DNA from: Eledone cirrhosa
Lineage: Eukaryota
Assembly (NCBI GenBank): GCA_964016885.1
Contig: OZ024741.1
Span: forward strand, 348,254,001-348,318,000
Length of the DNA stretch: 64,000 nucleotides
Reading direction: 5' to 3'
A model generated the notes under the pieces. That model was not told the DNA's origin and searched no databases. It saw only the letters and a list, made by a program, of their open reading frames with translations. A program made the position numbers and the translations under genes. Positions 1 to 64,000 of the stretch are shown here, piece after piece (within the stretch, counting starts at the first letter, position 1; each line of letters opens with the position of its first letter).

Positions 1-759
1 ACATTTTGTTTTTTTCAGCAAACTTCGGAATCTGTCTAATCGCCGTCCACACAGTATTATCTCTCCGCCGTGTTGTTTCATCTATTCCGTATAGCGAATT
101 CTAATTTTATAGACAACAGTAAGATATGTAAAAGGTAGGTCAGAGTTTAATACAATCGGTGAATTTCCGATAACAGTAGATTTACAATATCACAGAGCAT
201 ATATAAAATGAATAAAATTAACCAGGATTAAATAACATTAAATTGTTTTATTTATTTACAAACGTTTCTATCAACACAGTAAGAAAATAAATTTTTCATC
301 AGTATTTGTTTCTTCAATGTCTATTAAACAACATAAATACAATAAATATTTACCAAACAGATATCTGGACACCTCCATTGCGAAACCGTATGCAGATTAA
401 TATGCAGTTAGGAAAACGTTAAACATTTGTGAAAGACTAAACACGAAATTTATTGGTAATAAACATATAACGTGCACTGACGAAAAATTACTTAGTTTAA
501 CATTTACACTCTAAAAAAGGATTTTATTCAGTACTCTATCAGATGGATATTATTAATTCATTAAAGCCGTATAGGAGCGGTGGGATTAGATGTGATCTGC
601 ACTAGAAATAATAAATTCTGAAATTAGTCGTCTCCACTCTAGAAATAAGATAGTCCCTTTTTGTCTTCATAGCCAATTTCACTCTTTTTAAAATAAAAAC
701 CTGTTTACGTTCTATTTTTCCTCTTCACGCACAGAATAGTCCTCACATGCATCCTATAT

Positions 760-1440
760 ATTTCGAGAGGGCGGCCCTTTATTACAACTATGACCTAAGC
801 AATTGTGGCTTCGAGAAAATATTTTACTCTCCAGACCATCGCCGTATATCTAGCAAAATAAAATCCAGGCAGAAAGCCATCGTGTGTTTTGTGTCTCCAT
901 TCGCGCTCAATGTAATTACGAAATTCACATTACATTCAGATCTACATTTCTTGTAAGCCATAAATAATGACAAATATTTATACGACGCACAGACAAAATA
1001 GGCTATTCGTGTACCAAAAACATGAAATCACACACCACCAGCAAATGTAAAAGCCACCAATCTTACGGATGTTCATGCAGAGAGTCAGAACTACGCACAC
1101 TAGATCAAAATCAATACTCCAGTGGGGTTATATGAAGCAGAATTCACCTCCACCAAATAGAACCATCTCACAGAAGCGTGTCCGAGAGCTGGTTCAAAAG
1201 TCTTTTCCAGAACCATGAAACGACCATCAGATATCCAGACAAAAAGAAATATACCAGTTTGCTTGCAAACCAGTGGTGGAACCCCAAAGTGATCGGCACA
1301 GCATTCTCTATTAAATGGAGGACACTGAAAAGATCAGGCCCCAACTTTTATGGGGCGAAATTTTGTTAGCCTTTTGATCCGAAACGTGGAATATACTCTC
1401 AGAATGCTGCTTAAATACGAGCCTTCAATGTTGTCCCCAA
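760..1440 (+). pseudogene. Highly decayed Penelope-like element fragment (Hydra-like; RT C-terminus, linker and GIY-YIG remnant)
   Basis: Pieces in different frames read FERAALYYNYDLSNCGF, KIGYSCTKNM, FKSLFQNHETT, IKWRTLKRSGPNFYGAKFC. They are colinear with the better preserved element at 3817-5560 (FDKNATFYNEALARSGH, KFSYSTTKN, FKVRFNTH, LTWSVLKRATPY). Many stops and frameshifts. Confidence 0.6.
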
Positions 1441-1742
1441 ATTTGTTCTAGTAAAGTGTCTAAACCAGATTAATATTTTCGACTTTTCAAATTTAACCTT
1501 GTCCCTTTGTAAGACACGAGTTACTTACCTTCATTTTGATAGAGTTAGCTCCCTTTCCGTTTATATAATTTAAGGTTCTTGTCTAATTAATGGATAATTT
1601 CCGGACCACTTGCCTTTGGAACTCTCCTTATACTTTCAAAAACCTACTCGGTTGGACGCCAATGTTATTATGACAAGCTAAATGATTTGGGATAAATATC
1701 TCAACGAAATATAAGTACCAGTATATGTCACTGTTTTTACTG

Positions 1743-1789
<47 letters not shown>

Positions 1790-1793
<4 letters not shown>

Positions 1794-2340
1794 CGTTTCT
1801 GAATTTGTCTAGCAAGATTCTTTATTTGAAAAGGTGTGTTGAAACCGATATTGTTATGCTTTGGGAGGGTCATGTTACCAATAATGAACTCCAACCAAAA
1901 TTAAATAGAAAACATGAATGGAATAGCAACATCACAACTTACAATTAAGGACAAAATGAAAACACACACACATACATAGAACAATCAACCAACTAGTAAC
2001 ATGTAAATAAACAAATAAATAAACAAATATAAACACACACAGACACCCGGATGTAACACATGCGCAAATTAAGCACACAACACACACAACACACACAAAA
2101 ACAAGATGGCGTAGGACAGAACAAAGGAGAGGTACACAAACAAAGAAAATAATCCCCAGTCACTGAAGATGTCACATAATATGTGACGAAAGAATTTTGA
2201 CAATATATGAACAACCGTCGGGTTGTGGAACGAACCAGCCAACCGGAAATTTATAAATTTAACTTATAATAAATTGGAGTGAAAGCTGCTGGTGCGTGTG
2301 TTCCTTATTGGCAACATAACCCTCCCAAAGTATAACAATA
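1790..2340 (+). mobile_element. Solo 3' end/pLTR of the Naiad-like PLE family with an inverted 5' segment
   Basis: 1886-2340 is the reverse complement of ~20720-21178 and encodes the last residues ELQPKLNRKHEWNSNITTYN*. 1790-1885 matches 20660-20752 directly, i.e. is inverted relative to the rest. Flanked by (TA)n on both sides. Confidence 0.85.
2159..2201 (+). ncRNA. Minimal type I hammerhead ribozyme motif (Naiad-like pLTR)
   Basis: GUCA CUGAAGA U GUCACAU-AAU-AUGUGAC GAAA GAAU UU UGAC: stem I GUCA/UGAC, 7-bp stem II, CUGANGA and GAAA boxes. Confidence 0.7.
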
Positions 2341-3611
2341 TATATATATATATAACTTAATAAAATAATGAATAAACAAAGAAACAGTTCCTTATATTAA
2401 ACAAATTCATCATTTTACGATCGTTTCTAGGATATATATGTGTTAGAGTTGGTATGCATATTCTATAGATCTATGTACAATATTTATACAAACTATCAGA
2501 GGGAATATACATACCTACACATATATATGCTGTCTTCAGAAATAATGATATTTGTTTATTGAAAAAAAACAAAGATGCAATACAATAGGTCTGTTTGGGA
2601 ACAGGTTTTGAATTGACCAATAGAGAGATAGTGAGGGTCAGGTTAGTAATATAGTAGTAGAAGAACCGTAAATTATGGTTAGAGGAAGGTAGATTTCAGT
2701 TTTAGATGGAAAAGAATATTATGAATGAAGGATTATTTTAGGGAAGAAATAGGTCTTATGCTGACCTCAGAAATAATTTTATTTGTTCATTGAATAAAAC
2801 CAACAAAGATCTAATATATTCTGTCTGTATGGTAAGAGGTTTAGAATTAACCAATAGAAAGTTAATAATTGGCCAAATGGTAAAATAGTAATAATTGAAG
2901 CTTATTTTAGGGGTGAAAATAGGTCAGGTGGTCAGTAAAAGGTATACAAGCAGTTGCTGTTATAAAGTAGTAATGCCAATACAAATATCTAAGGTGACTA
3001 AAGTTTTAAGATAAGAATGTTAGTGAAAAACATACATCTATGAAAAGAATATAAATTAATTTAATTGATGGGTATAATTTATATTGATAAAATTATACTA
3101 ATACATATAGATATGATAAATAAGAGTTAGATGCAGTTGAAAAGTGCTGTTAAAAATGAGGGGAAATTAAAAGAATATAAAAATAATATATATATATATA
3201 TATATACTTATACATATATATATATACACATATATATACACATACACACATATATATATATATATATATATACACTTAAATATACATATATATATATACA
3301 TATGTATACACATACACACACACACATACACACATATATATATATACATATATATACACACATATACATATATATATATATATATATATACATAGATATA
3401 TACATGCATATATACATACATACACATACATATATACACACACATATACACTTATATATACATATAATTATTGGGGGGGGGGATTACATTTATTAGTGAG
3501 AAATAGTAAATATATATAGTTTTCAAGGAACATAGAGTCATAACCTGAAGTTAAAGCATATATATGTTTACTTAATGGTATCAGTTTTAGGAAATGATAT
3601 TTGTAAGAAGG

Positions 3612-3833
3612 AAAGCAAAATTATGTAGTTCATCAGTAGTAGAATATTAGTTATAGGTTAACTAAATTAAAAATAGTTTATATATTAATTTCTGAAGTGT
3701 ATATTAATTAGGTTTATAATTTTTAAAGCAGAATTATGTAGTTCATCAGTAGTAGAATATTAATTATAGGTTAACTAAATTAAAAATAATTTATAAATTA
3801 ATTTCTAAAGTGTATATTAATTAGGTTTATAAT
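3612..3833. repeat. ~113-bp tandem duplication overlapping the PLE stop codon
   Basis: AAAGCA(A/G)AATTATGTAGTTCATCAGTAGTAG...TTAGGTTTATAAT occurs twice (~3612 and ~3725). Confidence 0.85.
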
Positions 3834-4308
3834 ATTTAAAGTTTTTTCTCAGTTTATGATTACACGATATTATTAATTCCTGTCGCTTATTTAATAGGAT
3901 ATCCTTAGATTTCATTATTTCAAAACGTTCTTGGGAACATAATCTACATTCATTTCTACTATTTTGATAAGGGGTGGCCCTTTTGAGCACACTCCAGGTC
4001 AGGTCATATTCTATATTCCTCTTTCTATAACTATTTATTATTTCAGCTAGAGATGTTGTATTAGCTAGTGCGGCATTTTTAAAACTATGTTTGTGGGTAT
4101 TAAATCTTACCTTAAATTTGTTAGAGGTAGCTCCTATATATGAATAAATTGAGTCCTTAGTGTTAACTTTACATTTATATACTATGTTATTAACAAGGCA
4201 ATTTCCTTTTAATGGACAGTTTGCCTTGTTTCTACAGTTACAACTTTTCGTGAATCCTGTATCTGAGGAGATATTATGGTTAGTTTGATGTACTGGTGGT
4301 ATACTCAT
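3817..4308 (-). pseudogene. PLE GIY-YIG endonuclease (Hydra-type CxC-x5-C linker)
   Basis: CNCRNKANCPLKGNC, IVYKC...SYIGAT, FKVRFNTH, CRLCSQE, LLNKRQELIISCNH; no CCHH motif. Confidence 0.9.
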
Positions 4309-4439
4309 GGTTTTTTTACATTTATATGCATTATAGGCACTTATATTTTGTTTTATGTTTTTGGTTGTTGAGTAGGAGAATTTAACCGTTGATCTATTTA
4401 AGATTTGATGGTATTTGTGGTTTGGCGGGAAGTTTTTCT

Positions 4440-5465
4440 CTAGGATATTAAATAATTTTTTAGGTATATTATCCTTAATTTGTAAATTAAATGGAGCATT
4501 GTACCAAGTAACTCGTCTATTACGGTTTCGATGTTGTTTATTGTTTTATAGGATGCATCCTGATGTTTATTAAGAGAATTATTGTTAATGACCTCACCAC
4601 ACACATTTTTAGTTAGATTTATTGATTTAGGTGTTTTAGCTTGTTTATTAGGAGTTTTATTATTAACATTTATTAGAGTTGTAGGATGAGTAGTTTTTTG
4701 AGAGTTACTATACTGTATATTAGAAGAGTTAAAGAAATTTGGTTTTATGTTGGTGTTTTGGGGTATAGTGTGAGTGGAATTTAGGTGTGTATGTTTCATT
4801 TGGTGTTTGTTGGTAATATTAGGTTGTATGTTTGTAGTGTTATTGGTAGAAGGTATATATACTAATCTATTTTTGTGGCCACTTCTAGCTAGAGCTTCGT
4901 TATAAAAGGTCGCATTTTTATCAAATACATCTTGGTTAGACGAAAGGTTAGAAATTCTAAGTGATATATTATATGCAAGGTTTTTAAGGATAGATTTAGG
5001 GTGATTAGATTGTGAGTGTATGTAGTGTAAATTTTGGTTGGGTTTATGGTAAGGTTGGTAGATACCCGTAGATAAGTCTAATGTTATATCTAGGAAATTA
5101 ACTACTTTACTTGTGTTTTCAAATGTAATATCTAGACTATAATAGTCTTCGAGGAAAGTTCTAATAAGCTTTTTATATTTTTCTATCTCTGAGAGGCTAA
5201 GGTTATTGGAAAGAAGAAGACAGTCGTCACGATATAAACCACCTTTAAGGTGGGGAAAAGAAGCATTTATGTTAACAAGAAGAAAGAGGCCCACAAGATC
5301 AGTAATTTGGGCAGAATCGCTTGAGCCCATAGTAATATCGAATAGATTACTATATGTGTTTCTGGTCCAGTATTCATTCTGAAATTCCAATAGTGTTAGT
5401 CTAACATGTGTAATAATATTAATGTCATCCAAAGTTAAGTTAGATCTATTTTTAGCAAATATCAA
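4440..5465 (-). pseudogene. PLE reverse transcriptase (partial, frameshifted before the EN)
   Basis: FDITMGSSDSAQITDLVG, GLYRDD, VNFLDITLDL, PYHKPN, YIHSQSNHP. Upstream FLQFDID motif at ~5500-5525. N/T/K-rich low-complexity linker. Confidence 0.9.
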
Positions 5466-5556
5466 GGCTTTGTTCAGGAGTATAGAAGAAGAATAATTAT
5501 CTATATCAAATTGTAGAAATGAAGCAGAGGATTTATTTCTAATATTATTAAACCAG

Positions 5557-5624
<68 letters not shown>

Positions 5625-5816
5625 TATATACACATATATACATATATATATGTGTGTGTGTGTATGCGTGTGCGTGTGTGTATAACCCATTGCTATAATT
5701 TTCGATATATCGAGATCACCTCATTGAGTGCTTAGTAACAATCTCAGAAGATTAATTTCGAAAAATGTTAATCGCAGCTGCAACTTCGATTTTACTCACT
5801 ATTATTTTTTTTCCTA

Positions 5817-5967
5817 GCTTTTACGCATAGAGTTACGGCCCTTGCCATTCTGAGTTCAAATCCCGCCGATGTTCACTTTGCCTTTCATCCTTACGGGGTC
5901 GATAAAATAAAGTACCACTAATGTACTGGGTAATTGCTGGCCTTGTGCCAAGAGTAGAAACAATTAT
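5817..5967 (+). mobile_element. tRNA-derived SINE, 5' truncated
   Basis: B box GAGTTCAAATCC followed by GCCTTTCATCCTTACGGGGTCGATAAAATAAAGTACC core and GGCCTTGTGCC-AGTAGAAACAATT tail; same family as 56517-56710. Confidence 0.85.
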
Positions 5968-6324
5968 TTTTTCTCCTAGCCTTTATAATAATTAATTAAT
6001 TAATTGATTAATTGATTAATTATTTTTTGTTTGTTTGATAACCTAGTTGAGCGCTTACTTTAGAGGCTGTGAATAAATTATTTTGTTCACACTTTTGAAT
6101 ATGTCCGCCAAAGCCCGGATATGAATCTTCTTTTCTTGAGAAAGAATGCGTGACCCTGCTGCCAAGATGACTGCTACAGTCCTTGCCATTGGTGTTAATA
6201 AGCGCCTGTGGTGGATAACGGAACGAAATGTCTGTTGAGAAAGGGACATTACTGGCTTGCATATTACGCAACTTGGAGTGTAGTTTTCGGATTTCTCAGA
6301 AACCAATCGGAAGTATATATACAA

Positions 6325-6498
6325 TTGTTCCTACTTTTAGCATCAGGCCAACAATTACTAGTACTTTATGTTATCGACCCCGTAAGGATGACAGGCAAAG
6401 CTAACCTCGGCGGGATTTAAACTCAGAATGGCAAAGGGCGTAATTCTATGCGTCAAAGCATGGTTTCCGACCCTCTACCGATAATGCCAATCAACCGG
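6325..6498 (-). mobile_element. tRNA-derived SINE
   Basis: Reverse complement of the same SINE (ATCGACCCCGTAAGGATGA...GGCGGGATTTAAACTCAG...CCGACCCTCTACCGATAATGCCAATC). Confidence 0.85.
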
Positions 6499-6759
6499 AA
6501 GTATATATATAATATCTATCGTTCAGGTCCAGGTTCGTCTTTAACCTTGTATTTTCGTTGTTGTGGTGGCAATGTGGCAACATCTCTCCGGTCACATGTT
6601 TCACTCTGTCACACCACTAACGTATTGTTATTACTCTAAGCTATAATTTATCGATTTAGCGATATCACCACATTGCGTGTTTCGTGCCAGCTTTAGAAGA
6701 TTGATTTCGAAAAATACTAATCGCAGCTGCAACTTCACTTATATATATACATAAATACA

Positions 6760-6792
<33 letters not shown>

Positions 6793-6793
6793 T

Positions 6794-6935
<142 letters not shown>

Positions 6936-8113
6936 CGTGTGTGTGTTTGTTTGAATGAGTGCATTGGAATACTTCTATTTTTATATAGCTAAGTGTAGGG
7001 TACGCTAACATGTACATGCCTGTTTTTTTTCCTTTACATTTACGTGATCACACATAATTGATATTTGATATTATATTAACACGAGTTAAGTGCGTATATG
7101 CATATAGGGATTCAAAATCCAACGCTTACTTGCTTTCCTATAACGTATTTGTATTGACTTGGTGGGCGTGATGAAGTGTTTATTGTAGATGTTGATATTT
7201 TTCTGCAGATCACCGTTCATCGACCAAACAGGTGAAGAAAATTTTAGCTGCGTCTATCCCATTTTTATTCTTCTTACATTGTGTAAAGAATACAGTACAA
7301 CATGTTCCCTGACATCACATAATAAGCCAATAGGATGTGATATAATGGCGAATAAACTGCTTTATTTTGCTTATGTGTTTCTTAGCTTATATACGTAATT
7401 TTTTACTCGATGTTATGTTGTTCCCACACATATGCTGTTATATATGTTATTGCTTGATTGTTTATTTGTAAGTGTGCAATATGTGTTAATAACTGACATG
7501 ATATTATGCGTAGGTGTATGTGTTTGAGTTTGCTTAAGGAGACATATGTGTCGTAGTGTTTCAATATCAATCTTCTAAATATCGTGGATACTGTAAAGTA
7601 CTGCATAATTCCAGAGCATGCTAGAACAGCAACAATAGCTGCATACATAATATAATAATAACTTTTCTGTTAATAGGGCATTCTTATATAGTATTTGAAA
7701 TTGGAAATACTAGGAAAATGAAGACACATTAAGTAAATATATCCTACGATCATTATTCGAACCAGCTGGAACGTATTGTTGCACAATGTCAATAATACGT
7801 TGGCTCCTGCACAACGTAGATTCCAAATTGTGTGTATTAATTTATGTATCTCCACATTTAGAACTTGCTATCTGCAATCGAAACATATTTGTATAGGAAA
7901 TATTTCTTTTATTCCACACGGTCAGAAATATACAGAAACGAAAATGTACTTTACAGCTCCGAGACAGATTTATATACAGTAACACATTTTATCGGTTTCA
8001 CAAAATGTTATGACATAGAAAGACGTAACTTTTCTTTTCAATTTTGAACATCGTCAAAACTCGTGGAGGCAGTAAAGTTTTCAAGTGTATTTTGAACTTC
8101 TTTTCGTTATGTT

Positions 8114-8771
8114 CATTATTTAACGGCTTATAAGACGCCCCTCACTTTTGAAAGGCATTAACAAAAAAGAAAATAAATAAGTTTAAACTAAGAATGTCAG
8201 GTGAAGCGTATAATGTTTGTATATCGTATTTTTTTTATTTTCATTCTACTTCAAATGCTAGTTGTAATATTTTCGAATATTTCTAAAACATGAGGAGATG
8301 TGAAAATAAATATACTTTATTCTATACTTTAGATTTTGTGTTGTAATATTTAGTATAATTTTAAAACAAAAGAAAATGGAAATAAATTTATGTTACTCAT
8401 CATAAAATTTATTCAACTTGTAGCTTTTTTTTTTTTAGAAAAGAGTCGCACTTGGTGAAGAAGCTATCGCCACAATGTTTACATTTTCATAGATGTTTAC
8501 GGTATAATTTAAGGACAACTACAGTACTAGAAGAACAGAAAATAAGTAAGTTTAAACTAAGAATGTCAGGTGAAGGGTATAATGTTTGTATATCGAATTT
8601 TTTTATTTTCATTCTACTTGAAATGCTAGTTGTAATATTTTCGAATATTTCTAAAACATAAGGAGGTGTGAAAATAAACTTAACCTTGACGTTATATTAT
8701 ATTCTGGCGCAAGATGATATTCTGGGACATTTTATTGAACAGATTTTGAGTTTATAAGCCGTCAAATATAG
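8114..8771. mobile_element. Possible pogo/Tc1-type MITE with internal ~135-bp direct duplication
   Basis: Imperfect TIRs: TATTTAACGGCTTATAAGA (left) versus reverse complement of TTTTATAAGCCGTCAAATATAG (right), followed by TA. Internal duplicates at ~8178-8310 and ~8548-8678. Confidence 0.45.
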
Positions 8772-9206
8772 TATATAGTTGTAGTTATAATGTGTTAATT
8801 AATCAGTGATTAGTTTCGAAGTCGCAAACCTCGATCAATAAACGCCGGAATGAACAGGATTAAACAGACTGCATCAGTAAACATTTCCTATTATCATATA
8901 GTGTCCCGCAGGTCTTTCTAAGACCGAGTATAATACTGAATAAGAAAGCAATGCGGTTATCCTTCTCCACATTTTATTTATTATGTAATAGCAGTTCTAC
9001 ACAATTTCGCGTAACTGTTACGTAGTTGTACACACTCAGGCACGATTTTGTGAGTCAGCTCTCAGCTGTATATACTTTCAGTGATTTACATTTCGATGTT
9101 GATGCTTGACTACTCTGTCAATATACTGACAGGCTAGTGGATAGGGTAGAACATAACTGGTTATATTAATTATAAAATGTACACACACACACACATATAT
9201 ATATAG

Positions 9207-9275
<69 letters not shown>

Positions 9276-9294
9276 TATATATATATAATATGAA

Positions 9295-9515
9295 GGATGG
9301 TGGATTAGCAGCATTTCTATACCATCGGATAAAATACCATTGCGGATTCGTTCTAGGCTTTTTATATTTTGAGTTCAAATCCCATCGAGATCAACTTTGC
9401 CATTTATCCTTCAGGGGTCTATAGAATAGCGCAATATTCAAGTACTTAGGTTGCATTAATTAACTTCGATTTTCTACGATATTTTACTAGCCTAGGAACA
9501 AAATTAAGAATCAAT
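9295..9515 (+). mobile_element. Degenerate tRNA-derived SINE
   Basis: GGTGGATTAGCAG head, GAGTTCAAATCCC B box, TTTGCCATTTATCCTTCAGGGGTCTATAG core. Confidence 0.65.
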
Positions 9516-10727
9516 ATCTAACTTTTGAAAAAAACTAAATGTTCCATCCTATTATCAAACCCATGTAGCCATGTTCAATTTGGAGTTGTTAATGTCAATT
9601 GAAATTAGTGTCTTAATGTTTCTCGTCATTAATACAAATAAACAACTCCATTTTACTGACCGAGTTGGTAGTTAGTTTTATTGGTTGATTACACTGATAT
9701 GAGGAAATCGAATGTTTGATTGGTCAAAATGATGGCAATTCAATCAACAAAGATTTGCCGTTACGTAGCAATCAATGAGATAGTCATTTTATAGGTGTGG
9801 ATATGGTAGCTATATATGTGCTTTTAATATTTAATCTGGCCTTATCTTCAGTTTATTACAATTGTTTTCGAATAATGAACATATTAATTCATATGTAGTA
9901 AAAGATTATGCATTATGTTTCATTAGCTTTACTCTTTTACATATATGTTGTGTTTTTAATTTTAATGTCTTGTTAAAAGTAAATATTTTATTTGTTGGTT
10001 TTGTGTATATGTATCTCAACAGGTTTATTGAATCAAGATGAAGCATTAGCAGTAAAATTTATTTGATTATCTTTGTCAAATTCAATTTACACTTATAATA
10101 TCTTCAACAATGAATGGTCGTTGTCTAGCTATACCTGTAATTATAAATTCCGACAGAATATCCACATCTAGTTTGTATTTTTTAAATTATTAACAAGATA
10201 ATATAATCAGAAACGAAATTTCATAGAAACTCTATTGATTCTCAAATATTGCATTACCTGACACCGAGACATCTGGAAAGATTTTGACATATATTTTAAA
10301 CATGCCTTTCCACTAACAAAAATATCAATTGACATGCATGTAAATTCATATCACTCATATCATTCCTAAATGATCCGATATAAGGGCACATTGTAATAAT
10401 AAATATTCCTAGAGTGGTAGCTTTTCTGTCATAATGCAACCCGAAAAATACTAATGAAATCAAGTACGAACAGAATTAGCCGAGAAAAGCGCTTAGTTCT
10501 GTTCAATTCTACGAATATCTTCCCACCAATCGATCTCAGTATCAATTATTTAATCTTTAATTCGGTACAGAGGATTCGTATTTCATCTATGTCTGTTACG
10601 ATATAAAGAACGGCGACGTAGGAGAACACTAATAAAATAAAAGTAGAATTGCTCAAAACAGATTCTCCTGCTCAGTTGATCAAAACAATTGCATATACCT
10701 AAATCGAGAATCCAGCTATATGCATAG

Positions 10728-10788
<61 letters not shown>

Positions 10789-11148
10789 TATACGTGTGTG
10801 TGTGCATGCATGCGCTTGCGTGTGCATGTTTGCGTGTGTGTGTGTATGTGCGTACGTGTGCTTGTGTGTGCATGTGTGTGTGTGCGCGTGTGTGTGTAGG
10901 AATACTTGCTTACACCACTTAAATAATAGCAGCCAACTGTACTTTTAAACTACTCGATATCCGATCGCGTGGACAGAAATGAGCACTTAGCTTTATTCTT
11001 CGTATTGTATCTGACTGATCAAAGTATGTTACGCGAAGCTTCGAGTAACAACGGAGTGACTTACTAGTAAATTCACATAATTTCACACATGTAAATATGC
11101 GCAGACACAAATTCACAGATACAAATACACACACACAATATATATATA

Positions 11149-11256
<108 letters not shown>

Positions 11257-13429
11257 GCGTTTGTATATGTTTTTAGCTTGCTTGGGTACACTTCGGTCAT
11301 GTATATGCATTTCACACGCCTGCTGTTTATGGGTTGCATGACCCCTGTCGACATCCGAAAGAAAAGTTTATCTACAAAAGATATGAGAGAACGTTACTTA
11401 ATAATGCCACTAAACTGAAGAAATTCTCTTCGGAACAGTTGGCAATCTAATGGAAAATTATAATGAAACCAACTGGTAATGGAGGACGTGACTAATTGAT
11501 CAAGGCTTACAAACTGATTGAATTACTGGTAATTACGAAGTATTGACATTTTGTCTTCCTCGAAATGCAACGTCTTCAGCTAGCTAATCAAAAGTGTACG
11601 CTTTGTAGTTTGGTAAAGGTGATATGCAGATGATAAACATATTACGAACTTAACCTTTTGCTTACGGAAAATTTCAATTCAATCAATGTGTCGCCATTTT
11701 CTTTCATAAAATTTATTTACTTTAATTTCTTCCTTTCTTTTATCATCTATTCTTTCACAGTAGCCAAACAACGTAGTCACTTTGATTGAATTTAAGTTTG
11801 AAAAACAAAAAATGTGACGAACTAAAAAATCAAATGAATAAAAAATAACTAATTATCGAAGATAAGATGCCAACATAAACTACTTGTGTCCATATACCAT
11901 AAACCTTTGCGCACCGAATATGCTGTCATAATGACAGTGAGATATATGAATAGCTGATAATTTAGTAAGATATCTACTAAGTCAGTTTTAAATTGTTATG
12001 AATTTAAAGTTAGTTGGATTTTTCGAGTTCCTAACAACACTCACATGAATGTCATAATTTAAAAATCAAATTACAAAGTTAAAGCTCAGCTCAGTATCAC
12101 GGGAAATTAATTTTCCTTGTTCTTGCTGTTTTCAAAACCTAGTTCACAGTCGTTTGACCAAACCTAAAATCAAATGCATTCTGTCTATAATCGTTCTGCC
12201 CTTTTACGTATGTTTATAATTACATTAAAACTACACGTTTACGTGGGTGTTAATTTTGAATCTTAGGAAATACTTGACGTCAGAACTGCAAACTTACGGA
12301 CACTTGCATTGATTTTAAAATGTTCCATTGCCATTGAACTTGTCTTTGTTGTAGTTCTCATCAAAGTTAACGCTGACTGTGTAGACCCTTTAATCTATAT
12401 CTTTACATAGTTACGATATGTTACTTGAATATTTGACAGAATTTCTATAAGACAAATCTTTGCAATGTTTCTGGCTATCTACATACGTCAAACTACAGGT
12501 GTAATGCGTTACATACATACTTTACATTTGTTCGCATCAGATTTGCAACTTCTTGGTAGCGATTTACTGAGAAGTGTTTGGTAGTCGTTACATATGATGG
12601 ATTACATACAGTGTTTAACATTTATTGCGCATTACCGTGTACAATAGGCATCACAGTTCCTATTGTTCGCTTGAGGTTGTAGCCTTTCGTACTCATTTTT
12701 ACACGCTTAACAAATTAACATCTACTTACTAAATGACTAGTGAAGAAATTTAGACGGGAAACGTTTAAGAGAAAAATATGTTTCTCTTAGAAACATAGAA
12801 TTTTTTTCTGTGAGGCTATTTAGCTTAACTATTGCAAACCAATCTAATCGAATAATTTAAAAAGTTCTACAATTGTTTGCAAAAGCGACTTTTTTGGAGT
12901 TTTACGAATTGTATATGAACTGCCACGAACTAACTAACAAGGAGTTTAACCAAGAGCATACGACACCTAATTTTCTGAGAATACTGACACATGCATTAAA
13001 CAATGGTGTGTCTGGAGCTGAGATATATTAGAGCATTTTAGGTCATTGAGTGAGGTGTATGGCAATTTTAGCTGCTATTTCTCGTAGCTCGACAGATGGC
13101 GTAGAGGTTCTCATATTATATCAAAGTGGGTGTAAATAAACTTGGCAAATCTAATTTATTTCCTTCGTTCATGCTAATAATGTTAGTAAACGATTTTTGA
13201 ATAGGATGCGGGTAGGCAAATGGAGCATTTAGTCAATGGTGATGATAGGGGTGGGGCATTCGAATATATTTAGGCCACTATATGATCAGAATTCATTGTA
13301 TATTCCCCAATAGGATGATAAATATATAAAAAAACTAGACAAGATTAAAATCAGAATATATATAAAAAATACAGCATAGTAATAAAACTGAAACACAATA
13401 GATTTAGAAATCTAATGCATTAATGGTTA

Positions 13430-14222
13430 TCTATATATCCAAAACAGAGAATGTATGTCTGTCTGTCTGACTCCCTAAAACTCGCGAATCACCCAACCGA
13501 TTGTTTTCAAACTTTACACATGTAATACGTATGGTCCTGTGAATTTTTTAAAATGCCCTATGGACTGCATTAGGCGATTTAGCGGTCTATCTCTGTAATT
13601 CTTAGTCTTTCTTTTCAGATAGATACATAGGTATAATGTCGCACCATTATAATATCTATCTGTATGTCTGACTGTCTGCATTACGTCATTATGACGCGAT
13701 CAGTGTGAGTGTATATATGTATATATAATGTGTGTATATATATATATTCTTATGCGTCTTCACGAACCAAAGTATCGTCTTCCTGTGTTACTTTGGTCGC
13801 AACGTTTTTCGAAATATTTACATCTGCGTTCACAGATTGATTTTTTTAGTTTCAGAAGATCCCGTTATGGGTGAAAGCAGCGATTCTTTGCTTAAACTTT
13901 AATATGTTATTGTAATATAAATATTGGTGTACATATATTTTTGCATACACAAAAACAAAATATAAACAAACAAGGCCGTCGATTACATAATCACATGCAT
14001 TACTGACAGATATTTTTGCATACACAAAAACAAAGTATAAACAAACAAGGCCGCCGATTACATCAGTTAGTCTTAGTATACTTCATACTGCTTTTAGGTA
14101 GAAGATCCCGTTAAGGGTGAAAGCAGCGACAAACAAGCCCGGCGATCTCATTTGATTTTTTTTTGTTTCAGAAGATCCCGTTAAGGGTGAAAGCAGCAAT
14201 TCTTTGCTTAAACTTTAATCCG

Positions 14223-14286
<64 letters not shown>

Positions 14287-14434
14287 TATATATTCGTGTA
14301 CAGATATGTTTACATACACAATAACAAAATATAAACAAATGTATTTATATCACGAGGCTCGGTAAGGATAAATATATATCAAATATATGAGAACCCTAGA
14401 GCAAATCCCGAGCAACGCCAGGCCATTCTGCTGG
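13430..14434 (+). mobile_element. Non-autonomous Helitron
   Basis: A|TCTATATAT 5' end followed by (GTCT)n and CAACCGATT...CAAACT. 3' imperfect hairpin CCCGAGCAACGCCAGG then CTGG|T (CTRR), inserted in AT with no TSD. Internal repeats GAAGATCCCGTTA(A/T)GGGTGAAAGCAGC x3. Confidence 0.75.
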
Positions 14435-14451
14435 TATTATATTATTAATTC

Positions 14452-14645
14452 CGGGCGGTGGATTGGCAGTATCGGTAGAAGGTCGGACGCCATGTTTTCC
14501 AGCATAGTTACGTCCCTTTACGATCTGAGTTCAAATCCCGCTGAGGTTGACTTTGTCTTTCATTCTTACGTGGTCGATAAAATAAAGTACCAGTAATGCA
14601 CTGGGTAATTGCTGGCCTTGTGCCTAAAGTAGAAACAATTATATT
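14452..14645 (+). mobile_element. tRNA-derived SINE
   Basis: A box TGGCAGTATCGG, B box GAGTTCAAATCC, conserved core and tail. Confidence 0.88.
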
Positions 14646-14660
14646 ATTAATTCCTAAAAT

Positions 14661-14872
14661 AGGGCGGTGGATTGATTAGCAGTATCCACTAAGCGTCGGA
14701 CATGTTTGGAATCACAGAGTTACGACCCTTTACCTTCTGAGTTCAAATCCCACCGAAATTATCTTTGCCTGTCATCCTTACGGGGTCGATAAAAAAGCAC
14801 CAGTAATACACTGTGTCGATATAATCGACTTTCAAAAATTGCTAGAATGGTGTCTATAGTAGAAATCATTAT
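14661..14872 (+). mobile_element. tRNA-derived SINE (second tandem copy)
   Basis: GGGCGGTGGATTG head, GAGTTCAAATCC, TCATCCTTACGGGGTCGATAAAA core. Confidence 0.8.
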
Positions 14873-15139
14873 GAATTCATTCTACAGACACAAATCTACA
14901 CGTTTTTTTGTTTTAAGTCATTTAATCTACCGAATAATTAGGCTCGAATTTATTAATGGACTCCAGAGAAATTAAGACGATTTGACGGGTGATTTGAACA
15001 CAGAATATAAAACACGGAATAAATTATCCAAGATATTTTGCTCGAGGATTTTCCGAATTTTCGGAAAATGTCTCATTAAAAAAATTATTCCTAAGAGGTT
15101 CTACTGTAAAGAATTAATCAAGCGCAAGAGAAGGTTGAT

Positions 15140-15250
15140 CAAATCTAGCCCAGTACTTGACTGGTACATTCTTTTATCGGGTCCAGAAAAATGATATGTT
15201 TAAAAGACTCCAGCGTGATTTGAACTCATGCCTTAAAATGACATAACTAA
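15140..15250 (-). mobile_element. Degenerate SINE fragment
   Basis: CCCAGTACTTGACTGGTAC...TTTTATCG...GATTTGAACTC is the reverse complement of the SINE core and B box. Confidence 0.5.
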
Positions 15251-15489
15251 AGACAGCTGATGTGCTTTTATTCATCGCAATGTGGATCTCAGCTATACTA
15301 ATAAGTAAGCAAACAGAATTATTAGTGCAATATTAAAAAATAACTGGAAAATCAAATGAAAGATTTTCCTGACACAGAATATTTTTCTAGAAACAATAAC
15401 GTTAAATGTATACAGGGACAAAAAGGAATTCCCAGTGTTTAAAAGACAAAAGTAAAAGAAAGGATGAAAACACACCTCGAAAATTCACA

Positions 15490-18400
15490 AAGATAACAAA
15501 AGTGATAGCAAGGTGTCGAGATGTTTCTTGAAGACATCCACCTCCACACCATGCAGATCTCTCAGATCCCTCGGCATCTTGTTGAAGAGTCGAGGGCCAT
15601 TGAATCCCAGGCTATTGCAATATCTGCTCCTTATTCTAGATGTGGAATACTGGACCTTTGCCAGCACACAGTGACGTCCTGTTCGACGGTTGGTCTAGCT
15701 CCCAATGCCAAAGTTTGGTGCTAGTCCCTCCAGGATTTTCTACATGTAGATCACTGCGTATCTCTCCCGTCTTCGTTCCAAGGAGTAGAGGTTCAGTTCT
15801 TTTAGCCTCTCCCATTAGCTTATCTCCTTCATCGTCGCAATCCTCTTGGTGTAGCTTCGGTGGATTGCCTCAAGCTCCGTGGTTAGTTTGACACTATAGG
15901 GTGACCACAACTGGGAGCAATATTCCAGGCGGCTTAGGACAAATGTCCTCCATAGTGTCAACATGGTTTTCTCGGTTTCTTGTCTGGAAAGTCCTCAAGA
16001 TCCATCCAGCGAGTAGTCTGCACATTGTCGCCACTTCCATAATGTGTGAGGAAAAAGATGCATCATCGCTCATGTCTATGCCCAGGTCTCGTATCGATTT
16101 TGACACGGGGATATCGGTCCCTCCTGGTCCTGCGTAACTGGTTTGTACTGTATTTGTGTTTGCAGGTTTGTATTATAGGGCTTGGAATTTGCCAGCATTA
16201 AACTGCATGTTGTTGTCTTCCTCCAATTTGTATATGGCATCCAGATCTTGTTGTAAAGGGCAGCGTCAGCCGGGTTTTGATTGCCTGTGCTACCTTACTG
16301 TCATGAGCATAGCTAGTGAGTGATGTTCTTGTATGTACTACAGAATGCATGTCTGAGAGAGCCACCAAAAACATTAGTGGTCCCAGGACTGTGCCTTGGG
16401 GCACCCCACTTGTTAGTGATGTTTCCTTTGAGAGGGCCCCGTTTGCTGCGACTGTCTGGCTTCTGTCCTTTAAGAAGTCATGCAGCCACTCACCTACTTT
16501 TGCAGTTATGCTGAGTTCGTGTAGTTTGTGACATATCATACCGTGGCCGACCTTGTCAAAGGCCTTCGCAAATCAAGATATATCATGCCCACATGTAAGC
16601 TGTCTAGCAGTTGCTTCAGTAACCAGTCGTAGTGATGTAGCAGCTGTGTAAGGCAGCTTCTTCCTGGGCGGAAGCCATGCTGCGTGCTAGTTAGGCGGTC
16701 ATTTTCCTCGAGGAAAGTGACCAGTTTCTTTCTGACGACTCGCTCCATGACCTTACTGATATGCGACGACAGGGAGACTGGCCTATAATTTTTGGCCTCC
16801 GCTCTGTTACCTCCTTTATGTATACGGCATATTGTGCCTTCTTTCAGATTCCTGGGTAGTATACCGCTAGCCAAAGAGCTTGTGAAGAGCGTCTTCAGTG
16901 GAGTTGCTAAGGCCCGCTTACATGTTTTAAAGACGACTGCTGGGAATCCATCAGGTCCAGCAGCTGAGTCTGTTCTAATTTCATATATTGCGTATACCAC
17001 ATCCTCCTCCGTTATGTCTATGTGGTTGATGGTCGCCATGTCTTCCTGTAGTGTTGTGGCATCAAAGAACTCCTCTGGCTTTGTTATTTGCATGTGCCTC
17101 AATGGACATGTGAACACACTTTTGTACTTTTCGTTCAGTATTTCACATATCTCTTGGGGATTCTCTGTTAGTGAACCGTCTGTATGGAAGAGTGACCGAA
17201 TCTTTCAGTGTACCGAGGCAGTTTCTTTTGCAAATTTTAAGAAGGCCTTAGGGTTTGATTTAATATTTTCTATGGCCCTGCTTTCTTTGCCCTCTCATTT
17301 TCATGGGAATGTTTGAGTGCAATATCGGTGTCAAGTAGTGCACGTTTCAAATAGGATGTCTTCTTGTTTTTGTTTTCTTGTTGTGCATTCAACTGGTTTC
17401 AGAGCTTGGTTCTACGTCTCATAAGGATTTCCCTATCTCTGGGAATAAGATTGTTGTGTCTGTTTGCCTTTTTCTCCGGGACAAACTTTTTGCATATAGT
17501 GTGTATCATTGTCATGAAGTGTTGAAATTGTGTGTTGGTGTCTTGTGTGGCGGTGTTTTCGCTACATATTTGCTTCCGGATTTCTCTCTTGATCTTTTTC
17601 CAGTTAATCTTGTAGAAGTTAAGGCTGGATAACGTCCCGGTGCTTCTTGATGGTTGTGTCTCTGTTGGTTCTCTCGGACCACATATCATTAGTTCTACTA
17701 AGTTATGATCCGAGAGAATTGTTGGTGTCACCTTTACATTGTGGATGAGCACCTCGTTGTTTGTAAAACAGGTCCAAGACATGTTCGCCTCTTGTTGGGA
17801 GGAGTACTGCTTGTTCCATGAACAGCCTGTGTGTGAGGGCCAGCAGGGACTCCGCCTGTCTCTGTTCTATTGGCGTCACTCCAGTAAGGGGGTGGCCCTC
17901 AGGCCATTTGACCTTTGGCAGGTGAAGTGTCCCAGCAGTGGAATGTTGAGACCCTGGTCCAGTTTGTCAAGGACCTCTTCTATCCTACTGAGGCTATCCT
18001 CAAATTTACCCTCACCAATGGGGGCATCGGGCGGCCGATATGTGACACATATTACTGTCTTTAGTTGCTTCATATGTACTATCAGTATGTCACAGACTAA
18101 GTTTGCATGCGTCAACAGTACAATTGGTGTGACGCATATACAGAGCAACCCCACCATGAGTTCTCTCCTTCCTGTCCGAACGAAATACAGTATATTTCGG
18201 TGTATGTATTTTTGCATCTACTATACTGCTTGTCAGGTGTGTTTCGGTTAGTACCATGCAAAATACTTGATTGCTTCTGGCTAAGTCTCCCAGGTTGGAA
18301 ATGTTACTCATGTTAGTGAGTTTCACCAGGCCTCTGACATTCAGCAGTAGCACTGGTGAGACTTTTGGGGTGCCATCAATGGCTGTCGGTATGATACCTG

Positions 18401-19235
18401 GCCTGGTGTCAGCGGCGGCCACTCTGGGTCACTTAATTGTGGTGGTCTCGAGTGCTGGTGTGGGCGACCCTGGCTCTGAAAACGATGTAGCCATGTCAGC
18501 TGTCCCACAATTTTCTCTGCCATCACTAAAAAATGTTTCTGCTCTGCTGCTGCCATCTGTATCTCGTCGGCATGTGCGTGCCCTCTCCTTGGTGGAGCGG
18601 CACGCGCGATATCAGCATACTTCTCGAGCGGCTTCTTTTGGCTCTGGCTGGGGCATGTTGCGCGAGTATGATGGGCATAGTTCGCTTGGGGTCTGGGGTG
18701 AGCGAATCTGCAGCCCATCCCTGTCTCTCCATGCCAGCAGGTCGCGTTCCTGAAGAACTTGCACATTACCTGGTCTTTCTTGCTCCCAGTGTCTCGGTGC
18801 TTTCTGTTCTTCCTTTGGACAGTTTTCCACTTGTCCCTCTCCAATTGGTTCTCCTTCGGAAGGTGATTTCGCTTCTTACCTTTACCGTTTGCTTGTTGGT
18901 TGCCCGGCCTGCCCTCCCTGACTGGCGGCGGGTATCTCATTTTCTTTCAGGTCCGTGCTCGTGCTTTCTCACTTTTCTTTTTAATTTCCTCTCTCTTTCA
19001 ACCCGTTTTATTCCTCCTTGAGTGCACGGCTTAGCATCACCACATGTGGCGCTATGGGGTCATAGACCTTCTCGATTTCTTTTATTTTTCTTTATATCTG
19101 CGCCAGAGTCCTCAGGAAGCCATGGTTCCTCAGGGTCTCTGCAATCATTTTGCTTGGTGGTGACCCTCAGCCAGGCTCCACCCTTTGATCAAAACCGCTA
19201 GTTCGATCTTTGACTAGTTGCGCTGGCTATTAATT
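15490..19235 (-). mobile_element. Decayed near full-length CR1-group LINE (ORF1 plus APE-RT ORF2)
   Basis: APE: LLNVRGL, LTETHL, SDRKERTHGGVALY, YRPP, SDHNLV. RT: AAGPDGF, NYRPVSL, QHGFRPGRSC, YLD, SGVPQGTVLGPLMF, YAHD (from YADD), RDLGIDMSDD, GPRLFN. Many frameshifts. 5' side abuts a GA-rich tract. Confidence 0.9.
18341..18940 (-). pseudogene. LINE ORF1 remnant with CCCH zinc finger
   Basis: CKFFRNATCWHGETGMGCRFAHP (C-x7-C-x8-C-x3-H) in a basic K/R-rich ORF immediately upstream of the APE domain. Confidence 0.65.
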
Positions 19236-19269
19236 TCACCTTTTCCCTGCATGCCGTTCATTTCGCTGT

Positions 19270-19454
19270 AGAGCAGAGAGAGAGATAGATAGCGGGAAGG
19301 GTAGGGAAAAGGTTAGAGAGGGAAAAAGAGAGTGAGAAAGAGATAAGTCCAATGAGGAATTCAAGGTGAGATTTAGAGGGGAAGAGAGAGAGATAGAGAG
19401 AGAGACAGAGAGCGTGTGCGATCTAGAAAAATTCAAGGTGCGATTTAGAGGGGA

Positions 19455-19530
<76 letters not shown>

Positions 19531-19575
19531 TGCGATCTAGAGAGAGAGATAGAGAGAAAAAAAGAAAGAGAGAGC
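19270..19575. repeat. (GA)n microsatellite and GA-rich tract with short duplication
   Basis: Pure (GA)n at ~19463-19526; AATTCAAGGTG(A/C)GATTTAGAGGGGAAGAGAG duplicated. Confidence 0.9.
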
Positions 19576-20454
19576 CAGCGTCAAAGATAGCAGCGTATAC
19601 TTGAAACGGTCAAAGACAACCTTAAATATCAATGATTAATATCGTTCGAAAAACAATAATATTTCGTGGTTAAAAGACCAAAACAAAGTGAAAACATATG
19701 ATATCATGAAATATAAAAGGAGAGGAGAGGAGACAAAATAAATAAATTAAAATAAGTTAATGAACCCCAAATAAGTTAAAATTATAGAATAGCGAGGGAT
19801 TTATATATGTTGCTTTTAACTGCAGGTATCGGTTTGTTTACAAATATAAACAAAGGACACCGTATATATATCGTGAAACGTAGTTATCACAATATCAATA
19901 TATCAAAAACAATAACAAATATATATGCTCACTGAGTTAAAAATAAAAATAAAATTGTATTAAATTATATTAAATCACGTCACACAAAATAAAATAAAAT
20001 AAAATAAAATTAAATTAAAACTAGATTACGTTACTTAACTAGCTTTCTATATTCTATAAGGCAGACAAAGAGAGCACGTGTATGTGTCCCGTTTTTTAGA
20101 AGAGTATATCAAACAGCGAAAATAAATAAACCCATTAAAAACGCTAACATACGTAAAATAATAGCGTCAAAATATAGATACTCATCTGGTCCAGATGTTT
20201 TTTGTTAATTTTGAAGGGTTAGTAAAGTTATAACTTCCGTATATTATAATTCAATATATATATTTATTTAGGTTTGTTGGGTCACCATAGGATAGAACTG
20301 GTCATTCCGTATGGTCAACCTCCATGTAATATTATGGAGAGCACTCAACGTAATGCAACTCACCCGTCTTCGTTTGTGTAGTTGGTGGCGCGAGTACGGA
20401 GTTAATTATTATAAAATAACAGGAGGCTGGACTGGTGTAATTTCTTAAAAGGAT

Positions 20455-20514
20455 TATGCTATGATCATTTCAATGACCGGGTTCACTATGAATCCGATGA
20501 CATCATCAGGTATT
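20455..20514 (-). ncRNA. Decayed hammerhead ribozyme motif in a probable solo pLTR remnant
   Basis: Minus strand UAC CUGAUGA ..UCGGAUUCA-UAG-UGAACCCGG.. GAAAUGAUC AUA. Two CpG-type transitions away from GAAACGAUC GUA, which would restore stem I UAC/GUA. The base of stem II pairs poorly. Confidence 0.4.
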
Positions 20515-20659
20515 CGAAATATAACAAAGGAATATAATAGACAAAATCCATGGGGCTGAAAAATCAGAGACATGAGGGCGGCCGAACACTTAGCAACTTC
20601 TACCCCGGTCGTCCGCCCTCAAGTAATGATTATATATATATATATATATATAAATATAT

Positions 20660-23220
20660 ATTTCGTTTCTGAATTTGTTTAGCAAGATTCTTTATCTGAA
20701 AACGTGTGTTGAAACCGATATTGTTATACTTTGGGAGGGTCATGTTGCCAATAAGAAACACACGCACCAGCTGTTTCACTTCAATTTATTATAATAAATT
20801 TATAAATTTATGAATTTATAAATTTCCGGTTGGTTGGTTGGTTTCACAACCAGATGGTTGTTTATATATTGTCAAAGTTATTTCGTCACACATCCTGTGA
20901 CCTCTTCAGTGACTGGGGATTATTTTCTTTGTTTTTGTGCCTCTCCTTTGTTCTGTCCTACGCCATCTTGTTTCTGTGTGTGTGTTGTGTGCTCAGTCTG
21001 CGCATGCACCACATCCGGGTGTTTGTGTGTGTTTATATTCGTTTATTTATTTGTTTATTTACATGTTACTGGTTGGTTTTTTGTTCTATGTGCGTGTGTG
21101 TTTTCATTTTGTCCTTAATTGTAAGTTGTGATGTTGCTGTTCCACTCATGTTTTCTATTTAATTTTGGTTGGAGTTCATTTATGTTTATTGCCTCTGTGA
21201 TTTGTCTAAACATTGCGTCTTTTTTGTGTGTAGATTCTATTTTTATTTCTATTTTCTCTAATTTACCCTTATGTTCTATTTTAGCATGTTGGTAGAGTAC
21301 AGATGATTCTTTACTATCTTGAAGGTCTCGCCAGTGTTCATTTATCCTTTCCCCTACACTACGAGCTGTCTCACCTATGTACAGTATATTTTTATCTCTA
21401 CATTGTCCTTCAGTACATCTCATGCTATATACTATATTTCTAGTTTTACAGTTAATATGGGGGCTTAATTTACAGGTTGTACATTTCTTATCTATACAGC
21501 GGGTCTTTGAAAAGTGTATGTCTTGCTAATAAGTGTTTTTATGGAGGTACCTGGTCTTTCTACTATCTTAATATTGAGTTTATGTTTATCTAGGGCCCTT
21601 CTAAATTTGTAAGTTAATTCACCTCTAGGGGTTGTATCGATGAACATTACACTCTGGTATTTATTGCTATCATACCATGAGTTTAGTCTATTAGCCTTAT
21701 TCCTAGTTCTTTCTATTTTATTCCAAAATTTGCTCCTAGACAAGGGGCAGGTCCCATTTATGTCATTATTTACCATTTTTTCCCATTTGGTTCTGGCTCC
21801 TCTATACACTCTGATTTTATCTCTCTGATTGTAACCAGAGAACTGCATACGGTGGATGAAGTATTGTATGTGTCTCTCTAGTTCTTTGGGGTTTCACATG
21901 CGGGACACGTTTCTCATCACCCGTACCAAATCCGCAATCAGTATGTTGATTTTGGTATGGTCCGAAACAGCTGAGTTTCGGTGGATCAGATATATGGAAG
22001 TCATGGGTTTGGCATAATGGGAATGGAGGATTTGTTTTGTGTTATTAATGGTATATAACCATAACTCTGTGTCTAGTACAGGTAATCGATGGTTGGGGTG
22101 TTTGCTTGGGTAGTCTATAGTAATTCTAATACTCTGGTGGGTGGAGTTTGCTACTTGCTGGATGCTTTCCATTGTGTTTTTCTCTAATTCCTGACTATTC
22201 TCTAGTGGGTGGCTGTGTGTATGTGTGTGTGTGGGAGGGGGTTAACTACGATGTTTATATCATCAACGTATCGGGAGTACATTATCATGGTTAAGGGGTC
22301 TTCTAATTGTTTTTAAGTTTAAGTTTAAGTCTACTGTCCCACCATACCATGAATAAGTTAGCTATGTCTCCTGCAATGCTAACACCAATGGCTGCTGCTT
22401 CCTCTTGGGCATATGTTTTTCCATTAAATTTGAACATATGTTCCTTAAGGGTTAATTTTATTCTGGCCCCCACCGGATATGCAATCATTTTCTTTAGTTC
22501 ATCGTGGTTTTCAGGTCCACCCGTTCCATCTATCTGTGTGGGTTTTCTTGGCCATTAAGGTAATGGTAGGTGGTCTGCCTCTTGCTGGTCTTGTAGGGCA
22601 CAGGTTGCTAAGATCATATGTGTCTAGATAATTATTACTATAATAAATTTAAGTAGGAGTCCCAACTCACTTGTATCAATCCAACGGAACTCAACATTGC
22701 TCTCACTGATCATTTCTACGTATTTCTCCACAGCAAAATCCACGTCAATAGATGGATACAGGGACACAACATCCATACTACCTATTACGCAGTTTGTTAG
22801 GTCCCTAGATCGGTTACTCTCGCCGATTCTGCTGAGGAGATCTTCCGTGCTATCACACACATCAGGGGACATTTCAATGATGGGGCGTATGATCAGGGAG
22901 AGGAAGTAGGACAGTCTGTAGTCACTAGCAATGTTAGCTCCACAGACAGGCCGTGTTGGTGGTCCCGTGACAGGGTCACTGCCCGTTTTCTGTTCTTTTC
23001 GAAGCCCATACAACGCTGGCACGTCATTGTTCCAGGCCTGGAAGTTGTTGGCAGTCCTTTTGTTGGGCTGCATTATATTTGTCCACATCACCATATGGGG
23101 ATTGAGGGCTTTTTCTCTATCCTCATGCTCTTGGGATGTTACTTCTCTTGTATTAGTGATGTGGGGTTGCATTGCCTGGATGTAGTTTGGCAGACTGTCA
23201 ACCGACATTCTGCCAGACTT
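20660..23220 (-). mobile_element. 5'-truncated Penelope-like element (Naiad-like), decayed RT plus GIY-YIG plus HHR-bearing 3' pLTR
   Basis: PALYGLRKEQK, PTRPVCGAN, GSMDVVSLYPSI, AIGVSIAGDIANLFMVWWD, YSRYVDD (~22255-22280), LPVLDTELW, HYAKPM, MQFSGY, TPRGEL, KIVERPG, CTTC, IVYSMRC, YIGETAR, RINEH, RQITEAINI, LNRKHEW. Flanked by (TA)n. Confidence 0.9.
20871..20913 (-). ncRNA. Minimal type I hammerhead ribozyme motif
   Basis: GUCA CUGAAGA G GUCACA-GGAUG-UGUGAC GAAA UAAC UU UGAC. Confidence 0.7.
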
Positions 23221-23368
23221 TATATATATATATATGAATATATATAAATTTATATATGGTTTAATTGATTTTTTGTGGTTAACTATGCTAATTGGGAGAG
23301 GAAATGGTGTATATGTATTATCAAATGATTCTATGGACATACTTTATAGTATATATATATATATATAT

Positions 23369-23960
23369 ATTGGTAAACGGAATAGAAAATGCTGACAAAT
23401 TGTTCACAGTTGAAAAATGGTTTAATTAGGAATAAAAGAGTATTAGTGATTGTATGGGTTAGTATTCAGTTGTGGTTTTAAGTTTTTAAGTTATTACCGG
23501 TTGCGCATTTCTAAATGCTTTTACAAAATAATTTTGAGATAGAGTGTCCGTGTTGTTTGCTCTGATCTGATTAGTTTTGGGAATTCTATCTGTTTTCATG
23601 TTAAAAAAGTGGCTCCAGCGTTACTTTGGTGTTTCAAAAATTCTTGTGGTCAAAACAATTTTGATTGGTCGGTAGAGGTCATGTGAATGTAAACAATTGA
23701 TTTTGCGCCAAGACTGTTTTTATGTTAAAAAAGTGGCTCCAGCGCTATTTTGTTTGCAAAAAATCTTGTGGTCAAAACAATTTTGATTGGTCGGTAGAGG
23801 TCATGTGAATAAAAAATTGGTTTTGCGCCAAGATTGAGAAATGACTCTTTCACAACAAATATCTGTGTGTGTGTGTGTGTAGTAGTAGTAAGGTGTTCGA
23901 TGTTGTGATAAAGGTTAGCAGGGATGTGTGTCAAATGGCTATTAAGATAAGTGTGTGTGT
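23369..23960 (+). repeat. Left arm of ~590-bp inverted repeat (contains ~123-bp internal tandem duplication)
   Basis: ATTGGTAAACGGAATAGAAAATG...GTCAAATGGCTATTAAGATAAGTGTG is the near-identical reverse complement of 25963-26550. Confidence 0.93.
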
Positions 23961-23973
23961 GTGTGTCTGTGTG

Positions 23974-24049
<76 letters not shown>

Positions 24050-24370
24050 GCAGAGTAATTCGTGGTAGCAGGGATGGTCAGTAAGAATGTGTCTGTATTT
24101 TTCAGCTTTTGTCTTATACGGATAAGTGCGTGTGTGTGTGTGTGTGTGTATAAGTCTCTTTGTATGTTAATGTACGCGTGTGTATGTGTGTGTGTATATA
24201 TATGTGTGTGTGTGTGTGTGTGTGGGTGGACCAGTATTTTTTTCCCCCTGGTAAAATGGTGTACATTATTCGATTTTCAGTAAAATCGGTTCTCTTAATA
24301 GAACATCAAAAATCTTAACAATAAAAGGTGTGAAATGATATTCACTACATATATATACACATACATATAT

Positions 24371-24429
<59 letters not shown>

Positions 24430-24434
<5 letters not shown>

Positions 24435-25962
24435 TTTTTCTGTGTTGCACCATAGAGCATGTGTGTTTACGTGTGTCATTGTGTTTATATGTAGGTGGAG
24501 ATGTGTGCTGATGTAGGTATGTATGTTAACGTGTGTATGTTGTGGGTTCGTCTTAGGGAGCAGTGTTTAGACGGGGTCCGTATTTGTTAATGAAGTAAGA
24601 TTCCTTGCTGATGCGCTGGGTGTGGGTGGCATTATCTTTAAATTTGTAGAGGGGAAAGATTCTGAAGTTGGTATGATTTTGGGCGGCACAGGTATCAATG
24701 TGTTCACTCAGTGGTATTTTCCTGTATTCCCGTATTTTAATTTGGGATCTATGGACAGTCATGCGTTGGGGGAGGCTGTTTTTAGTCTGGCCTATGTATT
24801 GTTCTCGACAACCTGAGCAAGTTAATACATATATTAGATTTTCCGATGCACATGTGAAATTGTGTTTTACTATAAAACGTTGTCCATCTTTGAAATAGAA
24901 TTCCGAACCCTCTATTAGGTTGATGCAAATGCCACAGTTGGGTCTATCGCATTTTTTTACTGTGGGTTTCGTTGTTGTGGTTGGCAGTACTTTGGCATGT
25001 GTTAGGATGTTTTTCATTGACTTGGATTGTCCTTTGCTCTTTATGATATCGTGTGTTCGTAGAATTTGGTTCATTCTATGGTCCTTTTTCAACACAGGGA
25101 TGTTCTGGAGGATGGTGTCAAAGGCCTCATTGTTGAGAGGGTTGTGTGTGGAGATGTATGGAAGAGCTTTTAGTTTCGGTTGATTTACTTTAGGGTGTCT
25201 AAGGTCCTGGGTACTGAGTTTTAGGGCACCATGGATTCCATTGTCAATTAGTGATGCAGGGTAGTCCCTGCCTATGAATGTGTGCTTTAGTTCTTGTAGC
25301 CGTAAGTAGCAGATGTTTTTATTGGAGACTATAGTAGAGATTCTCTTGGCTAAGTTGTAGGGAATATTAATTTTAACGTGTCTAGGGTGGCAAGAGTTGA
25401 AGGGGAGATATTGCTTGGAGTCTGTGGGCTTGTAGTATATGTCTGTTTCTATTTTTTTGTTATGGATCGTAATGAGGATTTCGAGGAAGGGGAGTTGTTG
25501 ATGGCTGTATTCCACCGTGAAGTTAATATTCGTGTTGAGCCCATTTATAAGGGTGTGAAATTCTTTAAGTTTTTCGATGTTTTCGTGCCAAAGGATGAAG
25601 CAGTCATCTAGATATCGCTTCCAGTTCCTTTCAATGTGTAAGTGGAGGGTGTTTCCAAATTTGTTTAGGACTTTAGTGTAGAGGGTGATTTCCAGGAATC
25701 CCATGACTAGGTTGGCATAAGTGGGGGCTGTTTTCGTTCCCATAGCGGTCCCAGATTTCTGCCTGTAGGGTTTGTTATTGAAAACGAAGTAATTGTTCTC
25801 TAAGATAAATTTGAGTCCCTCTATCACGAATTCTTTTTTGATGCGTTGTGGGAGTTCGTTGTGGAAATTATCCAGCCAGAATTGGATAGCTTCTATTCCT
25901 AGGTTGTGGGGGATATTGGAGTATAGGTTGACTACATCGAACGTCACTAGTAGGGTTTGTTC
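24430..25962 (-). mobile_element. 5'-truncated Penelope-like element (Neptune-like)
   Basis: Uninterrupted RT-EN ORF plus short 3' region ending at (TA)n; 5' truncation is at the inner edge of the right inverted-repeat arm. Confidence 0.9.
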
Positions 25963-25968
25963 ACACAC
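24553..25968 (-). CDS. PLE RT plus GIY-YIG endonuclease polyprotein, 5'-partial but stop-free (471 aa)
   Basis: FDVVNLYSNI, QKSGTAMGTKTAPTYANL, WKRYLDDCF, PFLEI, YYKPTD, SCHP, linker CDRPNCGIC, LIYVLTCSGC, YIGQT, RMTVH, PLSEH, ESYFINKYGPRLN. Confidence 0.9.
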   Translation of the reverse strand: MCEQTLLVTFDVVNLYSNIPHNLGIEAIQFWLDNFHNELPQRIKKEFVIEGLKFILENNYFVFNNKPYRQKSGTAMGTKTAPTYANLVMGFLEITLYTKVLNKFGNTLHLHIERNWKRYLDDCFILWHENIEKLKEFHTLINGLNTNINFTVEYSHQQLPFLEILITIHNKKIETDIYYKPTDSKQYLPFNSCHPRHVKINIPYNLAKRISTIVSNKNICYLRLQELKHTFIGRDYPASLIDNGIHGALKLSTQDLRHPKVNQPKLKALPYISTHNPLNNEAFDTILQNIPVLKKDHRMNQILRTHDIIKSKGQSKSMKNILTHAKVLPTTTTKPTVKKCDRPNCGICINLIEGSEFYFKDGQRFIVKHNFTCASENLIYVLTCSGCREQYIGQTKNSLPQRMTVHRSQIKIREYRKIPLSEHIDTCAAQNHTNFRIFPLYKFKDNATHTQRISKESYFINKYGPRLNTAP

Positions 25969-26550
25969 TTATCTTAATAGCCATTTGACACACATCCCTG
26001 CTAACCATTATCACAACAGAGAACACCTTACTACTACTACTACATACACACACATATTTGTTGTGAAAGAGTCATTTCTCAATCTTGGCGCAAAACCAAT
26101 TTTTTATTCACATGACCTCTACCGACCAATCAAAATTGTTTTGACCACAAGAATTTTTGCAAACACAAAATAGCGCTGGAGCCACTTTTTTAACATAAAA
26201 ACAGTCTTGGCGCAAAATCAATTTTTTACATTCACATGACCTCTACCGACCATTCAAAATTGTTTTGACCACAAGAATTTTTGCAACACCAAAGTAACGC
26301 TGGAGCCACTTTTTTAACATAAAAACAGGTAGAATTCCCAAAACTAATCAGATCAGAGCAAACAACACGGACACTCTATCTCAAAATTATTTTGTAAAAG
26401 CATTTAGAAATGCGCAACCCGTAAAAACTTAAAAACTTAAAACCACAACTGAATACTAACACAGACAATCACTAATACTCTTTTATTCCTAATTAAACCA
26501 TTTTTCAACTGTGAACAATTTGTCAGCATTTTCTATTCCGTTTACCAATA
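25963..26550 (-). repeat. Right arm of ~590-bp inverted repeat
   Basis: CACACTTATCTTAATAGCCATTTGAC...CATTTTCTATTCCGTTTACCAAT, reverse complement of 23369-23960. Confidence 0.93.
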
Positions 26551-26812
26551 TATAATAACTTGTGTGTTACACCTCTATTCTTTTATATATATATATATAT
26601 ACATACATATATATATATATACATACATATATATATATACATACATATATATATATATACATACATATATATATATATACATACATATATATATATATAC
26701 ATACATATATATATATATACATACATATATATATATATACATACATATATATATATATAAATGAAATTATTACAAAGGAGAATACATACTGTTAGAACAT
26801 GTTTATACAAAA

Positions 26813-26853
26813 GCACCTACGTACGTTTCGCCCGAACAGGGCTTTTCAAGGGC
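26813..26853 (-). ncRNA. Type I hammerhead ribozyme, U3-A8 core variant
   Basis: GCCC UUGAAAA GCCC-UGUUC-GGGC GAA ACGUACGU A GGUGC: 4-bp GC stem II, palindromic stem III, GUA site, bulged stem I. Confidence 0.7.
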
Positions 26854-26859
26854 AAACAA

Positions 26860-28300
26860 GTCGTTTGTAATCGCTCTGCTTATATTCTTACCCGCTAAAT
26901 ATTAACGCCTCCGGTATTTAACCCTGTAGGCTTAAGTTTTGAGCACAAATGTACCAGCTTTTGGCAATTAACTATATGTATCTTTTTTCCCTTTAAACCT
27001 CTACTCTTTCACGATACGAAAATATTCAGTTAATTTAACACAAACCTATCCGTGCCAGTGTATACATGCCGCATAAATAACCCGTTCTTCATCCTCTTTG
27101 TTTTATTTTTCAGAGAGATATATACACACTGTAATGGATAGAATGCATGTACAAAGCGTAATGTAATTTTTATCACACGTCGTAATTTAGCAGTATCGAT
27201 ATCATTTATACGGTCATACTTCGCTATGTTGGACTTCACTATTCACAATTCCAGGGCTATTACTGGTCAATAAGTCGGACCTCGAAATATCTAGTATTGT
27301 GCAAAAATAAAAAGCATTATTGATTTTCAGTTTCTTCCTTGGATTTAGAAGAATTTCTAGAGATTTAGAACCAATATATTGATTAATATATTCTACTGCC
27401 GTTTCTTCTGATGGTGTATTCGTATTTCATCATGAAGGTCTATAGAATACGTATTTTTCAAATATTAGAATAGCTATTTATTCACACGAGGTCACCAAAC
27501 CCCAGATATATGTTGCTTTGTGCAAAAATAATAAATGTATGTTAACATTTCCATATTAGTTTAATTATGAAATAATCACAATTCTTCCATTTTAAGGGGG
27601 AACGTACAAATTCCGAGGGATTCACAATTTACACGAATCAATTTTAGGGTTTCCCAAAATAATTTCCACCAAATTAATTGTAAATATGAGGTCAATACAA
27701 ATTGACTCCATGTATGCCATTTATTACATATTCTCTCCTATCTCATTATCTGCAAATTTGTACACACTATTACAAGTTCCGCTTTCTGCCAAAGTGAGAA
27801 ACCTCTGTATTAAACATTATATCAACAATAATTCATATATCTTCTATAAACATCATTGCTATTTATTACCTATTAGCGTTTCAATACCAACTTATAGAAG
27901 GACATCTAAATCATTTGCAAAAGCTTGAATGAGCATTCCTTCATTTGCTCACAAATATCAAGTTATGTGGTTCTGTAACAACCGCGTGCTCTTATGCGCC
28001 CTCATCATTTCAGGAGTAGTAATGAATGAAAGGAATTATAATATACGGCATTTGTTGCAACGGTGTTTCAAAAGTTTTGCAACTATTTGGGTATCATATA
28101 TTTACTAAAGATTTGCCCCTATATGATCAAATACAGCTAGTTGTTGTTGATGGTTATCCAACAGAGTGTCCTGGTTGAGCAGATCTATGTTCATTTATAT
28201 TGCAACGGTAAACGTTTCGGCATTTCTGGAAATGACAGTGTCACCAGGACATGATTAATTCGTGTGTTCCTTTATTTTAAGACAATACGTTTTGATTCAT
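26860..28300 (-). pseudogene. Possible very old Neptune-like PLE remnant upstream of the HHR
   Basis: Minus-strand KLKPTGLN (~26912-26940) resembles the P-x-GLN C-terminus of Neptune ENs and lies just 5' of the HHR; other motifs barely legible, so the upstream boundary is a guess. Confidence 0.3.
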
Positions 28301-28645
28301 AGAATATTTGAATGTTTTTTATATAGATGCGCCGTCGATAACTTTCGTCAAGTTACATTTTAATTGAGATTAACATGTCTTGATTTTCGTGATATTTTGT
28401 TGAGTTTGAAAATAGAATTAAGGAATTAAGTAGTACACCTCATATAATGAAAAAAACAAAAAAAGAATCCCACGGAAAGTGTGGGTTACGCATTCTTCAT
28501 AGAGATAGAAAATTGAGAGTGCAGACAAACCAAGTTACATTACCAATGTGTCGTTTTTTAAGACTGTACGACGTGATATACAGAGATATGGATACTATTT
28601 AAGGAAGTCGTATGAGCACAATTTGCACACTCCATTGTGTATATG

Positions 28646-28749
<104 letters not shown>

Positions 28750-29696
28750 TGCGTGTGTGTGTGTGTGTGTTTGCCTCAGCGTTTGTGTGTGTTTGTGTGG
28801 ATGCAGGTATATATAAATATATATGTATGTTGGTATTTATGTATGTTTCTCTGAAATTATTTGAGGAAAATCTAAAATAGATTAAAATAGACCTAGGATA
28901 ACTTTAAGCAGGGATTCGGAAAGTAATCATTGGGAAATGTGATAAGGGTTCACCTGATTTTTAGGGAGTGACATTTTCAATGCTAAATATATTTGATAAT
29001 AGGTTATTTCGCTCACTGCTGACCTGGAGCTATACAGGAATCAAGACTATTATAGAAACTATATTGTTGCGGTTAGCCCGAAGGAAACTTAATTTGAACA
29101 GTTACATAATCAAAGATATTCCAACTGCGATTATCCACTCTTTCATACATAAAATATCAGGCATTTAGGGAAAAACTGAAATTAGTTGTTATATATTTTA
29201 GTGATTGGGTGTCATCTATGGGAAATTTGAATGTTATGTTATCAGCTTGGATGATTACGTAAATGTACATTTTTCCACTCACATATTGTCTCATGTCTGC
29301 ATAGATGAGTAGACAGGTGAATAAAGATTAAATATGGGTAATGTTTGTTGTCGAAGCTGTCTTATGAGAATATTTCATCAATATACGTATAACAAAATCG
29401 TTACAAGAGAGATATAAATGCATGCGCACACTGAAGTTTACATATATCTTTAATACTTATGAAAAAGAAGTTTGTTTGTAAGTTGACCACTAATAAAACT
29501 AAATAGAATTGTTAATAATGCTCAGCATCGACCTATTCTCCGAGAACAGATTTTGTTTTGAAGGTAAGCGGTAGTTTGGGAGAATGTACTGCTTCTTCAA
29601 GCAAAGTGATTATGTGGCAGGTACTCTTGGTGGATTATACATGCATATAATATGTCCCTCTATATATATCCCTCTACCTCACTCTATTCCTATATA

Positions 29697-29866
29697 TAAT
29701 TGTTTCTACTTTAGGCACAAGGCAAGCAATTACCCAGTGCATTACTGGTACTTTATTTTATCGACCTCGTAAGGATGAAAGGCAAAGTCAACCTGGGCGG
29801 GATTTGAACTCAGATCGTAAAGGGACGTAACTATGCTGGAAAGCATGGCGTCCGACCCTCCACCGA
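29697..29866 (-). mobile_element. tRNA-derived SINE
   Basis: Reverse complement: TTTCTACTTTAGGCACAAGGC...TTTTATCGACCTCGTAAGGATGAAAGGC...GGATTTGAACTC. Confidence 0.88.
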
Positions 29867-29869
29867 TAA

Positions 29870-29962
<93 letters not shown>

Positions 29963-29970
29963 AGTATGTA

Positions 29971-30014
<44 letters not shown>

Positions 30015-30031
30015 TATATATATATATATAT

Positions 30032-31610
30032 ATTGTTATACTTTGGGAGGGTCATGTTGCCAATAAGAAACACACGCAAACAGTTGCTATCACTCCAATT
30101 TTTTATACATTAAAAACATCTTTTTAAACATTTTTTCAAAAAATTTATAAATTTCTGGTTGGTTGGTTGGTTGGTTCCACAACCGGATGGTTGTTCATAT
30201 ATTGTCAAAGTTCTTTCGTCACACATAATGTGACCTCTTCAGTGACTGGGATTCTTTTCTTTGTTTTGTGCTTCTCCTTTGTTCTGTCCTACACCATCTT
30301 GTTTTGGTATGTGTTGTGTGCTTAGTTTGCGCATGTGTTACATCCGGGTGTCTGTGTGTGTTTTTATTTGTTTATTTATTTGTTTATTTATATGTTACTG
30401 GTTGGTTGTTTGTTCTATGTGTGTGTGTTTTCATTTTGTCCTTAATTGTAAGTTGTGATGTTGCTATTGCATTCATGTTTTCTCTTTAATTTTGGTTGGA
30501 GTTCACTTATGTTTATTGCCTCTGTGATTTGTCTAAACATTGCGTCTTTTCTGTGTGTAGATTCTATGTTTAATTCTATGTTCTCTAATTTGCCTTTAAG
30601 TTCTATTTTAGCATGTTGGTGGACTATTGATGATCCTTTTCTATCTTGAAGCTCTCACCAGTGTTCATTTAACCGGTCTCCTATACTACGAGCTGTTTCA
30701 CATATGTACACTATATTCTTATATTTACACTGTCCTTCAGTACATCTTATGCTATATACTATGTTTCTAATTTTACAGTTAATATGGGGGCTTAGTTTAC
30801 AGATTATGCATTTCTTATCTATACAGGGAGGTCTTTGAAAACGGTATGTATAACTAATAAGTGTTTTTATGGAGGTACCTGGTCTTTCTACTATCTTAAT
30901 ATTAAGTTTAAGTTTATCTAGGGCCCTTCTACATTTCTAAGCTAATTCAGCTCTAGGGGTTGTATTAATGAACATTACACTCTGGTATTCCAAAATGTGC
31001 TCCTATACAAGGGGCAGGTCCCATTTGTATCATTATTTACCATTTTCTTCCATTTGTTTCTGGCTCCTTTATATATTCTGATTTTATCTCTCTGATTGTA
31101 ACCAGAGAACTGCATACGGTGGATGAAGTGTTGTATGTGTCTCTCTAGTTCTTTGGGGTTGCACATGCGGGACACGTTTCTCATCACCCGTACTAAATCC
31201 AAAAACAGTATGTTGATTTTGGTGTGATCCAAAACAGCTGAGTTTCGATGGATCATATACTTGGAAGTCATGGGTTTCGCATAATGAGAATGGAGGATTT
31301 GTTTTTTGTTACTAATGGTTTCTAACCAGATCTCTGTGTGTAGTACATGTAATCGGTGTTTGCTTGGGTACTCTATAGTAACTCTAATACTCTGGTTGAT
31401 GGAGTTAATTATTTGCTGGATGCTTACCATGGCACTTTTCTCTAATTCCTGACTGTTCTCTAGTGGGGGTGTTTTTATACGATGTTTATATCATCAACGT
31501 AGCGAGAGTACATTATCAGGCTTAAGAGGTTGCTGTCTTCTAATTGTTCTTTAAGTTGATTGTCCCACCATACCTTGAATAGGTTTGCTATGTCACCTGC
31601 AGTGCAAACA
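30032..31610 (-). mobile_element. Second 5'-truncated, internally deleted copy of the Naiad-like PLE
   Basis: Colinear with ~20720-22375; ORF 30975-31430 (HYAKPMTS, MQFSGY); GIY-YIG remnant; 3' end abuts (TA)n. Confidence 0.9.
30204..30246 (-). ncRNA. Minimal type I hammerhead ribozyme motif
   Basis: GUCA CUGAAGA G GUCACA-UUAUG-UGUGAC GAAAG AA CUU UGAC. Confidence 0.72.
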
Positions 31611-32341
31611 AGCTAGAAACTAGTACATTGTTCCTGTGACAGTGTTGAATAAAAGGGCGACGATGTTTGCCGAGCACTGTACGGCGTAATTCTGGCTGTT
31701 TGTTTACAAATAAACCGAACATTATAATAAATGTTTTTTAAGCCATACGTACATATATATATGTGTGCATGTATGTATATATATACATACTACTGTGCGT
31801 CTGTACATATATATGTATGTACGTATGCATACTTATATTTAGGTATCAGCCGTACTATGAGTCAGATATGAAATTTCGTTTCATTCTTTTCCATTTATCG
31901 TTTTCGCTGCGCCCGGCCGTCTAACTCACTCGATATGCAAATTTTGCTGCTCAGCCGTTAATATGCATAAGGAAAGTATGTACTTTCAGACGTTCAACAA
32001 ACTGACAGAAAGCTATACGATGCTGACGATAGCTAACAAGCTTGAAACTAGTACATCGTTCCTGTGTCAGTGTTGAACAAAAAGGTGACGAAGGTTGCCT
32101 GGACACTGTACGGCGTAATTCGGGCTGTTTGTTGTTTACAAACAAACGGAGCATTATAATAAATATTCGGTAAACCCATACGTACATATATATATATATA
32201 TGTGTGCATGTATGTATATATATATATACATACTACTGTACGTCTGTATACATATATGTATATACGTGTACATACTCACATTTAAGTACCAGCCGTACTA
32301 AGAGTGAGAAATGAAATTTCGTTTCATTCTTTTCCATTTAT
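31608..32341. repeat. Diverged tandem duplication, ~430-bp period
   Basis: CAAGCT(A/T)GAAACTAGTACAT...GAAATTTCGTTTCATTCTTTTCCATTTAT at ~31608-31898 and ~32037-32341. Confidence 0.85.
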
Positions 32342-33167
32342 ATATATATACTATCATTAAAGCCCGGCTTTGTTCGGGGTCAGTAAGTTACCAAAATTAG
32401 GTTGCACCACCCATTTCATGGCAGCACTTTTTTGTCTGCCAGGCACTGGTTGAATGAATTGCAAACCCGCACTGCCGAAGCAGGAGCTGCGCCAGCAGTG
32501 ACAATTGTAGTTTCACCTATTGATATTATCTCTGTGCAAAGAAGTGTTCAAATGTATTGTTTCACAGTACTTGCGCAACACGCGCGTAGACGATGCCAGC
32601 CGAACAGCAGAGCTGCGATGGTGTTGTTCTGAATGACATGTTTTAACGGGGGAGGGGGTGGATTGAGGGAGCCGCAAACAGGGGCCTGAAAAGATTGTCG
32701 AATTATGACAGCCAAAAAAGAGGAAGAGGGGTCATTGTATGGTTGATGCATCATGTACGTCGGACGTAGAAGATGAGCCTGCTGCTGTGCCGACGGAGGG
32801 AGGGAAATAGAGCTGAGCGGAAGCCAGGTGTTGGTGAAGTGTGAAGTAATTGCCTAAAAATATAAATCCCGTCATTAAAGCATTGTTGACCCTTTGAGAG
32901 TCGTACGGAGGTGAAATGCTAACCTGTCCACGGTCCTCCGAGGGCCACCAAACGGGGTTTGGTGAGGAGCAACAGCTGATATTTGAGTAGGGTTGGAGTT
33001 GCAATGAAGCTTTGTAACGCCGCGAGATTCAGCCTTTGTACGGCAGATGGTGGGTAGTGTCCAGTGCACTGCAGTGAAGGTTAACCTACTTAGAAAGTAC
33101 TCACGAAAAGGCAAAAAATAAAAATTAAAAAAATAAAAAAGTTATAAAATTAGGAATCGAGGTAATT

Positions 33168-36100
33168 TTATAAAACCTCCTTGTACACAATGTTTTTTGT
33201 TTTTCCTTGCGGAACGAACGCGAAATCATCACTCTTGCTTCTGACATGCGAGCAGCCAAGGTAAAGCTGACCATGAGAGAAACACGGCTCCCCCAAATGT
33301 ATTCCCGTGACAGACAGTGTTTGTCCCTGCGCTTTGTTAATTGACATTGCGAAATATGGCCTGACCGGGAACTGGGACCTCCGAAATGTGAAACGTTGGT
33401 CTGCTCCTGATGGGAAAAGATGCATACTCGGTATGAGCACAACCTTGCCCCGACCGCACCCTATAATTATCGTGGCCTCAATCAGATTGGGAGTTAAGGA
33501 CTTAACGACCAAATGTGTGCCATTGCATCGTTTCGGCGGAACCAAATTTCGAATGAGCATTATAGGGGCACCAAATTTAAGTTTCAAAATGTGTGGGGGT
33601 AATCCGGGGGGGGGGGGGATTTAGTACCTCTATTTGATAGTTGATGACATCCTCGGGGTAAGGAGTTTTATCGATAGACTTATATACGTAGCCATCCCAG
33701 GAATGAGGTTTAGCATTTGATCATTAATATGGTAATCAGTTTTATTCCTCGGGGCCAGAATAGGCCTTTGCGCAAGCCAATCCATATTCTGATAATTTGC
33801 TTGGATATCTGGGAACACTGCATCACTGAGATCAGAAGGCGTACTAACAACGGTACAAAGTGAGTCGATGGCAATATTACCCCTCTCATCCCCGGGCGTT
33901 TTGCCTTCGCCAAGTGCAAGGAGGGTGTGAGAAAATGCTGCTGATGTGATATAACCTCGCATATGAGCACGCATGTTAGTGTGAAGTTTCAGAGTCTTCA
34001 CCAGGGGCCACAATGCGGATGACTTAAGACACGCACGTACTGCATCAGTTCTAGTCCCCTTGGGAATAACGGGAAGTGTTTGCCTGAAGTCCCCTGAAAG
34101 AAGAAGTGTTATGCCTCCCATTGGAGCCGTAGAGTCTTTGATGTCTCTCAGAGTTCTATCGCGCGCCTCAAGAGCACCTCTCTGGGCCATCGTGCATTCG
34201 TCCCAAATGATAAGCTTGCATAGTCTGAACACTTCTGTCTGATCGGATCTCTTACTGATGTTGCAAGTGGGTGTCTCAGTCTTCGCTAAGTCAAGCGGGA
34301 GCTTGAAATAGTAGCCGCAATTCCAGATGATGCCACAGCTAAGGCAATGCCTTCTGTTCGCCTAATCTCAGCTAATATTAATTTGGTGACAAAAGTTTTC
34401 CCAGTCCCCCCAGGAGCGTCCAGGAAAAAAATCCCCCCAGCTTTGCCCCGGAGAGAATTAACAACGGAGTTGTAAGCGATTTCTGTTCTGGAAGGCGCTT
34501 TGGCTCATTCTCCGCTATGTACTGGGCAAGCACGTCAACATTATGAGATGTCTCACGCAGCAAATCCGAAGACAGAGTGTCTGCGCCTTCCCGGTTTGTT
34601 AAAGGTAGGCCATACACAGCCAACGCACTACCGCCCATATCGAGAACAGTATCTTCGATTTCAAGCAGCGCCCTGTTGTAAATGAGGTCATTGTACCCGA
34701 CATGCATCGATGGGTTTAGTAACTGAGCGTGACGCAGGAAATCTTCAGACATGTAATCTTTGTAGCTAAGCCATAAAGAAGCCGGATCACCCAAGTCGCA
34801 CCATAGGAGTAGAATAGCGAAAAGCGATCTTAGTCTTTTAGGAGATTTCAACAAAACGCCCTTTGCCATAGTGGAGCCCCATTGTGAATCATTCTCCAAA
34901 AAGCCACGCCTAAATCAGGCTTCCCGGAAGGTATCACATAATTCACCGTCAACAGTTCTTATTTCTCGAAAGCTTTGTGGGCCAAAAACCTCATGGAGGA
35001 GAAGGCGCAGGTGAAAACACTCATTTTAGTTGGGAGGTACAGTGTACACTCTTCCTAGACAACTGTCAAACTTGACACCAGGATGTCCTTCAACATCCTG
35101 ACCTGACTTCCTACGCACCCAAGTGTTGTTTGACCACACGTAGTAGGACGGGGCCTGAGGATATGAAAGTGTTTTTGCAAATGTGTCAAGTTGGTAAAGC
35201 GTAAAAAAAAACAGTCAAAGTTGTTTCTTTTGAATTGGCCGCCAAATGAGCAGCAGTCTGTTCAGTAAAGTAAGCCCGCTGGCCGTTTTCCAAATGAACC
35301 GCTAGTTGTATGATGGCGGGGTGCCTTTGGTGAAGTGGAAACCCGAATATCCTCCAAAAAGCTTCACCATTGCTGATATATCGACCTGCGAAGTACTCCG
35401 AGACCTCGTCCCTGCTATTGTCGTTTTGAAGGCCGAACATGGCAGCGTCGGAAACCTTGTTAACATATTTACATATATACTTTATCGACTTCACTGAATG
35501 ACAGAACTCCACATTTATATGAGCGTTGAAAGTTTTCATCAGAAATGGACAGTACGGGACCACCCACCTATTATCAACTTGATGACCCAGTAACGTCATA
35601 GTGAATCCAACGTTCTTAGGCCGGCTTCGTCTGTACAGTGGGTATTCATCGCCGCCGGTCTGGGTCTCCCCAACAAACCTCTTTGGGTATCGTTTAGTGC
35701 ACACATGGTCCTTGTGGCATGAAGAGAACTCTTGAAAACCGGGACTGCACGGACCGTGCACCATGTGTGCCTTCACAATGTCGTACAGCTGCCGGTCAAC
35801 AACGGGGTCCGGTATTTCCGCTGCGATGACGTCATCTATAACTGTAGGGTCTATTTTGGTGACCAACCAAACCAAAATGTGCGCGTGTGGTAACCCTCTC
35901 TTCTGCCACTCAACAATATACATGTGGTACCTAACAGGCCCGAAAATGTTCCCTTTTTTTATTAGATCAATTAGCTTAGCCAGCTTCGGCCTGAAAACTC
36001 TGTCAATAATATCATGCCGATGGCAGTACTGCTGCCCTGTGATAGGTCCCCGCGTAACCTCAACCCACTTGGGGCTACACGTAAACGTGATGAATAAATG

Positions 36101-37940
36101 CCGAACGAACGTCATAGCGTCCTGTGTTCGTTCGTGCATGTACGCCCCCCCCCCGGTATAGGTTGAGGGGAGAATGCACATTTTGCCGATGTTCCGGAGG
36201 TCAGTGTCATTCCTGATGCCGTCACGCAAATGGATGTAGGAGTCTGAGCGCAGCTGCTTCTGATTAAATTTTATGAAGCACAGTTTCTCCGACTCCATCT
36301 TTTCAGCCATGTCAACTGCAAACTAGTGAAACAGTTTCCGTGACCTGTGCAGGGTGCTGAAATTGTTAGGCCTCGTCATGAAGCGGTATGAGTATAAAGC
36401 CATGCATGAAACAGTGTTAGTTGTCGCAGAAGTGGGCTCGTTTGCTTTGCGCTGAGGAATGCAGAAATGGTACCTGTCTTCTCCGTATGCAAACAGAAGG
36501 GGATACTGCAGGGCGTCGTATGAACGATGCGTCTCATTAATACTTTGAAGACCACTGTCACGACTTTGAAGAAGTATGTCTCGCTTATTGTGCTGTTCAC
36601 CATGGATAACTACGGCCACTCCATTGCACGAAGGAGCGTTATAACGGCGAGCGTGCTCCCCAGAAGGTCTTTTGTCAGCATCGATGACAATGGTGAAGTT
36701 TGGTGAAGGATTTGTTTCCAATGCGTATTTGAAACTGCGAATATAACTGTTGTGCTCATGAAGCATGTTTTGAAGACCGAGCAGCACGTCCCTTTCAAAA
36801 GTGTCAGCGTCAGTGTTTGCAGGTGTTGGAATAACGCCGAACCGCGCATCAACTTGCCTACTGTAGTTAGAAATGAAGTAAATTTGAAGGAACGAAGGCT
36901 TGCAATTTTTTAGTGGCTGGAGCGACCCAATAACATGGTACACCTGCCCCTGGACCTTGAAAGTAGGCATCCAACCACTTTCTTTGACAACGTTAGTCCC
37001 GAAAAAGTCATTTGAGACGCACAATTTTACATCCTGATGAGTTGAAGGAATTTGGATGACCTTGAGGTAGAACCAGTAAGTAGTTCCTTCAAAAGCTCTG
37101 GTGGTTCCCCAAGAGTGGGCAAGCTGAACTTACCGTTTAAGCAGCACATTGTAGGTGGCTCCCCAGTCCACTTTTTATCATTGCAGAATTTGCAATTGAA
37201 TTTGCAATTGAAGCGCATTTCCCCTATATTTATGTAGGCACGCATCGAGTAGTTAACGTTGGGCTCATACTTGAAAGCCCGTAGGTACCAGTATGGGCTG
37301 TCGGGGCTCATCACACCGCGGGCAGCTTTTTGTCGTCGACTGTTCCGATCCATCGCAGAACGTTGCTCCGGTGGGTCGTGGGAAGCTCTCGCAGCAGTAG
37401 CAGAAGCCACCCTTGCAATTCTAATGGAGCGCCCGTCTGCATCTAACAGAAGTCATGGAAGCAGTTATAGCCGCAGCGTTCCTAGCAAGGCGATTCGTCC
37501 GCCGTTCCAAACCTTCCAAAGCCCTGGAAGCAGCAGTAGACGCAGCGTTTCTATTCAGTCGAGCCGCCCTTTGTTAGGGCCCCTCTGAAGCCCTAGAAGC
37601 AGCAGTAACAGCAGCGTTTCTATTCAGGCGAGCCGAACTTTGTTCCGGGCCCTCTGAAGCCCTGGAAGTAGCAGTAGAAGCGTTTTATTTGGAATGACGT
37701 ATCGCCCGCTCTGAATCGCTCATCGCTGCACGTCTCGAGGCGTCGTATGAAGCCAACTTGGCTAGGCGTGCAGTGCGTTGTTGAAAACTTTCAGCAGCTC
37801 TGCATTCCGCTGAACGTAAGGCGCTCTGTGAAAGTCTTAAAGCAGTTTCCGGGGGGGGGGGGCTCGTTTGCTGTAATCGCCGTCTGCGCCGCCGATGACG
37901 CGGTATGGCGACCGAGGCGACTTCTCTTTTTAGGTGGCAT
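33168..37940 (-). pseudogene. Helitron Rep/PIF1-helicase (RepHel) pseudogene, multiple frameshifts and stops
   Basis: Start MPPKKRSRLG; Zn motif CKFC...CCLNG; FKVQGQVYH; YDALQYPLL. HUH Rep motifs FITFTCSPKW, VEWQKRGLPHAHIL, KYICKYVNK. Helicase DAPG(G)TGKTF (frameshifted ~34400-34425), [40 protein letters not shown]. Confidence 0.95.
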
Positions 37941-38089
37941 TTTATGTGAAAAAGAAAGGGTGAAAGCTACTTCTACAGCAAAATTGCCTTTGAAAGTATA
38001 AGGCTGAAAACTGTCTGCGTTCCGCAGGGGGAAAAATAGGAGAACGAACGGCAAATAAATAACTCACAGTTTGTTGAAAGCGCGCTTCT

Positions 38090-38675
38090 GTCAGCAATTT
38101 GAAGTTGTTTGGCCAAAAATCCCTATTTGTTTGTTTTTTTCACTCAATAAACGTGTTATACACAAAATGTAATTGTGTGTGAGCATGTATTTTTTTTTTC
38201 GATTTTTATGTTGAGTAGAGAGAGGAAATTATTTCCGTAATTGTGGGTGATTTTGAAATAAATAATAGTCGTTGACCTAAGTTAGACCATTTACAACATT
38301 CTTACAGAGGCAAATAAATAACTCACAGTTTGTTTAAAGCGCGCTTCTGTAAGCAATGTGAAGCTGTTTGGCCAAAAATCCCTATGTGGTTTTTTTTTTC
38401 ACTCAATAAACGTGTAAATATGCTGCAATGTGAAGTTGTTTGGCCAAAAATCCCTATGTGGTTTTTTTTTCACTCAATAAACGTGTAAATATGCAGCAAA
38501 GTGAAGTTGTTTGGCCAAAATTCCCTATGTGTTTTTTTGTTCACTCAATAAACGTGTAAATATGCAGCAATGTGAAGTTGTTTGGCCAAAATTCCCTATG
38601 TGTTTTTTTGTTCACTCAATAAACATGTAAATATGCAGCAATGTGAAGTTGTTTGGCCAAAAATCTCTATGTGGT
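38090..38675. repeat. ~71-bp minisatellite in the Helitron 5' region
   Basis: GCAATGTGAAGTTGTTTGGCCAAAAATCCCTATG...CACTCAATAAACGTGTAAATATGCA units starting at ~38353, 38425, 38496, 38567, 38638, plus one at ~38094. Confidence 0.9.
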
Positions 38676-39715
38676 AATTTTTTATACACAAACTGTAATT
38701 GTGTGAAATTATTAAGGAGTGGGTTAATAAGCGTATATAAGAGAAGGTTGCAGTATGTATGGGAGATAGGTAGAGTAACTCAGATTGTATTAGAGGGGTA
38801 AACGGTCATGTATTTAGTTTTATCGATTATTTCCGTAATTGTGGGTGAGATTGAAATAAATAAATAGTCGTTGACATAAGTTAGACCATTTACAACATTC
38901 TTACACAGTTTGAGTCGAATCGGTTTGCAATTGTGCAAATGTATAAACATGGAAGAACTCATAAGAGTCAACGGCCATCCAAAAATGTGTAAATATGTAT
39001 ATATACACATGTACATTTGTATGTGTATGTATATGCGTGTGTATATGCCTCGGGTATTAGGGAGGGGCATGTACCTCTGTAGAGGGCGGATAGCCATGCC
39101 TTTTTCAGGACAGTTCGTCCTACATTGTGTCCCACCTGACACTCAGCTCTCACCTGTGGCCCCAAGAAGCTGTAGCATCCGACAGCAGCCACACCCTGGT
39201 AAACCGCTTTGGATGGGGGCCGAACCACGTTTAGGGTAGCCGGACTGGTCTGAAACCCTCCGGTCAGTTAGATAGGGGAAGCCTACCACTGCATGCGAAG
39301 ACTGAACCCGGAGTGAGTGGAGGAAGACAACTTCGTCCCAACGGTCACGAAGGCGGCGACAGCAAGCGGTGCAGAGCGCTAGGGCACAGCAAGGCACTAC
39401 AGACGTCGTGGCCATCGACTGCAGCCAAGGAAGTCCCTGGTCGTGAAGGTTCTCCGTACCACCGGATTCTGGCTTCCGCGGCCGAGTGAGTGTGACCGTT
39501 ACTGTGCACTGGCTCTCCCACTATAAACCTTTCCCGCACAGGTTTCTTCTTTAGCGAGCACTCCCATAGCCCTGCGGCAATGGGCGAGAGGCGGAGGTAA
39601 CAGGTTTCCCCGGACTTGCAAGTCAAGGATCGGCCTCCACAGCCACCTTCGCGCCCACGGCAGACGGGAACAACAATGAAGAAGATGTCATCTTCGTTTA
39701 CGATGGTCAACCAAG

Positions 39716-39777
<62 letters not shown>

Positions 39778-41168
39778 TAAGAGAGATATAGGAAGAGAAA
39801 AATTATATGAATGTATAGGCTGGCAAGAATACCTGACACGAGAGTCGCTGTGCTATAAAGTATAACCGTCTCTCTCCACCTGAAATTCGATCTTCGGAAT
39901 CCTGTCATTATGGTCCCCAGTCCAATACCTAAACAACTGTTGTGGTATGAGAAGACCTGTGCTCGACCTGGATATTGAGTGTAAATTAGGCAGACAAAAT
40001 ATTTGAAAGCTGTTTTAAATTAAAATATCTCTTATATATTGGTCTTTTTGACTTATACGTCATGTATCTCTTTCAAGATTATATAAAGGACGTAAGAGTG
40101 TGTGAGAAAGTAAACATGCAAAAGAACAATGCAATTAATCGAAACTATCAAATACATAGAACATTCAATGTCAAAACCGTATTAGGATCCATATACATTT
40201 GAGCTCTATAATATTTCTCATCACAAAATATGTAGATTTTATACATGCATAGAAAGCCTGATCCTTTTGTGAAACGCATCCTATTGAATACAGAAAGCAT
40301 TATGATGTTATGTATTTATAATGATGGTTGGTTTGACTTGTACCTAGTTTTAGAGTAAATCAGACTCCTTCGAGCTATCACGGAGAGTTTATTTTCTATG
40401 GAACAATAGCTATATCTTTATGCCGTGTCTAATGAATAGATTGTTATATTTCTGGCCATCAGGGTAATTTTCTGCAGCACGATGGGAAATATCTCTGGTT
40501 ATAGGTATTTGTGAGTGTATATATATATATATATATATATATGGGGGGGGGGGGTCAGTGTGTGTATGCGTGTGTGTGTGTGTTTGTGAGTATGTGTCTT
40601 TGTTTGTCTTTATATATATATTCGTATACGTTAGTGTGTACATGTGTGTGTATAGAGAAATGCTTCTTTGTCAAATATTTATGGAGGAAATAATATAGTC
40701 TTCGAGATTATTCTTACAATATATCTACGGAGGATATATGTAGAAATTTATTTTCAAAGAAGAAAAGCTCCTTTGCATTCGAAATTTTACTTGGTTCGCT
40801 TCATCTGGGTGCTTTCAGTGGTGGTTTTGAATACCTCATACAGATTTATGAGTGTTAGAATTGTGCTGTGTGGGTACGCTTATGTATTTGTTTGTCCTGC
40901 TATGCCTTATGATATGTGCATATATGTTCATTTATGTTGTATACTGACTTGTCTCAAGTAGATGATATGAATGCATATGGTTACGTATGTGTGATGTTTG
41001 TGTGCTTGTAGTTCATGGGGTCTGTGCATATAGAAAGGTAGTAGAACATTTAGAAACGTTTAAAGAAATTCATCTATATAGGATGAAACTTTTAATAGAA
41101 GGAATAGACGTTTAGGGTTCAGCTTCTGTAAAAATATTTCAATCAATCTATCTTCGTGAGAGTAATGC

Positions 41169-41214
<46 letters not shown>

Positions 41215-41234
41215 ATGTGTGTGTGTGCGTGTGT

Positions 41235-41342
<108 letters not shown>

Positions 41343-41970
41343 CATTGCATATATGAATCTCTAGTTAACAATTATGTAGATTTTATTATACAAGTGATTC
41401 GATTTACAGATTTTCTTTTCTATTTTTAATATATCTATACACTACAAAAGCTCTGTGATTGTGTACTTGTCTGTAATTTGATATAGCCAAAACGGCACAT
41501 AAAGGGAAATACTTTGAAAGGAAGTACCCATCACTCCCAAATGGGAATACAAATGGAATAAAACAATTTTCGCGGAAAAACGAAGCACGGTATTTTCCGG
41601 GTACCTTGATAGATAGAGAGAGAGAAAGATTGAGTAAAAGAGATAGTGTTTCTGAGAGAGAGAGAGAGTTAGCTGGTGGTGTTGTTGAATGAAATTATAA
41701 CACGTGAAGTCAAAGAATCGAAGAAAGCAATACTTTATCTAGGTCGAATTTAGTGAGTGAATTTTAAGTCATATGTATCATATAACTTGCGTTAGGACAG
41801 GATGTGTGTGTGTAAGTGTGTGTGTATACATATATATGTGCGTGTGTGTCTATATATGTGTGTCTCTCTGTGAAAAGTGTATATATGTCAGAGACATCCA
41901 TATATATATATACATATACAGACACACACTCGTACACACGCGTACACACACACATATGTATATAAATATG

Positions 41971-42008
<38 letters not shown>

Positions 42009-42297
42009 CATACATATATATGTATCAAGTGTTCCCGTAGGAAAGGTAAAGGAAAGGAAAGTGCCCTATGTAGACTACAGAGCTTTTTAGTTATGTAATA
42101 AATAACATAAGTTAATTGTTTCATTTACCAAAGGTTTCACGAAGACATATGACCTTGACACAGACGTCTGAAATCGTTCGTCAGAATGAAAATTTATTTA
42201 AAACAGATGTGAGATATGGATTTCAAAAGAAAGTCTAGAAATATTGAAAGCGAGACTGAAATATAATAACGGACGTATTGTAAAGCGAAAATAATAA

Positions 42298-42367
<70 letters not shown>

Positions 42368-42371
<4 letters not shown>

Positions 42372-43194
42372 TATGAAGAGAGAAGAAACATTTAGATATA
42401 ATTAGTAATAAAATGTATCATACCTAAACTGCTCCTAAATTCCTCGACTACGTAGTTTCGTGGCATAAACAAAAACAATATATCATAAAGATATAGAGTC
42501 CTTGCGAGGTCTGCCGACTTATCAAGAGGATACCTCATTTTACTAGTCTCAAGAACGCGTCTACACGACGTGAGAAAGAATCCCAAAAGGCGGAGGGGGA
42601 GATAGTCACGCGATATAACGGTCGAGAAACAGAGCTAAGCCTCTTATAACCCCGAAGAAAATACCACGGAGGCGGAGGGGGTATTTATATCGAGGCCGTA
42701 GAAGAGGTGGTGAAGAAGGCGAGAAGTATGAGTAATGGAAGCTTTCCAGCTGTCCCCACACTTCAAAGATTGCTCGACCAGAGGGAGTTATTAACAATAT
42801 ATTTATTTAGAAACACACAGATACATGCGGACACACACATATATACATGAATGCATCCGCACCCAACTGTGAGTTAAGGGTGCCAACTTCACCGATGTTG
42901 CTCAATGAATGACCGGGACAGACCAATTCAGTTGAACTAGACTGAACCAATATCAGAGTTAAAAATACATGTGCGGAATTTAGGAGCAGTTTAGGTATGA
43001 TACATTTTATTACTAATTATATCTAAATGTTTCTTCTTTCTTCATAATGTATTTTTAACTCTGATACTGGTTCAGTCTAGTTCAACTGAATTGGTCTGTC
43101 CCGGTCATTCATTGAGCAACATCGGTGCAGTTGGGTACGGATGCATTCATGTATATATGTGTGTGTCCGCATGTATCTGTGTGTTTCTAAATAA

Positions 43195-43201
<7 letters not shown>
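42368..43201 (-). mobile_element. ORF-less HHR-bearing element with interlaced inverted repeats (PLE pLTR/retrozyme-like)
   Basis: A (42368-42443) inverted at 42975-43052; B (42797-42970) inverted at 43047-43201; intact HHR; (TA)n on both flanks. Confidence 0.75.
42441..42530 (-). ncRNA. Type I hammerhead ribozyme, U3-A8 core variant, long stem II
   Basis: UCCUC UUGAUAA GUCGGCA...UGCCAC GAA ACUACGUAGU C GAGGA: perfect 5-bp stem I, palindromic stem III, GUC site (cut between + positions 42446 and 42445). Confidence 0.85.
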
Positions 43202-43252
<51 letters not shown>

Positions 43253-43427
43253 TATATAAATATACACATACATATATAATCACATACTCACGCATATACT
43301 CACATACTTACACATACGTACATGTACATATACATATATATATACACATACATACATACACACATATCACTTGCACATGCGTACACATACATAAACATAC
43401 ACATACACATATCTATAAATATAAATA

Positions 43428-44341
43428 CTAGGTGGGTCAGAAAACCTCCAGGACTGATGTCACAAAAGATTTCTTTCAAACCCAAACTTCACACCAGGAG
43501 TTTTCTCCTTCAAAGTAATCCCCCTGGTGGATGTAACTGTAAACTTAGCTCTCTGCAGCGATCAAACTTTTTTCTTCATAATGTTATATACATGTCCTCT
43601 GTTTCAGGTCGTCAAGCAATGAGCATAGAGCAACGAACAAACTTGAAGTTTCTGGTATGGTTGAGGAAAACTCCGTCAGAAGCACTGGGATTGCTGCAGC
43701 AAGTGTATGGAGATGAGACGATGTCACGCACACGTGTTTTTGAGTGGTGCAAGAGGTTTAAAGAATGACGCGAAGACGTGGAAGATGACCCCAGGAGCGG
43801 AAGGCCCTCAACAGCCAGGACTGAGGTCAACGTTGAGCACGTCAGGCAGATGGTGCGTAGCGATCGTCGGCTGACTGTTCGACTGATGGCAAATGAGCTG
43901 GGCATGAATCGGGACAGCGTCTGGAAGATTCTCACTGAAGATTTGGACATGCGGAAAGTCTGCGCGAAGATGGTGCCAAAATTGCTGAACGATGACCAGA
44001 AGGGTCGACGCATGCAAGTGTGCCAGGACATCCTCGAGCGTCTTGAAACCGAACCACACTTGTTAGGGACATTCATCACCGGTGATAAGTCATGGATCTT
44101 CGAGTACGACCCGGAGTGTAGCCGTTTGAAGAGGTGGACGACATCAAAAAGGCCGTGACGACGGATTGCGGAGGATCCCGGATGAATCCCTCCAGGAGTG
44201 CAGGCAAGCGTGGTAGAAAAGGCTGGAAGAGTGCATTAGACGCCAGGGGGATTACATAGAAGGAGAAAAGTCTTAGCGTGAAGTTTGGGTTTGAAATAAA
44301 TATTTTGTGGCATCAGTCCTGGAACTTTTCTGACCAACCTC

Positions 44342-44342
<1 letters not shown>
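43428..44342 (+). mobile_element. mariner transposon, internally deleted
   Basis: TA-flanked TIRs C(T/G)AGGT(G/T)GGTCAGAAAA..TCCAGGACTGATG.CACAAAA with similarity over ~100 bp. Transposase MSIEQRTNLKF...FEWCKRFKE*REDVEDDPRSGRP...KMVPKLL...ITGDKSWIFEYDPE, then most of the catalytic domain missing. Confidence 0.92.
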
Positions 44343-44410
<68 letters not shown>

Positions 44411-44771
44411 TACATACATACACACATTCATGTACACATGCTATATATAGACATATATGCATATATATATACACACATATATGTAAATATATATAAATAT
44501 ACACGCACACATACATATACACATACATATATACATATATACATATATGTACACACACACATGTATATGAATACATATACACACATACAACATACCATAC
44601 ACACGCCTACATTTACGTCGATATAGCTCAGTGCCTGATTTATCAGTCAAGAACGGAAAAAATTAAAGATAAGATTAAAATAAAAATAAATGTACATTGC
44701 AATCACACGCGACGAATCTAAAATGCAGGGGTTGACAAAAACAAGTAAATAAAGAATTAGAAAATTAAAAG

Positions 44772-44850
<79 letters not shown>

Positions 44851-44940
44851 GTACAGGCTCACGCAAACACACACATGTAAGAATAAATATACACGCACAA
44901 CTACATACATATGTACATACATATATACATACCTATAAAC

Positions 44941-45036
<96 letters not shown>

Positions 45037-45201
45037 TAGAATTGGTGCTCTGAAATAGCGATATATATATATGAATGTATATATAGTGTATTTTCAATAC
45101 ACTGTATGCTTAATTAAAAGCATTTCGAAGACCTTATGCTATTGTTTTAGAGTAGTGACATTCTCACTTACTTTAAATTGTCAACAAACAAGGGGAGATA
45201 A

Positions 45202-45246
45202 AGCTGACAGAGCTCTGTTTCGTACTGATTGGTACTCATCAAGGCC
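45202..45246 (-). ncRNA. Type I hammerhead ribozyme (tandem copy 1, U3-G8)
   Basis: GGCC UUGAUGA GUAC-CAAUCA-GUAC GAA ACAGAGCUCUGU C AGCU; palindromic stem III; C-A mismatch at the base of stem I. Confidence 0.78.
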
Positions 45247-45528
45247 AAGTACTCCACCTGTTTTCTGAAAATCATGAATATTTGATTCTTATAAAATTCT
45301 AGTAATAATCAGGAACTGATTACACAGAGCGGTTGCCGATCAAGCAGAAATTGAAAATTAGAATTGGTGCTCTGAAATAACGATATATATATATATATGA
45401 ATGTATATATAGTGTATTTTGCAATACACTGTATGCTTAATTAAAAGCATTTCGAAGACCTTACGCTATTGTTTTAGAGTAGTGACAATCTCACTTACTT
45501 TAAATTTTCAGCAAACAAGGGGAGATAA

Positions 45529-45573
45529 AGCTGACAGAGCTCTGTTTCATACTGATTGGTACTTATCAAAGCC
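45529..45573 (-). ncRNA. Type I hammerhead ribozyme (tandem copy 2, U3-A8)
   Basis: GGCU UUGAUAA GUAC-CAAUCA-GUAU GAA ACAGAGCUCUGU C AGCU; stem I GGCU/AGCU, GUC site. Confidence 0.82.
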
Positions 45574-45619
45574 AAGTACTCTACCTGTTTGATGAAAATC
45601 ATGAATGTTTGATTCCTAT

Positions 45620-47547
45620 CGGGAAAAATCTTCTTTAGGCTCAGCGAAAACACTTCCCACTACAACACCGCAACCACAACATAATCAACAAAAACACCAT
45701 CAAACTCTCCTACAGCACCACACCTAACTTTGCACAAAACATCGTCTCCTATAACAACAAAAAACTCAACCCCTATGGAAGAAATAACCTAGACAGTAGT
45801 GGAGAGCCGACCAGGATGTGTAACTGTCCTGATAGATCTCATGCCCCCTCAACAACAGATGCCGAGATTGTAATGTGATCTAGCAGTGCAACATGAAAAC
45901 GGACACCTCCAACAAAGGTTATATAGGATTAACCGCTTGTGACTTCAAGACCCGGCTATACCTACACAGACATACTTTCCGAAACCCGGCCCGGCGTCAC
46001 GCCACTACACTTTCGGGCCACATCTGGGACCTCAAAGTTAATAATATAACCTAAAATCTCATTTGGAGCTTACTGTCCAGAGCCAACACTTACACGGGAG
46101 GACGCTGTCCGTGTAACTTATGCTCGGAGGAAACATTACAAATGTTGTTTTCGAAGGACCAACTCCTAAACAAGAAAGACGAACTGGTAACTATATGCAA
46201 ACACAGATTGCGTAGGACTTACCTCGCCCTCAAACCCCATAATGACCAGAGGGGGAAGGGGTAGACAAGGGTTGAAACACCCCACTTGCCGACTTTGTAA
46301 GGTGTAAGCCCCGCTTACAAAGGTAGACGTAACTTTTTTATATGTTATATCTTTTCCTCTATATTTCCTTCTTCCCCCATCTCTTCCTAGTCCTTCCACC
46401 CCCGATCTCCTACCTTGTCGTCTTTTTTTCACCTTTTCGCCCACCCTGACGCAGCCCATCGGTCCTCTGTAGGCTCAGTGCCCCCCCCCCCCTAATGTTA
46501 AGATAGAATTGGCCGATTATGCTTTTTATAGCAGATGTGTTAGACCCCAGATACTTACTTTCTTTCCGGTTGTTGCCCCATTTCCGTGATTTCTAAATTT
46601 CTTAGTGGTATTTCTGCATTAGTATGTTGTATATTAGTATTCATATTTTGGGATTCTGAATTAATATTTCGTATTAGTTTTTTTACATATATTGTATTAG
46701 TATTTATGTATATTGTATTAGTATTTATGTATCGTATTAGTATTTATATATATTGTATTAGTATTTATGTTTTGGGGTTCTGAATTAATAGTTCGTATTA
46801 ATTTTTTAGTATGTTTGACGTCAACTTATTAACCTGTCATTGTAAGATAGCATTGGCTGATTACTACTAACTATAGTAGTGGGGTTAGACCCCCTATAAT
46901 GATGGCTTTGCAAAATTCTTTCACTACAATCTCGTATTTAGTATTCCTCTCAACCTATTAAACTTTTCTATAGCTTAGCAATACCAATGAGAGATTTGGT
47001 GATTGTGAAAGGGGAATAGTAACCAGAAATTGTTTTTTTTTATATTTTTTTATATATTTCCTCATTTTAATAATGGCTCTTTTTGTTTACTCCCTTTCAA
47101 TTTACCTATCTTTTCAACCCCCCCTCCCTTTCTCTAGTACACGTTTTTCGACCTTCTATACACTATACTTAGAATCTGCTGTATAGAAATCACTTTCAAC
47201 GCTTGACTGGGTTTCCTCCACTCCCCTCCCTCTTTCTTATACCGGCAAGTTCACCTACCCCTACCTTCCACAAAATGCCACGATAGAATCATATGTCTTA
47301 ACAACAAACTTTTGACGAATCCTTGTGACAATCACTATTTTACCATAAATGGAATTACCTCCTGAGAAGTTCGGCTATTTATTTACCAGTCTAAACATTC
47401 TTATTTAGTCCAGAATTAGCCGTCGAAACGGCTTGAGCTCTACCGTCGGGGTCATACTTGTTCCTATTACCCACTCTACTATCCTAAGTATTGAGTACGT
47501 TGGTGAGTTATGGTCCATCTGGTTCCTTACCACATACATTTCCTTCG

Positions 47548-47550
<3 letters not shown>
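45620..47550 (+). mobile_element. 5'-truncated decayed Hydra-like PLE (GIY-YIG remnant ~45640-46240 plus long 3' region)
   Basis: NKNTIKLSYSTTPN, MCNCPDR..CPLNNRC, GYIGLTACDFKTRLYLH, TTLSGHIWDLK, WSLLSRA, CNLCSEE, LLNKKDELVTICKH with TAG/TAA stops and frameshifts. HHR-like motif near the 3' end, followed by (TA)n. Confidence 0.85.
47359..47437 (+). ncRNA. Degenerate hammerhead-like motif at the PLE 3' end
   Basis: CUC CUGAGAA G..CGGCUA...UAGCCG.C GAAA CGGC UU GAG; stems I and II pair but the core deviates from CUGANGA. Confidence 0.45.
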
Positions 47551-47584
<34 letters not shown>

Positions 47585-48214
47585 CAGATAGATACCTTGA
47601 CACCTGTTAAAAGTAAGAATACACACTCACACACACATGTATTTATATATATATATACAATATAAGAACACAAACATACAATAGAAGATCAAAACCTTAC
47701 ACATATGCTTATATATATATATAAATAGACATGTAGAAACATACACACATACATATGACAAATCATATATAATTACACAAATATGTAAGTATACACACGC
47801 AATTATAAATAAATGCATACAAAAAAGTATACATACATAAACATATATTCATACATAACTATGAATATAATATAATATAATAAAAAGTAGAAATAGGGTT
47901 CCCGTAAAAAGATAATGGAATGTAAGCGTCTGTGTAGAAGGATTATAACTAATAGGTAGAAAGAAGAAGAGATAAGGTTAGTGATAGGGTATGACAAATG
48001 ATATGTGAATAAAGTGAAGGGGTAAGTGTTATTGGTTGTAGATAAAGGTAAGGTTAAAAAAGGGGGGAAGAAGTGTTCAGGATCTCTAAATAAAGGGGTT
48101 AAGAAAGGTAGACAGAAAGAAAGTGGTGAGTGTGTATGTGTCAAAAGGTTGACTGAAAATTGGGGACGGTATAAATAAAATAAAATAAAGAAGTGGGAGA
48201 TAATTGTGTATAAT

Positions 48215-48520
48215 GGTTGTAGTAAAGGGTATCTAATAAAAGGCTGCTTTATTGAAAATATCTATAGACGAAGATAAGGTAGAGAGCCTACGACTACTAT
48301 TAGGAATAAGATGTTTAATACTATAGGAGGATGGCAAGATTCTTTGTGTATATATTTCAAATTTTCGTTGGGTTTTTGATAGGGTTTGAAAGAATCAGTA
48401 AGTAGGTCAAGATTGATGTCGAGGATGTTGGTATTAGTTAGGTTCGTATCTATAGTAATTTTGAGGTTTAGGTTAAAGAAGGTATTAATTAAATCTTTAT
48501 GGAATTTATCAAGGTTTATG
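48215..48520 (-). pseudogene. Hydra-like PLE RT thumb fragment
   Basis: LDKFHKDLINTFFNLNLKITIDTNLTNTNILDINLDLLTDSFKPYQKPNENLKYIHKESCHPP, then frameshifted SRRLSTLSSSIDIFNKAA; homologous to ~4890-5190. Confidence 0.8.
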
Positions 48521-48718
48521 TGTATTTATATATATATATATATGGACTTCCAATTTCATTTTGTGTATATTTTAATTATTTAAAAAATATTTTTAAGTGA
48601 ACATGATTTTACTGGGCTATAGAGGAAAACATCGATATCGTCAATGTATTCATATATGTATAAAACCACCTGCACATGGAGGGCTAAATAGTGACTATCA
48701 TTTTAATGCATTAATTCA

Positions 48719-48804
<86 letters not shown>

Positions 48805-49003
48805 TTTCTTCTTAGCTTGGTACGGACCTATAATAACACACACACACACGCAAGCAAACACACATACAAAGACATGCTTACGCACGTACCCACCAGTTTT
48901 GCAAGAGATGTCAACATGAATGGACCTGTTATTTTTATCTAAAGACATTTTTTCTAATTCCATCCCACCCGTCCCCTCGATCTATTTTATTTCTCATTCT
49001 TTC

Positions 49004-49035
49004 TTCTTATGAAGGACTAGCGTCCGAAACGTTAA
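49004..49035 (+). ncRNA. Mutated minimal hammerhead motif
   Basis: UU CUUAUGA A GGAC-UAGC-GUCC GAAAC GUU AA; G5U substitution probably inactivating. Confidence 0.5.
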
Positions 49036-50382
49036 TACCCTCTTCCTGCTATATATATCGTTAACCTAATATATGCCTTCCATACACTGTGCTGATTGTG
49101 TTGTTATTTCTGTTTACCATTTACATACATATTTATATATATATATATATATGGAGTGAGAGAGAGAGAGATAGAGAGAGAGAAAGAGAGAGAGATATGT
49201 GGATTAACTCATTAAACATTATATAGGAATACGTGTGTTTGTGTATGTATATGAGTAATATTTTGTGTGTTTGTGTGTATTTGTTTGCGTGCAAGTGTGT
49301 GTGCGTCTAGCTCTACTTGATTTGTGTACATATTTTAGAATGAACTGGAATATTTTGAGAGACCGAAACGATTATTTTCTAAGTTGCAATTGTAATTTAC
49401 CAAATAATTAAATGTATTACACCATTATATATATATTGGATATAGTAAGAGCAGATTTCTCATTACTGCAACATTTATAGTAATAATTATTTTTCTGATT
49501 TCAATCACCGGACAAAGGCAATGTTACAACATTGGTTATCCAGGGAAGTTATCGATCACAACTATCCTATTATTTTGTATACCATCAAATATAATGTTTA
49601 TTAACATAACAAATCAGTCAGCTTATATAGTTTAGAGCCTAGAAGAGTTCATTACATTATCTATAACAATGTAACAAACAGAAATAAAGTTTAAAGATAT
49701 ATAATCAAAGAAAGCAGAATATTTTAAAACTCCTGATTCTTATTTTTAATGTTCTTCTTATACAATCAGTTCATTCAAAATACAGTTTTCTTGGATGCGA
49801 GTGAAGCGGAGCTCTTACATATTATATACGATAGGATTCTCTAGAATATCGAAATAAATCATCATCACATGTTTTATAATTACGTAAGCATATTTTCTTG
49901 GACTTGCCTTGACGTTTATCAATAATATCTCTTTGTTATATAGCTTATTGTCTGTATGAATATTTCAATGAATCAGCTTTAGTAAAGTTCACCATTATTT
50001 GTTGCTGTTTTTTTATTCTGTAAATTTTTGCATAAAATAAAAGTTGATAGGAGTGTAATTTCAACACAGACATGGTTACACGTGATAGACATATTTCTTG
50101 AAATAACTGACAAAAACGTTTCGGCTATTAAGAATGAATATAATCTTGCTGTCGTGTTCAATATGGTGAAATATAGAGAAAACATTATCAAAATATCATG
50201 TGAAACAATTTCTGTTCTCATGAGACGAATAGATGTTTAAATAGGAATACATAATTTGACATCACGTTTGCGAAATACAATTCCCCATAATGGAGCATAT
50301 TTTGATTAAATAAATTTGTTTTACTCAACTTTGAAGATTTTTACTCTCTATAAAATTGATAATTTTGTGCATTTATGTATAA

Positions 50383-50430
<48 letters not shown>

Positions 50431-50497
50431 CTTCAAAATATTAATAAATATAGACATTCATGTGATCAAATATATTTTATTATACATATTTCAGAGG

Positions 50498-50532
50498 TCT
50501 GAGCTATTTCAACAGTACGTCCTCATCAGATA
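50498..50532 (-). ncRNA. Minimal hammerhead-like motif
   Basis: UAU CUGAUGA G GAC-GUACU-GUU GAAA UAGC UC AGA; intact boxes, weak stems I and II. Confidence 0.45.
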
Positions 50533-50809
50533 AAATAAGTTGATACCTTGACTATGTTGATGGTTATAATCCAATCATGGCAGTGATTAGTTATGACAAA
50601 ACTCGATATTTATATACCTTAAGTTGAAACATGAATTTTGGTTCGTGAAGACGTTACCTGGCAATGAACGAAAAAAAGCGAAGATAATACGTGTAAAACA
50701 AATCTTTATATCCCAGACAGAAATGTTGACTTTTATTACTGGATATTTTTTTATATAATTGTCTGCTGGTTGATTTTGAATTTCGTTCTATATGTTCACC
50801 ATTGACAAG

Positions 50810-52000
50810 AGGAAGGCAACGACGACAACAGTGTCATTAACAACAACTCTACCATTAACAAGAGGAAGCCAACCCCAGCATCAGTGACTCGCCACCAGCC
50901 ACTACGTCCTATGACAAACCGCTCAGTTGTTCGCATGTTTCGTGCTGAACTCTAGGTCTTTCCGCTGGGACTAACCCCTTGTTTTCACCCCCCCACCCCT
51001 TTTTTTTCTGTGTACATCCATGCATTCACTCATTCATTTACTGCCATTCTACGTTTCTGTGTCTCCCTCTCCATGCAGCCTCTTTCGCTCTCGTTTTCTG
51101 GCACCTCCATATATATAGGCGAGCTGTGCGGCCCTCTTATCCAGAACTTTCCTTTCCACACACACACGCCAGCCACCCAACCCTGATGCCGTTTGGTGCC
51201 ACAGTCCCCGGCCCCATGCCCATCCCTCACCCCTCCAAATGGGACACCTGCAGCACTTGCGGCACCACTAAGAAACGGAAGAGGAGCCGGAATTGTTTGT
51301 GGTGCGGCTGCGTCGACCACCTCACCTACGTTGGCTTGACTCGTCGAGCTTCCAATGCCCTAGCAGCGTGGAGGTGCAGGAACTGCCTCTTCCCCACGTC
51401 TTCCCAGCCACGGCCGTTTGGCACACCACCAGATGGGACAGCGAGCTTGCCTGACAGCCGAGCATCGCTGGTCAACAACGCTCGGCTCAGAAGGCTCCGG
51501 AAGATCCCACTCAGGATCCCGTGAGCGGCACGGGTGCTGGTAGCCGATGCCCTCGCTTCCTCGATTGAGAGCGCCCTGGATTCCAATCGAGCCAGTGACT
51601 GAGAGCGGCGGTTCTATTTCGCCCCACTCGCCCTCGGCCTCCCCAGCTCTGGCGCTGACCGGGGCGGCCAGTCAACAGCAGCCTTCGTCAAGGCCAATGT
51701 CTCGTCATTTGGGCGAACGCCCATTCCAAGCGTGCCTAGCGTACCACATCCCCACCCACAGGTACACCCTATCCTCCGACCCCGAGGCCAGCGCCAAGCG
51801 TTTGCGTGACCAGGTAAACGCAAAGCTTATCATGGGTGATGTCTCGGCCGCAGTCAGAGATGCTGCCTCAGAGGACACTGTCCTCCAACCCACCGAGGAG
51901 GTCCTGGCTGCTCTGCGGCTCAATCACCCTGAGCCATCCACTGATCTTAGGCCCATACCCCCACCCGACCCCCACTTGCTCCTTGTGGTTACTGATGCAG
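50810..52000 (+). mobile_element. 5' fragment of a CRE-like (RLE-type) non-LTR retrotransposon with PHD-like finger
   Basis: GC-rich island. CSTC...CLWC..VDHLTYVGL...WRCRNC, then LRIP*AARVLVADALASSI and VNAKLIMGDVSAAVR..SEDTV...LAALRLNHP, resembling the pre-RT region of CRE-clade proteins (from recall). RT absent. Confidence 0.65.
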
Positions 52001-52058
52001 ATACGTCGTTATGTGAAGCGGTGAGAACAATTACACGCAAAGACAAAACCACGTTTAT

Positions 52059-52098
<40 letters not shown>

Positions 52099-52764
52099 AA
52101 GTTTTATTTATATATATACTATATAAATTGGAAGTGGTCGGACATTGTATATTTAAGTGAGTAAGTAGGTATAGTCGGATAAACGTCGAAATGGCTTGGT
52201 GGAATGCAGCGAAAATTTACACACTTATGCAGAATGACCCCAGGAGGCGTTGTGTCGACTTTCAAGCTACAAGCTTCCATGGTTAAGGAGGAAATCGATG
52301 AAATAGGCATTTCCCATTCAAATTGAACTGAGAGTAATCTGTGAACGCAGAGGTAAATATTTTTTGAAACGTTGCAACCGAAGGAAAACAGAAAGACGAT
52401 ATTTTGGTTCGTGAAGACGTTCCCTGGCAATGAACGGAAAAAAGGCGAGGATAATACGTCGTTATGTGAACCGAGAAGAACAGTTTCATGCAAAGACAAG
52501 ACCAAGTTTATGGTATAAATGGAGTCGTATTTAAAATAAGAGACTGATTTCCAGCCCCGGAGTTTAAGAATGATGTAAATAAAATTGAAAACGAAAATGA
52601 CAGAGGTTATTAAAATAGTAAAAGTAAATAGTGAAGATTTAGGCCAGTACATACGTATGCCCCGACGGACTTACACATACATACACACACACAAATACAT
52701 ACACACCCACCAACACACACACACACACACACATACACACACACACGCGCACACGCGCGCGAGT

Positions 52765-53208
52765 ATGTATAAACCTGATGCATTTCTACAGTATTTCCAC
52801 CAAACTTAAGACATAGGTTACTTATGTACTCCGGATAGTCATGGGCACTTTCATTTTTCCAGATATTTATTATAGGGCCTCCCGGCAGATAACCCCTTTA
52901 ACCACATTAACCACTTCCTTGGAGTCGACTGAAGCACTGCAGTGCAATGCAACAAAACGTTATAACTTCTGGAGTTCGCAACCGATTTTCACAAAACTTG
53001 ACACATGTGCTACGTTTGTCCTACAGATGAATGTGAAATCTCAGAATTGGCACATATTGAGTAGGAAATCCCTGGGGAGAGAAACCCCTTTAGCAAAAAG
53101 CCGGTGATTTTGTAAAAGTATAGTTTTCGAAGCAGCATTCAAGTATTGACATAAATGTTATACACAACTGCTATTTAATACCCAAGCAACGCCGGGTACC
53201 TCTGCTAG
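52765..53208 (+). mobile_element. Non-autonomous Helitron (3' end clear, 5' end approximate)
   Basis: CCCAAGCAACGCCGGG hairpin then CTAG|T at 53205-53208; internal CAACCGATTTTCACAAAACTT. Confidence 0.7.
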
Positions 53209-53223
53209 TATATATATATGCAT

Positions 53224-53271
<48 letters not shown>

Positions 53272-54500
53272 TATATTGTTCACTTGTCCCCTCGCTTTAC
53301 GCGATTTACTGGTCCCAATAACTTTTTTTAGTTATTGCTCGCACCAACCTGAGGTATATGATTTTTAATGCGATGAAATACCTATGATGGTTGGAAAATC
53401 ACTGACGAAGGACTATTTTTATCATGCGTAACCCATGTGCAACCACGCAGTATCCTTCTTTCTTCTCATGTTGTTTATACATATATATATATATACATAC
53501 TAGAAGTAAAACGATACGATTTCTCTGTGGTAGACTAAAATATGTTTGTATTATCAGTGTGGCAACATCTAATTTAATTTTGAATAGCCTTGTCATTGTG
53601 TAGAACGCTCACCAAACTTTACAGGAAATAGATGCTAAGATAGAATGTTAATAAACAACAGTAAAATCATATTTCGTTGGACCGAGACGATTTCTTTTAT
53701 CTAGGCTGCTTGTCTAGATAAATGAATGAATAAATACCAGCAGTTCTCATGCTAGTTCATTCACAGAAAATTCCTGATTATAGATATACATAGGGGTGAG
53801 TGTGTGTGTTCGTCTGTGTGAGGCTCTATGCGTGTATGTGCAGGTGCATTTCATCCACACGCATATTTCTGTACCAATGAAGGATCTGAACCCTCCAAAA
53901 TCAGCTCGGGACGCCAATAATTCCCTTCCCACACACCACATGCCGTACTACATGGTTGCTCACCTTGCCCATCCTGTGAAATCCCTTTTCATATATATTT
54001 CTACTGCCTACGGTATTTCTTCGGCAAAACTATATACCACACCTGCCCTGTAACATCCACCATCGGAAATACAGAGGCATTCTAAATAGAACTACCGCTT
54101 GCTTTGTTCTCGACATGAACCATATGAAATTTAATGAAAACCCTTCCAGCTCTTCTCCTCTGTCGATTTCTCTGGATTCTAATTTAACCGAGCTAGAGAA
54201 TATTAATGTTTATTTTTCTGGGTAATGACGATTACGTAGAAATTACGTCTGAAAAGTGTTCTCTATAACTTGGCCAAATGAAATTGAAATATTCAGAATC
54301 ATAATAGCTCTACAGGTTTTCTCACATTAATCCTACACTTCTCCAAAGTAATTTCCCTGTAATGAGAACGTTGTTTCCCGATATATATTAATTTCAGAGT
54401 TATATTCTTCCAAGCATAATTTAAACCAAATTTAACGAAATATTAATAAAAAAAGAAAAAAAAAGATCAAAATTGAATGCTGTCGTTTCCTTAAAATATT

Positions 54501-54710
54501 AGGTGAATTGGCAGATCGGTAGAGTGTCGGAGAACATGCGTTGTGGCATAGAGTTATGGCCCTTTATGTTCTGATTTCAAATCCCTTTGAATTTAGATTT
54601 GCCTTTCATCATTACGGGGTTGATAATGAAGCAACAGTAATGCATTGGGGTCGATTTAATCGACTTTCCACGAAATTGCTGACTTTGTGCCTAAATCAGA
54701 AATCATTATA
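54501..54710 (+). mobile_element. Degenerate tRNA-derived SINE
   Basis: TTGGCAGATCGGTAGAGTGTCGG, GATTTCAAATCC, GCCTTTCATCATTACGGGGTTGATAA. Confidence 0.75.
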
Positions 54711-55819
54711 TGAAAGGAAACGTTCACTATTATCACAAACATTTAGATACATGTGAGCAATATTTGCCGTTACTGAATATTAGGATGAATCGTGTTTTCT
54801 TCGTCCTTGAAGACCGCCAATCTCCTAAACCACACTTGGCAGCCTTTACGAAAGAGTTGCATCTGTTCACATCAGTATGCAGGAATGTATTCTGAAATAT
54901 AGCGCTGTCACTTTTTAATCTACAGACAGTGTTGCATATATGTATCTATGCATGTATGTCTATATATATATATGCACATACACACACATACATACATATA
55001 TATATATGTGTGTGTGTGTGTTTGTGTGTCTGTGTGGGCGGGTATATATGTGTGTAGGGAGAGGAGGTGTATGTATATTATGTGTGTGTGTATGTATATA
55101 TATATATGTAGAGAGATGAGGTGTATGTATATTTTATATGTGTGTGTGTGAATAACTTATCATTTTACGCTACCGCTGAAAGTTTCGCCATTCCACGACC
55201 ATCTGTGTATTGAAGATATTTTATTCCGTTTTGTATTTGAATTATTTTATTGTACATTAGAATTATTCTCTTAGTTATCTCTCATTTATAATGTTGGATA
55301 GATATTTATATGCAAAATCCTCTCCAACATGGCCACAGTTCAATGACTATTTTATAAATTTCTAAAACAGTATATAAAGAAACTATGAAATATTTTTTTT
55401 CACACTGAACCTTAGGTATCACGTCGCTAATATCATTTATGTACAAGAAAACAATATAGAGTACAAAAACAATTTTTTTTCCAACTTGTTTCAGAACTAT
55501 TTAATATTGATATGCTTTCTTAAAGAAAAACGTGGGAAGGAAATAAGCAAAAAAGTGCGAGTGGATATGAAATTGGGTACTAAAATGTATTACTGAAAAA
55601 AAACAAAACAAAACAGACTTTGATGTCCAAAATAAAATAAAAGAGATAAGACAAACACTGCCAGACATATAGGGACATAAATAATGAAGGATACAGAGAG
55701 GGTGAGAGGGAGTGCCAAGAAATGTATAAAATAGCAAAGATTACACATTTTCAAAATTACAGACACTTGAAATGTTCTATCGACCAGTTGTGCAAGTGTT
55801 CAATACGGCATTGCTATCG

Positions 55820-55899
55820 CCGTCGTCGTTGTTGTTGCTGCTCTTGCTGCAGCTGCTGTTGTTGTCATCGTCGTCATTGTTGTTGTTGCTGCTGGCTGC

Positions 55900-55968
<69 letters not shown>

Positions 55969-55980
55969 TGTTGATATTGT
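55820..55980. repeat. (TTG/TGC/ATG)n trinucleotide tract
   Basis: TTGTTGTTGATG 12-mer periodicity. Confidence 0.9.
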
Positions 55981-56189
55981 TCGTTCGTTCACTTTCAAAC
56001 TAAACATTTAAAAGATATCACAGACGTTCTAAAAGGAAAATAAATTGTAATTGAAATCAGTGTTTTCAAAAGAGGAATAGAGATCTATAGTATATGGCAG
56101 AGAAGTAGGAAAATATGTATAGGTTTATAGAGAGGATGCTGAGTATATGGCTATACTGAAAAATAATCGGTGGTGTACAATAATTATAG

Positions 56190-56430
56190 TGGAGGCACGT
56201 GGCCTAGTGGTAAGAGTGTTGGACTTACGATCATAATGTCGTGGCCTCGATTCCTGGGTTGCGTTTTGTGTTCTTGAGCAAAACACTTCATATCACGTTA
56301 CTCCAGTATAGTCAGCTGAAAATGAGTACCGGTAATAGCTGGGCGTTTAACCCTGCGATGGACTGGCATCCTGTCCAGGGTGGGGGCTATTGTACTCTCA
56401 GTCGCTTCACGCCATGAAACCGTGATAAGC
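56190..56430 (+). mobile_element. Second SINE family (tRNA head plus CORE-like domain)
   Basis: A box TGGCCTAGTGG, B-box-like CTCGATTCC, GTGTTCTTGAGCAAAACACTT CORE-like motif, CCTGCGATGGACTGGCATCCTGTCCAGGGTG tail. Confidence 0.7.
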
Positions 56431-56516
56431 CTTCTGGTTTAAGACATGCTTTAGACTTAGACAATAATGATAAGCAAAGCAGGAAGATATATATGAAGAT
56501 TATTATTATGATGAGG

Positions 56517-56710
56517 AGGCGGTGGATTGGCAGTATCGGTAGAGGGTCGGACGCCATGCTTTAACACATAGAGTTACGGCCCTTGCCATTCTGGGTTCAA
56601 ATCCCGCCGAGGTTAACTTTCCCTTTCATCCTTACGGGGTCAATAAAATAAAGTACCAGTAATGCACTGGTAAATTGCTGGCCTTGTGCCAAAAGTAGAA
56701 ACAATTATTA
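56517..56710 (+). mobile_element. tRNA-derived SINE, best preserved copy
   Basis: A box TGGCAGTATCGG, B box GGTTCAAATCC, CCTTTCATCCTTACGGGGTCAATAAAATAAAGTACCAG core (Meta-domain-like, from recall), ATT tail. Confidence 0.9.
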
Positions 56711-56840
56711 TGATGAGGAGGAAGAGGTCGGCTGGAGGAGAACAATGTTGAAAGAGTAGTACAACAACAGCAATTAGCATAAAGAAGAGGCAGATGAAAA
56801 CCGAAGTTGAAGTCATTGATTACCGGTTTTATTATAATGC

Positions 56841-57047
56841 CAGGATTGGCAGTATTGGTAGAGAGTCGGACACCAGGCTTTGCAACATAGAGTTACGGCC
56901 CTTTAACGTCTGAGTTGAAATACTACCTGCCTTTCATCCTTACAGGGTCCATAAAATAAAGCACCAGTAATCTACTGGGGTCGATTTAATCTACTTTATC
57001 CTCGCCCGAAATTACTGGCCTTGTGCCTATACTTGAAATCATTATTA
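56841..57047 (+). mobile_element. tRNA-derived SINE
   Basis: Diverged copy of the same family with ATTATTAT tail. Confidence 0.8.
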
Positions 57048-57294
57048 TAATGCCAGAATTGTGACCGGTAGATAGTATCAGCAATTGAAAGAGCGATGGA
57101 AACATTGTTTCTTTGGTTCAATCTGACGAGGTCTATAACACTCGGCAGGCGAATGGGTCTTGTCGATCGATCAGAGCGATTATATTGAGAAACGATGGTG
57201 AGAAAAGTATGCCCAAAATAGATGGAAAAATATGAATATATACGGAATATCGTGGAATTTCTCAGAAATATTAATTTTATGTAACATATTCAAT

Positions 57295-57505
57295 GTTGTT
57301 GTTGGTGATGGTGGTGGTTTGTCGTTCTTCTTGTTGATGGTGTGGATGAGGAGTAGACTGATAGTGATGATGATGATGTTGAAAATCATGACGATGATAG
57401 TGTTGATAATAATCATGATGATGATGATGACGGTGAAGACAATTTCGAAAGCGATGACGATTAACGTATTGATAGTGAGGATCAGGTTGATCATGATGGT
57501 GATGA
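57295..57505. repeat. Degenerate (ATG)n tract
   Basis: GATGATGAT periodicity. Confidence 0.8.
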
Positions 57506-57614
57506 TAATTGTTTCTACTTTTTGGCACAAGGCCAGCAATTATCGCAGTGTATTACTGGTACTTTATTTTTATCGACCCCGTAAGGATGAAAGGCAAAGT
57601 TAACCTCGGCGGGA
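57506..57614 (-). mobile_element. SINE 3' half
   Basis: Reverse complement of tail and core up to CCTCGGCGGGAT. Confidence 0.85.
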
Positions 57615-58729
57615 TGGTGATGATAATGATGAAAAGGATGAGTGCGATGAATGTAAAGATAAGGACAAATTATGAAGATGATCGTGGGTCAGTAAATTTG
57701 CTTTTTTTGTGATAGTAATGGTGATGTGGTTCATGCAGATATAGTTTTTGCCTTCGGTGCTTAACCGCCGATCAGCTCTTCCAGAAATGAATATCCTGTC
57801 TGTTTTTCCGGCTTATAACATGTTATCTTTCATTTTTTAATCATGGCAAAATAAACAGAGTAGGGAAGGCAGTTATTGTTATGTAGCATAGGCTTAGGCC
57901 CAATCCTACTGAACAATGTTCAAACTCTTTTAAAACAGGAACAGCCAATACTTTCCTTATGTACGCGATATACTGGAACAACTTATTACAAAGGATGTAG
58001 TATGATTTTGAAAGATAAATACTTTCCTCAGGGCCATGTATATAGACAGTTTTATTTAGCAGACATACAGTTACAATAGGTTATTACTTTGCAAGAAAAC
58101 TTTGCTTTACAACACGAAACAATGAGCCAGATTGCTTATGCCAAAGTCCAGAGACATGCCAACTAGTGCAAGGATGTATGCTGACTTGCGTGACAGAGAG
58201 GCTGCGGGTACCTCGATAAATCAAATGCAGGAGCAAGCGATCAGAATCTAGAAAGGAATATCGAAAGGGCCATTTGAGAACCGAATCATAAACTACGAGG
58301 TGACCTTCAGATATTCAAATAGATGAACAAGCACCAAACTCACACGTCAGTTATCGACCCGTTAAGCAGCGGTTTATGACTCAATTAGAAGATTCTGGAT
58401 GTATAACGGCCAATATTAGATTTGCATTGCAGAATGTTGGAATATATTGAAAGCGCTACACTTGTTTAGAAACTGTACGAACACCAGTGTCTCCACACCT
58501 ACAAATATGTATTTATAAAAGGAAACAACCAAATACACCATAATAAAACACTTAATATACCACGGCCTGAAACCAATGACCACATATATCACCTATTTAA
58601 TTCCACGTGGAGGCCCTTCCACAAGACCAGTCATTAAAGTTACTAATTCTTTATGTATGATATTTCAACAATTAGCTCCATTTAATTTTCACGCCTACCT
58701 GGACTTAGGCAAACCGCAGCGGATCATCT

Positions 58730-61700
58730 AGGTCGTACCTAGATAGGATCCTAGTTAGAAATAAGGATAGGGACCTTTTAAGCTGTCCAAAGATGCTCAT
58801 CGTTGGCTATTCGGATCCCAAATTAGTGACCTGCTTACTCAACCTCGATAGAACCCATAGACAGGGACCCGGTTACTGGAAACTGAACTTGTCCTTACCG
58901 GCAAGTAAAGTGTACAGGGACCGGATTAATACTTTAGTTAAAGAGCGGTTGACGGGAGCGATCGTCAACAGCAGGTAGTGGGGATCTCTCAAAAGAGAGA
59001 TTAGAGTAGTTTCAATAGGATTTAGTAAAGGAATTAGCCTTAGATAGAAATAGGAAGGAAAGAGAGTTGGTAGATAATGTAGAAGAGGCAGTTAGAAGCG
59101 GCGACGTGGCCAGAGTGCTAGCGTGGAGATACGGCCTTGTGCCAGTTCTTGGACGCGACGCACGAAGGCTGCGTTGTCCGAAGCAAAATACGTGCTCTAG
59201 GAAACGAGGGGACCAAAGCTGTTAGCTGGGCTCGCGTGACAGAAGCCAAAAGAGGGATTAGATCCACTATCCGGTCTTTGCGACACCAGGATGTACGGGT
59301 GATCCTTGAACCTAAGCAGATGTGTGAGGCCTTTCAAAGGCACTTTACCCGATTGTTGGAGAGGGGTGGGGGGCCGGATGGGGATGTGGACTTCGGTCCA
59401 TACCTCGACGGCCTGCCGCGTCTTTCGGACGAGGAGGCGAAGTCCTGCGCAGGGCCGATTTCTGCTGCTGAGATAGAGTACGTGCTGAGCCGATGCGGCA
59501 AACGCAAATCCCCGGGTCTCGATGGTCTTCCATACGAACTATATCTAGCTATGCCGGACTTGTTCCCCGATCTCCTCGAGGCGGTCTACTGCAACTGGCA
59601 ACAGAACGGGAGAATTCCCTGTTCTGTAACCAAGGGTGGAGTCTTGCTAGTGAGGAAGGACGAGAACAAGAGGGATGAAATAAGTAATTTCAGGCCCATA
59701 ACTCTGCTAAATGCAGATTTAAAGATTTTGGCCAAGGTGTTAGCAAAGAGGTTGGCGCTTGTCTTAGGCAACCTGGTGAGAGATGCGCAGACATGTGCTA
59801 TCCCGTCAAGGTCCATCCACGACAACCTCCACCTTATGCGATACATTATAGAGAGGGTTGGGAATGAACCCGGCTTTGGTGGGGCCCTGATCAACATGCA
59901 TCAATATACGGCGTGCGCTAGGGTCGACCATCGTTACCTAGATGCGGTGCTAGCGGCGGCAGGTTTCGGACCCCTTTTCAGGGGCTGGATCACTGCCATT
60001 GCACAGCAGCCGCATCTGCTCTAGAGTCAAGGTGAACGGCTACCTCTCGGAGCCGTTCGAAATCACGAGGTCCATCCGACAATAGTGCCCTCTCTCCTCC
60101 TTTCTGTATGCATTGGCCCTCGAGCCACTGCTGTGGAAGTTGGAGTTGTTGCAGGGCATCCCTTTGGAACCGGGATTGCGGAAAGCCGTGTCGGCCTATG
60201 CCGATGACGTAACAGTAATGGTGTCGACCGCCTCGGAAATCGGGGCGATCGGCACCTTACTGGAGGTGTATGAAATGTTTACAGGGGCTAAGCTGAACCG
60301 GGACAAATCGATCGGGTTGCAACTTGGCACGTGGAGGGACAAATCGATGCCCTCCGTTTGCGTCGTCGGACGCTGGATGGAGGGCCCGGGGAAGTTGCAC
60401 GGGGTCTGGTTCGGACCAGACCTTCAGGTGGAGAAGAGCTGGGTTAAGGTAACGAACAGGGTCTTTACACTAACGCTGAAGTGGGCCGAGTGCAAACTAT
60501 CCCTGAAAGGTTGGGCGGAGTTGGCGAACACTTATATAGCCTCCGTCATCTACTACTTCCTGACCGTCGTGCCTTGCCCAAGGGAAACCCTCACCAAAAT
60601 GGAGCGCGCACTCTTCCAATTACTTTGGAAGAAGTGGGCCCCTTTGGTGAGGAGATCCATCTGCTGTCAACACCCTTCGAATTCGAAAGCAGGGCTGGAG
60701 ATGCCGTGGCTGCTGATGCATTAAGGCTACGGCACCTCCAGGTATTCCTCACCGGTCAACCGGTGTGGGCCCCATTTGTGAGACGAACCTTTCCGAGACT
60801 CGTCTCACTCACCGAGCTGCAATCCTGGGTCAAGCAAAGACCGAGAAAACTGGGCGCCTGGCACACCGAGTGTGCCCAGGGGCTCAAGGCTCTCTGGCAG
60901 GCGGACCCGGCTATCAGTGGAGACTCCTCCTCGACATTCTATAGAGGGCTGGTACGCAGCAGGTGCGACGACGCCCTCGGGGAAGCCCTAGGCATGGAGG
61001 AAGATGAACTGGCCAGCCTGTTCGGTAGGACATTTATCCCGGGACCCATGGACAACTTCCAGAGGTGCCTGGTTTGGCAGTGCTACCGAGGGTCTCTGCC
61101 GCTTCGAGAAAAGCTCCACAGACACGGGCGCCCGGGTAGGGACCCCTCTAAAGAGATCTGTCCCAGATGCGAGCGCGACGAGGAAACCGTCGCGCATGCA
61201 TTGGTACACTGGCCGGGCGTCGCCGATCTGTGGGGCTATGTCGAACGACTGCTGTCATGGGTGGGACCTATCCGGTTGAGCACCGAGTCCATTATAACGA
61301 TTAAGCCGCCTCGCCCCTTCAAAAATGAAGGAGAGGCGGTGTTTCTGTGCGTAATAGCCATGGTGAAAGAGGTTGTATGGTGGACGCGTTTGAAAGGACT
61401 GAGGTCAGACACCTTTCTCTCCGGCCAACAACTGGTCCTTTTCTTCCGATATCATTTCGGAAGAACATCAGGATGGAGAGAGATGTGCTCCACCCCAGCC
61501 AGTTTTATGAAAGGTGGGTGAAAGTGGCGAGAATGGCCCGTGTGAATGGGCCTTCTCTCTTTATCAGCCTGTAGGTGGAGAGGCGGAATTGCAAAGGAGC
61601 ACCCCCTCTCTGTGCTCCTAAGGAAAATGGTTGCACACTTTTTCGGGCGTGTGTGTAACCCCCAAAACGCCTCCTTCCTATTGAGGACTATATTGTTAAT

Positions 61701-61800
61701 TTTATATTTGTTATTTGTTTTTTATTCGTTCCTTTATGTAAACTCCCCCTTGTATTTGTCCCCTTCTTTTGTGCACTCGTGGCAAATAAATAGAAACTTA
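58730..61800 (+). mobile_element. 5'-truncated, decayed L1/Tx1-clade LINE (APE C-terminus, RT, C-terminal zinc knuckle)
   Basis: SYLDRILV, YSDPKLV, GPGYWKLN, KSPGLDGLPYELY, NFRPITLLNADLKILAKVLAKRL, SIRQ*CPLS, AYADDV, CPRCERDEETVAHAL. AATAAA before a (TCTA)n-like tail. Confidence 0.92.
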
Positions 61801-62534
61801 TCTATCTATCAATCTGTCTATTTACCTATCTATATGACCAAAATGGATGACTGAATACACACCTGCTCTTCCTCAGATGTTTCTGTTCCTTCTTTCTCCC
61901 TAATCCCTTTTTTATTTCTCAATCAATCCAGTGTCCGAAATGTAAAGTGTGTTAAACTAAAATATTTCCCCATTAGACTGTGTTGTTTTCTTTGTTGTTT
62001 CCGTTTAACTTTGCACACACACACGTGTATGTATATATATATGTGTGTGTATGTGTTTTATAGGCTTTCGATAGATTTGGACTGCAGAAAATATTCTAAT
62101 AAAAGGTGATATTAGACACAAACAGCGGAAATTGTTGGACTCTAGCATGCGTAGAAATCGAACACAAGCCTCTAATTCTCCAGACATGTGTGCATGACTG
62201 ATTACACTAACCTGCACATATATATCGATATGTATCTTATACAACTATTTTCTCAATCATACACAAATTCATCAACTTTTACACTTCCACATCTGTGGAA
62301 TTCTACTGCACTATACAGACAAACACACAGATACAGAATTACCTTGCTAGCAGTTGCACCAGCACCTACAGGAGTAGAACATTGGTAGTGGTGATGGAGG
62401 GTGTGGTGATGGTGATTGTAATGGGTGTGGACGTGGTAGTGTTGTTGTTGTTGTTGTTGCTGATGGTAGTGGTGGTTTTGGTAAGCAAAATTATGATTAT
62501 GATGATGGTCATCATGAAGACTATAATGATAATG

Positions 62535-62606
62535 GAAGAAGAAGAAGAAGAAGAAGAAGAAGAAGAAGAAGAAGAAGAAGAAGAAGAAGAAGAAGAAGAA
62601 GAAGAA
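62535..62606. repeat. (GAA)n microsatellite
   Basis: Pure GAA run, preceded by GTG/TTG/ATG triplet-rich tract from ~62385. Confidence 0.95.
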
Positions 62607-62954
62607 ATATTGAATAAATAAAAATACATGAATATAAAATTACACATAAGTTATAATACATAACAGTTATAAAACAAAATATAATAGACAAAAGGCAAAA
62701 GTGAAAGTTTATAGAAAATATGACATAATTTGGATGGTGCAAATAACAGACATATCTATGCTACATAACTGCAGATAATGGACGAAAATATATCGAGAAA
62801 GAGAAAAAAAGATGAGAAGGCGAGGCAGAATAAATGGCAGTCAATGAGTAGGTTAGATATAGATAGCAGGTTGGCGGTTGTGGGTGCCGAATGTAAATAA
62901 ATCCAGCGAGTTTACAAAATTGATTGACCATCGTAAAAGAAGGTGACTACTTAG

Positions 62955-63148
62955 TAATAATTGATTCTACTTTTGGCACAAGGCCAGCAATTAACCAGTG
63001 AATTACTGGTACTTTATTTTATCGACCCCGTAAGGATGAAAGGCAAAGTTAACCGCGGCGGGATTTGAACTCAGAATGGCAAGGGCCGTAACTCTATGCG
63101 TCAAAGCATGATGTCCGTCCCTCAGCCGATACTACCAATCCACTACCC
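62955..63148 (-). mobile_element. tRNA-derived SINE
   Basis: Full reverse-complement copy with B box GGATTTGAACTC and core. Confidence 0.88.
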
Positions 63149-63554
63149 TTAATAATGAAGTATGCATCTTACACACATACCTACTTCTATGCACACACAC
63201 ACAGATACGTGCAACTATACGCACACTTTGCCAAAGAGACAATACCAACTTCCCTTAACTACGAAACAGGAAAAACATGCATGAATTGCTAATGTCAGTA
63301 TTGATTAAAACACGAGACTCCGGTTTTTGTCGTGAAAGTACCACTGAATTTGACATGGAATTACGGGATCATTCTTAGCCTATCAAATTACTTTCATCGT
63401 CGGTATAGCGACACCTCATTACATCTCTTTTAACATTTGAAAATCATGATAATTGTGACATCCGTAAATTTATAAAATATTGTTATGAAATAAGTAATAA
63501 ATTATTGTAAATAAACATCATTAAATATTCTAATGGCATTTTCAACCGTGTGTG

Positions 63555-63616
<62 letters not shown>

Positions 63617-64000
63617 CGCTCAGACCTTTAACATTCGGTGTCATCGTCAAATATCCTGTTACATCTTAAGTATGAAAGAATCTCTAATTAATTGAATTAT
63701 GGATAAGTTTTACAAAATCATAATTGATAGAAAGACATGCCGGGAATGGGCGTGTTCATAATTAGATGGATATATGGATAAATAGATAACATGGAATAGG
63801 TTCAATGGATTATACATTTGTTCTATTGAAAATAGGTCTGGGCTGTGTATAAATATATGACTTTTTGCACCTTTTGTGCATGCGCGTGATTCTGTGGCTG
63901 ATTAAAAAACACACCTGCTTTTCATTCAATTTATTTTGCGTTCCATTCTCTTATCACTCTCTATCTTTCTATTTAATTTTCTAATTATCATTGTATCTTC

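What the first reader, a model, noticed from the sequence alone, without database searches (positions are those of the whole stretch)
42368..43201. ORF-less ribozyme element with interlaced inverted repeats; the inversion begins at the self-cleavage site
Seen: the order A-HHR-spacer-B-A'-B' between two (TA)n tracts. The HHR (42441-42530, minus) is complete, with a 5-bp stem I, palindromic ACUACGUAGU stem III and a GUC site. The predicted 3' cleavage product begins GAGGAAUUUAGG. The inverted copy A' begins GCGGAATTTAGG at 42973, within 2 nt of that point. B' lacks ~20 bp lying between CCAACT repeats in B. Inference: the insertion was templated by ribozyme-cleaved RNA with two template switches, a fossil of the poorly understood PLE priming mechanism or a non-autonomous family.
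Basis: partly seen in the sequence, partly recalled or inferred. Interest (0 to 1): 0.78.

Follow-up and report, generated by a model that had tools for sequence, protein, structure and literature searches.

The report
Two-ended insertion of ribozyme retroposon
This is one copy of a young, non-coding jumping repeat that carries a ribozyme-shaped motif and sits in thousands of TA stretches of the genome; most sampled copies have two arms joined head to head whose outer ends use two different fixed sites, which likely records both ends of the cut chromosome starting to copy the RNA, not a ribozyme cut starting the inversion.

Summary
The repeats and the hammerhead motif are real, but the reading changes. 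The locus is one head-to-head insertion of a 595-nt tandem, ORF-less hammerhead family (non-LTR retrozyme; 2,516 exact end-plus-TA matches in the genome). A'B' is one contiguous arm, so there is one inversion junction, not two. In 147 loci, 90 are head-to-head; 84 of these end at monomer position 80 on one side and ~245 on the other, fused to (TA)n. The two arms share variants (6 of 862 sites differ, against 24.5% between loci). Inner junctions scatter around the monomer. Genome-wide, 13 events start at +1 to +3 of the cut site, against 11 and 4 raw hits in two neighbouring controls; 225 of 227 sampled passages read through it. Best explanation: Penelope-type priming from both target strands at two paired start sites (inferred). 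A tail at one end of inverted Penelope insertions is already in print; the near-strict pairing in a retrozyme was not found in my searches. The scan noted a cut-site-starting arm in another genome. No partner element, RNA data or read across this junction was found.

The parts
42301..42368 (.). left (TA)34 target tract
   Evidence: family ends are fused to (TA)n
42366..42970 (-). arm 1: one full turn of the 595-nt monomer, outer (3') end at monomer position 80, inner end at position 75 of the preceding unit
   Evidence: (L001), 99% to the commonest monomer
42366..42371 (-). start site 80 (AUGUAU), TA-like, merged with the TA tract; inferred reverse-transcription start
   Evidence: 135 of 237 arms end at 74-85; 2,516 exact end-plus-TA matches
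42441..42530 (-). type-I hammerhead motif, U3-A8 core, 5-bp stem I, long stem II, palindromic stem III, predicted cut 42446/42445; cleavage untested
   Evidence: core positions unchanged in 320-321 of 321 copies
42825..42862 (-). predicted hairpin b (monomer ~181-217) upstream of start site ~245
   Evidence: z=-4.2 for 42790-42862, 0 of 200 shuffles as stable
42971..42974 (+). single head-to-head junction, 4 extra bases GTGC; with the next GGA it matches monomer 183-189
   Evidence: (L103)
42975..43042 (+). predicted hairpin a (monomer 3-70) upstream of start site 80; it would pair the 3' strand of hammerhead stem I
   Evidence: z=-3.2, 0 of 200 shuffles
43127..43128 (+). 20-nt deletion (monomer 156-175) private to this arm
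   Evidence: 1 exact match genome-wide
43190..43201 (+). start site ~245, TA-like, with a 4-nt insertion that arm 1 also carries (near 42797-42804) and no other fetched locus does
   Evidence: 97 of 237 arms end at 240-252
43202..43278 (.). right (TA)n target tract

Best explanation
The locus is a head-to-head insertion of a 595-nt, ORF-less, hammerhead-bearing tandem family (a non-LTR retrozyme) in a (TA)n tract, likely made when a Penelope-type enzyme supplied in trans primed reverse transcription from both ends of the cut target. Shown: arm layout, two fixed outer ends (80 and ~245), their pairing, shared variants in both arms, scattered inner junctions with short microhomology, read-through of the cut site. 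Inferred: a GIY-YIG nuclease cuts both strands of (TA)n; one 3' end anneals to the UA-rich site at 80 and the other to the site at ~245, each just 3' of a hairpin; both copy uncleaved multimeric or circular RNA of one source for variable lengths; the two cDNAs are joined head to head by 1-5 nt microhomology or a few added bases. The near-strict 80/245 pairing would mean that the two priming events are coupled in one asymmetric complex, likely a protein dimer. The ribozyme would process or circularise transcripts but is not what sets the inversion point; this arm starting at +3 is likely a chance or weakly favoured stop at the foot of hairpin a.
For: 90 of 147 curated loci are head-to-head; 84 pair 80 with ~245, 1 is 80/78, none 245/245, 5 have one other end. 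Among loci not chosen by their ends, 47 of 48 are mixed (my recount of the table; p about 2e-13 at even odds). Arms differ at 6 of 862 diagnostic sites in 73 loci, against 24.5% between loci; this locus has a 4-nt insertion in both arms seen in no other fetched locus. 33 of 81 junctions have at least 2 nt microhomology (chance 16%), 19 have inserted bases. In 33 of 84 paired loci, this one included, arm lengths are impossible for fold-back of a single cDNA. 77 and 65 of 84 arms read through the cut site. Both sites follow stable hairpins. Two autonomous PLE families in this genome also end at two alternative sites fused to (TA)n. A purified Poseidon protein cut and extended both target strands, started at two internal sites, was modelled as a dimer and did not need hammerhead cleavage (PMC11167929, main text read).
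Against: No autonomous partner found: three PLE families checked share no sequence with the monomer beyond TA/TG-rich stretches (the two strong hits, in L238, are a neighbouring retrozyme copy) and a pattern search for a divergent continuation found nothing. In PMC11167929 start sites did not differ between strands and were not homologous to the target, whereas here they are TA-like and paired. Of 5 autonomous head-to-head loci fetched, 2 were informative: one long/short, one short/short. No pile-up of one arm at the other primer (2 and 2 against 4.4 expected), so a single linear RNA needs strand displacement. Target duplications cannot be read in (TA)n. 57 of 147 loci are single-armed. Most of the sample is the first 106 Mb of one chromosome and was curated by hand.
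Confidence: 0.72

Rival explanations
1. One target-primed cDNA only; the inverted arm is made by a switch to an antisense RNA or second-strand template, and its outer end is set by the nuclease cutting element DNA at the other TA-like site ('EN-mediated resolution' or antisense self-priming, as proposed for PLEs).
For: It gives the same one-tail/one-no-tail ends; proposed in PMC8557442 (passage) and PMC3846280 (passage). Both sites look like the (TA)n target.
Against: Self-priming predicts near-symmetric junctions: only 5 of 90 have inner ends within 10 nt (3.2 expected). Fold-back on the same cDNA is impossible in 33 of 84 loci. It then needs a separate antisense template carrying the same variants.
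Confidence: 0.17
2. One reading: arm 2 ran off the 5' end of a ribozyme-cut RNA, and the cut caused the inversion.
For: Arm 2 starts at +3; 7 distinct events start exactly at +1 and 5 at +2 genome-wide; fewer hits just upstream of the cut (4); inner ends at 1-20 are 15 against 5.6 expected. It can be true for this copy without being the family's rule.
Against: The +4..+6 control has 11 raw hits; a similar excess lies at 153-185, where there is no ribozyme (21 against 9.3); arm 1 of the same locus reads through an intact cut site; the junction letters match monomer 183-189; 225 of 227 passages read through.
Confidence: 0.08
3. Assembly artefact or DNA-level rearrangement after insertion.
For: No public contig bridged the junction, so it has no read check here.
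Against: 84 independent loci obey the same end rule; the arms here differ by three substitutions and a unique deletion, which an assembler's copy would not.
Confidence: 0.03

Closest known systems
Metazoan non-LTR retrozymes (PMC7229834, passages; bioRxiv 10.64898/2026.07.22.740005, parts 1-3 of 5 read)
   Same: ORF-less tandem units, one type-I hammerhead per unit, GC under 45% (42%), monomers to short multimers, co-occurring with PLEs.
   Different: 595 nt is above the 170-400 nt of the first paper though inside the 51-972 bp of the second; U3-A8 core; strict (TA)n targeting, two fixed ends and head-to-head pairs were not in the text I read ('inverted' has 0 occurrences in PMC7229834); expression, circles and cleavage untested here.
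Penelope-like element insertions with an inverted 5'-truncated copy and a tail at one end (PMC8557442, PMC3846280; passages)
   Same: Head-to-head arms, an extension present at one end only, microsatellite targets, hammerhead upstream of the 3' ends.
   Different: No ORF; tail 165 nt rather than 30-40; two weakly similar hairpin modules (14 of 1000 shuffles score as high); junctions mostly not palindromic; pairing counted over 90 loci.
Poseidon PAc in vitro (PMC11167929, main text read)
   Same: Two internal start sites that match genomic ends, both target strands extended, uncleaved RNA as the main template.
   Different: There the start sites were not homologous to the target and did not depend on strand; here they are TA-like and nearly always one of each.
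L1 twin priming (recalled; PMC2837659 seen as a search listing only)
   Same: Both target ends prime, giving an inverted 5' arm joined by microhomology.
   Different: In L1 the second primer lands at variable sites and the arms do not overlap; here it uses a fixed site and both arms can copy the same positions for more than one unit (14 of 84 loci with both arms over 600 nt).

Membership tests
non-LTR retrozyme | tandem units of a few hundred bp | tested here: met
   40 of 41 cut-site-to-cut-site intervals are 595 nt; arrays up to ~4.5 units
non-LTR retrozyme | one type-I hammerhead motif per unit | tested here: met
   motif anatomy; 321 full copies, core nearly invariant; not matched by Rfam
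non-LTR retrozyme | no protein coding capacity | tested here: met
   longest ATG ORF 76 aa
non-LTR retrozyme | self-cleavage of the RNA | not testable with these tools
   U3-A8 covariation is reported natural and active (PMC3088659, one passage); short palindromic stem III points to dimer cleavage (PMC4209133, passages)
non-LTR retrozyme | expressed as linear and circular RNA | not testable with these tools
   no RNA holder listed; 213 variants fixed across all units against 16 partly shared in 49 loci fits a monomer bottleneck but is indirect
PLE-mobilised element | two alternative 3' ends (tail) | tested here: met
   232 of 237 arms end at 74-85 or 240-252
PLE-mobilised element | inverted 5'-truncated copy with the tail at one end | tested here: met
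   84 of 90 head-to-head loci
PLE-mobilised element | AT-rich or microsatellite target | tested here: met
   outer ends fused to (TA)n; 2,516 exact matches
PLE-mobilised element | pLTR sequence shared with an autonomous PLE | tested here: inconclusive
   three families checked, none shares it; the genome holds tens of thousands of PLE-like candidates, of which 90-150 per search were scored
autonomous PLE | RT plus GIY-YIG ORF | tested here: not met
   no ORF
hammerhead-cut template as origin of inversions | inner breakpoints cluster at the cut site | tested here: not met
   2 of 168 inner ends at +1..+3; 13 events genome-wide against 11 and 4 raw control hits: at most a weak excess

The most novel reading that the evidence does not exclude
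The Penelope tail is the footprint of an asymmetric dimer that loads two reverse transcriptases at two fixed sites of one RNA, probably a circle, so that both ends of a double-strand cut are extended by rolling, strand-displacing synthesis. This retrozyme, with two hairpin start modules 165 nt apart, would be a minimal substrate that shows it and would be direct genomic evidence that retrozymes move by PLE enzymes.
Probability: 0.3. Interest if true: 0.75.

Novelty: new variant of a known kind. Interest (0 to 1): 0.52.

Why it matters
How Penelope-like elements make their tandem and inverted structures is named as an open problem in PMC8557442, and how retrozymes are mobilised is left open in the 2026 preprint. 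A young 595-nt family with thousands of copies gives counts that separate the models: ends pair one of each, both arms come from one source, single-cDNA fold-back fails, and the ribozyme cut matters little. It supplies a short RNA and a sharp prediction for existing in vitro PLE assays. The single locus itself is an ordinary copy.

Tried and rejected
Rfam scans of the window and of the element found no hammerhead family; hits are microsatellite-driven miRNA matches. Sequencing runs: no RNA holder listed. Laying 4 runs on 42200-43400 and 4 on 42930-43160 gave no contig across the junction or the deletion, and the Hi-C run laid nothing; these runs may be other individuals, so this is no test. 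Partner search: three PLE families (30, 20 and 30 loci) and one pattern prompted by a loose end were negative. One 22-nt pattern in metagenome contigs: 0 hits. Two template switches: rejected, A'B' is contiguous. Repeat-mediated deletion between CCAACT copies: does not fit exactly. Hot spots at monomer 1-20 and 153-185 were noticed after the fact; the best 33-nt window has p=0.07 after scanning. One search overstated arm differences because of indel placement; one search repeats it on 23 substitution sites. The binomial used 48 of 49; my recount is 47 of 48. Rows dropped: L064 (no TA-primed end), the 82%-diverged copy in L066, L138 and L176 (run off the fetched stretch); locally duplicated insertions were counted once; loci with extra short switches were reduced to two arms; L101-L116 (chosen for ending near the cut site) were left out of those counts. 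Control hits were not fetched; about 2 of the 11 look like single-base deletions. Literature searches for twin priming, head-to-head pairing or structures in PLEs and retrozymes returned no paper stating the pairing; subscription journals are largely missing and no supplements were read, and those of PMC11167929 and PMC8557442 may bear on it.

Full report
Observation. The minus strand 42441-42530 has type-I hammerhead anatomy: TCCTC/GAGGA stem I, core UUGAUAA, a long stem II, GAAA, a palindromic stem III and GUC. The core has U3-A8 in place of C3-G8, a covariation reported as natural and active (PMC3088659, one passage). Rfam does not call it. Cleavage is untested.

The family. A search of the 3.0-Gb genome gave 1,382 candidates, 39 scored, at 98-100% identity and often in tandem. 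40 of 41 cut-site-to-cut-site intervals are 595 nt. Numbering +1 as the base after GUC, the window is arm 1 (minus strand, 42366-42970, from position 80 back one full turn to 75), four bases GTGC, and arm 2 (plus strand, 42975-43201, positions 3 to ~245). A'B' is thus one piece in natural order, and the interlacing is circular permutation plus one junction. Exact-pattern counts are 2,133 for positions 3-27 and 2,516 for the position-80 end followed by TA. The monomer is 42% GC with no ATG ORF over 76 aa and folds better than shuffles as a circle (z=-6.6, 60 shuffles). The hammerhead core is unchanged in 320-321 of 321 copies, and common variants fall in stem II; the family is too young to show core covariation.

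End rule. I mapped loci from three lists: the best scorers, the first 100 hits and the first 100, and curated 147 (dropped rows are listed under Tried and rejected). 232 of 237 arms end at 74-85 or 240-252, at UA-rich words merged with (TA)n. 90 loci are head-to-head: 84 pair 80 with ~245, one is 80/78, none is 245/245, five have one other end. One search selects for an 80 end, so I recounted only the other two lists: 47 of 48 are mixed (p about 2e-13 at even odds; one search ran 48 of 49 by miscount). Each site lies 3' of a stable predicted hairpin, and the two modules are weakly alike (14 of 1000 shuffles).

Inner ends spread around the monomer. In the position-sampled set 225 of 227 passages through +1 continue upstream. 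A genome-wide pattern that demands mismatches at -1 and -2 found 16 hits, 13 distinct events: 7 at +1, 5 at +2 and this locus at +3; it misses junctions that match either base by chance, and two further +1 ends were seen (L152, L158). The same design gave 11 raw hits at +4..+6 and 4 at -7..-5 (pattern holds a CpG), neither inspected. So a mild excess just downstream of the cut is possible (13 vs 4, p=0.049; 13 vs about 9, p=0.52), but it concerns about 1% of passages. Among the 84 paired loci, inner ends are enriched at 1-20 (15 vs 5.6) and equally at 153-185 (21 vs 9.3), both at the 5' foot of a hairpin; this was seen after the fact (scan p=0.07). Here the junction GTGCGGA equals monomer 183-189 (about 6% by chance), so a microhomology jump explains +3 as well as a run-off does.

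One source, two primers. At 23 diagnostic substitution sites the two arms of a locus differ at 6 of 862 comparisons, against 24.5% between loci. This locus carries a 4-nt insertion in both arms that no other fetched locus has, while the 20-nt deletion is unique to arm 2. 33 of 81 junctions have at least 2 nt of microhomology (16% by chance) and 19 have added bases. If one cDNA folded back on itself, one arm would have to lie inside the other; 33 of 84 loci, this one included, break that limit, and only 5 of 90 junctions are near-symmetric. Neither arm piles up at the other's primer, so the template is either two RNAs of one source or one RNA copied with strand displacement. Across 49 loci, 213 variants are fixed in all units, 164 are private and 16 are partly shared: mostly uniform templates, as a circle or a fresh array would give, with a few mixed multimers. 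These data do not decide between one RNA and two.

Mechanism (inferred). A PLE protein in trans cuts both strands of (TA)n, primes at 80 with one end and at ~245 with the other, copies uncleaved or circular RNA, and the two cDNAs join head to head. This fits PMC11167929 (parts 1-2 of 4 read): both strands cut and extended, two internal start sites, a predicted dimer, no need for hammerhead cleavage. It differs in that those start sites were not target-like and not strand-dependent. The main rival is nuclease resolution after a switch to an antisense template.

Partner. The window holds three PLE-like families; one has many open 784-aa frames. Two end at two alternative sites fused to (TA)n, about 38 and 57 nt apart, and the third family checked has a minimal hammerhead-like motif in its 3' region (read). 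None shares sequence with the monomer, and one search found no divergent continuation. Of 5 autonomous head-to-head loci fetched, one was long/short, one short/short and three unreadable, so the pairing is not shown to be general.

Known and new. The element fits non-LTR retrozymes (PMC7229834 passages; preprint 10.64898/2026.07.22.740005 parts 1-3 of 5). Inverted copies with a tail at one end are described for PLEs (PMC8557442 and PMC3846280 passages). My eight searches found no statement of the paired-end rule, the 165-nt tail or head-to-head retrozymes; the library is incomplete and no supplements were read. No notes matched this sequence or genome.

Verdict. A real, ordinary copy of a young retrozyme family. 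No RNA data or read across this junction was available.

Noticed in passing
window 24553-25968 (-); L197-L226: RT plus GIY-YIG PLE fragment of a young family with many open 784-aa frames; two 3' ends about 38 nt apart fused to (TA)n; 122-124-nt tandem pair in its 3' region; my motif scan found no family-wide hammerhead.
   Followed up: partly
window 3817-5621 (-); L227-L246: Second PLE-like family, frameshifted here, with a 113-nt tandem unit holding CTGATGA right after the ORF and a microsatellite-rich 3' region.
   Followed up: partly
window 30975-31490 (-); L248-L276: Third PLE-like family with a minimal hammerhead-like motif followed by two 3' ends about 57 nt apart, both fused to (TA)n.
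   Followed up: partly
window 22624-23343 (-): Another decayed PLE-like RT fragment (judged from the translation; no Pfam hit).
   Followed up: no
window ~43430-44130 (+): Broken mariner/Tc1-like transposase remnant right of the element (recognised from the translation, not scanned).
   Followed up: no
window 33168-37129 (-), 16536-18946 (-), 59122-61521 (+): Fragments that read like a Helitron helicase and two non-LTR retrotransposons (from translations; names recalled).
   Followed up: no
L066 1142-1436; L121 1216-1490; L122; L175: Older, 82-93% identical relatives of the retrozyme; the L066 copy is also head-to-head with ends near 81 and 236.
   Followed up: no
L096, L099, L180, L107/L108, L114/L115: Whole insertions with their flanks repeated in tandem two or three times: local duplication or assembly duplication.
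   Followed up: no
L002/L196, L004, L057, L072, L154, L180: Junctions with extra short pieces of the monomer in either direction, showing several template jumps in some insertions.
   Followed up: partly
20 runs under 17 coded organism labels hold words of the element (shares 0.12-0.74); spread across species or horizontal transfer is possible but unverified.
   Followed up: no
loose ends at 42424 (X5) and 42631 (X1, X2): Contigs share monomer ~410 to +22 and then continue into other sequence; they could belong to a related element or the partner. A pattern search in G000 found nothing.
   Followed up: partly
L206, L227-L246 flanks: Single unrelated hammerhead-like motifs near PLE loci suggest further ribozyme families in this genome.
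   Followed up: no
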